From positions 320,001-384,000 of the forward strand of contig CBDFGR010000002.1 of NCBI GenBank assembly GCA_965247115.1: a DNA stretch of 64,000 bases. Reading direction: 5' to 3'. Under the pieces are notes generated by a model. That model saw only the letters and a program-made list of their open reading frames with translations. It ran no database searches and was not told where the DNA came from. The stretch comes from Myxococcota bacterium (GTDB lineage Bacteria > Myxococcota_A > UBA9160 > SZUA-336). A program made the translations under genes and the position numbers. This document shows, in pieces, positions 1-64,000 of this stretch. Position 1 is the stretch's first letter. Every line of letters begins with the position of its first letter.

Positions 1-602
1 CCGCAGGACGCGTAGTGGAGGCGGTGCCTGTCTATGAGGACCTCGTGACGCGGGTGCCCGACATGAGCTTCCCCGTGTCGAGCCTGCTCCGGGCCTATGC
101 TTTCCAGCAAGATTGGGCGGCGGTCGACCGATTGCTGGAGCTTGCAGCGAAGCGCCAGTTGCGTGAGTTCCAGGACGGCCTACCGTTCATCCGCGCCAAG
201 CGGGACCCCACGCCGCAGAACATCAGCGCTTGGCAGAGCGCTCTTGAAGCGCATGTCAACAAGACGGGATGCGTCGACGTCTCGCGTCTGGTGTATTCAG
301 CGCATCTGGGCCTTGTCGACGAAGCGTACCGGGCCGCCGAGACCGCCTGCCTGGGACCGATTGGAACCAGCGACGACATGATGGGCCCAGACGGCTACCG
401 CACGTCGCTGTTGTTCCAGGCTGGAATGCCCGAATTGCGCAACGACGCGCGCTTCGCACGCCTGTGCGGGCGGCTGGGACTCGTCGAGTTCTGGATGGCG
501 ACGGACAAATGGCCCGATTGCGCCGATGAAGTCCCTTACGATTTCAGAGCCGAGTGCGCAAAAGCGCGGCACACCCCGAAGCAGGATTTCGGGTTCTACT
601 GA
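1..602 (+). CDS. C-terminal part of a TPR-like helical protein (resembles C-termini of TIR/TolB-like-TPR proteins); 5' end lies outside the window
   Basis: Frame is open from the window edge to TGA at 602; C-terminus LRNDARFARLCGRLGLVEFW..KWPDCADEVPYDF recalled from TolB-like/TPR proteins. Confidence 0.5.
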   Translation, partial: AGRVVEAVPVYEDLVTRVPDMSFPVSSLLRAYAFQQDWAAVDRLLELAAKRQLREFQDGLPFIRAKRDPTPQNISAWQSALEAHVNKTGCVDVSRLVYSAHLGLVDEAYRAAETACLGPIGTSDDMMGPDGYRTSLLFQAGMPELRNDARFARLCGRLGLVEFWMATDKWPDCADEVPYDFRAECAKARHTPKQDFGFY

Positions 603-715
603 AACCAGGCAAGGCCGCGCTTCAGGCGATGTTTGGACATGAAGTCTGGAAGAGCCTGGTGAAGGCGGGTTTGCCGTCCAGCGGGCTCTCACCCGCACCG
701 TGGTAGGCTCGCAGC

Positions 716-1420
716 GTGCGCGCGATTGCCGAAGACCTCTGGGTCGCGGAGCAACCCCTGCGCTTCGGGCTGCTCCAGCTCGGTTCGCGGATGACGGTGA
801 TCCGGCTGCGTGATTCGTCTCTTTTGCTCCACTCTCCGATCTCTCTAACGGAGTCGCTGCGCGTAGAGATCGAGCAGCTGGGCTCCGTTCGCTTCGTGGT
901 CGCACCGAATCGATTCCACCACCTGTTTGCCTCCGCATGGATGGTCAGGTATCCGCAGGCCAGGCTCTATGTCGCGCCGGGTCTCCCGGACAAGCGACCA
1001 GATCTGACTGTCACAGGGGTGCTTCCTCAGGACGCGCCCTATTCGTGGCTCGCGGATCTGGAGTGCATCCTGTTCGAGGGGCTCCCACTCGCGAACGAGG
1101 TCGTCTTCTTCCACAGGAAGACCCGCACGCTGATGTTGTGCGACCTGGCGTTCAACATCGGTCCCGAAGCAGCGTGGCTGACCCGTCTCACATTTCGGTC
1201 CTGGGGTGGTCGCGACAACTTTGGCCCCACGCGGTTTGAACGGCTCATGATCCGCGACCGGCGTGCGGCGAGGCAATCGCTCGAACGCATCCTCAGTCTC
1301 GACTTCGACCGGGTGATCGTCACACACGGAGTCGTTCTGGAGAGCGGCGGACTCGAAGCGATGAGACGTAGCTTCGAGTGGTTGCTGCCCGCCGCGGGTC
1401 CCCGTAGGGGCTTGACGTAA
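716..1420 (+). CDS. DUF4336 family protein (metallo-beta-lactamase-like fold)
   Basis: RMTVIRL, VVAPNRFHHLF, EVVFFHRKTRTLMLCDL and VIVTHG motifs. Confidence 0.8.
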   Translation: MRAIAEDLWVAEQPLRFGLLQLGSRMTVIRLRDSSLLLHSPISLTESLRVEIEQLGSVRFVVAPNRFHHLFASAWMVRYPQARLYVAPGLPDKRPDLTVTGVLPQDAPYSWLADLECILFEGLPLANEVVFFHRKTRTLMLCDLAFNIGPEAAWLTRLTFRSWGGRDNFGPTRFERLMIRDRRAARQSLERILSLDFDRVIVTHGVVLESGGLEAMRRSFEWLLPAAGPRRGLT

Positions 1421-1453
1421 CGCCCAACCGCCGAACTCAGGTCAGAACGCTCT

Positions 1454-2245
1454 TCAGTCAAAGACAGCGGAAACAGCACCCAGCCGATCGAATGTCGCCC
1501 TGAAGGACGTGCCTGGCGTGACCTCCTCAGCTCGGCTGAGGCCGCCGGACATTACGAATTCTCCCTTTCTGAGCACAGTCCCGTATTCCGACATTTTATT
1601 TGCAAGCCAAGCCACTGGCTCTGCCGGGTTCCCGAGCGCAGCGGCCCCCGTGGCTGTGGAAACGATGTTTCCATCTTTTTCGAAAACCATACCGGTTAGA
1701 CGAAGATCGATTTCAGGCGTCAGTGGCGTTAGTCTGCCGCCGAGAATGACAATTCCACTGGTGGCATTGTCCGCGATCGCGTCGAGAATGGTCGGTTCTA
1801 AAGTTTTAATTCGAGTATCCTTCACTTCCAACAGTGGCAAGACGCCCTCGGTTGCAGCCAGGACATCGATCGCCGTAACGCCCGGCCCTTTGAGATCGTC
1901 CTTTAGCAAGAAGCCAATTTCAGCTTCTATCCGAGGTACGATCATCTTTTTTGTGGAAATCGTCTCGCCTTCTCCAAATACCTTATGGTGAACGATCACT
2001 CCAAAATCCGGTTCATCGAGACCGATCAGTTCCTGCATGGCTTTGCTGGTTAAACCGATTTTTCGGCCAACGATAACTGCGCCCTCTTTTTCCTTTAGCC
2101 TTATTGTCTCGAACTGGATTCTATACGCATCATCGTAGGTCATATCCGGATGCAGATGGTTAATCGGATCCATCGGCTTGCATGTTTTCTCTGCCTCAAT
2201 CAACTGTAAGGCAATTTTCTCGATGGTTTCGTCGCTAAGAGACAT
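1454..2245 (-). CDS. 2-keto-4-pentenoate hydratase / 4-oxalocrotonate decarboxylase (FAA hydrolase family)
   Basis: GRKIGLTSKAMQ, EPDFG, PRIEAEI, IADNA and GNPAEPVAWLAN; ATG at 2245 preceded by GGAGGG. Confidence 0.85.
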   Translation of the reverse strand: MSLSDETIEKIALQLIEAEKTCKPMDPINHLHPDMTYDDAYRIQFETIRLKEKEGAVIVGRKIGLTSKAMQELIGLDEPDFGVIVHHKVFGEGETISTKKMIVPRIEAEIGFLLKDDLKGPGVTAIDVLAATEGVLPLLEVKDTRIKTLEPTILDAIADNATSGIVILGGRLTPLTPEIDLRLTGMVFEKDGNIVSTATGAAALGNPAEPVAWLANKMSEYGTVLRKGEFVMSGGLSRAEEVTPGTSFRATFDRLGAVSAVFD

Positions 2246-2433
2246 GCACCCTCCATCCGCGCCCCTGGGGGGGACCGACGAGCTGCCCGGCCCCAGCCTA
2301 TCCCGGCCGCTAGAACGTGTCGAGCGGCCCTTCGCCCTCACGACGGGCCGGTCGAATTCATGGGGGCAAGCGCGTATCGTATCGCAATGAACAAGCGCCC
2401 CTGGCAGCCTGTATCCCTATAGGAGAAACCGCC

Positions 2434-3372
2434 ATGCCGATCGAAAAATCAGTCGAGATGCCAGGCTACGACCCGCGTGACTTCGTCGGGTACGGCCGGA
2501 ACCCGCCCCACCCGCGCTGGCCCGGAAACGCCCGTATCGCAGTGAATATCGCGCTCAACTATGAGGCTGGGGGCGAGGAGAGCGTCCTGGAAGGCGACGA
2601 GCAGTCCGAGACTGTCCTCACCGACTTGCCCGGGGGCAGATACCCCGGAAAACGCCTCCCCTACGTCGAGTCGGTCTTCGAGTATGGCGCTCGCTGCGGC
2701 GCTTGGCGGCTGCTACGCATAATGCGCGAACGGGGGATCAAGTGCAGCTTCTTCGCGGTCGTGCAGGCCATCGAGCGCAATCCCGAGATCGCCATTGCTG
2801 CGGTCGAGGACGGGCACGAGATCGTGAGCCACGACTACCGCTGGATCGACTTGCAGAATGTGCCGGAGGCGCAGGAGCGTGACTACATCCGTCGCGGTGT
2901 AGAGGGAATCGAGCGGATCACCGGGGCGCGTCCCGTGGGCTGGATGAGCGGTCGCCCCAGCATGAACACGCGACGCCTCCTCGTCGAGGAGGGCGGCTTC
3001 CTGTATGACCGCAACAGTCTCGCAGACGAGCTCCCGTTCTGGGTGCGAGTTCACGGCAAGTCGCACCTCTGTGTCCCGTACTCGTTCGAGACCAACGATC
3101 TGCGCTGCAGTGTTCCCGCCGACTTCGTGACCAGCGACGACTACTTCACGTATATGAAGGATGCCTTCGACTGCCTGTACGCCGAGGGCGAGGTGGCGCC
3201 GAAGCTCCTGACCGTGGCCACTCACGATCGTTTGCTCGGGCGGCCTGCGCGGGCCGTCGGCTTCGCACGCTTTCTCGACTATGTCCTCGAGCACGAAGGG
3301 GTATGGTTCGCGCGGGGAGACGAGATCGCGCGGCACTGGATTGAGCGCTTTCCCGCGGACGGAGGCCAGTGA
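2434..3372 (+). CDS. PuuE-like allantoinase / polysaccharide deacetylase family protein
   Basis: PRDFVGYG, WPGNARIAVNIALNYEAG, FEYGARCG, GHEIVSH, HDRLLGRP; SD AGGAG. Confidence 0.85.
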   Translation: MPIEKSVEMPGYDPRDFVGYGRNPPHPRWPGNARIAVNIALNYEAGGEESVLEGDEQSETVLTDLPGGRYPGKRLPYVESVFEYGARCGAWRLLRIMRERGIKCSFFAVVQAIERNPEIAIAAVEDGHEIVSHDYRWIDLQNVPEAQERDYIRRGVEGIERITGARPVGWMSGRPSMNTRRLLVEEGGFLYDRNSLADELPFWVRVHGKSHLCVPYSFETNDLRCSVPADFVTSDDYFTYMKDAFDCLYAEGEVAPKLLTVATHDRLLGRPARAVGFARFLDYVLEHEGVWFARGDEIARHWIERFPADGGQ

Positions 3373-3387
3373 GGCGATGAACTTGCC

Positions 3388-4641
3388 ATGACCGAAGATG
3401 CCGAGCGTCTGACAAGTCAGGGGGCTCCCGGACCCGGACCCGAAGAAACAGCGGAAGGCTCGCTGGCGAGTTGGCTTGCTGTCGCTGGCAGCTTCATGGG
3501 TCTGCTCCTGGGCGCAGGGTTTAGCATCGCAACATTCGGCGTGTTTCTGGTCGCCATTGAAGCGGCAGAGGGATGGAGCCGGACCGAGATCAGCTGGGCA
3601 GGGTCTGTGACTCTAGCGGCCTACGGGCTCACCTCTCCATTCGTGGGCAGCTGGGCCGCGAGGGTCGGCGTCCGCCGCCTCTTCATTGTCGGTTCGGTCG
3701 GAATCGGTATCACGCTGGTATTGGTCAGCTTGGTTCAAGAACTCTGGCAGTACTGGGCAGTGTATGCGTTGCTGGGATTCGTCGCTGCGTTCCTCGGAAT
3801 GGTCCCGATCACTCAGCTGGTATCAGGCTGGTTCACGGTCAAGCGCGGCGTCGCCTTGGGTGTCGCGTTTTCGGGCGTCGGCTTTGCCGGATTCTTGTTG
3901 GCTCCACTCGTAGGCACCATGCTCCACAACATGAGCTGGCGAGACACGTATTGGATGCTCGGACTCGGCATCGGCCTGGCGCTGCTGGTGTTTTCTGTGG
4001 CCACTGTGCGAGACGGGCCCGGGGCCCAAATAGGTGCCGCACAATCCGGAAGCAGCATGCGAGATGCACTCGGCGTAGCGATCGGCAGCCGCGGATTCTG
4101 GCTGGTCGCCCTCTCGGGAGTGCTGTTTTTCGGCCTGTTCCTCAGTGTTGTGGCCTATTCAAAAGCTCTGGCGATCGATCGGGGGATGTCCGACGCAGCG
4201 GGAACCGGCGTTGCTGCACTCGTAGTCGGCATGGGCGCCGTCGGTAAGATTCTGATGGGAGCCCTGGCGGATCGCCACGAAGCCAAGTGGGTCCTGGCCG
4301 GCACCTTCCTCTTGCAAGGCCTGGCGCTGCTCCTCGCGGTCGTCGCGGGTGGGGGCCCCTTGATCTGGGTGTTCGCGATCGCCTTCGGCATTGGGCAGGG
4401 GGGCGCTTTCACGCTTCCCCCGCTCGTTCTGGGAAAGCTCTTCGGAACGAAGTTGCTGGGCGAGCTAGTGGGCCTGTATCTGGTGGCCACGGTTCTTGGT
4501 TCCGTCCTAGGAGCTCCACTCACGGGTGTAATTCGAGATGCCACTGGCGACTACACGGTGCCGCTGATAGGCCTGGCGGTCGCTGCATTCCTCGGCTCAC
4601 TCTGCGCGAGTCTGATTCGGTATGAGGAAAGCCAAGTGTAA
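3388..4641 (+). CDS. MFS transporter (OFA/monocarboxylate-like)
   Basis: About 12 hydrophobic segments; WFTVKRGVALG and GALADRH motifs. Confidence 0.85.
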   Translation: MTEDAERLTSQGAPGPGPEETAEGSLASWLAVAGSFMGLLLGAGFSIATFGVFLVAIEAAEGWSRTEISWAGSVTLAAYGLTSPFVGSWAARVGVRRLFIVGSVGIGITLVLVSLVQELWQYWAVYALLGFVAAFLGMVPITQLVSGWFTVKRGVALGVAFSGVGFAGFLLAPLVGTMLHNMSWRDTYWMLGLGIGLALLVFSVATVRDGPGAQIGAAQSGSSMRDALGVAIGSRGFWLVALSGVLFFGLFLSVVAYSKALAIDRGMSDAAGTGVAALVVGMGAVGKILMGALADRHEAKWVLAGTFLLQGLALLLAVVAGGGPLIWVFAIAFGIGQGGAFTLPPLVLGKLFGTKLLGELVGLYLVATVLGSVLGAPLTGVIRDATGDYTVPLIGLAVAAFLGSLCASLIRYEESQV

Positions 4642-4672
4642 AGGTCACGAAGGCGGAACGAGAGGGAACACC

Positions 4673-5638
4673 ATGCCACGACGGTACGACGAGAAGAAAC
4701 TCACCATGAGCGATCTCAACGCGATGGCCCAGAAGTGCAGCAACTGGGGTCGCTGGGGTCCGGACGATCAGATCGGTACGCTGAATTTCATCGGTCCCGA
4801 GCAACTCAAGCACGCAGCAACGCTGGTGACCAAGGGGAAGTCCATTTCGCTGGGGCTCGAGTTCAATCAGGACGGACCGCAGACCGGCAATTTCCGTCGC
4901 TTCAACCCCATCCACGTGATGCTAGCCACGGGCACGGACGCAAGCGCGGGTAAGCACACCGAACCCAACATCCAGTACGCCGACGACATGGTCACCATGC
5001 CGCTGCAGTGCGGCACACAGTGGGACGCGCTCAGCCACATCTTCAACAATGGCAAGATGTGGAACGGCTACGACTCAACACTCGTCGATGCCGCCGGGGC
5101 CAAGAAGAACGGCATCGAGAACGTCAAGGCCAAAACAGTGGGTCGCGGCGTGCTCCTCGATGTCGCGCACCAAAACGGCGTGGCCAGCCTAGACGACGGG
5201 ATGGCCATTACCAACGACGATCTCGATGCGACCGCCGCCGCACAAGGAGTGGAGATCCGACCCGGAGACATCATCATCGTCCGCACCGGGCACATGGAGC
5301 GCTGTCTCGCAAAGGGCGACTGGGAGGGCTATCCGGGCGGCGACTCGCCCGGCCTCGCCTTCGAGACAGCCGAGTGGCTTCACTCCAACGACATCGCAGC
5401 GATCTGCACCGACACCTGGGGCGCCGAGGTCCGCCCGAACGAAGTCGCCGAAGCATTCCAGCCCTGGCACTGGGTGGTTATTCCGATGATGGGCGTAACG
5501 GTCGGAGAGATCCTGTATCTGAAGGACATCGCCGAGGATTGCGCCGCCGATGGTGTGTACGAATTCCTATTCTGCGCCCCGCCGATCCCGATTACGGGCG
5601 CGGTGGGCTCGCCGATCAATCCGATCGTGTTGAAGTAA
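4673..5638 (+). CDS. Cyclase family metal-dependent hydrolase (kynurenine formamidase-like)
   Basis: NWGRWGPDDQIGTLN, GTQWDALSH, GRGVLLD, GDIIIVRTG, GAVGSPINP. Confidence 0.85.
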   Translation: MPRRYDEKKLTMSDLNAMAQKCSNWGRWGPDDQIGTLNFIGPEQLKHAATLVTKGKSISLGLEFNQDGPQTGNFRRFNPIHVMLATGTDASAGKHTEPNIQYADDMVTMPLQCGTQWDALSHIFNNGKMWNGYDSTLVDAAGAKKNGIENVKAKTVGRGVLLDVAHQNGVASLDDGMAITNDDLDATAAAQGVEIRPGDIIIVRTGHMERCLAKGDWEGYPGGDSPGLAFETAEWLHSNDIAAICTDTWGAEVRPNEVAEAFQPWHWVVIPMMGVTVGEILYLKDIAEDCAADGVYEFLFCAPPIPITGAVGSPINPIVLK

Positions 5639-5694
5639 CTGGGCGTAGGGAGAGCAGGCTGCGAGGTTGAGCTCAAGGAGGCACCCTACATCTC

Positions 5695-5720
5695 CCTGAC
5701 CCCGTAGACTCGGGGTCAGG
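5695..5720. terminator. Perfect 10-bp hairpin between convergent genes (bidirectional terminator or REP-like)
   Basis: CCTGACCCCG-TAGACT-CGGGGTCAGG, overlapping the methyltransferase stop. Confidence 0.5.
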
Positions 5721-6339
5721 ACTTCCGGGCGACAATGAAGCGGCTGGGAGGGAAAGGTGGATAGAAGCCGGTTTCGATGATCTCGAAGTCCCTGCTGGTG
5801 ATGATGTCCTCGAGCTCGACGACCTTCAGACACTTGACGTCGGGAACGAGACCCAGAGGTTTCATGACGGCCAGGAGGAGACTCCAGAGACGGCTTTGTT
5901 CGGCAAGGCAGATCGTCTTCGAGATGAACAATCCGCCGGGCTTCAGCAATTCATTGACCCTGTGGACGGCGCCGGGGATGTCCTCGAGCAGGTGCAGGAA
6001 GTTGAAACCCATGACAACGTCAAAGGATCCCTTCTCCAAGTCTTCATCGTACAGAGTGGCTCGATCGAAGCGCACATTCTCCACCTTTTGAGTCACGGCC
6101 TTTTCCCCGGCAATTTCGATCATGCGTGAGGAGATGTCGCTGGCAGTGAATTGCTTCACGCTGGGAGCCAAAAGGAGCGCGGTGGTTCCCGTCCCGCACC
6201 CCACCTCGAGGACGTTGTCGTTTGCAGACAGGTGTTTCCTGGTGCAGTCCAGGGTCTTGTTGTAGCTCTCCATGTCCTTGACGGGCTTCTTCGAGTACTT
6301 GTCAGCAAGCTTGTCCCAGAACCTTGCAGAGTCACGCAT
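5716..6339 (-). CDS. Class I SAM-dependent methyltransferase
   Basis: VLEVGCGTG, DISSRMI, FDVVMGFNFLHLL, LLKPGG. Confidence 0.9.
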   Translation of the reverse strand: MRDSARFWDKLADKYSKKPVKDMESYNKTLDCTRKHLSANDNVLEVGCGTGTTALLLAPSVKQFTASDISSRMIEIAGEKAVTQKVENVRFDRATLYDEDLEKGSFDVVMGFNFLHLLEDIPGAVHRVNELLKPGGLFISKTICLAEQSRLWSLLLAVMKPLGLVPDVKCLKVVELEDIITSRDFEIIETGFYPPFPPSRFIVARKS

Positions 6340-6432
6340 TGCTTCCTCTACTTTGAAGGGGGGAAATCCTCAGCGTCTTGCAAGCGTACCTCGTGGTAGC
6401 ATCGCAGTCGCATGGTCGAGAGAGGAGTGGCG

Positions 6433-6882
6433 ATGGACTCACTGCAAAGCGACGTGGAAGAAATCCGCAAACTCAAGGCACGCTACTTCCGTCTCATGGA
6501 CCAGAAGCAATGGGCCAAGTGGGAGCATTGTTTCACCGCAGATGTAACGGCGGTCTACGAAGGGCCGCCCCGTCTGAGCCAGACCGACGATCCCAACTCA
6601 ATCGCCCTCGCAGGGCGACGCGAGCTCGTGGCGGGGGTAAGCGGGTTGCTCACCGATGACGTGGTCTCGATCCACCAGGGCTTCATGCCGGAGATTCAGC
6701 TCACGAGCTCGACGAGCGCCACCGGGGTGTGGGCGATGTCCGACTACCTGCGCCTGCCCCGATGCACCTTCAAAGGATGGGGCCACTACAACGAAGACTA
6801 CGTGAAAGAAGCCGACCAGTGGCAAATCAAGAGAATCCACCTCACCCGTCTTCACACCGAGGAAGTCTGGCAGAGCTCCTAA
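6433..6882 (+). CDS. SnoaL-like / NTF2 family protein (BaiE-like dehydratase)
   Basis: EEIRKLKARYFRLMDQKQW, HQGFMPEI, ATGVWAMSD, GWGHYNEDY; alternative ATG at 6412. Confidence 0.8.
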   Translation: MDSLQSDVEEIRKLKARYFRLMDQKQWAKWEHCFTADVTAVYEGPPRLSQTDDPNSIALAGRRELVAGVSGLLTDDVVSIHQGFMPEIQLTSSTSATGVWAMSDYLRLPRCTFKGWGHYNEDYVKEADQWQIKRIHLTRLHTEEVWQSS

Positions 6883-6891
6883 CTAGGAGGC

Positions 6892-8139
6892 TCAGTATTT
6901 GATCAGCTCGTCTACGACCGGCTTTACCTCTTTCATGAACACTTCCATGTTGTGGATGATGCTCTCTTTGGGTTGCTGGGCGAAGTGGGTGACCCACATC
7001 ATGTACTCAGCGGGGAGCACCTTCCACTGCTCGATGAACTGTTCGCACATCTGATCCACTGTTCCAGAGATCCAGAGCCCGGTGTCTAGGATCGGATCGA
7101 TCAGTTCCTGCGGCGTGGCGTCGAGCGGAGCGAGCTTCTCGCCCTCTACATTCGAGCGGCCCAGGGCATCGAAGAAGGGGCCGTAGAAGTGCTTGAAGAT
7201 ATCCGCGTTGTGAGCCGCGACGTTGGCCCGCGCCTCTTCGGGCGTGTTGCCGTGCTCGAGCCAACGGACCACCATCTGGTTTTGCCCCAGCGCGAATTCG
7301 CGGCCCGCACTGCGTGCTACATCCACGTAGGTCTGCCCGTGAGCGCGAGCTCGATCAATCGGCGTGAAGTAGCCGGGGATGAAACCGTTGCGCGCCGCGA
7401 ACTCGACCGTCTCGATACTGGCGTTGCTGGCGACAAATACCGGAGGGTGAGGCTTCGTGTACGGAGCGGGAACGACGCTGATACGGTGCACATTGCCGTC
7501 GGGACCGATCTCGCCGGGCGCCCCCAGAAGCGCGGTCGAATCGACCATGGGCCAGCCGGGGATGCCCTGGTCGTGAGGGAACGGGATCTGCCAGCGATCG
7601 CTCTTGTGCTCGATGCTCTCCTGGGTCCAGGCGTCCAAGACCATCTGGACGCTCTCTTCGAAGATCTCGCGATTGATCCGGTCCGCTTCGTCCTTGCCGG
7701 AAAGCGTGGCGCGGTTGCCGATGTGCTGACCCAGTACTTCGGTCCAGCGGCTCTGGTAGCCGCGGGCAAAGCCGACGAAGTGGCGACCTCCGCTCATGTG
7801 ATCCAGCAGCGCGGTTTCTTCCGCGACGCGCAGCGGGCTCTGGGCGCTCATCACGTAGCCCAGCGCGCCCACGTTGATGTTCTTGGTCAGCGCCGCCCAA
7901 CGGGCATTCATCACGCCCGGGTTGGGTCCCACCTCGTAACCCTCGGAGTGGAAGTGGTGCTCGATGCTCGATACGCCCCAGAGACCGAGCTTGTCGGCAG
8001 CGATCACCACATCGTCTAGGTCGCGCATCGCCTTCTGAAAGCGTTCGGAGTTGCGCCCAATCGGTCGCAGGGCAATACGCTCCTCTTCGTTCTCCGCGGG
8101 CATCATCGGGTAGATCTGCAGGATTACTTTGAGACCCAT
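6892..8139 (-). CDS. Luciferase-like (LLM class) flavin-dependent oxidoreductase
   Basis: IEHHFHSEG, PLRVAEETALLDHMSGGR, PYTKPHPPVF; SD AGGAGG before ATG 8139. Confidence 0.85.
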   Translation of the reverse strand: MGLKVILQIYPMMPAENEEERIALRPIGRNSERFQKAMRDLDDVVIAADKLGLWGVSSIEHHFHSEGYEVGPNPGVMNARWAALTKNINVGALGYVMSAQSPLRVAEETALLDHMSGGRHFVGFARGYQSRWTEVLGQHIGNRATLSGKDEADRINREIFEESVQMVLDAWTQESIEHKSDRWQIPFPHDQGIPGWPMVDSTALLGAPGEIGPDGNVHRISVVPAPYTKPHPPVFVASNASIETVEFAARNGFIPGYFTPIDRARAHGQTYVDVARSAGREFALGQNQMVVRWLEHGNTPEEARANVAAHNADIFKHFYGPFFDALGRSNVEGEKLAPLDATPQELIDPILDTGLWISGTVDQMCEQFIEQWKVLPAEYMMWVTHFAQQPKESIIHNMEVFMKEVKPVVDELIKY

Positions 8140-8237
8140 CGCACGAACCTCCTTTGCGGCGTCCAATCTTCCTCCCTCTGGCCATGGAGGTCAAATCGGT
8201 GTCAGGTCAGAACGCAGCTTGTCTTTCCTATACCCTC

Positions 8238-10487
8238 TCAGAACGGCGTCGGATCTACGAATCGCCTGAGAACGTTGTCGGTGATTCGCGAAACGTTGTT
8301 CTCGTAGTCGTTGTGCGAGAGGCTTCCGGCCCAGGCAATCGAGCTCGCGGAGAACACCGCTCCACCGCCCGGAATCTCGTAGAACACCATGTCGGCGCGA
8401 ACCAGCTCGCTCTGAGAGCCGCTGATGGCAGGGGAGTTGATGAGGATCTCGTCGCAGACGACAAGATAGGTGTCGGTGTGGCCCTCCGAGGAGGCCAGGA
8501 CCAGCGCATTGGCCGGCGTTCCGAGCAGCCGATCCGCCCGGTCGAGCTCGAGCCCGGCCGCGCCGCCACCGACGAGTCCGAAGTCGCCGATCCGCTTGTC
8601 GTCCCCAACCCCTTCGAAGATCCAGCTCGCCCGCGGATCGAAGCTGTCGGGCTTGCGGACGTAGTACGAGGAGATGTCGAAGCCCTGGGCGGAGAAGCCG
8701 GTACCCGCAATCATCTGCGGCGGCAAGCCCTGGCGCCGCCACAAGCCGCCGTACTCCCCAGTGAAGCTGTGGTAGTACTCCCCGGGCTCGGCCGCCCAGG
8801 CGCGGATGCCGTCCTCGGCCCGGCGCACCTCGATGACGCCCGGCTTGTCGGGGTGGTATGCGATCCGCCAGTACCACCCGTTGGCGCCGAGGTACATCAG
8901 CCGTCCGCCGCGCTTCTCGTATGTGGCGAGCGCATCCCACATCGGCGTCGACCAGTACTCCGGATGGGTGCCGGTCAGGACCACGCGATAGGGGGCGAGC
9001 ACATCGAGACCTTCGTAGTGCAGATCCTCGTCGGTGACGACATCGTAGCTGTGCCCCTTGGCCTCGAGCCAGTCGGTGATGTGGGTGTCGGCGTTGAACT
9101 GCCACAGAGCGGAGCCAGCGCCACCGAGCCACATTGTGTACTTCGGGCGCATGTTGAGGATCGGGCGCAGGCGCGACGAGTAGCACACGCCGCTGCCGTC
9201 TGAGTGCGTGTCGTAGTTCGATGCGCCGTACTCGCGGTGCTCGTTGAGGAACACGTCTTCGGGCGAGAACGTGGCGATCCGGCCGCTGAGTAGCTGGGCG
9301 AGCGGCGCGTCCGTCGCCATATGCTCGTTCGCGTAGGCCATGTAGCTCGCGGTCGGCAGCAGGAACGCGATATCGGCGCTGGCGATCCCGCGCTTTGGGC
9401 GCACGCAGAAGGGTATGTAGTCCTCCGCGTCCCCGGACCGCAGCCGTGCTGCGTAGACACCGCTGCTCAGGCCCTGTGGAATCGTCCATTCGAAGTCGAC
9501 GTCCCAGCCGGCGTCGTAGAGGTCGTCGTCGTGAAAGTGGATGGCGCCGTACTGCTCGGGCGCATGCCGCCACGACATCTCCTCACCCGTCCAGTTGTGA
9601 CCCTTCATCCCGCGGGCGGGCAGGTTGATGGTCTCGCCGTGCGACCCGCTCCCCGAGATGTCCGTCACCGTCTCCGAGGAGATATCGCAGGAGAAGTCCC
9701 ACGCCGCCGCCATTGCGCTCTGCAATGCGCTCGGCACCGGTCCCTGCTTGAGCGCCTCGATCTCGACGCGACTCAGGACCCGGTTCGCCAGGCGCGGGCT
9801 GTCGAGCTTGCCATTGAAGTGTCCGCCGCACACGACGCGCCCCTCGACGGTAGCCTCGTAGTGGGCGGCCATGATCAGCGGCGCGTCGTTCTTGGCGACC
9901 GCCTGGAGCGACGACTCCTTGTGGACGGTCGCGGTGGAGTCGATCGTGGCGTATTCCACGAGCGGCTCCTGATAGAGGCAGACCTCCCTGCTCGTCGCAT
10001 CGTAGCTCGCCGCGACCACGTACCACTCGCGCGCGACGAGTGCTTTCCCACTGCTGATGGACTCCGTCTTCCCCGACCCATCGCCCAGCAACAGGGCCGC
10101 CGCCCCCAGCTCGTCGATGATCAAGGCGAAGCCGCGCTGGGAGCTCTCCGACCACTTGCCGATCAACGACTGCCGCCCCTTCTCGGGCGTGGTCGGCCAG
10201 ACCATCGACTGCAGCGTGAAGCTCGACAGCGCTCCAAGGACGGGGCTGTCCGGCACGAGCACGTGGGATCCCGAGTAGACCTCCTGCTTTCTCCCCCGGT
10301 GCTCGTCGCCCCCCACCCCAGCGATCACCTTCTCCTTGAGTCCGGGACCCTCAGGGTTGAGATCCCCGTGAATGATCCGCACGAGGTCGGCCTGGTAAGA
10401 CGTCGGCCCGTCACAGCTCACCATGAACCGTATCGTGTCATCGGGAGCTGCGCTGATCTTGTCGCTGTAGCCGACAATCTTCTTCAT
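8238..10487 (-). CDS. dmfA2: N,N-dimethylformamidase large subunit family protein with LamG-like insertion
   Basis: PEQYGAIHFHDDDL, SGVYAARL, PTASYMAYANEH, SNYDTHSDGSG, SSRLRPILNMRP, GTHPEYWS, YLGANGWYW, RADMV. Confidence 0.88.
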   Translation of the reverse strand: MKKIVGYSDKISAAPDDTIRFMVSCDGPTSYQADLVRIIHGDLNPEGPGLKEKVIAGVGGDEHRGRKQEVYSGSHVLVPDSPVLGALSSFTLQSMVWPTTPEKGRQSLIGKWSESSQRGFALIIDELGAAALLLGDGSGKTESISSGKALVAREWYVVAASYDATSREVCLYQEPLVEYATIDSTATVHKESSLQAVAKNDAPLIMAAHYEATVEGRVVCGGHFNGKLDSPRLANRVLSRVEIEALKQGPVPSALQSAMAAAWDFSCDISSETVTDISGSGSHGETINLPARGMKGHNWTGEEMSWRHAPEQYGAIHFHDDDLYDAGWDVDFEWTIPQGLSSGVYAARLRSGDAEDYIPFCVRPKRGIASADIAFLLPTASYMAYANEHMATDAPLAQLLSGRIATFSPEDVFLNEHREYGASNYDTHSDGSGVCYSSRLRPILNMRPKYTMWLGGAGSALWQFNADTHITDWLEAKGHSYDVVTDEDLHYEGLDVLAPYRVVLTGTHPEYWSTPMWDALATYEKRGGRLMYLGANGWYWRIAYHPDKPGVIEVRRAEDGIRAWAAEPGEYYHSFTGEYGGLWRRQGLPPQMIAGTGFSAQGFDISSYYVRKPDSFDPRASWIFEGVGDDKRIGDFGLVGGGAAGLELDRADRLLGTPANALVLASSEGHTDTYLVVCDEILINSPAISGSQSELVRADMVFYEIPGGGAVFSASSIAWAGSLSHNDYENNVSRITDNVLRRFVDPTPF

Positions 10488-10510
10488 GCGTCGAACCTGA
10501 ACCGCCGCCC

Positions 10511-10813
10511 TTAATCGGCCAGCTCTTGGCCGGTGTGCTTCTTCCAGCGCAGCTTGAACACGTGCCGTTCCGCATCGTCGATCGAGCTGAACACCTGATC
10601 TTCGAGTAGCCTGATCGGTTGGCCCCGCTGCCCGGTCAGCTGGCCAAGAACCCACTCTTCGTGTGGCTTTCTGCAGATCAGCACGTACTTGTCCTGCATG
10701 GGTTCGCCTCGAAACACGTTGAGCACCTTCTGAAGAGCCGGGCTGTGATGACCGATGGGCTTCGCCCGGAACTCGTCCGCCAGGGGCCTGTCGCTGGAGC
10801 TGACCTTGTACAC
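10511..10813 (-). CDS. Dimethylformamidase small-subunit-like protein
   Basis: EFRAKPIGHHSPALQKVLN...FSSIDDAERHVFKLRW; lies directly upstream of the large subunit; GTG at 10813 with GGAG (alternative starts 10849/10873). Confidence 0.75.
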   Translation of the reverse strand: MYKVSSSDRPLADEFRAKPIGHHSPALQKVLNVFRGEPMQDKYVLICRKPHEEWVLGQLTGQRGQPIRLLEDQVFSSIDDAERHVFKLRWKKHTGQELAD

Positions 10814-10954
10814 CGCTCCGATCTCTCCCTTGTCTACTCCGAGTAGCATCTCACTCTCTCGGGCGATCGCCAAGCGCAGACTTTGGGCTCAGGCTCCAAG
10901 ATGGTGTCTCCAAACAGGAATTCGTCACGTAGGCTATGCGCCGCGAGGCGGCGA

Positions 10955-12106
10955 TCAGCCCGGGCTGTCGAACAGCGCTCTGGAGATCACGATGTTCTGC
11001 ACCTCCGTCGTACCGTCGACGTAGTGCGCCATCTTGGCACCCGCCAGATGCCGGGCGAGTGGCTGGTCGTGGCGAAAGCCGTTGGCGCCGAGCGCCTGCA
11101 TGCACTGCGCGAGCCCGTCCATCGCTACCCGCGCCGCGAACTTCTTTGCATGCGCAGTGCGCACGATGGCATCCGGGGCGCCCGTATCGAGCGCCGCGGA
11201 AGCGGCTTGGGTCAGCCCGTTGGCCGCCTCGATGTCCGTGGCGACATCGGCCAGCAGCCAGCGCAATCCCTGGCGGTCGGAGAGGGGTGCGCCGAAGGCT
11301 TTGCGATTCTTTACGTAGCGGACCGCCGTTTCGAGACCCCGCCGAAGAAGGCCGACGCACATTGCGGCGACCACAACCCGGGCCAACCCAATTGCGTCCA
11401 TGGCTCTGCGGAACGCCTCACCGGGTGGGCTGAAGAGCTGACTCGCTTCGAGCTCGACGTTGTGAAACCGGAAGCCGCCGGTCCCGGAAGCGTGCGCGCC
11501 GAGCATCTCATAGGCCTCTTCTCGCACCACGCCGGGCTGGTCGGCGCGGACGAGGAACGCGCCGATCCCGCGGGAGCCCGAGCCCGGCTCGGTCTGCGCG
11601 TAGACCCGGAGCACGTTCGCCTCGGTCGCGTTCGTGACCCACGTCTTTTCGCCGTTGAGTAGCCACGAGTCCCCGTGTGCGATCGCGGTGGTGCTGAGCG
11701 CGGAGGCATCGCTACCCGCTCCGGGCTCCGTCAACAGGAAGGCGCCGAGCACGGACCCGTCCAGCAGCGCGTCCAGGTAGCGTGCGCGATCGTATTCAGA
11801 GCCCTCCCTCGCGATCGCGCCGGCGAGGTTGTTGTGGGGGACGAGCGCGAATGCGAACGCCATGTCGGCGTAGGCGAGGTGCTCCAAGACCTTGGCCATC
11901 TCTGAGACCGTCAGCTGGGCACCGCCCAAGTGAGCGGGAACGAGGAGCCCGCACAGCCCTCGTGCCGCGGCAGCGGTGAAGGTCTCACGCGGCAAGCGGC
12001 GCTCGCGCTCCCAAGCCGCTGCGTTGGGGTCGATCTGCTCTACCGCGAATTCGCGAGCGATCGTGATCATCTCGGCCACTGTAGAGCGCTCGCCTGTGGT
12101 TTCCAT
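10955..12106 (-). CDS. Acyl-CoA dehydrogenase
   Basis: LTEPGAGSDA, LNGEKTWVTN, RKAFG, QALGANG, DGTTEVQ. Confidence 0.9.
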   Translation of the reverse strand: METTGERSTVAEMITIAREFAVEQIDPNAAAWERERRLPRETFTAAAARGLCGLLVPAHLGGAQLTVSEMAKVLEHLAYADMAFAFALVPHNNLAGAIAREGSEYDRARYLDALLDGSVLGAFLLTEPGAGSDASALSTTAIAHGDSWLLNGEKTWVTNATEANVLRVYAQTEPGSGSRGIGAFLVRADQPGVVREEAYEMLGAHASGTGGFRFHNVELEASQLFSPPGEAFRRAMDAIGLARVVVAAMCVGLLRRGLETAVRYVKNRKAFGAPLSDRQGLRWLLADVATDIEAANGLTQAASAALDTGAPDAIVRTAHAKKFAARVAMDGLAQCMQALGANGFRHDQPLARHLAGAKMAHYVDGTTEVQNIVISRALFDSPG

Positions 12107-12324
12107 CCCGGTCCCCCAGATATTGACGTTCCCTGAGTTATACCACTGCTCGTTTGGTGGCCTCGGCCATGGTGGGTCGAGCGCGGCCGGGCCCGCGGGG
12201 ACCCCGAGGCAAGTCTGCCGCGATTCGCGAAAGGGCTGTCCTGGTCAATTCCGACATGACTGCGCGATCGGAACTCTTGTAGGATGGACGCGTAACTGTC
12301 TGTTGAGTCTTTCGAGGAGGCCAG

Positions 12325-12870
12325 ATGAAGGGAGTAAGAATCGCTCTCCAGGTATTGGGAATACTCATACTGATTCCCGCGGTCGCGATAGCAACCTTGA
12401 GATTCGACAATCTCAACGCCGACGGTCCATCGATCCTGTTTCCCGGCGGCGAGCTGGTGTCCGGCGAGCTCTATACCGGCCCGGAGCCGGACTGGAGTTT
12501 CACCGACGACGTGCAAATCGTCGAATTACAGCTCGTCGATCCGCTCAGCTCGCGTCGTATTTTCATCATGGAAAGCGACGGTAAGGTCTACATACCCTCC
12601 GGATACATGCGGTCGATGCTTGGCAGAATCTGGAAGGACTGGGCGTTCCAGGCTGACGAGGGAGACGGCCTGGCCGTTGTACGCATCAACGGCATGCGCT
12701 ACGAGCGACGGCTGCTGCGGATCAAGGAAGGCCCCGTGCTCGACGGAATTGCCGCGAAGTTGGCAACGAAGTATGGCGGGGGAGCGACACCGGAAGCCAT
12801 TCAAGCCGGGCGGGCGTCAGTCGAAGCCGGCGATACCTGGATTTTCGAGATGGCCCCGAAAGGTGGATGA
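12325..12870 (+). CDS. Hypothetical membrane-anchored/exported protein
   Basis: SD GAGGAGG; N-terminal hydrophobic helix followed by DGPSILFPGGEL; family not recognised. Confidence 0.65.
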   Translation: MKGVRIALQVLGILILIPAVAIATLRFDNLNADGPSILFPGGELVSGELYTGPEPDWSFTDDVQIVELQLVDPLSSRRIFIMESDGKVYIPSGYMRSMLGRIWKDWAFQADEGDGLAVVRINGMRYERRLLRIKEGPVLDGIAAKLATKYGGGATPEAIQAGRASVEAGDTWIFEMAPKGG

Positions 12871-12874
12871 TTCG

Positions 12875-13009
12875 ATGAAGATCCAGAACTACTTGATAAC
12901 CTGTGCTGCCATATCGGTGGCGGTCTCGCTGACGATCTTGTACGTCCCGGGGGTTTCGGAAACCGTTGAGGGCACAATGCTCGCGTTCCTCGCGGCTAAC
13001 GCCCGCTAA
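12875..13009 (+). CDS. Small (44 aa) single-TM protein
   Basis: ATG 4 nt after upstream stop, AGGTGG upstream; MKIQNYLITCAAISVAVSLTILYVPG... Confidence 0.45.
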   Translation: MKIQNYLITCAAISVAVSLTILYVPGVSETVEGTMLAFLAANAR

Positions 13010-13093
13010 CGAACTCGAAGCTGTAGCATAACGCGGAGGCCCCACCGCGGGCTCCCCGCCGGGCAATTCTGCAGATAAAGGTTGGAAGCGCGA

Positions 13094-15154
13094 ATGAGCT
13101 ATCGCCTGGGCGTCGACGTCGGCGGCACGTTTACCGACCTCTTGCTTGTCAACGAGTCGGACGGCTCCACGTACATGGCGAAGGTCCCGTCCACGCCGGA
13201 GGATTCGTCGCAAGGCGTCTTGCACGGGATCACCGTGATCTGCGAACGGGCCGGCATCGACGCGCAGCGGATCTCGCATGTGATGCACGGCACGACCGTG
13301 GCTACGAACGCGATCCTGACCGGGAGCGGCGCGCGCGTGGGTCTGGTGACGACGCAGGGCTACCGTCAGATCCTGCAGATCGCGCGCTCCTTCGTACCAG
13401 GAGGCCTCGGCGGCTGGGTCATCTACCAGCGGGCCGATCCGATGGCGCCGCTCGAGCTCACGGTGGAAGCACGAGAGCGTGTCGGCGCGGATGGGCGCGT
13501 GGTGGAGCCGCTTGACGAGGCGCAACTGCGCAGGTCGCTCGGGGAGCTGCGCGCGCGTGGCATCGAGGCGCTGACGGTCTCGCTGATCAACTCGTACGCG
13601 AACGATCTTCACGAGCGGCGGATCGGTGAGATCGCGAACGAGGAGCTGCCAGGCGTGCCCGTCTCGCTCTCCTCCGAAGTCATCCCCGAGATGCAGGAGT
13701 ACGAGCGAACGCTCACGACTGTGGCGAACTCGTACGTGCGACCCGTCGTGGAGAGCTATATCCGGAAGCTGCGCGCAGAGCTCAGCACGCGCATGCACGA
13801 CGTGCAGCTTCACATGCTGCGCTCGGACGGGGGACTGGCCTCGGCCGAAGCGGCCCAGCAGTACCCCGTGAACCTCCTCATGAGCGGTCCCGCGGGAGGA
13901 GTAGCTGGCGCGATCTGGGGCGCGCAACAGGCGGGCTTCCAGAACCTACTCACGTTCGACATGGGCGGGACGTCTACAGATGTCTGCCTCGTGCAGGAGG
14001 GTCGGGCGCAGCTGCGCCGCGAGACCAGCGTCGGCGACTTCACCGTGCGGGCTTCGTCAGTCGATGTGCGCACGGTAGGCGCCGGTGGCGGCTCGATCGC
14101 GCACGTGCCGGAGCTCACCCGTGCACTACGGGTGGGTCCCGAGAGCGCGGGCGCGGACCCCGGGCCGGCTGCATACGGGCATGGCGGCGAAGCACCGACG
14201 GTGACGGACGCGAACCTGGTCCTCGGCTACCTGCCAGCGTCGGCGCGGCTCGGCGGCGAGATGCGACTCGAGCGGGAGCTCGCGGAGCGCGCCCTCCGTC
14301 CCCTGGCGGAAGCCCTGGACCTCTCGCTCGAGCGCACTGCGGCAGGCATCGTGGACATTGTGAACGAGAACATGTGCGGAGCCCTGCGTCTCGTTTCCGT
14401 GGAGCAGGGGCACGACCCGCGCGAGTTCGCGCTGATCGCCTTCGGCGGCGCCGGTCCCATGCACGCGAACGCACTCGGCAAGCTGCTGCAGGCCTGGCCG
14501 GTGATCGTGCCCCCTGGCCCCGGAGTGCTCTGCGCTTACGGCGACGCGACCACGCGCCTGCGCGACGAGGCGTCGCGCAGCCTCATCCGGCGCTTCTCCG
14601 AGACCAGCTCCGACGAGGTGGTCGCGATCCTGGAAGAGCTGGCTGCAGACGCCGCCGGGGCGCTCGATGCGGAGAACGTGCCCGAGCCCGAGCAGACGCT
14701 CCAGTTCCAGGTCGACGTGCGCTACCACGGCCAGGGGCTCCTGCTCACAGTCGACCTCGAGCTCGACGCGCTCAAGAACCGCGGCCTGGATGCCGTCGGT
14801 GAGCGCTTCGACGCGATGCACGAGCAGCTGTTCACCTTCGCGCTCGACGCCGACAAGGAGCTCGTGAACCTGCGAGCCGTCGCGCAGGGTCAGGCGCCGG
14901 CCGTCGCGGCACCCGAGCTCGAGCGCGGGAGCGAGGATCCCGCCGCGGCGCGAACCGGAGCCGAGAGAGTCTTCGTGGACGGGAAGCACCGGGACGCGAA
15001 CGTCTATGCGCGGAGCCTGCTGCGCGCAGGCAACCTCCTGTCGGGCCCCGCGATCGTGACCGAGATGGACTCCACAACGCTCATCCTGCCCGATCACGTG
15101 GGGCAGGTGGATGCAAACGCGAACATCCTGATCCGCCCCGACGAGCGGAGCTGA
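13094..15154 (+). CDS. Hydantoinase/oxoprolinase A subunit (ATP-dependent)
   Basis: GVDVGGTFTD, HGTTVATNA, SGPAGG, DMGGTSTDV, GAGGGSIA, AFGGAGPMHA. Confidence 0.92.
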   Translation: MSYRLGVDVGGTFTDLLLVNESDGSTYMAKVPSTPEDSSQGVLHGITVICERAGIDAQRISHVMHGTTVATNAILTGSGARVGLVTTQGYRQILQIARSFVPGGLGGWVIYQRADPMAPLELTVEARERVGADGRVVEPLDEAQLRRSLGELRARGIEALTVSLINSYANDLHERRIGEIANEELPGVPVSLSSEVIPEMQEYERTLTTVANSYVRPVVESYIRKLRAELSTRMHDVQLHMLRSDGGLASAEAAQQYPVNLLMSGPAGGVAGAIWGAQQAGFQNLLTFDMGGTSTDVCLVQEGRAQLRRETSVGDFTVRASSVDVRTVGAGGGSIAHVPELTRALRVGPESAGADPGPAAYGHGGEAPTVTDANLVLGYLPASARLGGEMRLERELAERALRPLAEALDLSLERTAAGIVDIVNENMCGALRLVSVEQGHDPREFALIAFGGAGPMHANALGKLLQAWPVIVPPGPGVLCAYGDATTRLRDEASRSLIRRFSETSSDEVVAILEELAADAAGALDAENVPEPEQTLQFQVDVRYHGQGLLLTVDLELDALKNRGLDAVGERFDAMHEQLFTFALDADKELVNLRAVAQGQAPAVAAPELERGSEDPAAARTGAERVFVDGKHRDANVYARSLLRAGNLLSGPAIVTEMDSTTLILPDHVGQVDANANILIRPDERS

Positions 15155-15161
15155 GGTCGTC

Positions 15162-17054
15162 ATGCCCGCAGAGATCATCGAGACCAACCCCGAGGCGTTC
15201 CAAACGGTCGACGTTGACCCGATCACGCTCGACATCATTGAGAACGCTCTGCGAAACGCGCGCTTCGAGATGGACGCCGTGCTCTTCCGCACCGCGATGT
15301 CGCCGGGAATTCGCGAGCAGCACGACGAGTTCCCGATGATCGCGAACCGCGATGGAAAGATGGTCGTGGGCCAGTTCGGCTCCTTCATCCACGGCTTCCT
15401 GAGCGCCTATGACGGCAGCATCGAGGACGGGGACGTATTCCTGACCTCCGATCCGTACAGCTGCCACGGAGCTGTGAGCCACGCGAACGACTGGCTGGTG
15501 CTGATGCCGATCTACGCGAACGGCCGCGTAATCAGCTGGGCGGCAATGTTCGGCCACATGACGGACATCGGTGGAAAGGTGCCGGGCAGCCTGCCGACGG
15601 ACGCCCGGCAGATCTTCGAAGAGGGGATCGTCATCCCCCCGATCAAGATCTACAAGCGTGGCGAGCTGCAGAAGGACGTGCTCGAGCTGATCCTGCACAA
15701 CTGCCGGCTGCCACACTGGAACCGCAGCGACTTCAACGCGATCGTGGCGGCCTGCCGGAGCGCGCGCCGACGCGTGCTCGAGGCCGTCGAGCGTTTCGGC
15801 GAGGACACGTATCACAACGCGCTGGAAGAGCTACTCGAGCGAAACCGCCGCGCCATGCGCCAGCTCATCATGGAGACGATCAGGGAGGAGAAGCAGTACT
15901 TCGAGGACTACATCTGCGACGACGGCCTCGGCATGGGCCCGTACAAGATCGCGTGCACCATGTGGCGCGAGGGCGAGCGGGCGATCTTCGACTTCGAGGG
16001 TACGGACCCGCAGTCCATCGGACCGGTGAACCTCTACCTGAACGAGGAGATGTTCAAGATGTTCTGCGGCGTCTTCATGATCATGGTCTTCGACCCACAG
16101 ATCCTCTTCAACGACGGGTTCTACGACCTGATTGAGGTCAGGATCCCTGAGGGGACCTTGCTGAAGCCGCGTCGACCGGCCGCGCTCTCCTGCCGAACCC
16201 ACGCGCTCGGCCGGATCTTTGACGTGCTTGGCGGCCTGCTTGGGCAGGGGAACCCGGAGTTCCTGTGCGCGGCCGGTTTCTCCGACAGCCCCCACTTCAT
16301 GTACTCGGGCTACGACAAGAATGGAGAGTGGTATCAGCTCTACCAGATCGGGTTCGGCGGCGTCCCCGGGCGACCGGTCGGAGATGGCCTGGACGGGCAC
16401 TCCCTCTGGCCGAACTTCACGAACGTTCCCAACGAGTTCCTCGAGAGCTACTTCCCGCTCCGGATCGATATGTACGAAACCCTCGCAGATAGCGGTGGTC
16501 CCGGGCTACACCGCGGCGGCAACGCCCTGCGAATCGGTTACCGCTTCCTCGAGCCGGGAGAGATCTCGATCCACGACGATCGCTGGCTCACGCACCCCTG
16601 GGGCGTGAACGGGGGCCTGCCCGGTGCGCGCAGCCGCAAGATTCTCGAGCGGAGTGACGGCACCCGGGAGATCCTTCCGTCCAAGTGCGATCGGATCGCC
16701 GTCCAGCCTGGAGATCTGCTGCGCTTCGAGACCTGGGGTGGTGGAGGCTGGGGCGACCCCTTCAAGCGCGATCCGGCCCTGGTCGCCAGGGACGTGGATC
16801 GCGGGCTCGTCACGTCCGAGGGCGCGCGTCGCTACGGTGTCGTGCTCGCCTCGGACGGCGCGGTCGACACGGCCTCGACGGACCGCCTTCGCAGCGAGCT
16901 GGCAAAGAAGCGCGGCGAGACGCAGCTCTTCGACTTCGGGGGCAGCCTGGAGGAGCTCAAGGCCCGCTGCCAGAGCGATACCAGTCTGATGCCCCCGCAG
17001 CAGCCTCGCTCCCAGACCTGGGTGAGGGCGGGCCGAGAGATCTCCGCCCGATGA
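15162..17054 (+). CDS. Hydantoinase B/oxoprolinase subunit
   Basis: DPITLDII, SDPY..HANDW, GHMTDIGG, EEG, DSGGPGLHRGG, GGGGWGDP. Confidence 0.92.
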   Translation: MPAEIIETNPEAFQTVDVDPITLDIIENALRNARFEMDAVLFRTAMSPGIREQHDEFPMIANRDGKMVVGQFGSFIHGFLSAYDGSIEDGDVFLTSDPYSCHGAVSHANDWLVLMPIYANGRVISWAAMFGHMTDIGGKVPGSLPTDARQIFEEGIVIPPIKIYKRGELQKDVLELILHNCRLPHWNRSDFNAIVAACRSARRRVLEAVERFGEDTYHNALEELLERNRRAMRQLIMETIREEKQYFEDYICDDGLGMGPYKIACTMWREGERAIFDFEGTDPQSIGPVNLYLNEEMFKMFCGVFMIMVFDPQILFNDGFYDLIEVRIPEGTLLKPRRPAALSCRTHALGRIFDVLGGLLGQGNPEFLCAAGFSDSPHFMYSGYDKNGEWYQLYQIGFGGVPGRPVGDGLDGHSLWPNFTNVPNEFLESYFPLRIDMYETLADSGGPGLHRGGNALRIGYRFLEPGEISIHDDRWLTHPWGVNGGLPGARSRKILERSDGTREILPSKCDRIAVQPGDLLRFETWGGGGWGDPFKRDPALVARDVDRGLVTSEGARRYGVVLASDGAVDTASTDRLRSELAKKRGETQLFDFGGSLEELKARCQSDTSLMPPQQPRSQTWVRAGREISAR

Positions 17055-17156
17055 CGCCAGAGGAGGCTACGGCCGGGGCCAGCACGCGGATCGACTGCGT
17101 CGCTGCGGGGCGGCGCGTACGGTGAGCTCCTGGGAACCTGCCAGACCGGGAGCGCG

Positions 17157-17594
17157 ATGGAACCCGTAGAGGAGCTACTCGACAGGTGGCCGGGAGTGCG
17201 GGTGGACGCCGACAACGCCGCGTACTACCGCGGCCTCTCGGCTCGCCAGCTTCTGATCCAGCGGTGCCGCGAGTGTCGCGTCTGGCACCATCCTCCCCGC
17301 TCGGTCTGTCCACGCTGCTGGTCGCGAGACGTGGTAGCCGAACCGGTGAGCGGGCGCGGGACGATCGGGCTGCTGACGGTCCTGCGTCAGGGCGCACCCC
17401 AACCGGGCGTCGACTACACGGACGGCCACGCCCTGGTCGCGATCGACCTCGAGGAACAAGCCGGGCTGCGGCTGGCGGGCGCGATCGTGGAAACAGCGGC
17501 TGCTGACATCCGGATCGGCGCGCCCGTCGAGCTGGTCTGGCGCGAGGTCGACGGTCGGCCTCCGACGCCGGAGTTCAGGGTTGTGTCCTCGTGA
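17157..17594 (+). CDS. DUF35 Zn-ribbon/OB-fold acyl-CoA-binding protein
   Basis: QRCRECRVWHHPPRSVCPRC, SGRGTI, IDLEEQ, IRIGAPVE. Confidence 0.88.
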   Translation: MEPVEELLDRWPGVRVDADNAAYYRGLSARQLLIQRCRECRVWHHPPRSVCPRCWSRDVVAEPVSGRGTIGLLTVLRQGAPQPGVDYTDGHALVAIDLEEQAGLRLAGAIVETAAADIRIGAPVELVWREVDGRPPTPEFRVVSS

Positions 17595-18784
17595 GCGGAC
17601 GCAACCCGGCAAAAGATCAGGTCGCCATCGTGGGCGTCGGTCTGTCCCCGTACTCTCGCGACCGCCAGGGCGCGACCGCGGGCTCGCTGGTGATCGATGC
17701 CGTCCTCGCCGCGGTCCGAGACGCCGGCCTCGAGGCCGGGGACATAGACGGAATCTGCGGCTCGAGCGTCGCCGCACAGTACGTACAGGCGGCGCTCGGA
17801 ATCCCGGGGGTCACCTGGTTTGCGAACCCGCCCGCCGTGATCGGCAACCAACTGGTGGCTGCCGTCGCCGCCGTGTCCTCCGGCATGTGCGACACGGCGC
17901 TCGTCTACCACCACGCGTACCGACTCCCGTGGGCGTCGCGTTCGGCGGCCCGAGATCCGCTGCGCAGACGGGCCAAGCTGGGCGTGGCCGACACGCGCAG
18001 CTGGTGGGGCACCGGCCACGCTGAGGCCGGAGCCAACTCGATGCTGGGCGCACACGCGTACGCCGCGTGGGCGGGGCGCTACCTCCACGACTACGGCTAC
18101 ACCCGCGAGCACTTTGGCCTGGTCGCCATCAACTCCCGGACGAATGCCGCATGGAACGAAAATGCCGTCTACCGCCAGCCGCTGTCGATGGAGGGCTATC
18201 TCCAGGGCCGCATGGTCCGGGACCCGCTCTCGGTCTACGACATGGACGTGCCCGTCGACGGCGCCAACGCGTTCGTCGTCACGACGGCCGAGCGCGCGCG
18301 GGATCGACCGCACAAGCCCGTCCTCGTTCACGCGGCGACGCTAGGCCACACGGACTACGGCTCGGAGGAACAGCTGCTCGATCTCGATCACAGCGGCCAG
18401 ACCGTCGTCGCCCGCAGGCTCTGGGCAAAGTCCGACCTGGAGCTGGCCGACATCGACCTCTATTACCCGTACGAGGGCTTCTCCAACATCGCGCTCTCCT
18501 GGTTCGAGAGCATCGGCTACTGCAAGCGCGGCGAGGGGGGCGACTTCGCCCGCGACCAGTGGAACGACGAGCAGCAGCGGTTCCTGATCGCAGGTCGAAT
18601 TCCGGTCAACACGCACGGCGGGAGTCTCTCGGAGGGGGGAACCCAGGGCGCGGGGCACCTCCACGAGGCCGTTCTCCAGCTGCGCGGGGACGCCGGCGAG
18701 CGTCAGGCCCGAGCCAAGGCCGCTCTGGTCACCCCCGGCGGCTTCTACTTCAACTCGCAGGGATTCATTCTGCGCGCGGACTGA
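17591..18784 (+). CDS. SCP2-type thiolase-fold protein (Ltp2-like, no catalytic Cys seen)
   Basis: VAIVGVG, DMDVPVDGA, YEGFS, VNTHGGSLSEG; GTGA overlap with the DUF35 gene. Confidence 0.85.
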   Translation: MSGRNPAKDQVAIVGVGLSPYSRDRQGATAGSLVIDAVLAAVRDAGLEAGDIDGICGSSVAAQYVQAALGIPGVTWFANPPAVIGNQLVAAVAAVSSGMCDTALVYHHAYRLPWASRSAARDPLRRRAKLGVADTRSWWGTGHAEAGANSMLGAHAYAAWAGRYLHDYGYTREHFGLVAINSRTNAAWNENAVYRQPLSMEGYLQGRMVRDPLSVYDMDVPVDGANAFVVTTAERARDRPHKPVLVHAATLGHTDYGSEEQLLDLDHSGQTVVARRLWAKSDLELADIDLYYPYEGFSNIALSWFESIGYCKRGEGGDFARDQWNDEQQRFLIAGRIPVNTHGGSLSEGGTQGAGHLHEAVLQLRGDAGERQARAKAALVTPGGFYFNSQGFILRAD

Positions 18785-18795
18785 TCGAGAAACCT

Positions 18796-20532
18796 CTATT
18801 CCGCGAGGCCGTGCCGGAGCAGCTTCCCGGGAGTCGCGCCCGTGCAGACCCCTTCCTCGAAGGTGATCTCCCCGTTGACGATGATCGCCTTGTAGCCGAT
18901 TGCGCGCTGGACGCGCCGCCACTCCCCGCCGGGCAGGTCGTGCTCGACCTCTCCGATCCAGGGCGGATCGATGGCGAGCTCGTCGATGTCGTACACCACC
19001 ACGTCGGCCGCGGCTCCTTCATGGAGCACCCCCCGGTCGCGGAAGCCCGCCGCCTGGGCCGGCAGGTTCGAGAGCCGGTAGTGGGCCTCTTCGAGACTCA
19101 CCACCTCTTCGTCGCGGACGAGCCACGAGAGGAAATCGGTGGTGTAGGCGCCGCCCGTGAAGAACTTCGTGTGCGCGCCGCCATCCGAAACACCGGGGAT
19201 GGAGTACGGCTGGCCGATCATGTCGGCCATGAACTCCGCGTTGGATCCCCGGTCCGGTCCGAGGAATTCGACGTTCAGGTCTCCGGCGAGCGACAGGTCG
19301 AGCATGGCCTCGATGGGGCTCTTGCCCTCGGCGTCGGCGATCTCGCCCACCGACCGGCCCACGTAGGGCTCGAGCTCGTCTTGGCCGTTCACGCTCTGCA
19401 CGACCAGGTGCTTGGGGTTGCCGCCGACACCCGCCTGAATGATCTGCAGGCGACGGTCCGCGGCCTCGGCCTCCTTGACGAGGGCCTCGCGAAGCGCCGG
19501 ATCCTGCATCTTCTGGCGCTTCTCCTCCTTCGTGCCCGTGGTCACGTCCCGCCATGCCGGCGAGGCGTCGTACAGGTTCCAGTGCTCCAGCGTGAAAGCG
19601 AAGCCCGCGCGCCCGGTCCCGCACTGCGCGTAGATCGGCAAGCCCCGCTCGCGGCAGCGCTCGATCCAGCGCAGCGGCCGGCGATGGACCTCGGGGTCTC
19701 TCCGCGACGGGATCACGACGTTGTGAAGGATGGGGCGATTGGCTGTCTCCGCCAGCTTCTCGAGGAACGCGAGGTCCTTCTTGATGGGCCCACCCTCGGC
19801 CTGGGTGATCTGGATGAAGCCCTCGCCGCGCTCGCGCAGCACCTCGGCGAGCGCCAGGATGTCCGCGTCGGCCATCGTGTCGGTCACCATTGGCGAGCCG
19901 TCGAAGTCCGCCTGCACCGAGTCGGGACCGAGGCGCTGAATCGAGAAGCCGCAGAGGCCCGCATCCATCCCCTCGTGGAGCAAGCGCTGCATCTCCTTGC
20001 GCTCGTCATCCGTTGCCGGGCGGCTCTTGGCGGCTTCCAGTCCCATCACGTAGGTCATGAGCGAGGCGGTCGGCATGTACTGGATCACGTTGACGCCCTT
20101 CGGAGCCCTTTCCAGGCTGTCGAGGTACTCGGGGATCGTCTCCCAATCCCAAGTCATGCCCTCTTTCATCGACGGATAGGGAATGGCCTCGGTGCGGGTC
20201 ATGGTCAGCATGGAGCGCTCGCGGAAGTCGGACTTTACCGGCGCGAAACCGAAGCCGCAGTTGCCGAGCACGACCGAGGTCACGCCGTGCCACCCGGAGA
20301 TCGTGCACCAGGGGTCCCAGCGGATCTGGGCGTCGTAGTGCGTGTGCAGATCGACGAATCCCGGCGCCACGATCAGGCCGTCGGCGTCGATCACGCGCTC
20401 CGCGGATCCGACCGCTTTACCGCCGAGCTGGGCGATGCGGCCGTCCTTGATAAAGACGTCACCCACGTAGCGCTCGGCGCGCGTACCATCGACGATCGTT
20501 CCGCCCCGTAGCTGAAGATCGAACTGGGCCAT
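18796..20532 (-). CDS. N-acyl-D-amino-acid deacylase family amidohydrolase
   Basis: GGTIVDGT, APGFVDLHTHYDAQ, GVTSVVLGNCGFGFAP, SDGGAH, DLPGGEWR; ATG 20532 with GGGGGAG. Confidence 0.9.
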   Translation of the reverse strand: MAQFDLQLRGGTIVDGTRAERYVGDVFIKDGRIAQLGGKAVGSAERVIDADGLIVAPGFVDLHTHYDAQIRWDPWCTISGWHGVTSVVLGNCGFGFAPVKSDFRERSMLTMTRTEAIPYPSMKEGMTWDWETIPEYLDSLERAPKGVNVIQYMPTASLMTYVMGLEAAKSRPATDDERKEMQRLLHEGMDAGLCGFSIQRLGPDSVQADFDGSPMVTDTMADADILALAEVLRERGEGFIQITQAEGGPIKKDLAFLEKLAETANRPILHNVVIPSRRDPEVHRRPLRWIERCRERGLPIYAQCGTGRAGFAFTLEHWNLYDASPAWRDVTTGTKEEKRQKMQDPALREALVKEAEAADRRLQIIQAGVGGNPKHLVVQSVNGQDELEPYVGRSVGEIADAEGKSPIEAMLDLSLAGDLNVEFLGPDRGSNAEFMADMIGQPYSIPGVSDGGAHTKFFTGGAYTTDFLSWLVRDEEVVSLEEAHYRLSNLPAQAAGFRDRGVLHEGAAADVVVYDIDELAIDPPWIGEVEHDLPGGEWRRVQRAIGYKAIIVNGEITFEEGVCTGATPGKLLRHGLAE

Positions 20533-20703
20533 GGCTCCCCCTTCGCGTGTAGCGTCGTGGCACGATTCTACGCCTCTCCGTGGGCGGGACAACCCGGAAC
20601 TCCGGCCGATCCTCGAGAAGAAGCTAGCGCCAGGCAACTTCCAGAATCTCGTAGTGCGGTTTGGAGTCCCAGACCTTCGGCACCAGACGCTTCGGGCCAA
20701 TGA

Positions 20704-22383
<1,680 letters not shown>

Positions 22384-22431
22384 CGTCCACGGGTGCAGCG
22401 AGTAGACTTGTCAGCCGGAGACGGAGAAAGC

Positions 22432-23811
22432 ATGGCTGAGGAGACGAACACGCTGCTGGCGCTCGAGCCCGCGCACGTCCAGGCCCGTGCCATCCGCGAG
22501 GGCAAGACGTCGAGCCGCGCGCTGCTCGAGCTCTTCATTGACCGGATCGAGAGTCTCGACGGCGACATCAATGCGGTCGTTACGCGCGACTTCGACGCCG
22601 CGCGGCGCACGGCGGATCAGGCGGACGCCGTACTGGCGCGTGGAGACCCGATCGGTCCGCTGCACGGTCTACCGATCACGATCAAGGACGCCCTCGAGAC
22701 CCAAGGGTTACGCTCGACTGGCGGTGCGGACGACCTGAAGGACTACGTGCCCACGCGCGATGCCCCCGTCGTGCGCAAGCTCAAGGACGCCGGCGCGATC
22801 GTCATCGGCAAGACGAATCTTCCCGAGTGGTCTGGCGACGCCCAAGCCTACAACAGGCTGTTCGGCACCACGCGGAATCCGTGGAACCTCGAGCGCGGCC
22901 CCGGCGGTTCCTCCGGCGGCGCCGCCGCGGCCGTCGCCACCGGGATGACCGCGTTCGAGATCGGCACCGACATCGGCGGATCGATCCGCTTTCCCGCCGC
23001 ATTCTGCGGCGTCTTCGGCCACAAGCCGAGCTTCGGCATCGTGCCTTCGACCGGGTATCTGGATCACGCGGACGGGGGAACCACGGAGGCCGACGTGAAC
23101 GTGATCGGCCCGATCGCGCGTTCGGCGGAAGACCTCGAGCTACTGCTTCCTCTCCTCGTGAAGGACACTCCGCCCTGGGACGTGCGTCTCGACGAACCCG
23201 CGGATGTCGCAGCGCTGCGCGTAGCCGCGTGGCTCGATGATCCGGCCTGCCAGGTGGATCGCGAAGTCCTGGAGGTCACGACGCGCGCCACCGACGCCCT
23301 CGAAGCCTCGGGTACGGAGGTCGACCGGGATGCGCGCCCCGAGCTCGACTTCGCCTCCCTTCGCGTCACGGGTGGACTCCTCGTGATGTCGGCTAATCCT
23401 TCGGACAAGGAGATCGACCTCTCGCACAAACGCTGGTTCGAGCTGCACAAGCAGCGCGTCGAGGCGCAGGCGCGTTGGGCCGAGTTCTTCGGGCGCTACG
23501 ACGTGCTCCTGCTGCCCGTGTCGTTCGTCCCGCCCTTTCCCCATGTACACACGAAGATGAGCGAGCGCACGCTCGCATGCAACGGCGTGGAGCGTCCCTA
23601 CTGGGACATCGCCTCGTGGACTCTGCTGGTGGGCATGGCCTACCTGCCCTCGACGGTCCCGCCCATCGGCCTGTCCTCGAGCGGGCTCCCGATCGGTATC
23701 CAGGTCGTGAGCCGCTACGGAGCGGATCTGACGACGATCCGCTTTGCCGCGCATCTCTCGCGGCTGTGTGGGGGCTACCAGCCACCTCCCATTGCCCTTC
23801 AAGGCAGCTGA
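22432..23811 (+). CDS. Amidase signature family protein
   Basis: LHGLPITIKD, GKTNLPE, PGGSSGGAAAAV, GTDIGGSIRFPA. Confidence 0.92.
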   Translation: MAEETNTLLALEPAHVQARAIREGKTSSRALLELFIDRIESLDGDINAVVTRDFDAARRTADQADAVLARGDPIGPLHGLPITIKDALETQGLRSTGGADDLKDYVPTRDAPVVRKLKDAGAIVIGKTNLPEWSGDAQAYNRLFGTTRNPWNLERGPGGSSGGAAAAVATGMTAFEIGTDIGGSIRFPAAFCGVFGHKPSFGIVPSTGYLDHADGGTTEADVNVIGPIARSAEDLELLLPLLVKDTPPWDVRLDEPADVAALRVAAWLDDPACQVDREVLEVTTRATDALEASGTEVDRDARPELDFASLRVTGGLLVMSANPSDKEIDLSHKRWFELHKQRVEAQARWAEFFGRYDVLLLPVSFVPPFPHVHTKMSERTLACNGVERPYWDIASWTLLVGMAYLPSTVPPIGLSSSGLPIGIQVVSRYGADLTTIRFAAHLSRLCGGYQPPPIALQGS

Positions 23812-23853
23812 ACCGGGAAGGAACGCCCGCGGGCTCCTCCGTACGGCTTGGTA

Positions 23854-25305
23854 TCAGCGCCGCCAGAAGCCTGGTGTGAGGATGACGAGCGCCGTGTAGA
23901 TCTCAAGCCTGCCCAGGATCATGAGTCCGCTCATGACCAGCTTCGCGGCTGGCTCGAAGTGGTCATACGTGGTGGCCGGGCCGACACCGCCGAAGCCCGG
24001 CCCGACGTTTCCCAGCGTAACCGCCGCCGCCGAGAAGCCCGTGTGCAGATCGGAGCCGAGCAGGCAGAGCAGAGCGGTTCCGAAGCCGAGAACGACGATC
24101 CACATGCCGATGAAGCCGAGCACGCTCAGCATCACCTGTTCTTCGATCGTGGTGCGTCCCAGCTTGATCGTCCCGTAGCCATGCGGATGCACCAGCCGGA
24201 AGAACTGGGAGAACGCGAGTCGCACCAGCACGAGCACACGAATCACCTTGACCCCGCCACCCGTGGAGCCCGCCATGCTGCCGACGAACCACAGGCAGAG
24301 GATGGCCGCGTGCGAGAGCGGCGGCCAGGAATCGTAGTTCTGTGTCGAGTATCCCGTCGTCGAGAGGATCGAAGCGGTCTGGAACGCGGCGTGCTCGAGT
24401 GCCCCGGCGGTGTCCGGGTACGCGCCGTCGCTGCCGAAGCGCAGGTCGAGAGTGATCAGCAGTGCGACGAGCACGAAGATACCGAAGTAGAGCCTCAGCT
24501 CCGGATAGTCAGCCCACGGGATCCCGCGGGTGAGCGAGGTGTGGAGGATGGCGAAGCTCGTACCTCCGAGCAGCATGAAGATCGATGTCACGACGTTGAT
24601 ATAGCCGGAGCCGTAAAAGCCCAGAGACGCGTCGTGAGTCGAGAAGCCAGCAGTGGAGATGGTCGTCATCGCGTGGCAGACGGCATCAAACGGACTCATG
24701 CCACCGAGATAGAGCAGGCCACCATCGACGATCGTGAGCCCGAGGTAGATCGTCCAGAGCAGCTTCGCGGTCTCGGCGATGCGGGGCGTGAGCTTGTCCT
24801 TGGTCGGTCCGGGCGCCTCCGCCTTGAAGAGCTGCATGCCTCCCAGGCCGAGAATGGGGAACACGGCGATGCCGAGCAGCACCATGCCCAGACCACCCAT
24901 CCACTGCGAGAGGCTCCTCCAGAGCAGGACGGAACGCGGCAACCCGTCGAGGCCGGACAGGACCGTGGCGCCCGTCGTCGTGAGTCCGGACGTGGACTCG
25001 AACAGGGCGTTCACCGTGGAGATCTGCAGGCTCTCGTTGTGCATGAAGGGCACCGCGCCGAGGAGACACGCCGAGACCCAGGCCAGCGTGACCGCGATGA
25101 ACGCCGAGCGATGCTCCAGCGCCAGCTGTACGCCCCGCGCCTGCACGAGACACAGGGCTCCCAACACAGCACCGAGACCCACGGCCGTCGCAAAGGGCTG
25201 CCACGGCTCTTCGAGCACGACGGCCATGATCAAGCTGGCGGTCTGTGCGAGTGCCACCACACTCAACACCACCCCGACCAGCCAGAGGATGGTCCGCCAA
25301 TTCAT
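23854..25305 (-). CDS. trkH: TrkH potassium uptake membrane protein
   Basis: FESTSGLTTTGAT, QWMGGLG, KLTPRIAETAK, STAGFS, GSTGGGVK, LGNVGPG, GRLEI. Confidence 0.92.
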   Translation of the reverse strand: MNWRTILWLVGVVLSVVALAQTASLIMAVVLEEPWQPFATAVGLGAVLGALCLVQARGVQLALEHRSAFIAVTLAWVSACLLGAVPFMHNESLQISTVNALFESTSGLTTTGATVLSGLDGLPRSVLLWRSLSQWMGGLGMVLLGIAVFPILGLGGMQLFKAEAPGPTKDKLTPRIAETAKLLWTIYLGLTIVDGGLLYLGGMSPFDAVCHAMTTISTAGFSTHDASLGFYGSGYINVVTSIFMLLGGTSFAILHTSLTRGIPWADYPELRLYFGIFVLVALLITLDLRFGSDGAYPDTAGALEHAAFQTASILSTTGYSTQNYDSWPPLSHAAILCLWFVGSMAGSTGGGVKVIRVLVLVRLAFSQFFRLVHPHGYGTIKLGRTTIEEQVMLSVLGFIGMWIVVLGFGTALLCLLGSDLHTGFSAAAVTLGNVGPGFGGVGPATTYDHFEPAAKLVMSGLMILGRLEIYTALVILTPGFWRR

Positions 25306-25361
25306 CGCCGGCGTACTCTAGCAGTCCTTGTGGGGCGGGTCTCGTGAGATCTAGCGCCTCG

Positions 25362-25411
25362 CGGAGGACTCGTTCATCGCTGGTCCCCGGATCGACCGGC
25401 GAAGTCCTCCG
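25362..25411. terminator. Imperfect long hairpin downstream of the VOC gene
   Basis: Outer arms CGGAGGACT...AGTCCTCCG with inner arms GCTGGTC/GACCGGC. Confidence 0.35.
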
Positions 25412-25414
25412 GGG

Positions 25415-26122
25415 CTACTCAGCACGCTGGAAGTCGTCTGGTACTTTCGGGAACGCGTAGCGAATGGGCTCCGTGACGCCGTCCCAGGTCCTCGAGAGGT
25501 GGCCCACGTACGCCAGCAGGCGCTTGTACTTTCCGTACGCTCCCCCCTCCAGGTTCTGCCCGCACGAGAGTTCGATGTGGAACCCGAACTCGCTCATCAG
25601 GTCGAAGTAGTGCACGGTCGGCATGTCGGGGTTGCCGGGAGGCCCGCTCCCGGGCTTGCCTGCGCCCTCGATGAGCTGGATTGAGGGCACCCACCCCGCG
25701 GCAAAGCAGGCGTCGACCAGCTCGACGTAGCGCTCCCGCGGCACGGTGAAGTTGATGTGCTGGAGCCCGTTGCCCCGAGATTTGAGCCAGTCGTTGTGGC
25801 AGGAGGGCTCTTCGTTGTACGGCTGGACCAGCTCGATGCCCGTATCCGCGTTGAACCCGAAGGCGACGAGCGCGCGATATGCCGTCGGCTCGCCGTAGTG
25901 CAGCTGTGTGGCGCGAAGCTTGCCCTTTCTGCCCCCGCCCGCCCTCACCTGCGCGTCCCACCGGTCCATGCGATCCTTGGTGATGAAGAACCACGGACCG
26001 ATGCCGAGGGCCATGTAGTCGGCCATCGCCTTCTGGATGTCCGACACGACGTGGCCGTAGTGGTCGAAGGGCCCGCAGATCTCCCGGATCTTGCGCACCA
26101 TCTCGCCGTCCCTGCTCGCCAT
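25415..26122 (-). CDS. VOC/glyoxalase family protein (methylmalonyl-CoA epimerase-like)
   Basis: DHYGHVVSDI..LGIGPW, IELVQP, GLQHINF, HIEL. Confidence 0.75.
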   Translation of the reverse strand: MASRDGEMVRKIREICGPFDHYGHVVSDIQKAMADYMALGIGPWFFITKDRMDRWDAQVRAGGGRKGKLRATQLHYGEPTAYRALVAFGFNADTGIELVQPYNEEPSCHNDWLKSRGNGLQHINFTVPRERYVELVDACFAAGWVPSIQLIEGAGKPGSGPPGNPDMPTVHYFDLMSEFGFHIELSCGQNLEGGAYGKYKRLLAYVGHLSRTWDGVTEPIRYAFPKVPDDFQRAE

Positions 26123-26155
26123 GAATCCCTTCCTCCATCCTAGGTCCTATTGATT

Positions 26156-27367
26156 TTACAACCCCGCCCCGGCAATCACTTCGGTTTGGGCAAGCTCTCG
26201 CAACGCGGCCTCGCTCAGACCGAGCTCGGCGAGCACTTCTTTCGTATGCTCGCCGAGCCGAGGCGGTACCCCGGACGGCGCAGTCGGCGCGCCGTCCACC
26301 GTAAAGCCGGCACCCAGCACGTCCAGCTTGCCGTCCTCGATGCCGGGTACTCCCGAAAGGTGCGTCAGCGCGCCGCGGTGGGCAAGTTGCGGATTGGCAA
26401 GCACCTCCGCCGGAGTTTTCAGCGTGCCGCTCGGCACGCCGGCCGCGCGCAGCACTTGATCCCAATGCTCTGCGGTGTTCGTTCGAAACAGCTCGGCAAA
26501 CACCCCGCGCAACGTCAGCCAGTTGTGGTGTGCGGCCTGAGCCGTGGCAAAACGTTCGTCCGCGAGCAGGTCGGCCCGCCCCAGCCCATGGGCCATACGC
26601 TCGAATAGGCGGCGAGTGTTCGCGTTCACGAGCAGGACGCCGTCCTGGGTGTCGAACGTGCCGGCGGAGCCGGACCGCGCCAGCGGGTTACGGCCGACGC
26701 GCGGGCGCTGCTGACCGGTGGCCAGGAAGCCGTAGTAGTTCAGACCCATCAGCGCCATTGCGGATTCCAGCATCGACACGTCGAGATAAGCGCCTTGCCC
26801 CGTGTGCGCGCGGCGCACCAGCGCGGCAAGTAGCGCGGAGCTCGCGATCACGGCGGTGCCGGCGTCGATCGCCGCAAAGCCGACCCGCACAGGCTCGTCC
26901 ACCGTGCCCGTCGAATCCATCATGCCGGACTCACCCTGCATCAGATGGTCGAAGGCTGGCCGGTCACTCTCCGGTCCCGTCTGCCCGTAGCCGGAAATTG
27001 CGCAGTACACGATGCTGTCGTTGACGCTGCGTGCGGCCTCGTAGCCGATGCCCAGCCGGTCCGCGGTGCCGGGTCGCAGGTTCGACACCACCGCGTCGGC
27101 ACCCCCGATCAGCCGTTGCACCAGCGCCAGTCCGGCCTCGGATTTCAGGTTCACCGCAACAGACCGTTTGCCCGCGCTCTGGCCGAGAAATCCCGGGCTC
27201 ATGCCCGGCTCGCTGCCCGCGCCCATGCCGCGCATCATGTCACCACCGTCCGGCGACTCGATCTTGATCACCTCGGCGCCCATCAATGCCAGCTGATACG
27301 TGCACAGGGGCCCGACGTGCACGTGCGTGAAATCGATGATGCGGGTACCGGTCAGAAGGTTGGACAT
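26156..27367 (-). CDS. CaiB/BaiF family III CoA-transferase
   Basis: GAEVIKIESPDGGD, GKRSVAVNLK, NLRPG, SGYGQTGP, PPRLGEHT. Confidence 0.92.
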   Translation of the reverse strand: MSNLLTGTRIIDFTHVHVGPLCTYQLALMGAEVIKIESPDGGDMMRGMGAGSEPGMSPGFLGQSAGKRSVAVNLKSEAGLALVQRLIGGADAVVSNLRPGTADRLGIGYEAARSVNDSIVYCAISGYGQTGPESDRPAFDHLMQGESGMMDSTGTVDEPVRVGFAAIDAGTAVIASSALLAALVRRAHTGQGAYLDVSMLESAMALMGLNYYGFLATGQQRPRVGRNPLARSGSAGTFDTQDGVLLVNANTRRLFERMAHGLGRADLLADERFATAQAAHHNWLTLRGVFAELFRTNTAEHWDQVLRAAGVPSGTLKTPAEVLANPQLAHRGALTHLSGVPGIEDGKLDVLGAGFTVDGAPTAPSGVPPRLGEHTKEVLAELGLSEAALRELAQTEVIAGAGL

Positions 27368-27428
27368 GGGAGTGTGAATGGTACCCGACGCGGCACACGC
27401 CTCGGCAGGCTCGACACTCTCTCGCTCA

Positions 27429-27454
27429 GGTAGTTAACTGGCTAGTTAATTACC
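27429..27454. promoter_or_regulatory. AT-rich imperfect palindrome (operator or terminator)
   Basis: GGTAGTTAACTGG/CTAGTTAATTACC. Confidence 0.45.
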
Positions 27455-27460
27455 AAGGTA

Positions 27461-28297
27461 TCACAACTGCGAAAGTGCCTTGCCCAGCGCTTCTACCACC
27501 GACGCTCTATACGGGTCACGCAACGAAAAGATCACGGTGTCCACGCCCGCCTCACCGAGTGCCATTGCGGTTTCCGCAGTTTTGTGAGGATCTTCGTCGG
27601 CAGGTAACGCAATCTGCACTGAGCATTCGATGTCGCTGATGTCACGGCCGACGCGCTCGCAGTGCGCCTGTAGTACCTCGTACTTGTGGCGAAACCGATC
27701 CGGTGATGCGAACGGCAGGTTCCAGTGATCCGCGTACCGGGCAGCAATTCTGAGCGTACGTTTTTCCCCCCCGCCGCCAATCACGATCGGCGGGCCGCCC
27801 CGCTGCGAACCTTTAGGTTCACAACGTGCTTTGTCCAGCTGGTAATACTCGCCGGTGAACGTGGTGTACTCTTCCCGCAGCAGCGAGCGCACCACCTGCA
27901 CGCCCTCTTCGAAACGGTCCATGCGCTGCCCTAGTGAAAGCAGATCGATGCCATAGGCGGCACACTCCCCCTCATGCCAGCCGGCACCCAGCCCTAGATT
28001 CAGTCGGCCGCCGGTAATGATGTCGAGAGACGCGGCCATATTTGCCGTCACTGCGGGATGTCGATACGGCATGCCCTGCACCATCGCGCCCACGCGTACC
28101 CGTTGGGTATTTACCGCCAAGGCCGTCAGGGTCACCCAGGCTTCCATGCAGGAGCCGTTCGGATCGCCAACCAGCGGATAGAAGTGATCAAAGTTCCAGC
28201 AGCTGGTGAATACGTCCACCTGGTCGGTGGCCTTCCAGACGTCGAGCATGTCCTGCCAGCTGCAGTGCTGGGGCGGCGTCTTGACCCCGTAGTTCAT
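27461..28297 (-). CDS. LLM class, probably F420-dependent, oxidoreductase
   Basis: WNFDHFYP, EAWVTLTALA, YRHPAVTANMAASLD, GLGAGW, IGGGGEKRTLRIAARYADHWN. Confidence 0.88.
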   Translation of the reverse strand: MNYGVKTPPQHCSWQDMLDVWKATDQVDVFTSCWNFDHFYPLVGDPNGSCMEAWVTLTALAVNTQRVRVGAMVQGMPYRHPAVTANMAASLDIITGGRLNLGLGAGWHEGECAAYGIDLLSLGQRMDRFEEGVQVVRSLLREEYTTFTGEYYQLDKARCEPKGSQRGGPPIVIGGGGEKRTLRIAARYADHWNLPFASPDRFRHKYEVLQAHCERVGRDISDIECSVQIALPADEDPHKTAETAMALGEAGVDTVIFSLRDPYRASVVEALGKALSQL

Positions 28298-28300
28298 CGA

Positions 28301-29455
28301 TTACGCTCCCTTGGTTGTCTTGCCACTGGTGTCCAGCCCCAATAGCTCCTTGCCGAAATCCTCATAGGAGCCATCCGAAATCATCGCATGCTGCGCAGAC
28401 ACCGTGAGGTCCCGGTGAATACGCTGCAGCACATTGCGGCTCGCCACCGCACCTGCACCTGCCTGGCGCAGCGCCCGGCCGCCAATCGCGAGCGAGCGTT
28501 CCGTGGCATGGGCACAGACCGCCCTGAGCTTTGCCGCTGCCGGCATGAGTCCGGCCGGGTCAACCTGGCTGATCCTTGTCATTTCTTTAGCAAGGCGTCT
28601 CACGCCGGCATAGAGGCTTTCCCACTCGGCCTCGAGCCTTCCGAGCTCCGTCTGAAAGCTCTGTTTGCTGGCCACCGACTGGGATTCCAGCAGACGGTAC
28701 TTCGACGCGGCCTGCTCGGTTACCTCGTCAAGCGCCCGGCGGGCACCACCCAGCGACACCGAGGCGTGTTCGATGGGCAGTCTCGGTCCCGGGTCGCTTT
28801 TTCGCCAGCCGCTACGCGGTGTCTTCGTCAGGACAAGCCGCTCGGGCACGAACGCCTCGAACACCGAGTAGCTGCTGCTGCCCGAGCCACACAATCCGGC
28901 CACGTACCAGTCATCGTGAATCTGCACCTCTGCGATCGGGACCACCAGACCCACGGATGTTTCGGATCCGGCGACCAGGCAATTGGCGACAATATAGCTC
29001 GCATGATGAATACCGCTGCCAAATCCCCATTTGCCGCTCGCGACGTAGCCGCCCTCGACGGTCCGTGCTTCACCGGATGGCTTGAGTGAGCCTGCGGCGA
29101 CAGGCAGGCGCTTCGGCCAGTGCTCTTGCGAGAACACCTCCTTTAGACCTTCGTCCGGCAAGCCGGTTGCCATCATCGCCGTCGCCGTATTGCCGATCAT
29201 CATCGTCCAGCAGGCCGACATGTCGGCCCGCGCCACCGCGATCATGACATCGATCTGGGTCACCAGGTCGGCATCGTAGCCGCCGCGTTCGCTCGGTACC
29301 CAGAGGCCAAAGAGCCCGGCTTCATGCAGCGCATTCACGGCTTCGGAACACAACGTGCGCAGTGCTTCCGATTTCGCCGCCGTTTCATCCAACAGGGAGA
29401 AAATGTCAGCCACTCGTGCCAGCAGCGCTTCCCGGGTGGGAAGTGACGTGTTCAT
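28301..29455 (-). CDS. Acyl-CoA dehydrogenase-fold flavin-dependent hydroxylase (HsaA/indole oxygenase-like)
   Basis: SEALRTL, GKWGFGSGIHHA, DDWYVAGLCGSGS, LQRIHRDL..AQH; SD AAGGAGG. Confidence 0.82.
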   Translation of the reverse strand: MNTSLPTREALLARVADIFSLLDETAAKSEALRTLCSEAVNALHEAGLFGLWVPSERGGYDADLVTQIDVMIAVARADMSACWTMMIGNTATAMMATGLPDEGLKEVFSQEHWPKRLPVAAGSLKPSGEARTVEGGYVASGKWGFGSGIHHASYIVANCLVAGSETSVGLVVPIAEVQIHDDWYVAGLCGSGSSSYSVFEAFVPERLVLTKTPRSGWRKSDPGPRLPIEHASVSLGGARRALDEVTEQAASKYRLLESQSVASKQSFQTELGRLEAEWESLYAGVRRLAKEMTRISQVDPAGLMPAAAKLRAVCAHATERSLAIGGRALRQAGAGAVASRNVLQRIHRDLTVSAQHAMISDGSYEDFGKELLGLDTSGKTTKGA

Positions 29456-29510
29456 TGCCCGGCCTCCTTGCGGCGCGGAGCATCATAGTCCTCACGCGGC
29501 CGAGCTGGAA

Positions 29511-29531
29511 GGCGGGAATCAAACCCGCGTC
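29511..29531 (-). repeat. Degenerate direct repeat of the tmRNA 3' end (probable att scar)
   Basis: ggcgggaatcAaacccgcgtc vs ggcgggaatcGaacccgcgtc at 34464-34484; 20/21 identical, same orientation, intergenic. Confidence 0.75.
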
Positions 29532-29580
29532 TGCGTGCGTCGCCCCGTAGCTGGGGCGGCCTCTCGATCGAGGGGTGACG

Positions 29581-30540
29581 TTACCTAGGTGCGAGCCCTC
29601 GCGCCGTTTCCATGGCGTCGACCACGCCGGGCTCCAGATCGAACACCACCGTATCGACCCCATTGTCGACGTAACGCTGAACCTTCTCCCGAACTTCCTC
29701 CATCGGGCCGTGCGCCACCAGCGAGTCCACGAAGGCGTCCGGAATCGCGGCGGCGGCACCCTTGCGGTCGCGCGTCTTCCACTTGTCCCAGCACTCGCGC
29801 AGCTCGTCCCCGTGTCCCATCCACTCCTGGGCGGCGGCGTAGCTGGGTGCGTTCAGATACTCGTTGAGCCCCGCGCGCCACATCTCGCGCACCTTGTCCA
29901 CGTCTTGGTTCGGGGACACGTAGACGTTGCAGATGATCTCCGCGTTCGGGTTCTTCGCCTTCACGTGGGGGACAATCTGCTTGATGTCCTCGGCCGAGAC
30001 GTTGTTGAGGACGGCACCATCGCCGAGCTCGCCCGAGAGCCCCAACATCCTGGGGCGGACCGCGCCGATCACGATCGGCGGCGGCTGCTCGATCTTCGCC
30101 GCCAGCTGAAAGCGCTTCACAGTGAAGGTCTCGTACTCCTCGTCCACCTTCTCCCCGGCAAGGGCCGCGCGCAGGAAGCTGAGCGTGTCGCGCACCCGGG
30201 CGTAGGGCTTCACGTAGGGTACGCCGTTCCAGTTCTCAACGATAGTCTTGGTGGAAGCGCCGATGCCGGCGACCACCCGCCCCGGGGCAGCCTGGCAGAG
30301 CCCCGCGATGGACATGGCCAGGATCGCGGCGCCGCGGGTATAGGCCTGGGCGATGCCGAGACCCAGACGAACCGTCGGCGCGTAGGTCGAGGCCACGGCC
30401 AGGGGCGTGAAGGCGTCGAGCACGTAGTTCTCGTTGGACCAGATGTCGGTGTAGCCGAGGTCGGGAATCTCCCGGAGCGAAGGCCCCAACGCGTGCAGCG
30501 GTTCGACAAAACTCGAGAGTGTGATCCCGTAGCGGGCCAG
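29581..30540 (-). CDS. LLM class, probably F420-dependent, oxidoreductase with probable CTG start
   Basis: (L)ARYGITL..LGYTDIWSNE..DAFTPLAVA..LGLGIAQAYTRG; AGGAGG 7 nt before CTG at 30540. Confidence 0.8.
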   Translation of the reverse strand: MARYGITLSSFVEPLHALGPSLREIPDLGYTDIWSNENYVLDAFTPLAVASTYAPTVRLGLGIAQAYTRGAAILAMSIAGLCQAAPGRVVAGIGASTKTIVENWNGVPYVKPYARVRDTLSFLRAALAGEKVDEEYETFTVKRFQLAAKIEQPPPIVIGAVRPRMLGLSGELGDGAVLNNVSAEDIKQIVPHVKAKNPNAEIICNVYVSPNQDVDKVREMWRAGLNEYLNAPSYAAAQEWMGHGDELRECWDKWKTRDRKGAAAAIPDAFVDSLVAHGPMEEVREKVQRYVDNGVDTVVFDLEPGVVDAMETARGLAPR

Positions 30541-30573
30541 CGGATTTCCTCCTGGTGTGAGCCGTTGGGGCGG

Positions 30574-31416
30574 CTACTGCGGAGCTGCTCCTGCACCGAT
30601 CACCACTTCAAACTCCGTTTCCAACCCAGATGAGTTCTCGAACCGCCCCAAGAAGTTGCGCACTTCCGACCAGGCCACACTTCGTGCCTGCTCAGATAGC
30701 TCTGCCACCGCAGCACGATAAACGCCAAAGGCGCTCCGCATCATTTGTAACGCCGCATCCGCCGAATCAAGGCTCAGACGCACCCGCATCAACTCCGTCT
30801 CGACCTCGATGTAACCGCTCTCAGCGAAAGTGCTCTCAAGCAATCCTGGAGCGCCCAACGCGAAGATACCCGGCTGCCCAGGAGGCGGCGGCTCCTTCCC
30901 CGCGTGACGGAGCAGTATCCCCAGCGGACCCGACATAAACGGGTTGTTCGGTGGCGTCGTGAACACCAATGCGGCGAACCTCCCGCCGGGCCTTAGCGAG
31001 CGACGAACCGCCGTCGCAGCGCACCGAGGATCGGGGAACAACATGAGCCCTAACCGACAGATCGCCGCGTCGAAATCGTGCGAGACGTCAAGGTCTTCCG
31101 CCGCGCATTCAAGGGTCCTGATATTCGAGACGCCCTGTTGCTCGGCCTTCTTAGAAACCTGGCTCAGCATCGTAGCTGAGATGTCACTGGCGACTATCGC
31201 GCCGTCTGCCCCTACGCGTTCGGCGGCCTGAAATGTCTGGCTACCCGCACCGCAGGCCAAGTCGAGCACCTTGGCACCTGGGGCCACCGCAGCGATATCG
31301 AGCATCTGGGCCGTCGCGTCACGAAATCCCGACGCGAACAGCTCCTCCCAAGTCGCCCACCCCAGTGCGGCGGCCTCCCATGTCTTACGTGCGTCGGCCT
31401 TTGTAAGCCTTGCCAT
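30574..31416 (-). CDS. Class I SAM-dependent methyltransferase (UbiE-like)
   Basis: VLDLACGAG, SDISATML, FDAAICRLGLMLFPD, LRPGG; start at 31416 or 31425. Confidence 0.88.
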   Translation of the reverse strand: MARLTKADARKTWEAAALGWATWEELFASGFRDATAQMLDIAAVAPGAKVLDLACGAGSQTFQAAERVGADGAIVASDISATMLSQVSKKAEQQGVSNIRTLECAAEDLDVSHDFDAAICRLGLMLFPDPRCAATAVRRSLRPGGRFAALVFTTPPNNPFMSGPLGILLRHAGKEPPPPGQPGIFALGAPGLLESTFAESGYIEVETELMRVRLSLDSADAALQMMRSAFGVYRAAVAELSEQARSVAWSEVRNFLGRFENSSGLETEFEVVIGAGAAPQ

Positions 31417-31557
31417 TCTTGCCATCCGCTGCGGAGACCAGGGTACGTGACGTGGAGTGCGGAGAGCAAGCGCTTTAGCCCCCGCCAAACGGCGGGAGTC
31501 AAAACGAAAAGTATGTGCGCACGTGAAACTGAGTCGCTCTTTCGGCATCGCCGAGCT

Positions 31558-32844
31558 CTAGCTAGTGCGGCTGCGGCGGCGGCTCGGGCGGCGGCTCGAC
31601 GAGCCGCGGCGACTGCTTCGCGAACGCCCGCTTGCTTTCGGCTGTCCACCGCGAGCGCGTCCTTTGGGTGCGCGGCGAGTCTCCGGCTTAGCCCCGGTAT
31701 CGGGCTCGAAGCCCTCAACGTGTCGGCGCTGGATCGGCGCGCCAATCATCCGTTCGGTTGCACGCACCCAGTCGCGGTCATCGCTGGTGACAAACGTGCA
31801 GGCAATGCCCTCTTGCTCGGCACGGCCGGTGCGGCCAATGCGGTGAGTGTAGGCCCCGGGCGTGTTGGGAACGTCGAAGTTGATCACGTACGAGACATCG
31901 CTCACATCGATGCCGCGCGCCGCGATATCGGTAGCCACCAGGACGTCGTAGCGACGCGACCGAAACCCTTGCATGGCCCGGTCGCGTTGCGGTTGAGACA
32001 TGTTGCCCTGAAGGCACACCGCGTTATGCCCGGCCTTGGCCAATTGCTCGGCAAGCCGCCGTGCGCGGTGCTTGGTGCGGATGAACACGATCGCGGAGTC
32101 GCAGTCATCACCGGCCAGCACGTGTTCGAGTAGCGCGCGCTTGCGATCCTCGGCGACCAAGACCAGCGCGTGATCGATCGTCGATGCGGGCGTAGCGTTT
32201 GCGAGTTCGACGACATGAGGGTCGGTCAGCACATCGTCAGCCAGTCGGCGAATCTCTTTCGGCATCGAAGCCGAGAACAGCAAGTTCTGTCGATTCTGCG
32301 GCAGCGTCTTCAGGATCTTGCGGATGTCCGGCAGGAACCCCATGTCGAACATGTGGTCGGCTTCATCGAGCACCAGCGTTTCGACCTGGTCGAGATGAAG
32401 CAGTCCCTGCTGGAGCAGGTCGAGCACGCGGCCCGGGCAGCCGACTACGATGTCGGGGCGCTGACGCAGCGCCTTGACCTGCGTCGAGATCGCGACCCCG
32501 CCATAGATCGTGATCGGCTTCAGCTTGGTGAACTTTGAGAGCGCGCCGATCTCGGTGGCGATCTGAGTCGCGAGCTCGCGAGTCGGAGCCAGCACCAAGG
32601 CGCGCGGCCCCCTGCCCGGCTCCTCGAGCAGATAGTCGAGCAACGGCAGCGCGAAGGCCGCCGTTTTGCCCGTGCCGGTCTGGGCCAGACCCAGTACATC
32701 TCGACCGTCGAGACCCGCGGGAATGGTTTCAAGTTGGATGGGTCGGGGATCTTCAAAGCCCGCGGCGCGGATCCCGCGCACCAGCCGTTCGTCGAACTCG
32801 AATCGGTCGAATCCCGTCGATTCAATGGATACACGTGCAGACAC
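31558..32844 (-). CDS. DEAD-box RNA helicase (RhlE-like) with basic C-terminal tail
   Basis: Q motif, AQTGTGKT, PTRELA, GG, DEAD, SAS, ARGID, HRIGRTGR; GTG at 32844 preferred over the 92-codon upstream extension. Confidence 0.92.
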   Translation of the reverse strand: MSARVSIESTGFDRFEFDERLVRGIRAAGFEDPRPIQLETIPAGLDGRDVLGLAQTGTGKTAAFALPLLDYLLEEPGRGPRALVLAPTRELATQIATEIGALSKFTKLKPITIYGGVAISTQVKALRQRPDIVVGCPGRVLDLLQQGLLHLDQVETLVLDEADHMFDMGFLPDIRKILKTLPQNRQNLLFSASMPKEIRRLADDVLTDPHVVELANATPASTIDHALVLVAEDRKRALLEHVLAGDDCDSAIVFIRTKHRARRLAEQLAKAGHNAVCLQGNMSQPQRDRAMQGFRSRRYDVLVATDIAARGIDVSDVSYVINFDVPNTPGAYTHRIGRTGRAEQEGIACTFVTSDDRDWVRATERMIGAPIQRRHVEGFEPDTGAKPETRRAPKGRARGGQPKASGRSRSSRRGSSSRRPSRRRSRTS

Positions 32845-32874
32845 AGTGAGTTTGTTCTCCGCCGTTCGCGCGCA

Positions 32875-32912
32875 GGGCTTACCTGGACGCCAGGGCCGTA
32901 ATGTTTCGACCC
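32875..32912 (-). promoter_or_regulatory. Candidate structured leader element upstream of the DEAD-box helicase
   Basis: GGGTCGAAACATTACGGCCCTGGCGTCCAGGTAAGCCC: nested CTGG/CCAG, TTAC/GTAA and GGG/CCC pairings. Confidence 0.4.
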
Positions 32913-33140
32913 ACACAACAGCGAAGGGCAAGATGGATTCCGGGGCGGCGCGTCCAATCACACTCTCACAGGAATGACAGAACCTGTCGTGCGCCGCGTC
33001 GGGCAGCTGCCCGATCGAGGAATGAATAGCCGTTCCCGCGACCTCGCGCCAGTGGTCGGTGTGGCGATTTGAGAGGGTTTCTCGGGTTCTGACAGTGGCC
33101 TGCCCGTCCGATCGAGTCATCTGAGGGCCGGGGGGCAGCC

Positions 33141-34289
33141 TCAGGCGATGGTCAGAAGATCCTGAGGATTCCTGTAGAGAATCTTCTCGATCAGCGCCTC
33201 ATCGAACCCCTTGTGACGCATCAACGCCGTGACGGTCTCCGGTATGTGCTGCCAGCCGTGACCGCCATACTTGCGCTTCCAATGCTGCAAGGCGAGATCG
33301 TGTGACATAAGCACATGCGATGCATGTCCAGCCTCTACCAGTGCCATGATTAGATTCAAACGAATTGCATCGTTGGGCTGGTCTACGTTGTCGCGCTGCC
33401 GATATGATTCTTCCCATCCAAAGCCATCGAATTCCAGGTACATTCCTGTCTTGGCAAGCTCCAGAAACGGTTCCGGATCAAAGGAATTCGGCGCGGGCCT
33501 GGAAGCCAGCCGCTGATCGACATGGCACATGATTGTGCGCGACAGGTCCGCTTTTTCATCTTCGAGGATTCGTACCGCGGCCCATATTGCGTCCGGCCCG
33601 AACCCGGGATGAACGCTAAGTGCGACGCCGCTTGCTCGTTGTGCCCGTGCGGACGCCCTGAGCACTTTTTCTTCATCGGGATGGATTTGTGTGTTCAGTC
33701 CGACCTCGCCGATGATGCCTGCCTGTACGCCACCTGCGACGCCTTTATCGAGCTCACGCATGATGCGCTGCTCGACAGCGCCAATGTCCATGCCAGCAAT
33801 TTCACTCGGATGGTATTCGTGCGTGTAGTAGCTGGTCGCCATGACGAAGTGCACGCCGGTCATACGAGCGACCTGCTGCAGACCGCGCGGGTCCCGGGCA
33901 ATTCCGATCGATGTCTGATCGACAATGCATCCGCCGCCGTGCCGTTTGAACAAATTGGCCTCGTAGATAACGTCGTCCACGATCGTCGACTTGAAGTTGC
34001 CGTAGTAGAACCAGTTGCGTGCTACGTCTGCGCGATTCTCGAGGGAAATCGGCTCGTTCCATTTCGGCCGAAACGAAGCGGCAGTGCCGGGTCCTTCCTG
34101 GCCGGGTTCCCAGCCGGCCTCAGGAGTACTGGCGGCTGCTTTTCCTGACTCAGTCTGGTCGATAAGCACGTCCGCGCAGCAGGCCCCAAGGGTCATGTCG
34201 AGCAGGACATGCTCGTGTGGCAGGGTCAGGCCAAGCACTTCGGGAGATATGGGGCCCAGAACAGTCTGCACTTGACCTTTATGAATCAC
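33141..34289 (-). CDS. Phosphotriesterase-related amidohydrolase (PTER-like, Glu-bridged metal site)
   Basis: VQTVLGPI, TLPHEH, GIIGEVG, SVHPG, MCHVD, LEFDGFG, MSHD, KYGGHG, NP. Confidence 0.88.
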   Translation of the reverse strand: MIHKGQVQTVLGPISPEVLGLTLPHEHVLLDMTLGACCADVLIDQTESGKAAASTPEAGWEPGQEGPGTAASFRPKWNEPISLENRADVARNWFYYGNFKSTIVDDVIYEANLFKRHGGGCIVDQTSIGIARDPRGLQQVARMTGVHFVMATSYYTHEYHPSEIAGMDIGAVEQRIMRELDKGVAGGVQAGIIGEVGLNTQIHPDEEKVLRASARAQRASGVALSVHPGFGPDAIWAAVRILEDEKADLSRTIMCHVDQRLASRPAPNSFDPEPFLELAKTGMYLEFDGFGWEESYRQRDNVDQPNDAIRLNLIMALVEAGHASHVLMSHDLALQHWKRKYGGHGWQHIPETVTALMRHKGFDEALIEKILYRNPQDLLTIA

Positions 34290-34453
34290 GTTTCTCTCGT
34301 TTTCTTTTGATTTGGTTCCACCAAGTCACGAACTGACTTTGGGCGGGTGTCGCCGATCCTCCTAGGTCTCATTGTGGAAGTCAATCGACAGCGGCACCAG
34401 AACTGAGTATCCGCTCCATGTAGGTGGCACCGAGGCCGTGCCAGTTGAACTGG

Positions 34454-34820
34454 TGGTGGAGGCGGCGGGAATCGAACCCGCGTCCGAATAGCGTCTTTCG
34501 CCTGCGTCTACGTGTGTAGCTCCGTGTTCTGTTTTAACTCCTGACCCGAGGCTTCGGAGCCCGCCTGATCAGGAGCGAGCCGGGATCTTTTCTCGCGCGC
34601 ATCCACCCGACAGGAATGCGCGCCAGCCTGCTGGGTATGACACCCCCGCGGCTCAGCAGGCGTCGGCCGCGGGCATGCTCGCTGTCTTAGGGTTTAGCTA
34701 AGCAGCGAGAGCGAGGTTTTCATCGGCAATTATAAGTTGCCTTGCCGCGGGTTTAGCGAGGACACAGCACCTCGACACGCAACAGACGCTCTCGGCTACC
34801 CGTCGAAACCGATCGCCCCC
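34454..34820 (-). ncRNA. ssrA: tmRNA
   Basis: 5' GGGGGCGATCGGTTTCGAC; 3' GGACGCGGGTTCGATTCCCGCCGCCTCCACCA; acceptor stem with G3-U; tag ORF present; smpB nearby; TAGACT -10 at 34830-34835. Confidence 0.97.
34698..34727 (-). CDS. tmRNA proteolysis tag reading frame (A)ADENLALAA*
   Basis: ATAATT then GCC GAT GAA AAC CTC GCT CTC GCT GCT TAG. Confidence 0.9.
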   Translation of the reverse strand, partial: ADENLALAA

Positions 34821-34881
34821 GTGAAGCACAGTCTAACGGATGGGGGGGCTCGGGGCCTTTGCTAGACTCGGCGCTCTGCCT

Positions 34882-35550
34882 ATGGCCAGGCGTCTGAAAC
34901 AGCTCGGCGCGCTCGCTGCGATCGGGGTCGGCGCGTCCGGCTTCTATTGGCTCCACCTGGGGAGCAACGTCGAGTGGACGCAGGAAGCCTTCCAGAGCTA
35001 CGTCTCTGACCTCGGACCGCTCGGACCCGCCATCCTGGTAGGGACCATGGCGATGCGCCCCTTCCTCGGCCTGCCCTCGGGCTTGATCCTGCTCACGGCC
35101 GGGCTGCTGTTCGGGACGCTGGCAGGGACATTCTACGGCGTACTCGGCGGAACGCTGGGCGCCGTGATCGCCCTCGGAGTGGCGCGGGCGCTCGGACGCG
35201 AGGCCGTGCAGCGTCGCATCGGCGGCAGCCTGGCCGCCTTCGACGACTACCTGACGCGGCGCGGGCCTCCCTGGCTTGCCGCGTACACAGCGATCCCGGT
35301 CTCGGTGCTGAGTCCCGTCTACTTCACGGCGGGCGTGACGCGGATGCGTGCGACCCCCTTCACACTGGCCATCGCGATCGGCTTCCTGCCACGAGCGGGC
35401 CTCTACACGTTTCTGGGGAACACGTTCCGCGAGCCAAGCAGCTCGAACCTCGCGATCGCGTCAGGCCTGATGGTCCTCGCGCTCGCCGCCATCCTGCTGG
35501 CGCGCCGCTACCTGTTCCCGCCCGCAGTTCTCGATCAGTCCCGGCGCTGA
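34882..35550 (+). CDS. TVP38/TMEM64 (DedA/VTT domain) membrane protein
   Basis: PFLGLPSGLILLTAGLLFG..G..YGVLGGTLGA..ARALGR; hydrophobic throughout. Confidence 0.82.
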   Translation: MARRLKQLGALAAIGVGASGFYWLHLGSNVEWTQEAFQSYVSDLGPLGPAILVGTMAMRPFLGLPSGLILLTAGLLFGTLAGTFYGVLGGTLGAVIALGVARALGREAVQRRIGGSLAAFDDYLTRRGPPWLAAYTAIPVSVLSPVYFTAGVTRMRATPFTLAIAIGFLPRAGLYTFLGNTFREPSSSNLAIASGLMVLALAAILLARRYLFPPAVLDQSRR

Positions 35551-36024
35551 CTAGCGGCGGCGCGCCTCGCGCTTGGTAATGCGCTGGAGGTGGCGATCGG
35601 ACTCGCGCTTGGCAATCGCCTCCCGCTTGTCGTATCGCTTCTTTCCGCGCGCGAGCGCCAACTCCACCTTGGCCCGGCCGCGCTCGAAGTAGAGCTCGAG
35701 CGGGATCAATGTGCGACCCCGTTCGTGGACCTTGCCGCGCAGGCGATGAATCTCGGTCTTGTGCAGGAGCAGCTTGCGGGGACGCACCGGATCGTGATTC
35801 TCTCGATTGGCCTGCTCGTAGGGCGAGATATGCGCCTTCATCAGGAACACCTCGCCGTTGCCGCTGATGCGCGCGTAGCCGTCCACGAGATTCGCGCGAC
35901 CCTCCCGCAGCGACTTGACCTCAGAGCCGACCAGGACGATTCCGGCCTCGATCGTCTCCTCGATCAGGTAGTTGAACCGGGCGCGACGGTTCTTGCAGAT
36001 CGTTTGACGCTTCGCCTCGGTCAC
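35551..36024 (-). CDS. smpB: SsrA-binding protein
   Basis: NRRARFNY, EAGIVLVGSEVKSLR, RKLLLHKTEI, KKRYDKRE. Confidence 0.97.
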   Translation of the reverse strand: MTEAKRQTICKNRRARFNYLIEETIEAGIVLVGSEVKSLREGRANLVDGYARISGNGEVFLMKAHISPYEQANRENHDPVRPRKLLLHKTEIHRLRGKVHERGRTLIPLELYFERGRAKVELALARGKKRYDKREAIAKRESDRHLQRITKREARRR

Positions 36025-36680
36025 GAACGCGGAGACGGTGGCAGCGTCTCGGCCCCGTCCGCGATGCTGTCGGCGATTCCGGCCGAGATGATCAGCTTGA
36101 ACGCCTCCTCGACGGAGAGCCCCGTCTCGACGGTCTCGTGCTCGGGAACAAGCAGAAAGTAGCCCGTGGTCGGGTTCGGCGTGCTCGACACGAAGAGCTT
36201 GAGAAGCTTGCCCGGCAGATCCGGTGTCAGTCCGCTCGACTCGCCAGTAACAAATGCGTACGTGAAGATGCCTTTGCGCGGATACTCGATCAGGACCACG
36301 CGGTCAAAGCTCGAGGGCGATGCCCCGTCGCCGACGACGGCGGCCATGAACTGCTTCAATACCGCGTACAGACTGCGAGCAACCGGAATCCTCTCGACAA
36401 TATTCTCCCAGAAGCCGAGGGCGCTCTTTCCGACGAAGCTTCGAGTGAGCGCCCCCACCAGCAGGATGACCGCGAGAGTGACGGCTGCGCCCAGGAAGCG
36501 CGGCTGCGCGACCTCCAGGCCCAGCGCGCGAAACACGAGGGGCAGGACGAGCTTGTCGAGCTGGTCGACGAGCCAGAGAACGCCCAGCAGGGTGAAGCCG
36601 ACCGGGACGAACACGAGCAGGCCGGCCAGAAAGTCGCGCCGCAGAGCGTTGACGACCCTACGCCAGATTCTGCCCCACAC
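36021..36680 (-). CDS. DUF502 membrane protein
   Basis: FLAGLLVFVP, RIPVARSLY, VVLIEYPRKG, TPNPTTGY, EEAFKLIISAG. Confidence 0.9.
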   Translation of the reverse strand: MWGRIWRRVVNALRRDFLAGLLVFVPVGFTLLGVLWLVDQLDKLVLPLVFRALGLEVAQPRFLGAAVTLAVILLVGALTRSFVGKSALGFWENIVERIPVARSLYAVLKQFMAAVVGDGASPSSFDRVVLIEYPRKGIFTYAFVTGESSGLTPDLPGKLLKLFVSSTPNPTTGYFLLVPEHETVETGLSVEEAFKLIISAGIADSIADGAETLPPSPRS

Positions 36681-36829
36681 AACGAACCTCCACCGCCGCT
36701 GCTCCCTCGGCGATGCCCGTCAAGCTAGCGGAGCCGGTTTTGCGAGTCGACGAAGCAGATGCACGGCTGGTGCTTGCGGGCCTCAGCTGTCTCCATCTGA
36801 GCGTAGCTCGCGATGGTGACGCAGCAGCA

Positions 36830-37696
36830 TCACTCCTCCCCCAGCAGGGTGTTGTCGATCAGGCGTGTACCGTCGATGAAGACGGCCAGCGCCAGGACTG
36901 CGGGCCCCCGGATCTGGTCGAGCGGCTCGAGCGTTCGCGCGTCGCAGAGCTCTACGTACTGGATCTCCGCCGCGTCCTCCTTCTCGATGCGGCGCCGTGC
37001 CACGTCGACGAAGTAGGCCGCGTCTCGCTCGCCATCACGGAAGAGCCTTCTCGCTTCGACCAGGGCGGCGTTCAGGCAGCGCGCCTGCAGCCGCGAGTCC
37101 TCATCGAGATACGCGTTGCGCGAGCTCATGGCGAGGCCATCGGGCTCCCGGACCGTCGGGCCGGGCACGATCTCGACGCCGAACAGGAGGGCGTTGCTCA
37201 TGGCGCGGACGACCTGCAGCTGCTGGTAGTCCTTCTGGCCGAAGACTGCGACGTCGGGGCGCGCGGCATGGAAGAGGCGGGCCACGACCGTTGTCACGCC
37301 GCGGAAGTGCCCCGGCCGGATCCTCCCGCAGAGCCCGCGCGTCAGCTGCTCCACGTCCACCCACACGGGCGGCACGCCAGGGGGGTACATCTGAGCGGCG
37401 CTGGGAGCAAAGACCACGTCGACGCCCAGCGCTGCGAGCTTGGCAAGATCCCCGTACAGGTCCCGGGGGTACGCCTCCAGGTCCTCGTCCTCGCCGAACT
37501 GGGTGGGGTTCACAAAGATGCTGACCACCACCCGCTCGGCTCGCTCTCGGGCCAGACGTACGAGCGACAGGTGCCCCTCATGGAGGGCTCCCAGGGTCGG
37601 CACGAGCCCCACGCGCCGGCCGCCGCGGCGGATCTCGTCGGACCAACGCTGTAGGGCGCGAACCTCGGAGATGACGAGCGGCTCAGTAGGACTCAT
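36830..37696 (-). CDS. panC: Pantoate-beta-alanine ligase
   Basis: VPTLGALHEGHLSL, FVNPTQF, RPGHFRGV, FGQKDYQQ, AMSSRN, RLIDN. Confidence 0.97.
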   Translation of the reverse strand: MSPTEPLVISEVRALQRWSDEIRRGGRRVGLVPTLGALHEGHLSLVRLARERAERVVVSIFVNPTQFGEDEDLEAYPRDLYGDLAKLAALGVDVVFAPSAAQMYPPGVPPVWVDVEQLTRGLCGRIRPGHFRGVTTVVARLFHAARPDVAVFGQKDYQQLQVVRAMSNALLFGVEIVPGPTVREPDGLAMSSRNAYLDEDSRLQARCLNAALVEARRLFRDGERDAAYFVDVARRRIEKEDAAEIQYVELCDARTLEPLDQIRGPAVLALAVFIDGTRLIDNTLLGEE

Positions 37697-38486
37697 TGTC
37701 GCCGGGAAACTTCTGGAGCCGCACGTCCTCCGCGTACATCTGGGCGGCGCGCCGCACGATCGCGCTCAGGTCCACGTACTGCCGCACGAACTTCGGCGGC
37801 GAGCCCGACTCGAGACCGAGCATGTCGTGCATCACGAGCACCTGGCCGTCGCAGCCGAGCCCAGCCCCTATGCCGATCGTCGGGATCTCGAGTGCCTTCG
37901 TGATCTCCGCGCCAAGCTCCCGGGGCACGCACTCCACCACCACCGCAAAGGCGCCTGCCTCCTGGACCGCCAGCGCCTCGCGTAGCACGCGCTCGTGTCC
38001 GGCATCGCCCTTGCCCTGGACTCGGTAGCCCCCAACGGCGTGGACGGACTGCGGCGTCAGCCCGACGTGGCCCATCACGGGGATGTCCATGCGCGCGATC
38101 GCAGCGATGCGCTCGGCGACACGCCCACCGCCCTCGAGCTTCACGGCCTGTGCGCCGCCCTCCTTGATAAAGCGCACCGCCGTGTCGAGGGTCTGCTCCT
38201 CGCTCGTCTGATAGCTGCCAAAGGGCATGTCCCCGACAACCAGAGCGCGGCGCGCCGCGCGCGCGACCATGCTGCAGTGATAGAGCGACTGCTCGAGCGT
38301 GACGGGCAGCGTCGTCGCGTGGCCCTGGACGACACATCCCAGTGTGTCGCCCACAAGGAGAATGTCGATCCCGGCCTGATCGAAGATACGCGCAAACGGG
38401 AAGTCGTAGGCCGTCAGCATCGCGATCTTCTCGCCGCGTCGCTTCATGCGCGCCAGCGAGGGAACCGTCACGCGGGACTCGGTCAT
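37683..38486 (-). CDS. panB: 3-methyl-2-oxobutanoate hydroxymethyltransferase
   Basis: MLTAYD, LVGDTLG, DMPFGSY, VKLEGG, GHVGLTPQ, TIGIGAG, DGQVLV. Confidence 0.97.
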   Translation of the reverse strand: MTESRVTVPSLARMKRRGEKIAMLTAYDFPFARIFDQAGIDILLVGDTLGCVVQGHATTLPVTLEQSLYHCSMVARAARRALVVGDMPFGSYQTSEEQTLDTAVRFIKEGGAQAVKLEGGGRVAERIAAIARMDIPVMGHVGLTPQSVHAVGGYRVQGKGDAGHERVLREALAVQEAGAFAVVVECVPRELGAEITKALEIPTIGIGAGLGCDGQVLVMHDMLGLESGSPPKFVRQYVDLSAIVRRAAQMYAEDVRLQKFPGDNESY

Positions 38487-38512
38487 GGCTGAACTCCTCT
38501 TTCGCGCCCGCC

Positions 38513-38546
38513 AAAACAGAGCGCCTCCGACGGTTCGGAAGGCGCT
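38513..38546 (-). terminator. Leader terminator/attenuator hairpin upstream of panB
   Basis: AGCGCCTTCCGA-ACCG-TCGGAGGCGCT followed by CTGTTTT, just before the panB SD. Confidence 0.7.
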
Positions 38547-38584
38547 TCACGGTCTGACGGTGCGAACGGTTCAACCGTTCGAGT

Positions 38585-38640
38585 CGAAGCCACCTTCGGT
38601 CTCGGTCGCGGGATCCAAGCGTCTGGCTCTATCGAAGCGG
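38585..38640 (-). ncRNA. Probable pan RNA motif (cis-regulatory leader of panB)
   Basis: CGCTTGGATCCCGCGACCGAGACCG resembles the pan motif core as recalled; position upstream of terminator and panBC fits. Confidence 0.65.
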
Positions 38641-38680
38641 ACTATGTGAGAGGAAGACTACGGGCGGGGCGAACGGCCTG

Positions 38681-39529
38681 TCAACCGTGCCCGAGAGCGT
38701 CCTCCCGCGACCCGCGCGCGGCCGTGATGGCGTTCGCCAGCGCCACGAACTCGATCCCGGACAGGGTCTCACCCCGACGCATCGGATCGATATCCGAGGC
38801 CCGAAAGGCCGCCCCGTCGCCGTCTACGAGGCCCCGCAGCGCTCGGCGCAGGGTCTTCCTGCGGTACTGGAACGCCCCACGCACCACCTTCCGGAGCGTA
38901 GGCAGATCCTGGATCTCGGGGAGCTGCGGCGCCGGATCGAAGACGAGGAAGGTCGAACGAACGCGAGGTCTCGGGACGAACTCCTCCGGACTCAGGTCGA
39001 GCGCGCGTTCTGCACGGCTGAAGAGCCCCGCCCAAACCGACAGGGTGCCGTACGGACGCTCGCTCGGCCCGGCCAGGACGCGGTCCGCAACCTCGCTCTG
39101 CAGCATGAACGCCCAACGCCGGAACGGATTCCGCGGTCCGAGCAAGGCTCCGAGCAGGCGGCCCGAGATCCGGTACGGCAGGTTCCCCAGCAAGACGCAG
39201 GGCTGGCCCAGCTCTCGGCAGATGCCACCGAGGTCCGCGCGAAGAGCGTCCTGATGGCGAACCTCCACGCTCCCTGGCAGGCGCGCCTCGCCGAGCGCGC
39301 GTACCAGACCCCTGTCGACCTCGAGCGCCACCGTGCGGCGGGCCACGCGCGCAATCGGCCGCGTGAGCTCGCCGAGGCCCGGTCCGATCTCGATGGCGGC
39401 ATCCTCCGCAGTGAGCCCGGAGAGCTCCACGAGCCGCCGCGCCGTAGTCCCGGAGCGCAGGAAGTTCTGGCCGCGGGTCCGAGATGGAGCGAGGTGGTAG
39501 CGGTCCAGGGTGTCCCGTATCGAGGCTAT
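38681..39529 (-). CDS. rsmA: 16S rRNA m6,2A dimethyltransferase, probable ATA start
   Basis: RGQNFL motif lies upstream of the first canonical start; IEIGPGLG, ALEVD, GNLPY, MLQSEVADR, FQYRRKTL. Confidence 0.92.
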   Translation of the reverse strand: MASIRDTLDRYHLAPSRTRGQNFLRSGTTARRLVELSGLTAEDAAIEIGPGLGELTRPIARVARRTVALEVDRGLVRALGEARLPGSVEVRHQDALRADLGGICRELGQPCVLLGNLPYRISGRLLGALLGPRNPFRRWAFMLQSEVADRVLAGPSERPYGTLSVWAGLFSRAERALDLSPEEFVPRPRVRSTFLVFDPAPQLPEIQDLPTLRKVVRGAFQYRRKTLRRALRGLVDGDGAAFRASDIDPMRRGETLSGIEFVALANAITAARGSREDALGHG

Positions 39530-40563
39530 GCCCTGCCCTCCTCGGGCTCGAGCCGGATGCGCGAGAAGGCCTCGAGGCCGAGGTCGGCGCTTTGCCCTTC
39601 CGACAGGAGCCGATCGGCCACGGCCGCGATCATGGCCGCGTTGTCCGTGCAGAGCGGAACCGGGGGGAACGCAAGCCGGAGCCCGAGCTCTCTCTCCAGT
39701 ACCGCCATGCGCTCGCGCAAGCGGCCGTTGGCCGCCAGGCCTCCCACGACGGCCAGCCGGTGCAACCCGGTCGCATCGATCACGCGGCGCGTCTTCTCGA
39801 TCAGTACGTCCACCGCCGCCTCCTGAAACGAGGCGGCCAGGTCGTTGACGACCTGCTCGGGGAGCGCGCCTCCTGCGCTCTGCTCCGCTTTTCCCACTTC
39901 GAGGGCGACGGCGGTCTTGAGGCCGGAGAAGCTCATGTCGAAGCCCGGGTCCCGGAGCATCGGACGGGGAAAGGCATAGACGTCAGGGCGTCCCCCGCGT
40001 GCCCTCAGATCGATCTCACGGCCGCCCGGATACCCGAGCCCAACCCGCTTGGCAACCTTGTCGAAGGCCTCTCCGGCGGCGTCGTCCCGGGTCTGACCAA
40101 GCAGGCGGATCTTCGCCAGGTCACGGACCTCGTAGAGGGCCGTGTGCCCTCCCGACACGACGAGCCCGATGAACGGCGGCGCTAGGGGCGTCGGAGCCAG
40201 CGTGGCGGACGCAAGGTGGCCTTCGATGTGGTGGACCCCGAGTAGCGGCTTCCGCGCCCGGTAGGCGAGCGCCTTGGCAAAGCAGAGCCCCACCAGCAGC
40301 GACCCGATCAAGCCCGGTCCACACGTCGCGCCGATGCCGTCCACCTCCTGGAGGGACACGCCAGCCCGCGCCAGCGCCTCGCCGACGATCGCGTGCACGT
40401 GGCGTACGTGATCGCGGCTCGCGAGCTCTGGCACGACCCCGCCATAGGGGGCGTGGACGTCGTCCTGCCCGCGCACCACCGACGAGAGCACCTCCTTCCC
40501 GCCGCGGACCACGGCCGCAGCGAGGTCGTCACAGGAGGACTCGATGCCGAGAATGAGGGACAC
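39526..40563 (-). CDS. tsaD: tRNA N6-adenosine threonylcarbamoyltransferase
   Basis: ILGIESSCDD, GGVVPELASRDH, HHIEGH, VSGGHT, DDAAGEAFDK, CTDNAAMI. Confidence 0.97.
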   Translation of the reverse strand: MSLILGIESSCDDLAAAVVRGGKEVLSSVVRGQDDVHAPYGGVVPELASRDHVRHVHAIVGEALARAGVSLQEVDGIGATCGPGLIGSLLVGLCFAKALAYRARKPLLGVHHIEGHLASATLAPTPLAPPFIGLVVSGGHTALYEVRDLAKIRLLGQTRDDAAGEAFDKVAKRVGLGYPGGREIDLRARGGRPDVYAFPRPMLRDPGFDMSFSGLKTAVALEVGKAEQSAGGALPEQVVNDLAASFQEAAVDVLIEKTRRVIDATGLHRLAVVGGLAANGRLRERMAVLERELGLRLAFPPVPLCTDNAAMIAAVADRLLSEGQSADLGLEAFSRIRLEPEEGRA

Positions 40564-40570
40564 GGTCGGG

Positions 40571-40924
40571 TTAGACTTCGCGCTTCTCTTGCTCGCTCTT
40601 GCAGTCGATGCAGAGATCGGCGACGGGACGGGCCTGCAGGCGCTTCAGCCCGATGTCCTCGCCGCACGAGATACAGGTTCCGAACGTACCCGCTTCGATC
40701 TTGGCCAGCGAGGCCTCGATCTTCTCGAGTAGGGCGCGCTCGCGCTCGCGCAGTCGCCCCACGAACGCGACGCCGCTCTCCGAGGACGCGCTGTCGATCT
40801 CGTCCGCGAAGTCGTCGGGGTCGAGGTGGACGTCTCCGGTCATCGCCTTTTTGGCATTCGCGACAAGCTTTTCCTTGGTCTTGTTCAAGGATTTGATGAA
40901 CCTTCTCTGGTCGCTCTTTCTCAC
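40571..40924 (-). CDS. dksA: DksA/TraR C4 zinc-finger protein
   Basis: DEIDSA coiled-coil tip; CISCGEDIGLKRLQARP..CIDC. Confidence 0.9.
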   Translation of the reverse strand: MRKSDQRRFIKSLNKTKEKLVANAKKAMTGDVHLDPDDFADEIDSASSESGVAFVGRLRERERALLEKIEASLAKIEAGTFGTCISCGEDIGLKRLQARPVADLCIDCKSEQEKREV

Positions 40925-41730
40925 GGGCCTAGTCTCTCCAACTCCCTCGTTGCCTCGAGCACGCGGTCTGAATCGGGGTGCTCCATGACGATCCGCTGGA
41001 AGACCTGACGCGCCGCAGGCGCGTAGGCCGCGGTCTGTTGGCTCCGGGTTCCGATCTCCAGCAGGGCCCGCCCTTGTCGGTAGAGCGCGTCGGGAACTTT
41101 ATTGCCATTCGGATAGCGCTTGACGACGTCTTCGAAGACCAGCACTGCGCGCTCGTGATCCCCGAGCTTGAAGTGGCACTCTCCCATCCAGAAGAGCGCG
41201 TTGTCAGCGTAGTCAGAGGACGCGTGAGTTTGGAGGAAGCTCTCGAACTGGTCAATAGCGCGTCGATAGTCTCCGGCGCGGTAGAGCCGGAAGGCGTCCT
41301 CGTAGTCACGGATCTCGCTGCTGGCACCTCCAGACGCACTCGTGAGGGGCACGCGAGAGGGTGCGTCCGCCGCCCCGGCGCCGGGCGCGGGTAGGTCCGT
41401 CGCCGCTCCGAGGGGGCTGCCCAGCGAGTCTCGGGGACTGACCGCGGCAGCATCGGCGCCGCGTGGGGTGCGCCGAAGCTCCTGCTCCGCCGCGTGCTGC
41501 ACCGCCTCAATCTCGCCGCGCAGCATCGAGAGCTCGGAACGCAGCCCGGCCACCTCCTCTCCCAGGTCGGCGAGCCGCTCGCTCACTCGAGCGGTCTCGC
41601 CGGGAGGGGGCGCCTCGCGCTTGAGCTCGGCGACGTCGCGCTCGAGCGCCTGAAAGCGTGGGAGCATGCACCCCGACAGGACCAGGACAGCTGCCCAGGC
41701 CGCGACGTGGGGAGGACCGCTAGGCCTCAC
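40921..41730 (-). CDS. cpoB: Tol-Pal system protein YbgF/CpoB
   Basis: Lipobox LSGC, coiled coil, TPR YADNALFWMGE..KVPDALY; follows pal. Confidence 0.9.
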   Translation of the reverse strand: MRPSGPPHVAAWAAVLVLSGCMLPRFQALERDVAELKREAPPPGETARVSERLADLGEEVAGLRSELSMLRGEIEAVQHAAEQELRRTPRGADAAAVSPRDSLGSPLGAATDLPAPGAGAADAPSRVPLTSASGGASSEIRDYEDAFRLYRAGDYRRAIDQFESFLQTHASSDYADNALFWMGECHFKLGDHERAVLVFEDVVKRYPNGNKVPDALYRQGRALLEIGTRSQQTAAYAPAARQVFQRIVMEHPDSDRVLEATRELERLGP

Positions 41731-42233
41731 CGTATGACGAAGTCGTCGCGCCGGTTCTTGGCCCAGGCCACCTCGTTGTTGCCGCGCACCGCCGGGCGCT
41801 CTTCCCCGTAGCTCACGGTGCCGATGCGCGAGGAGTTGACCCCCAGATCCCTCAGGTAGCGCCTGGCGGATTCCGCGCGCCGGTTCCCGAGGGCCAGGTT
41901 GTACTCGGTGCTCCCGCGGCTGTCGCAGTTGCCCTGGACTTCGATGCGAACGCCGGGGTTCTGCTTGAGCATCTCGGCACTCGCGCGCAGCGTGGCCTTG
42001 GCGTCCGGGCGCAGGCTCGAGTCGTCAAACTCGAAGTAAATGGTCTCGATGTCGACGGAAACCTGCGAGCGCGTTGGAGTCGGGGACCCCCGCGTAGGCT
42101 CGGTTCCGCCCTCCTCCCCGAAGCCCCGGCTCGGCTCTGGCTCGGGCTCGGGCTCGGGACTGCGCGAGGCGCAGCCGGCGACCGCCACAGTCAGAATCAC
42201 CACTCCCATCACACCTAGAAGTCTCTTCACCAC
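41727..42233 (-). CDS. pal: Peptidoglycan-associated lipoprotein
   Basis: Lipobox VAGC, IYFEFD, DSRGSTEYNLALGNRRA, SYGEERP, WAKNRR. Confidence 0.95.
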   Translation of the reverse strand: MVKRLLGVMGVVILTVAVAGCASRSPEPEPEPEPSRGFGEEGGTEPTRGSPTPTRSQVSVDIETIYFEFDDSSLRPDAKATLRASAEMLKQNPGVRIEVQGNCDSRGSTEYNLALGNRRAESARRYLRDLGVNSSRIGTVSYGEERPAVRGNNEVAWAKNRRDDFVIR

Positions 42234-42325
42234 CCCGAGTCCTCCTCTGCCGTGTGAAATCGCGTAAGCGCTCGATTTCTAGCGGTATCTGGCAGAAGTT
42301 GCAAACCCCTCTTCGAGTTCCGACC

Positions 42326-43627
42326 TCATCTGGGCCAGCTCGACCACGCGGGATTCGTACAACCACCAAAGCCCTCTGTCAGTCGCACTAGGTTACGCCC
42401 GTCCACGTCAATCCGGTAGAGGTCATAGCGGCCGCGGCGAGTGGAGCTAAAGATGAGCTTTCGGCCATCGGGAGCCCAGGCTGGATCCTCGTCACTGCGC
42501 GGGTGCAGCACGAGCGGCGTGGTGTAGCTGCTCTCCGGATCGATCAGATACAGGTCGAAGCTCGTGCCCGTCCTTGCCATGTAGACGATCCACTCGCCAG
42601 TGGGAGACCAGGCCGGGCTCGCGTTGTAGCTACCCTGATACGTCAGGCGTCTGTCCCGTCCGCTCTGCAGATCCTTGACGTAGATCTGCGGGGAGCCCGA
42701 ACGATCGGAGACAAAGGCGAGCTGTTTGCCGTCGGGTGACCAGGAGGGTGAAGTCTCGATCGACCGACCGTTCGTGAGTCGCTCGAGCACGTTTCCTCCC
42801 GAATCCACGCTGTAGATGTCGGTGTTCCCCGCGAGGTTCATCACGACGGCGAGCGCGCCGTCGCTTGGAGCCCAGACACCTCTGTACTTGTCGTACGGCT
42901 GGTCGAGCAACCTCACTCCCTTCCGCGGTCCACGAAAGATCAGCCAGAGATCCGGTCGTCCGCCTTTGAACGACGTATAAACGAGCGATTTTGTGTCCGG
43001 CGACCAGCCGGGAAACAAGTTGATCGCACCGTTTCCCGTGACCCGACGCTTGTTCGCCCCGTCAGCCTCCATCACGAAGACTTCCTTGTTCCCCTCCGTG
43101 TCGGAAACGAAAGCGATCTGCGTTGAGGACACGCCTCGGCGACCGGTAAAGCGCTCCACGATGTCGTCGGCCAGCGCGCGCGCCAGGAGCGAGACCTGCA
43201 CGGCGTCTCCGTCTTTTCTCGCCTGTTTGCCCTGCAAACGACAGCGTATGGTGTCCCATATTTTCAGATGGGCACGCAGCCGGCCGCGCTCGAGCTCGAG
43301 GCGCCCCTGCACCAGGGCGTCGGCACCGATGCTACGCCAGCTGTCACAGTTCAGCGTCGAGCTCGTGAAGTTCTGGGTCTCGCTCGACTCGAGGAAGGCT
43401 TCCTTTGGCACGACCTTGAGCAGACCCGAGTAGTCCAGGGCGCCGACGAGGGCCTGGTGGAACTGGTCGCGATGGACTGCGACGTCCCCCTCCGCCGCAA
43501 AGCGCTGGACCGCTACCTGATAGTCGCGACCTGCCGAGCCGCGAATGTCGATGTGGACCTCCTCCTGCGCCTGCACGGGTAGAGCGCCAACGAGAGCGAC
43601 GAGCGCGAGGCCGAGCGCGCGCATCAC
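42326..43627 (-). CDS. tolB: Tol-Pal beta-propeller protein
   Basis: TQIAFVS, repeated PxWSPDG, FVSDRSGSPQIY. Confidence 0.93.
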   Translation of the reverse strand: MMRALGLALVALVGALPVQAQEEVHIDIRGSAGRDYQVAVQRFAAEGDVAVHRDQFHQALVGALDYSGLLKVVPKEAFLESSETQNFTSSTLNCDSWRSIGADALVQGRLELERGRLRAHLKIWDTIRCRLQGKQARKDGDAVQVSLLARALADDIVERFTGRRGVSSTQIAFVSDTEGNKEVFVMEADGANKRRVTGNGAINLFPGWSPDTKSLVYTSFKGGRPDLWLIFRGPRKGVRLLDQPYDKYRGVWAPSDGALAVVMNLAGNTDIYSVDSGGNVLERLTNGRSIETSPSWSPDGKQLAFVSDRSGSPQIYVKDLQSGRDRRLTYQGSYNASPAWSPTGEWIVYMARTGTSFDLYLIDPESSYTTPLVLHPRSDEDPAWAPDGRKLIFSSTRRGRYDLYRIDVDGRNLVRLTEGFGGCTNPAWSSWPR

Positions 43628-44289
43628 ACCGACTCCCTTGGATCGAAGGTCAGCGTGAGCGTTAAGGCGCCGCGAGGCGGCACAGGGAAAGGTTGGACCT
43701 TCCAGATGGCGCGCTCTGCGGACTCGTCGAAATGTGCATTGCCGGATGTCTTCACCAGATCGAGGGAGCGCACGCCTCCGCCCGCGTCCACCTCGACCCG
43801 AAAGTGCACGATGAACCGGCCCTGCGTGGAGAACACCCGGGCGCCGGCCCAGTTCGCGTAGAGCAGCGCCTTAATGCGCTTGCGGTACGCAGCCATCTCC
43901 GGGTCAAAGCGACCCGCTCGGGCCTCGGTCGTGGATGCGGGCGTGGGCGTCGTCGGTCCAAGCTTGTCGCGCAGCTGCGCAACGATCTGCTCCGCGCTCA
44001 GTGCCGGCCGCGGCTTTCTGGCAGGGGGCTTCCGGGTCGACCGCGGCCGCTCGGGGATCACGACTTCTTCGACGACCTGACGCGGCTTTTGCCGGGCCGG
44101 CGCCGATGGCGCTGGCTGCGCGACGACCTCGATGAAGATCGGAAGGGGCTCGAGGGGGCGCGCGTCTGAGCGGGGCGACCAGAGCAAGGCCCCTCCCAGA
44201 GCCAGGTGCCCTGCAGCACTCCAGGCCAGCATGCGCCGGAACGCGGTGCTCTCTGCCAGACTTGCGCGGGGGTCGGACGAGTGGCTCAC
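43624..44289 (-). CDS. TolA/TonB-family energy transducer
   Basis: N-terminal TM with SxxxH, Pro-rich linker, TonB-C (SGNAHFDESAERAI); position in tol operon. Confidence 0.85.
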   Translation of the reverse strand: MSHSSDPRASLAESTAFRRMLAWSAAGHLALGGALLWSPRSDARPLEPLPIFIEVVAQPAPSAPARQKPRQVVEEVVIPERPRSTRKPPARKPRPALSAEQIVAQLRDKLGPTTPTPASTTEARAGRFDPEMAAYRKRIKALLYANWAGARVFSTQGRFIVHFRVEVDAGGGVRSLDLVKTSGNAHFDESAERAIWKVQPFPVPPRGALTLTLTFDPRESV

Positions 44290-44708
44290 ACCTCGGGCTC
44301 AGTCACCATGCCGATCCGACTCGCTCCGGCGCGACGTAGGATCGCGAGCGCCTTCGCCACGGTGCCGTAGTCGACCTTCGCGTCGGCGCGCAGGAAGACC
44401 TCCCTGTCCCCGCGGGCCGTGAAGATGCTGTCGAGCTTCGACTCGAGTTCCTTCATCGGCACCTCCGAACGTTGGACGAAGATCTGACCGTCGCGCTTCA
44501 CGCTGACCACGAGTGGCTCGCCGCTGCTCTTCAGGCCCTCCGTCTGCGTCTTCGGCAGCTCGACATCGATGCCCTGCTGGATGAGCGGTGCGGTGATCAT
44601 GAAGATCACGAGCAAGACGAGCATGACGTCGACGAAGGGCGTCACGTTGATCTCCGACATCGCCCGGCGCCGGCGTCTGGGGGCAGCGGGCTCGAAGGGA
44701 GCGCTCAT
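44286..44708 (-). CDS. tolR: TolR
   Basis: MSEINVTPFVDVMLVLLVIFMITAP, LRAD..VDYG. Confidence 0.93.
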   Translation of the reverse strand: MSAPFEPAAPRRRRRAMSEINVTPFVDVMLVLLVIFMITAPLIQQGIDVELPKTQTEGLKSSGEPLVVSVKRDGQIFVQRSEVPMKELESKLDSIFTARGDREVFLRADAKVDYGTVAKALAILRRAGASRIGMVTEPEV

Positions 44709-45349
44709 GCGGCCCTCGCCGCCCGCTCCCGCAGCACCTCGCCGAACTCACTCCGAAACGCATCCAGTCGATCGCCGAGGCGCCCGACGCGTGCACTCGA
44801 GTAGTTGTAGGCGATCACGGCCGGGATCGCCGCGAACAGCCCGACCGCCGTCGCGACCAGAGCCTCGGCGATGCCGGGCGCAACCACCGCAAGGCTTGCG
44901 GAGCCCGTCGCCCCGATGTCTGCGAAGGAGTTCATGATTCCGATCACGGTTCCGAACAGCCCCACGAAGGGCGCGGCACTGCCGGTGGTCGCGAGAAACG
45001 AGAGGCCCCGCTCGAGCCGGTGGGTCTCGTCCGTTTGCACCCAATCCAGACGGCGGATCACGCCGTCGACCCGGCTCGCGGGCGACCGCTCGTCGCTCCT
45101 GGCAAGCTCTTCGAAGCCCACGCGGAAGACCGCGGCGAGCGGACTCCTCGGCCGCTCCCGGGCCACGTCGTAAGCCGCCTCGAGCCGGCCACCGAGATAG
45201 GCCTCGAGAAAGGTCTCCGTGTCCTGGTCCGCGCGCGCTAGCTCGCGGTACTTCAGCAGGATCACGGCCCAGGACGCGATCGACGCCAGGACGAGGGCGA
45301 TCAGCACGACCCTGACGACCAGACTGGCGCCTACGATCAGCTCGAACAT
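44705..45349 (-). CDS. tolQ: TolQ
   Basis: FLATTGSAAPFVGLFGTVIGIM, VAPGIAEALVATAVGLFAAIPA. Confidence 0.93.
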   Translation of the reverse strand: MFELIVGASLVVRVVLIALVLASIASWAVILLKYRELARADQDTETFLEAYLGGRLEAAYDVARERPRSPLAAVFRVGFEELARSDERSPASRVDGVIRRLDWVQTDETHRLERGLSFLATTGSAAPFVGLFGTVIGIMNSFADIGATGSASLAVVAPGIAEALVATAVGLFAAIPAVIAYNYSSARVGRLGDRLDAFRSEFGEVLRERAARAA

Positions 45350-45508
45350 CGGTCTCACTCCGGGGAGGAGTCGGCGGGCCTCGTTCCGAAGCCTGACGAA
45401 GCCGCGGAAGGCTACTCGGCGGCCGTTCTGGCGTCAACGGAGGCAGGGAGGCAGAACTCGGCTAAGATCGGACGCTCCCGACCTCTTGTGACGGGAGAAG
45501 GGGGACCC

Positions 45509-46999
45509 ATGGAGCTCTCGGTTCGGCGCACCGACCCAAGGACTGTCGACTGTGACGCGCTGGTCGTTCCGCTGCTCAAGACGGAGCGCGTACCGCCCAG
45601 CCTGCGAACACTCGACGCCGCAACCGACGGCCTGATCGGCAGCTACCTGGGCTCGGGCGACCTGACCGGCAAAGCAGGAGAGGTGCAGAGCCTGCCGACG
45701 CAAGGCGTGGGGTCGGGCCGTGTGATCTTCGTTGGCCTGGGCTCGGATCGAGAGCTCGACGCCGAGGGCCTGCGGCGTGCGGGCGGGCGCGCGATGAGCG
45801 CCCTCGGGCGCGCAAAGGCAAAGCGGGCCGCGCTCCTGGTCCCCTCGCTTCGGCGGATGGGAGCGGACGCGGTCGGGAAGGCGCTGGCCGAAGGACTCGT
45901 CCTGGGGGCGTATCGCTTCGACAAGTACAAGACCATCGACGAGCCGCAGCCAGTGCTCGAGAGCTGCGAGCTGATCCCTGCCGACGAACGCCAGAGCACG
46001 CCGATGCGCCGGGGAGTGCGCATCGGAGAGGTCGTGGCCACGTCGGCAAACCTCGCGCGCGACCTGTCCAACGAGCCAGGGAGTGTGCACACCCCAGCCT
46101 GGATGGCGGAGCAGGCACGCAAGCTGGCAAAGGAAACGGATCTCCGGGTCAGTGTGCTCGCAGAGGCCGAGTTGAAGAAGGAAAAGATGGGGGCGATCCT
46201 CGCGGTGGGCCGTGGCAGCGCGCACCCTCCTCGGCTGATCGTCCTGGAGTACGGGGCAAAGCGAGCGTCGGCGCGACGCCCCACGATCGCCCTCGTCGGC
46301 AAGGGAATCACGTTTGACACGGGCGGGATCTCCATCAAGCCGGCCGCGGCAATGGACCAGATGAAGCACGACATGTCCGGCGGCGCCGCAGTGCTCGGCG
46401 CGATGCGCGCGATCGCCCTCTTGAAGCTGCCCCTGCGCGTCGTCGGAATCGTGGCGGCCGCGCAGAACATGCCCGACGGCGAGGCGTACCTGCCAGGAGA
46501 CATCGTCACGAGCGCTAGCGGGAAGACGATCGAAGTCCTGAACACCGATGCCGAGGGCCGGGTGGTGCTGGCCGACGCCTTACACTACGCCGCGCGCTAC
46601 CAGCCGAACGCCGTGATCGATCTGGCGACCTTGACCGGCGCGTGCGTGGTCGCACTCGGTAGCGCCTGCTGTGGACTGATGGGGAACGACGACAAGCTCG
46701 TCGCCAAGGTAAGAACAGCAGGCGAGCGCAGCCATGAGCGCGCCTGGCCGCTCCCGCTCTGGGAGGAGCACAAAAAGCAGGTCAAGGGCGCGGTCGGCGA
46801 CGTCAAGAACACTGCGGGGCGTGAGGCGGGATCGAGCACCGCGGGTGCCTTCCTGTCGTACTTCGTCGATGACACACCTTGGGTCCACCTCGACATCGCT
46901 GGCACGGCATGGACGAATAAGGACGAGCCCTATTGCGTCAGAGGGGCCACGGGCTTCGGCGTGCGGCTGGTGGTGGAGCTGCTCCAGAGCTGGAAGTGA
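45509..46999 (+). CDS. pepA: Leucyl aminopeptidase
   Basis: VGKGITFDTGGISIK, MKHDMSG, NTDAEGR, DLATLTGA, HLDIAG. Confidence 0.95.
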   Translation: MELSVRRTDPRTVDCDALVVPLLKTERVPPSLRTLDAATDGLIGSYLGSGDLTGKAGEVQSLPTQGVGSGRVIFVGLGSDRELDAEGLRRAGGRAMSALGRAKAKRAALLVPSLRRMGADAVGKALAEGLVLGAYRFDKYKTIDEPQPVLESCELIPADERQSTPMRRGVRIGEVVATSANLARDLSNEPGSVHTPAWMAEQARKLAKETDLRVSVLAEAELKKEKMGAILAVGRGSAHPPRLIVLEYGAKRASARRPTIALVGKGITFDTGGISIKPAAAMDQMKHDMSGGAAVLGAMRAIALLKLPLRVVGIVAAAQNMPDGEAYLPGDIVTSASGKTIEVLNTDAEGRVVLADALHYAARYQPNAVIDLATLTGACVVALGSACCGLMGNDDKLVAKVRTAGERSHERAWPLPLWEEHKKQVKGAVGDVKNTAGREAGSSTAGAFLSYFVDDTPWVHLDIAGTAWTNKDEPYCVRGATGFGVRLVVELLQSWK

Positions 47000-47100
47000 C
47001 CTGGGCCGGCGATCGAGGGCTTTGACAGCTCGGAGGTCGCCATCTACCATCGCGCCGCGTTTCGGCAGGAGGCTCGAAATTGCATCGAGGAGGAATCGGC

Positions 47101-47454
47101 ATGCGCGTGCTTTTCAGCCTGACTTTCCTTACGGCGATCATTGCGACGCCACCCCTGGCTTACGCTCAGGCCGACTTGGAGAAGGGCAAGGCGCAATACA
47201 ATCTCTACTGCGTCACCTGCCACGGGGAGCTCGGCGATGGTCAGGGTATCGTGGGCAAGACCCTGAACCCGCCACCGCGGGATTTCACCATGGGCGACTT
47301 CAAGTTCGGCGGAAGCGACGAGGAGATATTTCAGGTCATCTCCGACGGCGCAGTCTCCAAGGGAGGATCGCCGCTGATGGCCCCCTGGGGTGCGGTGATC
47401 CCGGAGGCGGATCGCTGGAACATCGTCGCCTACATCCGCAGCTTGAAGAAGTAG
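47101..47454 (+). CDS. Monoheme c-type cytochrome
   Basis: Signal peptide, CVTCH, PPPRDF, MAPW. Confidence 0.9.
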   Translation: MRVLFSLTFLTAIIATPPLAYAQADLEKGKAQYNLYCVTCHGELGDGQGIVGKTLNPPPRDFTMGDFKFGGSDEEIFQVISDGAVSKGGSPLMAPWGAVIPEADRWNIVAYIRSLKK

Positions 47455-47494
47455 TCACTCCGTCACGCGCAACCGGGGGCGCTATCCTCTGGGC

Positions 47495-48463
47495 GTGAAG
47501 CAATCCTCTGACGAGCCGCTGGGCGAAGGACCCGAGGCAGAGGAGCCGGGGACCGAGGTCCTGCCCACTTCTGGATCGACGGGGTCCGAAACGACCGAGC
47601 TGGTCCCGCAGGATGCCCTGGGCCGCTACTTCGCCGAGGTCGGCAAGCACTCGCTCCTGACAGGCGAGGAGGAGCGCGAGCTCGCCACCCTGGTGCACGA
47701 TCACAAGGATCCCGAGGCCGCGGAAAAGCTGGTGCTGTCCAACCTGCGCCTCGTGGTCAAGATCGCGATGGAGTACCGACGGGTCTGGGTGAACCTCCTC
47801 GACCTGATCCAGGAGGGCAACGTCGGGCTGCTCCAGGGCGTGCGGCGCTTCGACCCGTCCCGCGGGGTCAAGCTCTCGTCGTACGCTTCGTACTGGATCC
47901 GCGCCTATATCCTGAAGTACCTGATCGACAACATCCGCATGGTTCGAGTCGGCTCGAGCCGGGCAGAGCGGAAGGTCTTCTTCCGCCTGAACAAGGCGAA
48001 GCGCGAGCTGCAGCGAGCGGGCTTCGAACCGGAGCCGCGGCTCCTGGCCGAGAAGATCGGCGTGAAGGACCACGAGATCGTCGACATGGAGCACCGCCTG
48101 TCGCAGGGAGACCTGTCGCTGGACGCGCCGACGCGCCGGGATGAAGGAGACTCAGCAGCGATGGGTGACTTCATCCCGGCCGAGGGCCCGGCGACGGACG
48201 ACCTCGTTGCCGACGCCGACATGCGTCAGGTGTTTCACGCGCAGGTCGACAGCTTCGAAGAGGGCCTGGACCAGCGCGAGAGCCGGATCCTGCGCGAGCG
48301 CATTCTGGCGGAGGATCCGAAGACTCTTCAGGAGCTCGGCGACGAGTTCGAGCTCACGCGTGAGCGCGTGCGCCAGATCGAGAAGAAGGTCGTCGCTCGG
48401 CTCTCCGACTACCTCCACGACAACCTGCCCGACTTCGAGCTGTGGGCGCCGGATTCCCGCTGA
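47495..48463 (+). CDS. Sigma-32 (RpoH) family sigma factor
   Basis: LVLSNLRLVVKIA, DLIQEGNVGL, RpoH-box-like ERKVFFRL, TLQELGDEFELTRERVRQIE. Confidence 0.9.
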   Translation: MKQSSDEPLGEGPEAEEPGTEVLPTSGSTGSETTELVPQDALGRYFAEVGKHSLLTGEEERELATLVHDHKDPEAAEKLVLSNLRLVVKIAMEYRRVWVNLLDLIQEGNVGLLQGVRRFDPSRGVKLSSYASYWIRAYILKYLIDNIRMVRVGSSRAERKVFFRLNKAKRELQRAGFEPEPRLLAEKIGVKDHEIVDMEHRLSQGDLSLDAPTRRDEGDSAAMGDFIPAEGPATDDLVADADMRQVFHAQVDSFEEGLDQRESRILRERILAEDPKTLQELGDEFELTRERVRQIEKKVVARLSDYLHDNLPDFELWAPDSR

Positions 48464-48472
48464 CGCGAGAGC

Positions 48473-49138
48473 TCAAGGCCCGAATAGCGGGCGGTGGAAG
48501 TAGCGCAGCACGATCGTCACGGCGATCGCCGCAGCCACGACGAATGGAGAGAGCTCGCGCAGGCCCAGCAGCGTCTCTTTCCCCGTGAACGGGAGAAATG
48601 GTGTCGCTGCGTGAAACGCACCGAACCCGGTCGGATCTGCTGCCAGCTTGCGGCGGTCCTGGTGCACCGCACCGATCAGCGAGAACAGCACGAAGCCCCC
48701 GAAGAAGGCGAGATCCGAGCGGGCGCTGTTGGGAAGGCTGTGCGCGAGAGCGAAGATCGAAAGACCCATGAGCAAGGGGTGCCGTGTGATCCGATAAATG
48801 CCCCGCGGCATCGCAGCGCCCGGGACTACACCCGCCGGGCTCGGGTTCGCCAGGCTCGCAGCGACGAACACGAAGGCCATACCCATCAGCACGTACACCG
48901 TCCAGCGCAGCAAGGGACCGCTCCCCAGAACCCAGAGCTGCGGCCCGACGTGCTTGTTGTCGAAGTACGTGGCCACCAACGGAATGAAGATCGCCAGCGC
49001 GACGAGTGAGTAGAGCGCGAGAAACGGGACCGAACCGAGGCTTTCGACCAGTCGCCCTCGCAGCCGGATGCTCGACAACCCGACGTGCGTCGCGGCGAAC
49101 ATGAGCCAGAGCAGACCAATCGTGGGGGCCGGATCCAC
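48473..49138 (-). CDS. NnrU family membrane protein
   Basis: FAATHV, LYSLVAL, RGIYRITRHPLL, QDRRK, TPFLPF. Confidence 0.88.
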   Translation of the reverse strand: MDPAPTIGLLWLMFAATHVGLSSIRLRGRLVESLGSVPFLALYSLVALAIFIPLVATYFDNKHVGPQLWVLGSGPLLRWTVYVLMGMAFVFVAASLANPSPAGVVPGAAMPRGIYRITRHPLLMGLSIFALAHSLPNSARSDLAFFGGFVLFSLIGAVHQDRRKLAADPTGFGAFHAATPFLPFTGKETLLGLRELSPFVVAAAIAVTIVLRYFHRPLFGP

Positions 49139-49166
49139 GTGCTGAAGATAGCGAGGGGGAGGTCTG

Positions 49167-50432
49167 CTAGCCGGCAGCGGGGGTCAGGGGGTCGCGCGGG
49201 AAGCGGGCGCGGACGGCGTCGAGCAGGCCGGCCTCGAGGGCCTCGAGATCCCAGCCGGTCTCGCGGTGCAGCGCTCGCTCCCACGGCTCGCCCTTTTGGC
49301 AGCGTTGCAGCCAGCGGGCGATGGCTCCGGGGTGTCGGGTCTCGATGAGCTCGACGGCCGCGTGCGACTCCAGGTAGGCGAGCAGAGCGCGCTTCCCGCC
49401 GAGACCGCTGAAGCCGCGCAGGATGGAGGCCAAGGGGATCCAGTCTCCGGAGCGATCGGCGTCGAGCAGCCGGCGCCACTGGCCCCGAGACATCCCCTCG
49501 CGACCTCTCGCACCGGCCTCCAGGCGTTCGGCAATTCCCTCGTTCAGGAAGAAGGGCTGGTAACCGCCGAAGACGTCGCTGAACAGCGCGTGCGCGTACT
49601 CGTGCATGACCAGGGCGTAGAGCTCCTGGCGCGGGTGACGAGCGGAGACCACGTGGATCGCCCCGTCGTAGAACCCGACTGTCGAGAATCCGAAGCGGTG
49701 CTCGTAGGCCTGGAGGTAGTGCGCCCGCGTATAGAGTCGAACCTCGAGCGGCTCGGCGAGCTCGTGCGCGAGGTCGCGAGACAGCTCTGCGCGGGCCCGC
49801 TCCAGCAGGCTTGCCACCATCGCGCCGTATTCGCGGCCCGCGAACTGGTGGTCGTACGTGATGCGGAAGTGGGGCGTGTCCAGGCTCTGCGTCGTCCACA
49901 GCTCGCTCGTGCCGCGCGACAGCACGAGCTCCTCGTCGATCTCCACCAGGAGCCGACTCGCTGTCTCACGCCATTCCTCCGGAAGCTCCGCGGCCATGCC
50001 GAGCACCACCTCGAGAGCCTGGCGCGCAGGCTCGAGGCGGCCTCGCTTCCGTTCGACCAGCGCGAGCAGATAGGCGGCCTCCGGGCGCTGGGGGTGACTG
50101 ACAAAGAGGCGACGCAGGACCCGGAGCCCACGCCCCACCTCTCCCCGCTGCACGTCATCGCGAGCGCCGAACACCGAGCGCAGGTAGCGATCCCCCTCGC
50201 TGCTGGTGCTGGTACTGCCGCGGAGCGGCTCCCCCCGAACCTCGCTCCCCCACTGCAGTCTGAGCTCCGCCGGAGCTACGCGACGCGCCGTCGCCGACGG
50301 GGGAACCCCGTCGTCGGTGAGATACGTGTGGCCTGCCTCGTCGATCCAGACCTCGACCGTACCTGGCAGCAGCAGGGCCGCCACGAGCATGCCCAGCAGG
50401 AGTCCCAGGATGCGGCGTGCAGAAGCGCTCAC
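49167..50432 (-). CDS. Exported TPR-containing MA-clan metallopeptidase
   Basis: Signal peptide, WIDEAGHTYLTD, TPR region, HEYAH and NEGIAE. Confidence 0.75.
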   Translation of the reverse strand: MSASARRILGLLLGMLVAALLLPGTVEVWIDEAGHTYLTDDGVPPSATARRVAPAELRLQWGSEVRGEPLRGSTSTSSEGDRYLRSVFGARDDVQRGEVGRGLRVLRRLFVSHPQRPEAAYLLALVERKRGRLEPARQALEVVLGMAAELPEEWRETASRLLVEIDEELVLSRGTSELWTTQSLDTPHFRITYDHQFAGREYGAMVASLLERARAELSRDLAHELAEPLEVRLYTRAHYLQAYEHRFGFSTVGFYDGAIHVVSARHPRQELYALVMHEYAHALFSDVFGGYQPFFLNEGIAERLEAGARGREGMSRGQWRRLLDADRSGDWIPLASILRGFSGLGGKRALLAYLESHAAVELIETRHPGAIARWLQRCQKGEPWERALHRETGWDLEALEAGLLDAVRARFPRDPLTPAAG

Positions 50433-50465
50433 GCGCTCTCTCTTCGGCAGCCCACCCCGGGCCGC

Positions 50466-51002
50466 TTAGCGCCGCAGCTGCCCCACGACGTGAGCGATTT
50501 CGGGAAGAATCAGGCGCTCCATGGCGAGCCGCACTGCCGCGGAGGAGCCGGGCATCACGTAGACCACGGTGCCTTCCGCCGTTCCCGCCAGAGCGCGCGA
50601 CAGGACCGCCGCCGCCCCGATTTGCTCGAAGGAGAGCATCCGAAACAGCTCGCCAAAGCCCGTCAGCACCTTCTGGAGCAGTGGCTCGATCGTGTCCGGG
50701 GTGACGTCCCTCGGGGACACCCCCGTGCCGCCCGTGACGATGATGGCATCGACGTCGGGGTTGCCGAGTGAGGCGAGCACGGCCGTGCGGATCGCGTCTC
50801 GATCGTCCTTCAGGATCGTGCGATTCGAAACAGCGTGGCCGGCCGCCTCGAGGCGTTCCTGGATCAGCTGTCCCGACGAGTCGGTGGCTGGGGTCCGGCT
50901 GTCGCTGACCGTGAAGACTGCGGAGCGGACCGACTCGGGCGCGTAGGCCCGATGCTCGGCCGGAGCGTCCGGGTGCCCACGAGCGTGAGACTTGTCGCTC
51001 AC
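50466..51002 (-). CDS. moaB: Molybdenum cofactor biosynthesis protein MoaB/Mog
   Basis: TVSDSRT..DSSG, TGGTGVSPRDVTPD, GFGELFR, SRALAG, MPGS. Confidence 0.92.
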   Translation of the reverse strand: MSDKSHARGHPDAPAEHRAYAPESVRSAVFTVSDSRTPATDSSGQLIQERLEAAGHAVSNRTILKDDRDAIRTAVLASLGNPDVDAIIVTGGTGVSPRDVTPDTIEPLLQKVLTGFGELFRMLSFEQIGAAAVLSRALAGTAEGTVVYVMPGSSAAVRLAMERLILPEIAHVVGQLRR

Positions 51003-51658
51003 GGCGTGTCCTCTACCCAGTAGGCTCCTCCGTCCGCGAACTCCTTTTTCCAGATAGGCACGGACTCCTTCAACGTGTCGATCGCGAAGCGACACGCCTC
51101 GAATGCCTCCGCCCGGTGCGGTGCGGCCGCAGCGATCATGACCGCGGCGTCGCCGATCTCGAGTCGACCGACTCGATGGCTGAGCGCGAGGCGCACGTCT
51201 GGCCAGCGCTCGCGAACCTGCGCGAGGATCTTCTCGAGCTCCTTCTCGGCCATGGGTCCGTACGCTTCGTACTCGAGGTGGTCGATCCCCTGGTCGCGAG
51301 CCCGATTGCGAACGACGCCGTTGAAGGTCACGACCCCCCCGCAGTCCGGACCGAGCACGCGCTCGAGCAGTGTATCCATCGAGAGGGGCGTCGACTGCAG
51401 AAGCCGCAGCTTCGCACCTCCGCTCACAGGTGGGAGCAACGCGACCTCGTCCCCGTCGGACAACAGCGTCCCGAGCGGCGCTCGCTCGGCGTTCACGGAG
51501 ATCACCAGGCGGCCGCGGTAGCGCACGAGGGGCACGTGCGCCTCCTCGAGCTGCCCCACCAGCTCGCCGAGCGAGCTGCCCTCCGACAGCTCAACGTCGA
51601 GCTCCTTCTGCCCGACCATCTCGCGCAGCCCGGCAAACAACAGCACCCGCAGCTTCAT
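50999..51658 (-). CDS. Fused molybdopterin synthase MoaD-MoaE (MoaX-type)
   Basis: VLLFAGLRE...DGDEVALLPPVSGG then GGVVTFNGVVR, LEYEAY, HRVG, PIWKKE in one frame. Confidence 0.92.
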   Translation of the reverse strand: MKLRVLLFAGLREMVGQKELDVELSEGSSLGELVGQLEEAHVPLVRYRGRLVISVNAERAPLGTLLSDGDEVALLPPVSGGAKLRLLQSTPLSMDTLLERVLGPDCGGVVTFNGVVRNRARDQGIDHLEYEAYGPMAEKELEKILAQVRERWPDVRLALSHRVGRLEIGDAAVMIAAAAPHRAEAFEACRFAIDTLKESVPIWKKEFADGGAYWVEDTP

Positions 51659-51673
51659 CCCCCGAACCTACCA

Positions 51674-51736
51674 CTTGTGGGACCCGGCCGCGGGCGTCCG
51701 CGGGGCGGGTCCCACAAGACCCGGTCCCACAAGACC
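51674..51736. repeat. REP-like hairpin with a duplicated right arm
   Basis: CTTGTGGGACCCG...CGGGTCCCACAAG with inner CCGCGG/CCGCGG; second GGTCCCACAAGACC copy follows. Confidence 0.6.
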
Positions 51737-51738
51737 TG

Positions 51739-52218
51739 CTAGGGGCTGACTTCGGCGTCCTTGCCGTTGGCCTTCTTGTTGGCTTCCGGCTGGGGCCTGG
51801 GAAGCTCGACGTCGCTCTGCTTGGAGACCGCAGCCTCCTCGCCGTCCATCTTTATCTGTCCGTTGAAGAAAGCGCCGTCCTCGATCAGAAGTCGGGCCGT
51901 ATCGATGTTCCCGCTCACCCGAGCGCTCCGGTGCAGCGTCACCTGGCCTGGGGCGCTGATGTCGCCGCGCACCTCGCCGGAGATGATGACGACCTGCGAC
52001 TGGATCGTCGCCTGCACCCGACCGCTCTCTCCCACGATCAGAGTATTCTCGCTGGCGATCTCGCCATCGAAGCGACCATCGATGCGCACCGTGTCCTTGA
52101 ACGACAGTTTTCCGGAGAACTCCGACCCCTGATCGATGAAGGCAGTGAGCGCGCCGACTCCTCCCGTGACAGGTGGCTCGGTCGCGCGATTGGCCTTACG
52201 CAAGTCGTTGAATGCCAT
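51739..52218 (-). CDS. Bactofilin (polymer-forming cytoskeletal protein)
   Basis: FIDQGSEFSGKL, VRIDGRFDGEI, LIVGESG, GNIDTARLLIEDGAFFNG. Confidence 0.92.
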   Translation of the reverse strand: MAFNDLRKANRATEPPVTGGVGALTAFIDQGSEFSGKLSFKDTVRIDGRFDGEIASENTLIVGESGRVQATIQSQVVIISGEVRGDISAPGQVTLHRSARVSGNIDTARLLIEDGAFFNGQIKMDGEEAAVSKQSDVELPRPQPEANKKANGKDAEVSP

Positions 52219-52360
52219 TGCTCTCCTCGTATGTCTTCCGCTGGCTTAGTGGGGAAACTGCACCTGAGCTGCGTATCGGCGAAGCAGCCTGTCGACTTGA
52301 GCGCTCGCTCCTTGTGCGCTCGCTCCCCGTCCGGCGTGACGGCTGATATTCTTCCGACCG

Positions 52361-53314
52361 ATGGCCGCCGGCAGTACAGAGGCCGCGCGAAGAGAGCTCC
52401 GGCTCTCGCGAGCACGGGACAAGGTCCACGGAGCCTATCTCTTCGAGGGCGGCCCAGACACGCGTGCCCGCGAGCTCGCGATCTGGTTCGCGCGGCTCTT
52501 GCTGTGCCGGGCAGACGAGGAGGACCCCTGCGCGACCTGTCACGACTGTCGCCTTGCGCTCGCGTCGGTGGCCGAGAACGCAGACCGCCCGGCCCACCCC
52601 GATCTGCACTGGGTCGAGCCGGAGGGTGCGTACGTCAAAGTTGGCCAGGTGCGTGCCCTGCAGCGCAACCTCAGCCTCGTTGCGAACGAGGGCGGTCGGC
52701 GCATCGGCCTGATCGTTGGAGCGGAGAAGCTCACCGATGAGGCCTCGAACGGCCTCTTGAAGACGCTCGAAGAGCCTCCGCGCGGCACGACGCTGCTCCT
52801 CGTGACCGACCGCGCGCAGGCGCTGCTGCCGACACTGCGTTCTCGCACCACGCACATGCGTGTTGCTCGGACGCCCGAGAACGAGCTCAGGGAGGCGCTC
52901 ATCGCCGAGGGCTTCGATCAGGACGACGCCTGGCTCGCGAGCGCACTGGGAGGAGGCAGCCTGATCGGGGCTCGGAGCTGGGCGGACGAGCACCTCGACC
53001 GAGCCCGGGAGATGCACGAGCTCCTCGCCGCCCTGGCGAGTCGTGGCGCGAGCGAGATCCTCGACTTTGCCGAGTCGTTCCGCGGAGGCGAAGCCGCCCG
53101 TCAGCGAGCCGAGCTGCTGCTCGACGTCACGGGCGCGTTCGCACGCCGCCAGGTCGCAGCAAGCTCGGAGGGCAACGACCCGAGCGGAGTCGGCCGCTGG
53201 CTCACCCACTACGAGTCCGCAACCCAGTCCCGCCTGGAGCTACGCAAACGCAACCTGAACCCCCAGCTCCTGGTCGAAGGCCTCCTCCTAACCCTCCGCG
53301 CCACCCTCTCCTAA
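52361..53314 (+). CDS. holB: DNA polymerase III delta-prime subunit
   Basis: HGAYLFEG, C..PCATCHDC, HPDL, ASNGLLKTLEEP, LLPTLRSR. Confidence 0.9.
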   Translation: MAAGSTEAARRELRLSRARDKVHGAYLFEGGPDTRARELAIWFARLLLCRADEEDPCATCHDCRLALASVAENADRPAHPDLHWVEPEGAYVKVGQVRALQRNLSLVANEGGRRIGLIVGAEKLTDEASNGLLKTLEEPPRGTTLLLVTDRAQALLPTLRSRTTHMRVARTPENELREALIAEGFDQDDAWLASALGGGSLIGARSWADEHLDRAREMHELLAALASRGASEILDFAESFRGGEAARQRAELLLDVTGAFARRQVAASSEGNDPSGVGRWLTHYESATQSRLELRKRNLNPQLLVEGLLLTLRATLS

Positions 53315-53411
53315 CCCCACCCTAACCCCAACAAAGTCGGACGCAGAAACGTCCCCACCGACCCAGCGCTTCGCGAACCCAACCGATCCGATCGAGCCGA
53401 GTCGGCGAGGA

Positions 53412-53522
53412 GTCGGAGGGCGGGAACGTCCCCCGCAGGATCGTGTAGCGGTGTTCGAGGGCTCTCGGCTGCAGGCTCAGCTGAGTAGCGAGATCCTGCG
53501 GGGGACGTTCCCGCTCTCCGAC
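53412..53522. repeat. 31-bp inverted repeat (30/31) with 49-nt spacer; REP/REPIN- or MITE-like
   Basis: GTCGGAGGGCGGGAACGTCCCCCGCAGGATC ... GATCCTGCGGGGGACGTTCCCGCTCTCCGAC; extra ACGTCCCC copies at 53349 and 53521. Confidence 0.8.
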
Positions 53523-53605
53523 GTCCCCCCGCCCACACATTCCGTCCGAGTACCGAACCACCCCAGTCCTGACTCCACCAAGCGTTCCGCTACATTCCCC
53601 CCGCG

Positions 53606-55129
53606 ATGTCCACACCCTTCTACGTCACGACCCCCATCTACTATCCAAACGGCGTCCCGCACATCGGGAGCACGTACACGACGATCTGCGCCGAGACGTT
53701 CATGCGCTACCACAGGGCGACGGGTGAGGAGACGCTGCTGCTGACCGGCATGGACGAGTACGGAGAGAAGATCTCCGAGGTCGCGCGCGAAGGAGGTATC
53801 GAGCCCAGGGAGCACGTGGATCGGATGGCTGCGCGCTACCGTGCTACCTGGGACGAGCTCGGCATCCAGTACGGCCGCTTCATCCGAACGACAGACGAGG
53901 ACCATCACGAGAGCGTCGCACACTTCTGGCAGACGATATACGACCGCGGCGAGATCGAGTTCCGGGAGTACACCGGTCTCTACTGCGTGGGCTGCGAGCG
54001 CTACCTGACGGAACGCGACCTGGAGGGCGGGAAGTGCACGCAGCACCAGACCGCGCCAGAGCCCCGCAGCGAGTCCAACTACTTCTTCAAGATGTCGGCT
54101 CACTTCGACTGGTGGATCTCTCAGCTCGAGAGCAACCCGCAGCTCGTGTCGTCCGATCGCTACCGCAACGAGGTGCTCTCGCTGCTCAAGAGCGGCGCGC
54201 TCGAGGACCTATGCATCTCGCGCCCGCGCGAGCGCCTGACCTGGGGCATCCCCGTTCCCTGGGACGACGACTACGTGACCTACGTCTGGACCGACGCCCT
54301 CGTGAACTACCTGACCGGCGCCGGCTACCCGGACGCTCCAGGCTGGGAGAAACGCTGGTCGGGAGTCCATCACGTGATCGGCAAAGACATCTTGAAGCCG
54401 CACGCCATCTTCTGGCCGACCATGCTCCATGCCGCCGGTGTTCCGACCTACCAGGGCCTGCACGTGCACGGCTACTGGAACATGGACAACGTGAAGATCT
54501 CCAAAACGCTTGGCAATATGGTCGACCCGCTGATCATGAAGGAGAAGTACGGCTTCGAGGCATTCCGCTACTACCTGCTGCGCGAGATGTCCTTCGGCCT
54601 GGACACGGACTTCTCCGAGGAGGGGCTGATCCGGCGGGTGAACGCCGACCTGGCGAACGACCTCGGGAACCTGCTGAACCGCTCCGTCGCCATGCTCGGA
54701 AGGTACTTCGAGGGGATCGTGCCGGCCCACGACGGAGAGAGCCGCTTGCGCGCGGAGGCGGAGCGCGTGGCATCCGAGGTGGATCGGCACTTGCGTGCCT
54801 TCAGCACGCAGCGCGCTCTCGCGTCGCTCTGGGAGCTCGTCTCAGCGGCCAACAAGTACATCGACGCCGAGGCGCCGTGGCAGCTCGCGAAGGACACGGA
54901 GAAGAGGGATCGGCTCGCCACCGTAATGACCGAGGTGCTCGAATGTGTGCGCGTGATCGCCGTGCTGCTCGAGTCCTTCCTGCCGGAGACGAGTGGCAAG
55001 ATTCTCCAGAGCCTCGGCGACCCGCCGAACGCTGGCAGTCTGGACGAGCGATTGCGCTGGGGTCAGCTCGCGCCCGCCACCGAGACGGAAAAGATCGACG
55101 CCCTCTTCCCGCGGATCGAGGCTTCTTGA
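53606..55129 (+). CDS. metG: Methionyl-tRNA synthetase (short form, no C-terminal dimerisation domain)
   Basis: YVTTPIYYPN..HIGS, FIRTT, YVWTDAL, IGKDILKPH, KISKT. Confidence 0.96.
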   Translation: MSTPFYVTTPIYYPNGVPHIGSTYTTICAETFMRYHRATGEETLLLTGMDEYGEKISEVAREGGIEPREHVDRMAARYRATWDELGIQYGRFIRTTDEDHHESVAHFWQTIYDRGEIEFREYTGLYCVGCERYLTERDLEGGKCTQHQTAPEPRSESNYFFKMSAHFDWWISQLESNPQLVSSDRYRNEVLSLLKSGALEDLCISRPRERLTWGIPVPWDDDYVTYVWTDALVNYLTGAGYPDAPGWEKRWSGVHHVIGKDILKPHAIFWPTMLHAAGVPTYQGLHVHGYWNMDNVKISKTLGNMVDPLIMKEKYGFEAFRYYLLREMSFGLDTDFSEEGLIRRVNADLANDLGNLLNRSVAMLGRYFEGIVPAHDGESRLRAEAERVASEVDRHLRAFSTQRALASLWELVSAANKYIDAEAPWQLAKDTEKRDRLATVMTEVLECVRVIAVLLESFLPETSGKILQSLGDPPNAGSLDERLRWGQLAPATETEKIDALFPRIEAS

Positions 55130-55929
55130 GACTCGTCGACAGTCACGCGCACATCGGGGCGCCCGAGCTGCTCCCCGAGGCTCCCGACCTCGTGCAAAAA
55201 GCACGGCAAGCCGGGGTCGAGGGCATCATCGCGATCGGAGCGGGCTACGGGGTCGGGAACAACGCGGGAGCTGTCGCGCTTGCGTGCGAGCAGCGAGGTG
55301 TCTGGGCGACGGCCGGCGTTCATCCGCACGATGCCTCGCAGTGGAACGCGCTCGCCCTGCAGGCCCTGGACGGTTGGGCGGCGCACGAACGCGTCGTGGC
55401 TATTGGCGAGTGTGGTCTCGACTACTGGTACGAGCACTCGCCGCGCGAGGTGCAACGGGAGTGCCTGCGCGGGCAGATCGCGCTCGCGCGACGCACCGGC
55501 TTGCCGTTGGTCATCCACGTGCGACCCACTCGCGATTCGCGCGACGCCTTCGAGGAGCTGCTCGAGATCTTCGACGAGGAGGGCGCGGATCGGGCGGGGG
55601 GTGTGATTCACTGCTTTACGGGAGATCTCCCCTTCGCGCACGATTGCCTGGCACGCGGCTTCGACATTTCCTTCTCGGGCATCCTCACCTTCAAGGGCGC
55701 AGAGGAGCTGCGCGAGGTCGGCGCGGCCCTGCCGCTGGAGCGGCTCCTGATAGAGACCGACAGCCCGCTGCTGGCCCCGGTACCTCACCGTGGGAGCCGG
55801 AACGAGCCAGCCTTCGTGGCCGAGGTGGCCGGGTGCCTGGCAGAGCTGCACGACCGCAGCGCCGAGGAGATCGGCGAGCGAACGGCCGAGCGGGCCTATC
55901 ACGCCTTCCGCATCCAGGCCGAGCGCTAG
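55126..55929 (+). CDS. tatD: TatD family nuclease
   Basis: TTG start overlapping metG stop; DSHAH, GVHPH, GECGLDY, HCFTG, ETDSP. Confidence 0.93.
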   Translation: MRLVDSHAHIGAPELLPEAPDLVQKARQAGVEGIIAIGAGYGVGNNAGAVALACEQRGVWATAGVHPHDASQWNALALQALDGWAAHERVVAIGECGLDYWYEHSPREVQRECLRGQIALARRTGLPLVIHVRPTRDSRDAFEELLEIFDEEGADRAGGVIHCFTGDLPFAHDCLARGFDISFSGILTFKGAEELREVGAALPLERLLIETDSPLLAPVPHRGSRNEPAFVAEVAGCLAELHDRSAEEIGERTAERAYHAFRIQAER

Positions 55930-56058
55930 CTGGCCCCAGCCAGGAAGCTGTCACCCGATGGACACGACGAGCCCAGCTCACTCGCGAAGCAGAAGCCGGT
56001 AGGCTCGCGTCATGGCGGCGAGCACGACACGCGTGTGAGTTTCCCCTGGCCCGCCGGG

Positions 56059-57417
56059 TTACTCCTCCTCGGCCGGCGCGACGAAGCGGTTCTGGAAGGC
56101 CTCTAGCCCGAGCGGGAAGTCTTCGCCGAGCGAGCTCGCGACCTGCCAGATCTGCTCGCTCTGCGACGAGCGAGCGCTCAAGCTCTCCCCCAGGATGTCG
56201 CCGAGCTCGAGCCAGCCGAGCAGCTCTGCTTCCTCAGCAAAGGCCGAGACGCGCAGGCTCGGCGGATCCAGACCAAAGTCCGCCGTCAAGGCGTCGGGCC
56301 GCTCGATCCCCGTCGCGTCGAGCAAGCGGATCGCGTAAAGCAGATCCTCGAGGGTGAACGGCGCGAGCTCGGGCGCACCCCCCTCTGGAACCCACTCGCT
56401 CTCGCTCCGTGCGTAGCTGCTGCCCGCATCTGCCCTGGGGAAGCGAAGCTCGATGCGTGTGACCTCTGCCTGGTCGAGCTCGAAGACCCGCTTGTACCGA
56501 AACTCGAAGAACGTGCGCGGAATCCCGGAGAGCAGCCTCTCGGGCACCGCGTACAGGACGTCGGCCGCGTCGACACGCACGTAGCCCGTGCCCTCGGAGC
56601 TGCCGAGCTCGAAGCCGGTCGTTGCCCCGCTCTCGCGGACCAGCGAGACCTGAAGCTCGGGGAGGGCGAGCCCATAGCGCGAGAGCTCCTGGGGAGCGTC
56701 GATGAACTCCGATGCACGGGCCAGCACGAGATCCTCGACCAGGCGCTCGATCCCGCGCGAGTCGGCGGGTTCCTCGGTCGGGGCGACCAGGTTCCAGCCG
56801 TCCTCCGTGCGCACTGCGGTCACGATCAGACTCCCACGGACGCGCAGCTGTAGCTCAGCGACCTCGTCCGCGGCGAGCGCGGTCAGACGCTTGTCGCGCA
56901 ATCGAAACAGAGACGAGGACAGCGGCTCGAGCTCTACCCGCTCGGCCGTGTGCACGCGGGACTCCTCGCCAGCGACGGCGAAGTAGCGCGCCTCGCCGAT
57001 CGGCGTGTCCTCACCGAGGTAGAGCTCGAGCGTCGCGTCGGAGGTACGGGCAGATACCACCACGCGCTCCTCTTCCGAGAGGCCGAACACGGTCGGGTCT
57101 TCCGCGTGCTCCTCGATCGTGAGCCCCGCCTCGAGCGTCTCCAGAGCCTCCAGGGCGCGCTCGACGGCCCCCGCGTCTGCGCGAAACTCGAGCGGAGTCT
57201 CGAGCCGCCACTCCTCGGCGCGCACCAGCCTGGCGCGTCCACCGCCCTCCAGCGGCAGCTCGAGCTCGGTGATGTCTTCACTCGCGACGTCGAATACTCG
57301 CCGCGCCGCCTGCTCTGCCAGCTCGCGCTCCGCCGGAGCGCGGATCTCTCGCAGCCAGACGAAGAGCCCCAGACCCAGCGCGAAGGCGGCGAGCAGGAAC
57401 GTCCCGCGCAGGCGCAT
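56059..57417 (-). CDS. DUF4340 domain membrane-anchored protein
   Basis: N-terminal TM; three repeated W-x-L..AD...YGL units, LRDKRL; Gld-ABC context. Confidence 0.8.
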   Translation of the reverse strand: MRLRGTFLLAAFALGLGLFVWLREIRAPAERELAEQAARRVFDVASEDITELELPLEGGGRARLVRAEEWRLETPLEFRADAGAVERALEALETLEAGLTIEEHAEDPTVFGLSEEERVVVSARTSDATLELYLGEDTPIGEARYFAVAGEESRVHTAERVELEPLSSSLFRLRDKRLTALAADEVAELQLRVRGSLIVTAVRTEDGWNLVAPTEEPADSRGIERLVEDLVLARASEFIDAPQELSRYGLALPELQVSLVRESGATTGFELGSSEGTGYVRVDAADVLYAVPERLLSGIPRTFFEFRYKRVFELDQAEVTRIELRFPRADAGSSYARSESEWVPEGGAPELAPFTLEDLLYAIRLLDATGIERPDALTADFGLDPPSLRVSAFAEEAELLGWLELGDILGESLSARSSQSEQIWQVASSLGEDFPLGLEAFQNRFVAPAEEE

Positions 57418-57431
57418 CTAGAGCGACCGGA

Positions 57432-58955
57432 TCACGTGCGGCGGCGCCACCAGCCCAGAATGCCGGCCAGCAGGATCGCTTCGGGAAGCAGGAACAGCGA
57501 CGCGAAGCGGAAGTTGGCGAAGGCCTCGAGCGTCATGGCGACGTTGGATGCGCGCGGCAGCTTGCGGTCGATCGTGATGAAGCTCTCCTCCCCGACGAGC
57601 CAGTTTATGGCGTTGAGGAAGAAGTCCGCGTTGAAGAACTCCGCGATGTAGCGGTTGCGTGCAAAGTCCGCATCTCCGATGACGACGAGCCGGCCCTCTC
57701 GGCCCTCGTCCTCCGTGTCGAAGGTGCGGGCCACAGCCAGGGCGATCGGACCCGAGCGGTCCACACTGTCATCGAGCTGCACCTCGCGTCGATCGACGAA
57801 AGCATCGAGATCGGTCTCGGCCCAGCTGGTTGCGCCTGTCGTGGCCAGCTCGACGATGCCGTTCGAGGCGTCGACCGAGCGGACCGAGCGTGCCAGGGTG
57901 AAGATCGTCGGCTCGTTCCCGAGCTCGTCCGTGATCGGGTGCGAGCCGTAGCTGGTCACGACCGGCTGGACTCCTAGCTGTGGCCCCGCGAAGAGCTGAA
58001 GCTGCTCTTCGACGACGATGTCGTTCCCCAGCTCTACGCCCCAGCTGCTGAGCGTCTGCTCGAGGTTGCTATGCACGAGGGGATCAGCCAGGACGAGGAG
58101 CCGGCCTCCACCCCGGAGATACGTGTCTAGCATGCTGAGCTCGCGCTCGAAGAGGGAGTGGGTTGGACCCCCGATGACGACGGCATCCGCATCGGTGGGC
58201 ACCTCTGGCTCGTTCGCGAGCAGGACCTCGAGCCCCTCGATGTTCTCGTCCTCCAGGCTCGCACGAACGCGCGAGAAGCCCTCGACCTCCTCATCGAAAG
58301 GCCCGGCCTCGCCATGTCCCGTGACAAAGTAGACCCTCTTCTTGCTCGAGATGGCGCCACGGATGGCCCGTGTGATCTGCTCTTCGGAGACCTCATCGAT
58401 ACGGACCGTTCCGGTCGCGGTCTCGCACGGCCCGAGGCATACGATCACCACACCGTCGGACCGGATCTCGAAACGAGCGGCGAGATCCGGGCGCCGGTTC
58501 GGATCGAAGAAGTGCAGCGATATGCGCTCGCTCGCGTAGACGTACTGGTCGAGCTGCGGCTTTGCGGCCCCCTCCCCTCCGCTCGTGAAGAAGGCGTAGA
58601 TCGTCATGCCGCTCTCTGGGATCTGCTCCAGCACCGTCCGCGTACCGTCGGTGAGGGTGTGCACCTGCGCCTCGGTCACATCCCAATGCACGGGGTGGCG
58701 CACAGACAGGAACGCGAGCAGGCCCGCGATGGCGCACAGGAGGACGGTCTGGATGATGACGTTCAGCCCTCCACGCCGCGGCTCGCTGCCGAGGATCTCG
58801 GGCAGCGCGGACCAGCTCCGCAGCGCAGCCAGGCCGAGCAGTAGGGCTCCCCCGCCAATGTGCAGATAGACGACCGGCGCCGAGGCAGCGACGAAGAACC
58901 CGAACAGCCCGAAGATCAGCACTACGCTGCCGATGCTCGCGAGTAAGGCGCCCAC
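57432..58955 (-). CDS. GldG-like ABC auxiliary component
   Basis: WDVTEAQVHTL, VYFVTGHGE, YLRGGGRLLVLADP, RLVVIGDADF, NAINWL, C-terminal TM + WWRRR. Confidence 0.88.
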   Translation of the reverse strand: MGALLASIGSVVLIFGLFGFFVAASAPVVYLHIGGGALLLGLAALRSWSALPEILGSEPRRGGLNVIIQTVLLCAIAGLLAFLSVRHPVHWDVTEAQVHTLTDGTRTVLEQIPESGMTIYAFFTSGGEGAAKPQLDQYVYASERISLHFFDPNRRPDLAARFEIRSDGVVIVCLGPCETATGTVRIDEVSEEQITRAIRGAISSKKRVYFVTGHGEAGPFDEEVEGFSRVRASLEDENIEGLEVLLANEPEVPTDADAVVIGGPTHSLFERELSMLDTYLRGGGRLLVLADPLVHSNLEQTLSSWGVELGNDIVVEEQLQLFAGPQLGVQPVVTSYGSHPITDELGNEPTIFTLARSVRSVDASNGIVELATTGATSWAETDLDAFVDRREVQLDDSVDRSGPIALAVARTFDTEDEGREGRLVVIGDADFARNRYIAEFFNADFFLNAINWLVGEESFITIDRKLPRASNVAMTLEAFANFRFASLFLLPEAILLAGILGWWRRRT

Positions 58956-58966
58956 GCCCCTGGTCC

Positions 58967-59743
58967 TTAGCGCCAGCGCAGCGAGTCGATCGCCGCGCGT
59001 CCGAGCGAGAGAAAGATCACGATCATCGCCCCGAAGTAGGCCAGATCCTCGGAGCGGAGCTCACCCCGCAGCCCCTGCTCGTAGTGCGAGGACGTGCCGA
59101 GGTAGCGCAAGAGCGCGCTCACGGCCTCGTTCTCCGCGCCCTCCGCTGCCGCGGGGAGCACGAGCAGCACCAGACCCGCCACGATGCCCACGGAGCCGGC
59201 GATGATCTGGTTGCGTGTCAACGCGGACACGAAGCAGCCCAGCGCCGCGAGTCCCGCGCCGTAGCAGAAGAGCGCGAGCAACCCGACGAGCGTCTGCCAC
59301 GGCTCCGGGTTCCCGTACAGGAAAAGCAGCCCCGGATAGATCGCCGTCAACGACACGAGCAGCGCGACGATCACGAGTACCGCCAGGTACTTGCCGACCA
59401 CGATCTCCCAGACGCTCACCGGACTCGTAAGGATTAGCTCGATCGTCCCCGTCGACCGCTCCTCCGAGAACGCACGCATGGTGAGCAACGGAATGAGCAC
59501 CAGAAAGACGATCGCGAACGTGAAGAAGGCGGGTGCGATGACGACGTCGTTGAGGTTCCACTGCTCCAGGAGATGCAGCATGCCGAGCGCCTGGATCTGC
59601 TGTACCTGCGTGAGGAACAGGCCGAGGCTCGCAAAGAAGATGAAGCCGGCAAAGACCACATAAACGGCGAGAATGACGAAGGCCACTGGCGTGGCAAAGA
59701 CCGAGCGCAGCTCGCGACCAGCGATGGCAGGGACGTGCCTCAC
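58967..59743 (-). CDS. GldF-like ABC-2 permease
   Basis: RELRSVFATP, PLLTMRAFSEERSTGTIELILTSP, GKYLA. Confidence 0.9.
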   Translation of the reverse strand: MRHVPAIAGRELRSVFATPVAFVILAVYVVFAGFIFFASLGLFLTQVQQIQALGMLHLLEQWNLNDVVIAPAFFTFAIVFLVLIPLLTMRAFSEERSTGTIELILTSPVSVWEIVVGKYLAVLVIVALLVSLTAIYPGLLFLYGNPEPWQTLVGLLALFCYGAGLAALGCFVSALTRNQIIAGSVGIVAGLVLLVLPAAAEGAENEAVSALLRYLGTSSHYEQGLRGELRSEDLAYFGAMIVIFLSLGRAAIDSLRWR

Positions 59744-60489
59744 GGCTTGGCTTCCTCCCCCGCGGCCAGCTCAGCTCCGGCGGCCTCGACCTGGCGCAGG
59801 AAGACCTGCTCGAGTGAGCCCTGCTCGCGCACGACCTCAAGACTGCTGTCCAGGCGCATCCGGCCGTAAACGATGATCATGACGCGCTGGCAGATGGTCT
59901 CGACCTCGGCCAGGAGGTGCGTCGACAAGAGGATGGTTCGCCCCTGCTCGTGACTCAGCGAGCGGATCAGGTCCCGGATCTCCGTGATCTGCACGGGGTC
60001 GAGACCAGAGGTCGGCTCGTCGAGCACGAGCACATCAGGATCGTGGACGATTGCCTGTGCCAGGCCCACGCGCTGGCGGAAACCCTTGGAGAGCGTCCGG
60101 ATCACGCGGCCCGGAACCTCTGCGAGGCCGCAGGACTCGAGCGCATGCTCGACCTTCGCGCCCCGTTCGCGCCGCGGCACGTCGTGCAGCGTGGCTACGT
60201 AGCGGACATAGTCTTCCACGCGCATCTCCGGGTAGAGCGGCGGCGTTTCTGGCAAATACCCGACCGCCCGCTTCGCAGCCATCGACTCGGAGCCGAGGGG
60301 GTGCCCTGCGATCGTCACGCGGCCGGCGCTCGGCGGCATGTAGCCGGTGAGCACACGCATGGCGGTGGTCTTGCCTGCCCCATTCGGGCCGAGGAAGCCG
60401 ACAATCTCTCCCTCGTTGATGTCGAACGAGAGATCCTCCAGCGCGACCAGCGCGCCGTACCGCTTGCTGAGGCCGTCGACCTCGATCAC
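59740..60489 (-). CDS. GldA-like ABC ATPase
   Basis: GPNGAGKTT, LSKGFRQR, LDEPTSGLDP, STH; GTG start overlapping the TetR stop. Confidence 0.93.
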   Translation of the reverse strand: MIEVDGLSKRYGALVALEDLSFDINEGEIVGFLGPNGAGKTTAMRVLTGYMPPSAGRVTIAGHPLGSESMAAKRAVGYLPETPPLYPEMRVEDYVRYVATLHDVPRRERGAKVEHALESCGLAEVPGRVIRTLSKGFRQRVGLAQAIVHDPDVLVLDEPTSGLDPVQITEIRDLIRSLSHEQGRTILLSTHLLAEVETICQRVMIIVYGRMRLDSSLEVVREQGSLEQVFLRQVEAAGAELAAGEEAKP

Positions 60490-61091
60490 CCCGCACCCAC
60501 TCCGTTCAGAAAGAGGTCTACCACGACGCGGCCGCCTTCCTTCTCGAAGCCATCGGGCGGACGGAACAGCCCGAGCACCTGGCACTGCAGGACCAGCTGG
60601 AGCCCGCCGAGAAAGAGCAACATCAGCAAGGAAGGATGCACCCTGTTCGAGAGCTGGCCCTCGGACTGGCCCTGCTCGATGATTCGAGTCACCACGCCGA
60701 AGGCGCCGGCAATCTGGTCGACGTGGATGGGCTCCAGGAATTTCGACATGTGCGAGAACTCGAGCAACAAGAGCTCCACCACCTGCGGGCGCGTGCGATA
60801 CCCCTCGATGAACACGCCCGCCGCCCGCTCGAGTCGGTCGCGCGCGTCGCGCCCCCGCTTGGAGGCCTCCTCCAACCGCTCGCTCACCTGAGCCCAGCGC
60901 TGCTCGAAGATCGTATTGAGGATCTCTTCCTTGTTCTTGAAGTAGTGGTACACGAGTCCATATGCGATGCCTGCTTCCGTCGCGATGTCCGCGATGCGGG
61001 TCGCGTAGACACCCTTGCGGCTGAACACCTCGAGTGCCGCGTCGAGTATCTGTTCCCGCTTGGCGGATCGCTCGTGCTTTGGCCCGGTCAT
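60486..61091 (-). CDS. TetR/AcrR family regulator
   Basis: ILDAALEVF..G..ATRIADIATEAGIAYGLVYHYFKNKEEI. Confidence 0.93.
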   Translation of the reverse strand: MTGPKHERSAKREQILDAALEVFSRKGVYATRIADIATEAGIAYGLVYHYFKNKEEILNTIFEQRWAQVSERLEEASKRGRDARDRLERAAGVFIEGYRTRPQVVELLLLEFSHMSKFLEPIHVDQIAGAFGVVTRIIEQGQSEGQLSNRVHPSLLMLLFLGGLQLVLQCQVLGLFRPPDGFEKEGGRVVVDLFLNGVGAG

Positions 61092-61189
61092 GTGGATGGG
61101 TTGCGGGAGGTCTGACCAATCTAACCATGCACCTCCGCGCGAGCAACCCGCTGCTCCGAGAATGCCTGCGAGTCCGCTACCCTAGCCAG

Positions 61190-62281
61190 GTGCGCGTCGC
61201 GATCGTGATCGAGCGTTTTGGGGCGGAGACCGGCGGGGTCGAGTCCGCCGGACGGCACCTCGTGTCCGAGCTGGCGGCCCGCGACGTCGACGTGACCGTC
61301 TTCTGCCGTGAGGCCGGCGGGCCGGCGCCCGACGGCGTAGCTGTCGAGACCCTTCCCGTGTCGACTCGCTGGCAGCCGCTGCGCCTGAAACGGTTCTCGG
61401 CCAAGGCCTCCGAGGCAACGCGTGGGCGCTTCGATGTCGTGCACGGCCTGTCGCGCACGCGCGAGCAGCACATCTACCGAGTCGGGGGAGGCTGCCACGC
61501 CGCCTACATGGAACGGGTGTACCGGAGCCCCGGACTGCTGCGCGCGCTCTCCCCGCGCCATCGGACGATCCTCGCGATCGAAGAGGCCGTGCTTCGCGAC
61601 GAGGCACAGCTCATCCAGTGCAACGCCCGCTGGGTCAAGAACGAGCTGCGCCGTCGCTATTCGGTCGCCTCCGAGAGGCTCGTCACGATCTACAACGGCG
61701 TCGATGCGGAGCGCTTTCACCCGCGCCAGCAGCTCGCGCACCGCGACAGGATCCGCAGCGAGCTCGGCGTCGCAGGTCCGCTGGCGCTGTTCGTGGGCAC
61801 GGGCTTTGCCCGCAAGGGGTTGGACCTTGGGATTCGCGGACTCGCCGCGAGCGGCGTCGCTGCGGATCTTGCGGTAGCGGGCGCGGGAGATTCCGGCCCG
61901 TTCCGACGACTCGCCGCAGAGCTCGGCGTCTCCGAGCGCGTGCACTTCCTCGGCCCCCGCTCTGACGTCGAGACCCTCTACGCGGCCGCGAACCTGTTCG
62001 TGCTCCCCACGCGCTATGACGCCTTCTCGAACGCCTGCCTGGAGGCCATGGCTTCAGGGCTGCCGGTCGCAACCACGCCGGCAAACGGCGCCTCGGAGCT
62101 GATCGAGCCAGGGACGAACGGACTGCTCTGCGAGGGTGACTTCACTCCGGCCTTTCGCGCGCTCGCAGACACGGAAGCCCTCGAGAAGCTCGGCCTCGAG
62201 GCGCGGCGGTGCGCAGAGCGACTCACGTGGAAGGCGCACACGGACCGGGTCCTCGAGCTCTACGCAAGGGTCGTCACGTGA
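61190..62281 (+). CDS. GT4 glycosyltransferase (WaaG/RfaG-like, LPS core)
   Basis: GGVE, IYNGVD, FVGTGFARKG, YDAFSNACLEAMASGLPV. Confidence 0.9.
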   Translation: MRVAIVIERFGAETGGVESAGRHLVSELAARDVDVTVFCREAGGPAPDGVAVETLPVSTRWQPLRLKRFSAKASEATRGRFDVVHGLSRTREQHIYRVGGGCHAAYMERVYRSPGLLRALSPRHRTILAIEEAVLRDEAQLIQCNARWVKNELRRRYSVASERLVTIYNGVDAERFHPRQQLAHRDRIRSELGVAGPLALFVGTGFARKGLDLGIRGLAASGVAADLAVAGAGDSGPFRRLAAELGVSERVHFLGPRSDVETLYAAANLFVLPTRYDAFSNACLEAMASGLPVATTPANGASELIEPGTNGLLCEGDFTPAFRALADTEALEKLGLEARRCAERLTWKAHTDRVLELYARVVT

Positions 62282-63567
62282 GTGACGAGCTCTCCGAGCT
62301 GGCGCGCAAGCTGCGCACCGGTGACTCCCCGGCCGGGGCTCTCGTGCTCAAGCGCAGCCCGGTGCGCGTCGTCATCCGCTCCGGAGATCGCCTTCTCAAG
62401 CTGTGGCTGCGCCCGTCCAAGGCGCCCAGGCGCGAGGCTCGAGCCATCCGCCTCGCGGCCGCCAGGGGCCTCCCCGTGCCCGAGCTCCTCGGTGGGGGAG
62501 ACGACTGGGTCGCGACGCGCTGGCTCAACGGTCGTCCCGCGGAGCGCGGCGACATTGACCGGATCCTCCCCGTCGTGGAGCACATGCATGAGCTCGGGGG
62601 GCTGCACGGCGATCTTCACCTCGGGAACATCCTGATCTGCCAGGGCGAGGTGCGCCTGCTCGACCTGCAACGAATGCGCTTCCTCCCGAGCACTCCGGCA
62701 CTCCTGCGCCGACGCGAGCTCGGCTACTTGGCCTACTCGCTCGGTGAGCCCCTGCCGGCGGTCCTGGCGTCGGCGCGCTTCTGGTGCGATCGGCGTGCAC
62801 ACACTCACTGGCGGAGTCGCACCAAGCGGGCACTCAAGGAGAGCTCTGGCTTCACCCCGTTTGAGCGCGCTGGCGTCCGCGGCTTCCGACGCCGGGAGGT
62901 CGACCAGGACCGCCTGCGCGCCGCTCTGGCGGAGCCGAACGGCGGCGAGCTTCTCAAGGACGACCCCCGCACGCGGCTGCTCCGCCACGAGCACTGGATT
63001 CTCAAACAGCACCCGTCGCAGCGCCAGGCGCGCTCCGCCTGGGTCGCGGCGCAGGGCCTCGAGTCGCGCGGAATCCGGACGGCGCGGGCGCTGGCCTGGT
63101 CGGGTCGCTGGCTCGTCATGGAAGACGCCGGCCCGACGCTGTCGGACTGGATCGACGCCGAGTTCGCGCAGACCTGCGGGCGCGCGCACGACGAGCTGGC
63201 ACGTGTGCTGGGCGAGCTGCTCGGTGCGCTTCACCGACGCGGGATCTACCATGCGGACCTCAAGGCAAACAACATCGTCTGGTCTCCAGGCGCGCCCGCC
63301 CGCCTGCTCGACTACGGCCGCGTACTCTTTCGGAAGACACTCTCACACCACAAGAGGGTCAAGAACCTCGCTCAACTCAACGCCGCGCTTCCGGACGCCG
63401 TGCCCGGCGCGCTGCGGGAGGCCGCGCTCGCGCATTACGTCCGGAGCAGTGGCTTCGAGGGCGACATCCACGCGCTGCGGCGTAACGTGATCGCGCTGAG
63501 CTTGCGCCGTCAGCATCGCTGGAGCGGCTGCCCGCGAGAACAGCGGCAACACATCGAGGCGGAATGA
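62278..63567 (+). CDS. Tandem-domain LPS kinase (Kdo/WaaP/InaA family)
   Basis: Two kinase catalytic loops, HGDLHLGN/LLDL and HADLKANN/LLDY; KNLAQLN. Confidence 0.8.
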   Translation: MSDELSELARKLRTGDSPAGALVLKRSPVRVVIRSGDRLLKLWLRPSKAPRREARAIRLAAARGLPVPELLGGGDDWVATRWLNGRPAERGDIDRILPVVEHMHELGGLHGDLHLGNILICQGEVRLLDLQRMRFLPSTPALLRRRELGYLAYSLGEPLPAVLASARFWCDRRAHTHWRSRTKRALKESSGFTPFERAGVRGFRRREVDQDRLRAALAEPNGGELLKDDPRTRLLRHEHWILKQHPSQRQARSAWVAAQGLESRGIRTARALAWSGRWLVMEDAGPTLSDWIDAEFAQTCGRAHDELARVLGELLGALHRRGIYHADLKANNIVWSPGAPARLLDYGRVLFRKTLSHHKRVKNLAQLNAALPDAVPGALREAALAHYVRSSGFEGDIHALRRNVIALSLRRQHRWSGCPREQRQHIEAE

Positions 63568-64000
63568 CACTTCGGTCGATCGAGATAGTGGAGGATCACA
63601 CGGCCCACGGCCGCTGCGACGAGGGGTTCATCACGGTCTCGCGCCTGGTGCTGCGAAACGTCTACGAGGACGGATCGACGTCGGAGCCGTACCCGTGCGA
63701 CATCGCTTCCAGGCCGGGCAGCGACGCAGTCGTCGCCATCCTGTACGAGCTCGGAGCGAACGGCGACGTCCGCGTCATCCTGCGAGAGGGTCCGCGCGCC
63801 CCGATCTACCTGCGAAAGCACAAGCGCTTCGAGCAGCCCGACCCCCGCGAGTACCGCTCCATCGTCGAGGTGGTCGCCGGGCTCCTCGAGCCGGGCGACG
63901 GCTCCGACGAGGACGGCCTGCGCCGGCGCGCGTCGATCGAGGCCCGCGAGGAGGCGGGAGTCGACCGAGCCCCCGAGGGCTTCACTCCCGTCGGCGGCGA
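63564..64000 (+). CDS. NUDIX hydrolase (partial, runs off the window)
   Basis: Translated by hand from ATG 63564: ...EVVAGLLEPGDGSDEDGLRRRASIEAREEAG. Confidence 0.8.
   Translation, partial: MTLRSIEIVEDHTAHGRCDEGFITVSRLVLRNVYEDGSTSEPYPCDIASRPGSDAVVAILYELGANGDVRVILREGPRAPIYLRKHKRFEQPDPREYRSIVEVVAGLLEPGDGSDEDGLRRRASIEAREEAGVDRAPEGFTPVGG

Follow-up and report, generated by a model that had tools for sequence, protein, structure and literature searches.

Translational autocontrol of infC, the gene for IF3, was reportedly described by Butler et al. in 1987. E. coli starts infC with AUU, S. aureus with AUA, and the rsmA gene studied here, that of an uncultured Myxococcota bacterium, resembles infC in having a conserved near-cognate start, a product that affects start scrutiny and a Shine-Dalgarno (SD) sequence at normal spacing. 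IF3, however, is the proofreader itself, whereas RsmA acts indirectly through 30S maturation. The near-cognate rsmA start is furthermore limited to one family, in which it was reverted several times and infC itself starts with GTG. For ksgA of E. coli, van Gemen et al. reportedly described in 1989 an autogenous control through binding of the mRNA, which suggests that the level of KsgA is held in check at translation. That control is a protein-mRNA repression, while in rsmA of the family it would be a matter of start-codon selection.

Natural, conserved starts that lower the output are described for ccpN and citZ (AUA) and cvfC1 (AUU) of S. aureus (bioRxiv 2025.06.19.660503) and for pcnB (AUU) of E. 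coli (PMC5499595), one of them being presented as condition-sensitive. According to these sources they rely on a strong extended SD, whereas the rsmA start is located in a stop-start overlap and its SD is weak in one large clade. Termination-reinitiation at AUGA, as outlined in PMC6728339, shares with rsmA the 4-nt overlap and an SD inside the upstream gene. A difference is the AUAG overlap of rsmA, which joins a near-cognate start to a UAG stop, and the coupling here is putative. Conserved near-cognate starts are thus already known (infC, pcnB, ccpN, citZ and cvfC1). A non-AUG start of rsmA or rlmE was not found in the literature covered, which consisted mostly of titles and abstract openings with few subscription papers.

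The window, i.e., the whole stretch of 64,000 nucleotides that was analysed, contains the following features at the junction of tsaD and rsmA:

38681..39529, minus strand: rsmA/ksgA coding frame read from ATA (282 amino acids; GQNFL, EIGPGLG and NLPY motifs; above the TIGR00755 cut-off)
39428..39430, minus strand: GTG, first canonical codon of the rsmA frame and the start in public gene calls
39458..39472, minus strand: GQNFL motif, rsmA codons 20-24, conserved and preceding any canonical start
39526..39528, minus strand: TAG stop codon of tsaD, forming the 4-nt ATAG overlap with rsmA
39527..39529, minus strand: ATA, inferred start codon of rsmA, with two bases in common with the tsaD stop
39537..39543, minus strand: SD-like GAGGAGG inside tsaD, 7 nt before the ATA
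39526..40563, minus strand: tsaD, upstream neighbour of rsmA (above the TIGR03723 cut-off)
40571..40924, minus strand: dksA-like gene upstream of tsaD, the stop codon of which served as a control

On the minus strand the junction reads CCC GAGGAGG GCAGGGC ATA G CC, with a spacer of 7 nt. The 3' end of tsaD (40563-39526) is GAG GAG GGC AGG GCA TAG, and the rsmA frame from position 39529 is ATA GCC TCG ATA CGG, followed further on by GGC CAG AAC TTC CTG. Counted from the ATA, the glycine of GQNFL (39472) is codon 20. The first ATG, GTG or TTG of this frame is the GTG at 39430, which is codon 34 and lies past GQNFL, and none of these three codons is present in the 151 open codons upstream of the ATA in this genome. 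A second in-frame ATA at 39520 was not conserved in relatives. Reading of the minus-strand frame thus confirmed what the preliminary description had seen in the sequence, namely the GQNFL motif upstream of the first canonical start and an ATA that is preceded by GAGGAGG at 7 nt and overlaps the tsaD stop as ATAG. Its statement that most junctions of the operon have the same type of overlap was also correct, with 4-nt ATGA or GTGA overlaps at 5 of the 7 other junctions from tolQ to tsaD. The run of genes from tolQ to rsmA suggests one long coupled operon. Upstream, tolQ-tolR-tolA-tolB-pal-ybgF-like genes (window 40571-45358, minus strand) lead into dksA-tsaD-rsmA, and most of the junctions are 4-nt overlaps.

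The 282-amino-acid product scored 189.4 bits against TIGR00755 (cut-off 171 bits) and covered positions 3-255 of the 256 of the profile. Residues 5-33 of RsmA aligned to solved KsgA chains. GQNF, GxGxG, the acidic residue of strand 2, NLPY and the C-terminal RRK were invariant or nearly so in an alignment of 12 family sequences and aligned to solved KsgA. The one 16S 3' end found had the GGAA loop of helix 45, the substrate of RsmA, and a standard anti-SD; like these, the initiator tRNA looked standard. In public gene calls the start is the GTG at 39430, which gives a product of 249 amino acids without GQNFL, and all 6 members of the database cluster have this length.

A sequencing or assembly error at the ATA was excluded. 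Contigs from all four sequencing runs examined, one of which may be the source sample and three of which came from three further studies, spanned the junction and had no other letter at 39526-39529. The same ATAG was present in a genome of the same genus at 89% protein identity, confirming that a single-base error, considered unlikely beforehand, is not the cause.

A match to rsmA was obtained in 59 of the 61 genomes searched. The junction was read in 34 distinct family loci, originating from 29 family genomes (L001-L028 and L058) and 5 metagenome contigs (L140-L144), while L139 and L059-L068 were left out as duplicates. The preliminary description had made its reading depend on conservation in relatives, and a non-AUG start was indeed kept. 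An ATA 19 codons before GQNF with an overlapping tsaD TAG was present in 24 of the 34 loci, and ATC occupied the same codon in two more (L004 and L017), where the tsaD stop is located 9 nt further on. The start was canonical in seven loci: five have ATG or GTG in this position (L003, L005, L008, L015 and L140), and in two a GTG is located nearby (L006 and L020). L014 is without a canonical start. Fifteen of the 24 ATA loci belong to one clade, genus g10, and ATA was present in 7 of the 15 genera. Because an in-frame GTG occurs two codons upstream in L058 and five codons upstream in L017, strictly 25 of the 34 loci have no canonical start; the SD spacing in both favours ATA or ATC over the upstream GTG.

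In seven sister families rsmA had a canonical start in all 28 readable loci (18 GTG, 6 TTG and 4 ATG), and in 17 of these the start was within a 4-nt overlap. A 29th sister-family locus (L034) was missed by the pattern owing to its GQSF variant, and an upstream V is visible there. We regard the family-level AUA start of rsmA in a stop-start overlap as real.

The A before the tsaD TAG was kept at all 24 TAG stops of this junction in the family, where the last tsaD codon exists in 7 versions that encode 7 amino acids. In the genome background an A precedes 168 of 1795 TAG stops (9.4%), and when this genome (G000) was compared with G029, 382 of 3346 four-fold sites (11%) had retained a third-position A. 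Such retention against a background of about 9% makes it very likely that AUA is the working start, the A probably being retained because it belongs to the sole start of rsmA. In L009 and L012 a TGA is located in frame two codons upstream of the ATA, so an earlier start is impossible in these loci. In seven others (L016, L021, L022, L023, L025, L027 and L028) the ATA is the only ATA, ATT, ATC, CTG, ACG or canonical codon within 40 codons before GQNF. Together with the N-terminus that matches KsgA, these data strongly support the earlier proposal of an ATA start, and AUA is very likely the start codon of rsmA.

The overlap is not part of a genome-wide habit. In a set of 4742 genes, predicted with a purpose-written simple gene caller, an ATAG stop was in frame with the next gene in 25 of 83 cases (30%), close to CTAG (23%) and GTAG (28%), while ATGA and GTGA reached 80% and 66%, respectively. 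A genome-wide relaxed use of ATAG as start overlap was thereby excluded. The duplex of GAGGAGG with the anti-SD of this genome had an energy of -12.1 kcal/mol, compared to a median of -6.6 for ATGA/GTGA overlaps. A strong SD (-9.5 kcal/mol or lower) was present in 8 of the 9 ATA loci that do not belong to g10; within g10 it was present in 1 of 15. Single-sequence folds of the 34 junctions gave no common hairpin.

A blind screen of G000 against about 2.0 of the 4.9 Mb of G029 comprised 810 orthologue pairs (340 + 470). Ten pairs had no canonical start in both genomes, 7 of which were false on reading, and three real conserved non-AUG starts were left: rsmA, an rlmE-like gene and a ParA-like gene. 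Since rsmA was the seed, the independent match among the rRNA methyltransferases is rlmE alone. The rlmE-like 23S methyltransferase gene, directly behind rplC (G000:C3:2134666, plus strand; L379:2167), is without a canonical start; its best match is TIGR00438, below the cut-off. Of the 19 family loci in which this codon was read, out of 24, 18 have ACG there, and eight sister-family genomes had CTG (3), ACG (1), GTG (1), ATG (1) or nothing evident (2). All 11 other ribosome-biogenesis genes inspected in G000 have a canonical start available. The infC gene starts at GTG in all 22 family loci (G000:C1:172828 region, plus strand; L219-L248), while 6 of 8 sister-family genomes have ATC or ATT and 2 have ATG.

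Several side observations were made. In 21 of the 22 loci an out-of-frame ACG with good SD spacing is located 4 nt upstream of infC, and a five-codon frame from it is closed by a TAG inside infC (21 of 22). It may be a decoy or upstream frame replacing an AUC-type control and is perhaps incidental. The ParA-like ATPase (G000:C3:2039900 region, minus strand; L380 and L415-L434) appears to have an ATT, ATC or ACG start behind a G-rich SD. This apparent non-AUG start spans the family and three sister families, with GTG in one, and it is less certain because in several loci a canonical codon is present upstream, at a distance of 13-24 codons. Candidate CTG starts that are TTG or GTG in G029 occur in G000 at C3:2020999 (minus strand), in the C1:138310 region (plus strand) and in the C3:2141550 region (plus strand); one of these genes, behind a strong SD, we take to be that of ribosomal protein S21 (rpsU). 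At G000:C3:2062592 and C2:1717238 (both minus strand), in genes that are carboxylase-like and ligase-like by eye, a coding signal was seen well before the first canonical codon, with CTAA and ATAG overlaps. Stretches L249-L288 and L319-L378 of G029 have frame breaks in many conserved genes, consistent with indel errors in the assembly.

Outside the family, 10 of 189 rsmA loci had no canonical start within 40 codons; 8 of these had CTG, one was a probable frameshift (L094) and one was ambiguous (L189). The apparent CTG starts occurred in two gammaproteobacterial lineages (L209 and L214; L073, L085, L086, L148, L152 and L157). In L209 and L214 the CTG forms a CTGA overlap with the pdxA stop, and L214 has an in-frame stop four codons upstream. 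In a sample of 30 loci from the order to which one of the CTG lineages belongs, inspection showed canonical starts only. For tsaD, 2 of 60 non-family loci (L041 and L145), both from one lineage, were without a canonical start within 40 codons and had CTG or ACG candidates. With the order sample canonical and a comparable case in tsaD, a broad convergence on non-AUG starts of rsmA was not established.

The junction is best explained, at slightly better than even chances, by a low-dosage AUA start coupled to tsaD. Ribosomes finishing tsaD at UAG would start again at the AUA within the overlap, assisted by the SD in those loci that have one, and full-length RsmA would be made steadily in small amounts. 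Stop-start overlaps are described as the usual coupling signal (PMC6728339), and tsaD and rsmA are probably translationally coupled. Most likely, the ancestor of the family had a weak canonical start in this 4-nt overlap, which changed to AUA a single time. It is the identity of the junctions that suggests one origin, the backbone of the tree being poorly resolved. Weak canonical starts do predominate for rsmA in the sister families. The AUA state would persist because little RsmA is enough and because ATG cannot be reached in one step within the overlap. As a by-product, RsmA may rise in cells with immature 30S subunits.

Initiation at AUA is given as 1-2% of that at AUG for an E. coli reporter (bioRxiv 063800) and, for natural sites in S. 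aureus, as roughly 10-30% (bioRxiv 2025.06.19.660503). In one in vitro E. coli system it is reported to have competed as well as AUG (PMC5499595), so a low output of AUA depends on the context. KsgA that is not released is described as blocking 30S maturation, and its site as overlapping that of IF3 (PMC9032327), which makes a low dosage of RsmA plausible. The low-dosage coupled start is also weakened by the in-frame GTG just upstream in L058 and L017, by the poor SD of most loci in the large g10 clade, and by the non-AUG rlmE-like gene and the GTG start of infC, which together fit a regulatory reading better than plain dosage.

Such a regulatory reading, possible but doubtful, would make the AUA a selected feedback sensor: AUA would be used more by 30S subunits that are immature or unmethylated, or at a low ratio of IF3 to 30S, so that RsmA would rise whenever subunit maturation falls behind, and the ACG of the rlmE-like gene would do likewise for the large subunit. 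The preliminary description had based this loop on a relaxed start-codon selection after loss of KsgA, a premise that is supported in E. coli, where deletion of ksgA is reported to raise initiation at near- and non-cognate codons (PMC6868393, section 19; PMC7897474). The loop would therefore have the right sign. As loss of rbfA or lepA is also described as raising near-cognate initiation in E. coli (PMC6868393), the response need not be specific for KsgA and would sense 30S immaturity generally. The overlap of the KsgA and IF3 sites also agrees with the sensor, as does the fact that two of the three conserved non-AUG starts in the 810 pairs belong to rRNA methyltransferases whereas all other biogenesis genes inspected are canonical-capable; the same holds for the different infC starts in the family and its sisters and for the CTG starts of rsmA in gammaproteobacteria. 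The third conserved case, however, is the ParA-like ATPase, which is unrelated to ribosomes, the control gene tsaD is also without a canonical start in one lineage, and without the seed only rlmE counts as an independent match.

On a tree of TsaD plus RsmA with 42 rows (L139 and 20 outgroup rows were left out) the family formed one clade. The seven canonical loci were rejected as one clade (p-AU 1.4e-55) and required 7 changes between canonical and non-canonical starts, with FastTree in broad agreement, so exits from AUA are open and tolerated. Stop codons changed 5 times in tsaD, 8 times in dksA and 3 times in rsmA on the family tree. Across the 24 ATA loci the third base was all-G at 4 of 19 comparable third positions, hence the lack of any ATAA among the 24 is unremarkable. 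A pairwise control, in which TAG was kept in 19 of 40 aligned C-termini, looked supportive, but the tree-based control is fairer. With canonical starts recurring and the turnover of the tsaD stop on the family tree not clearly lower than that of neighbouring stops, selection for AUA over AUG was not demonstrated. Weaker hints of a preference came from L004, which has ATC where the tsaD stop moved although ATG was one step away and its same-genus sister L005 has ATG, from the retention of ATAG in all 15 g10 loci and from a class-wide lean to GTG and TTG.

Rather unlikely is the wider proposal that the family moved its initiation-fidelity sensor. In that case infC would have changed from the AUC of the sister families to GUG, while rsmA (AUA) and rlmE (ACG), the two late rRNA methyltransferase genes of subunit maturation, have near-cognate starts behind upstream stops. 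Their output would rise as scrutiny is relaxed by subunits that are immature or by too little IF3 relative to 30S, a feedback circuit of ribosome maturation that consists of start codons alone; on rsmA the device would possibly have re-evolved in other phyla.

It is improbable that the AUA is a neutral frozen accident, without benefit even as a dosage limiter, that is tolerated and decays to ATG or GTG at the ordinary rate of stop turnover. The similar stop turnover at the junction and in neighbouring genes and the confinement of ATA to 7 genera fit this explanation, and so do the three lineage-specific CTG candidates of G000, rpsU included, because of which near-cognate starts seem to be tolerated in this genome. 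ATAG overlaps were, however, not accumulated by other genes. In 33 loci the neighbouring start of tsaD switches freely between ATG (18), GTG (13) and TTG (2), yet it is canonical in every one. Against it stands also, weakly, that g10 kept every ATAG while the dksA and rsmA stops changed twice each in that clade.

A start elsewhere, be it the downstream GTG with a truncated product, another near-cognate codon or a TsaD-RsmA frameshift fusion, is very improbable. The public gene calls use the GTG at 39430, the frame is open for 151 codons upstream in this genome, and CTG or ATC occurs at -16, -12 or -7 in some family members. The N-terminal 33 codons, however, are conserved as protein in the family and match solved KsgA, and several members have no other near-cognate codon. 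An upstream canonical start or a fusion was rejected from the junction sequences: L009 and L012 have their in-frame stops, and the last codon of tsaD differs too much, with seven versions, for a common slippery sequence. The suggested link through the t6A modification made by the coupled tsaD found no support and is unlikely, as bacterial fMet-tRNA is stated to lack t6A (PMC4705826) and tsaD also adjoins rsmA in sister families with canonical starts.

The conserved AUA in a stop-start overlap adds a natural case to the few near-cognate starts listed for bacteria. In this lineage the gene calls for a ribosome enzyme that is nearly universal are wrong, all 6 cluster members checked being truncated at the N-terminus and without the GQNFL motif. 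If the feedback were true, rsmA would be a natural target for the known loss of start fidelity in ksgA mutants, and it would directly link the maturation of ribosomes to the supply of the maturation enzymes.
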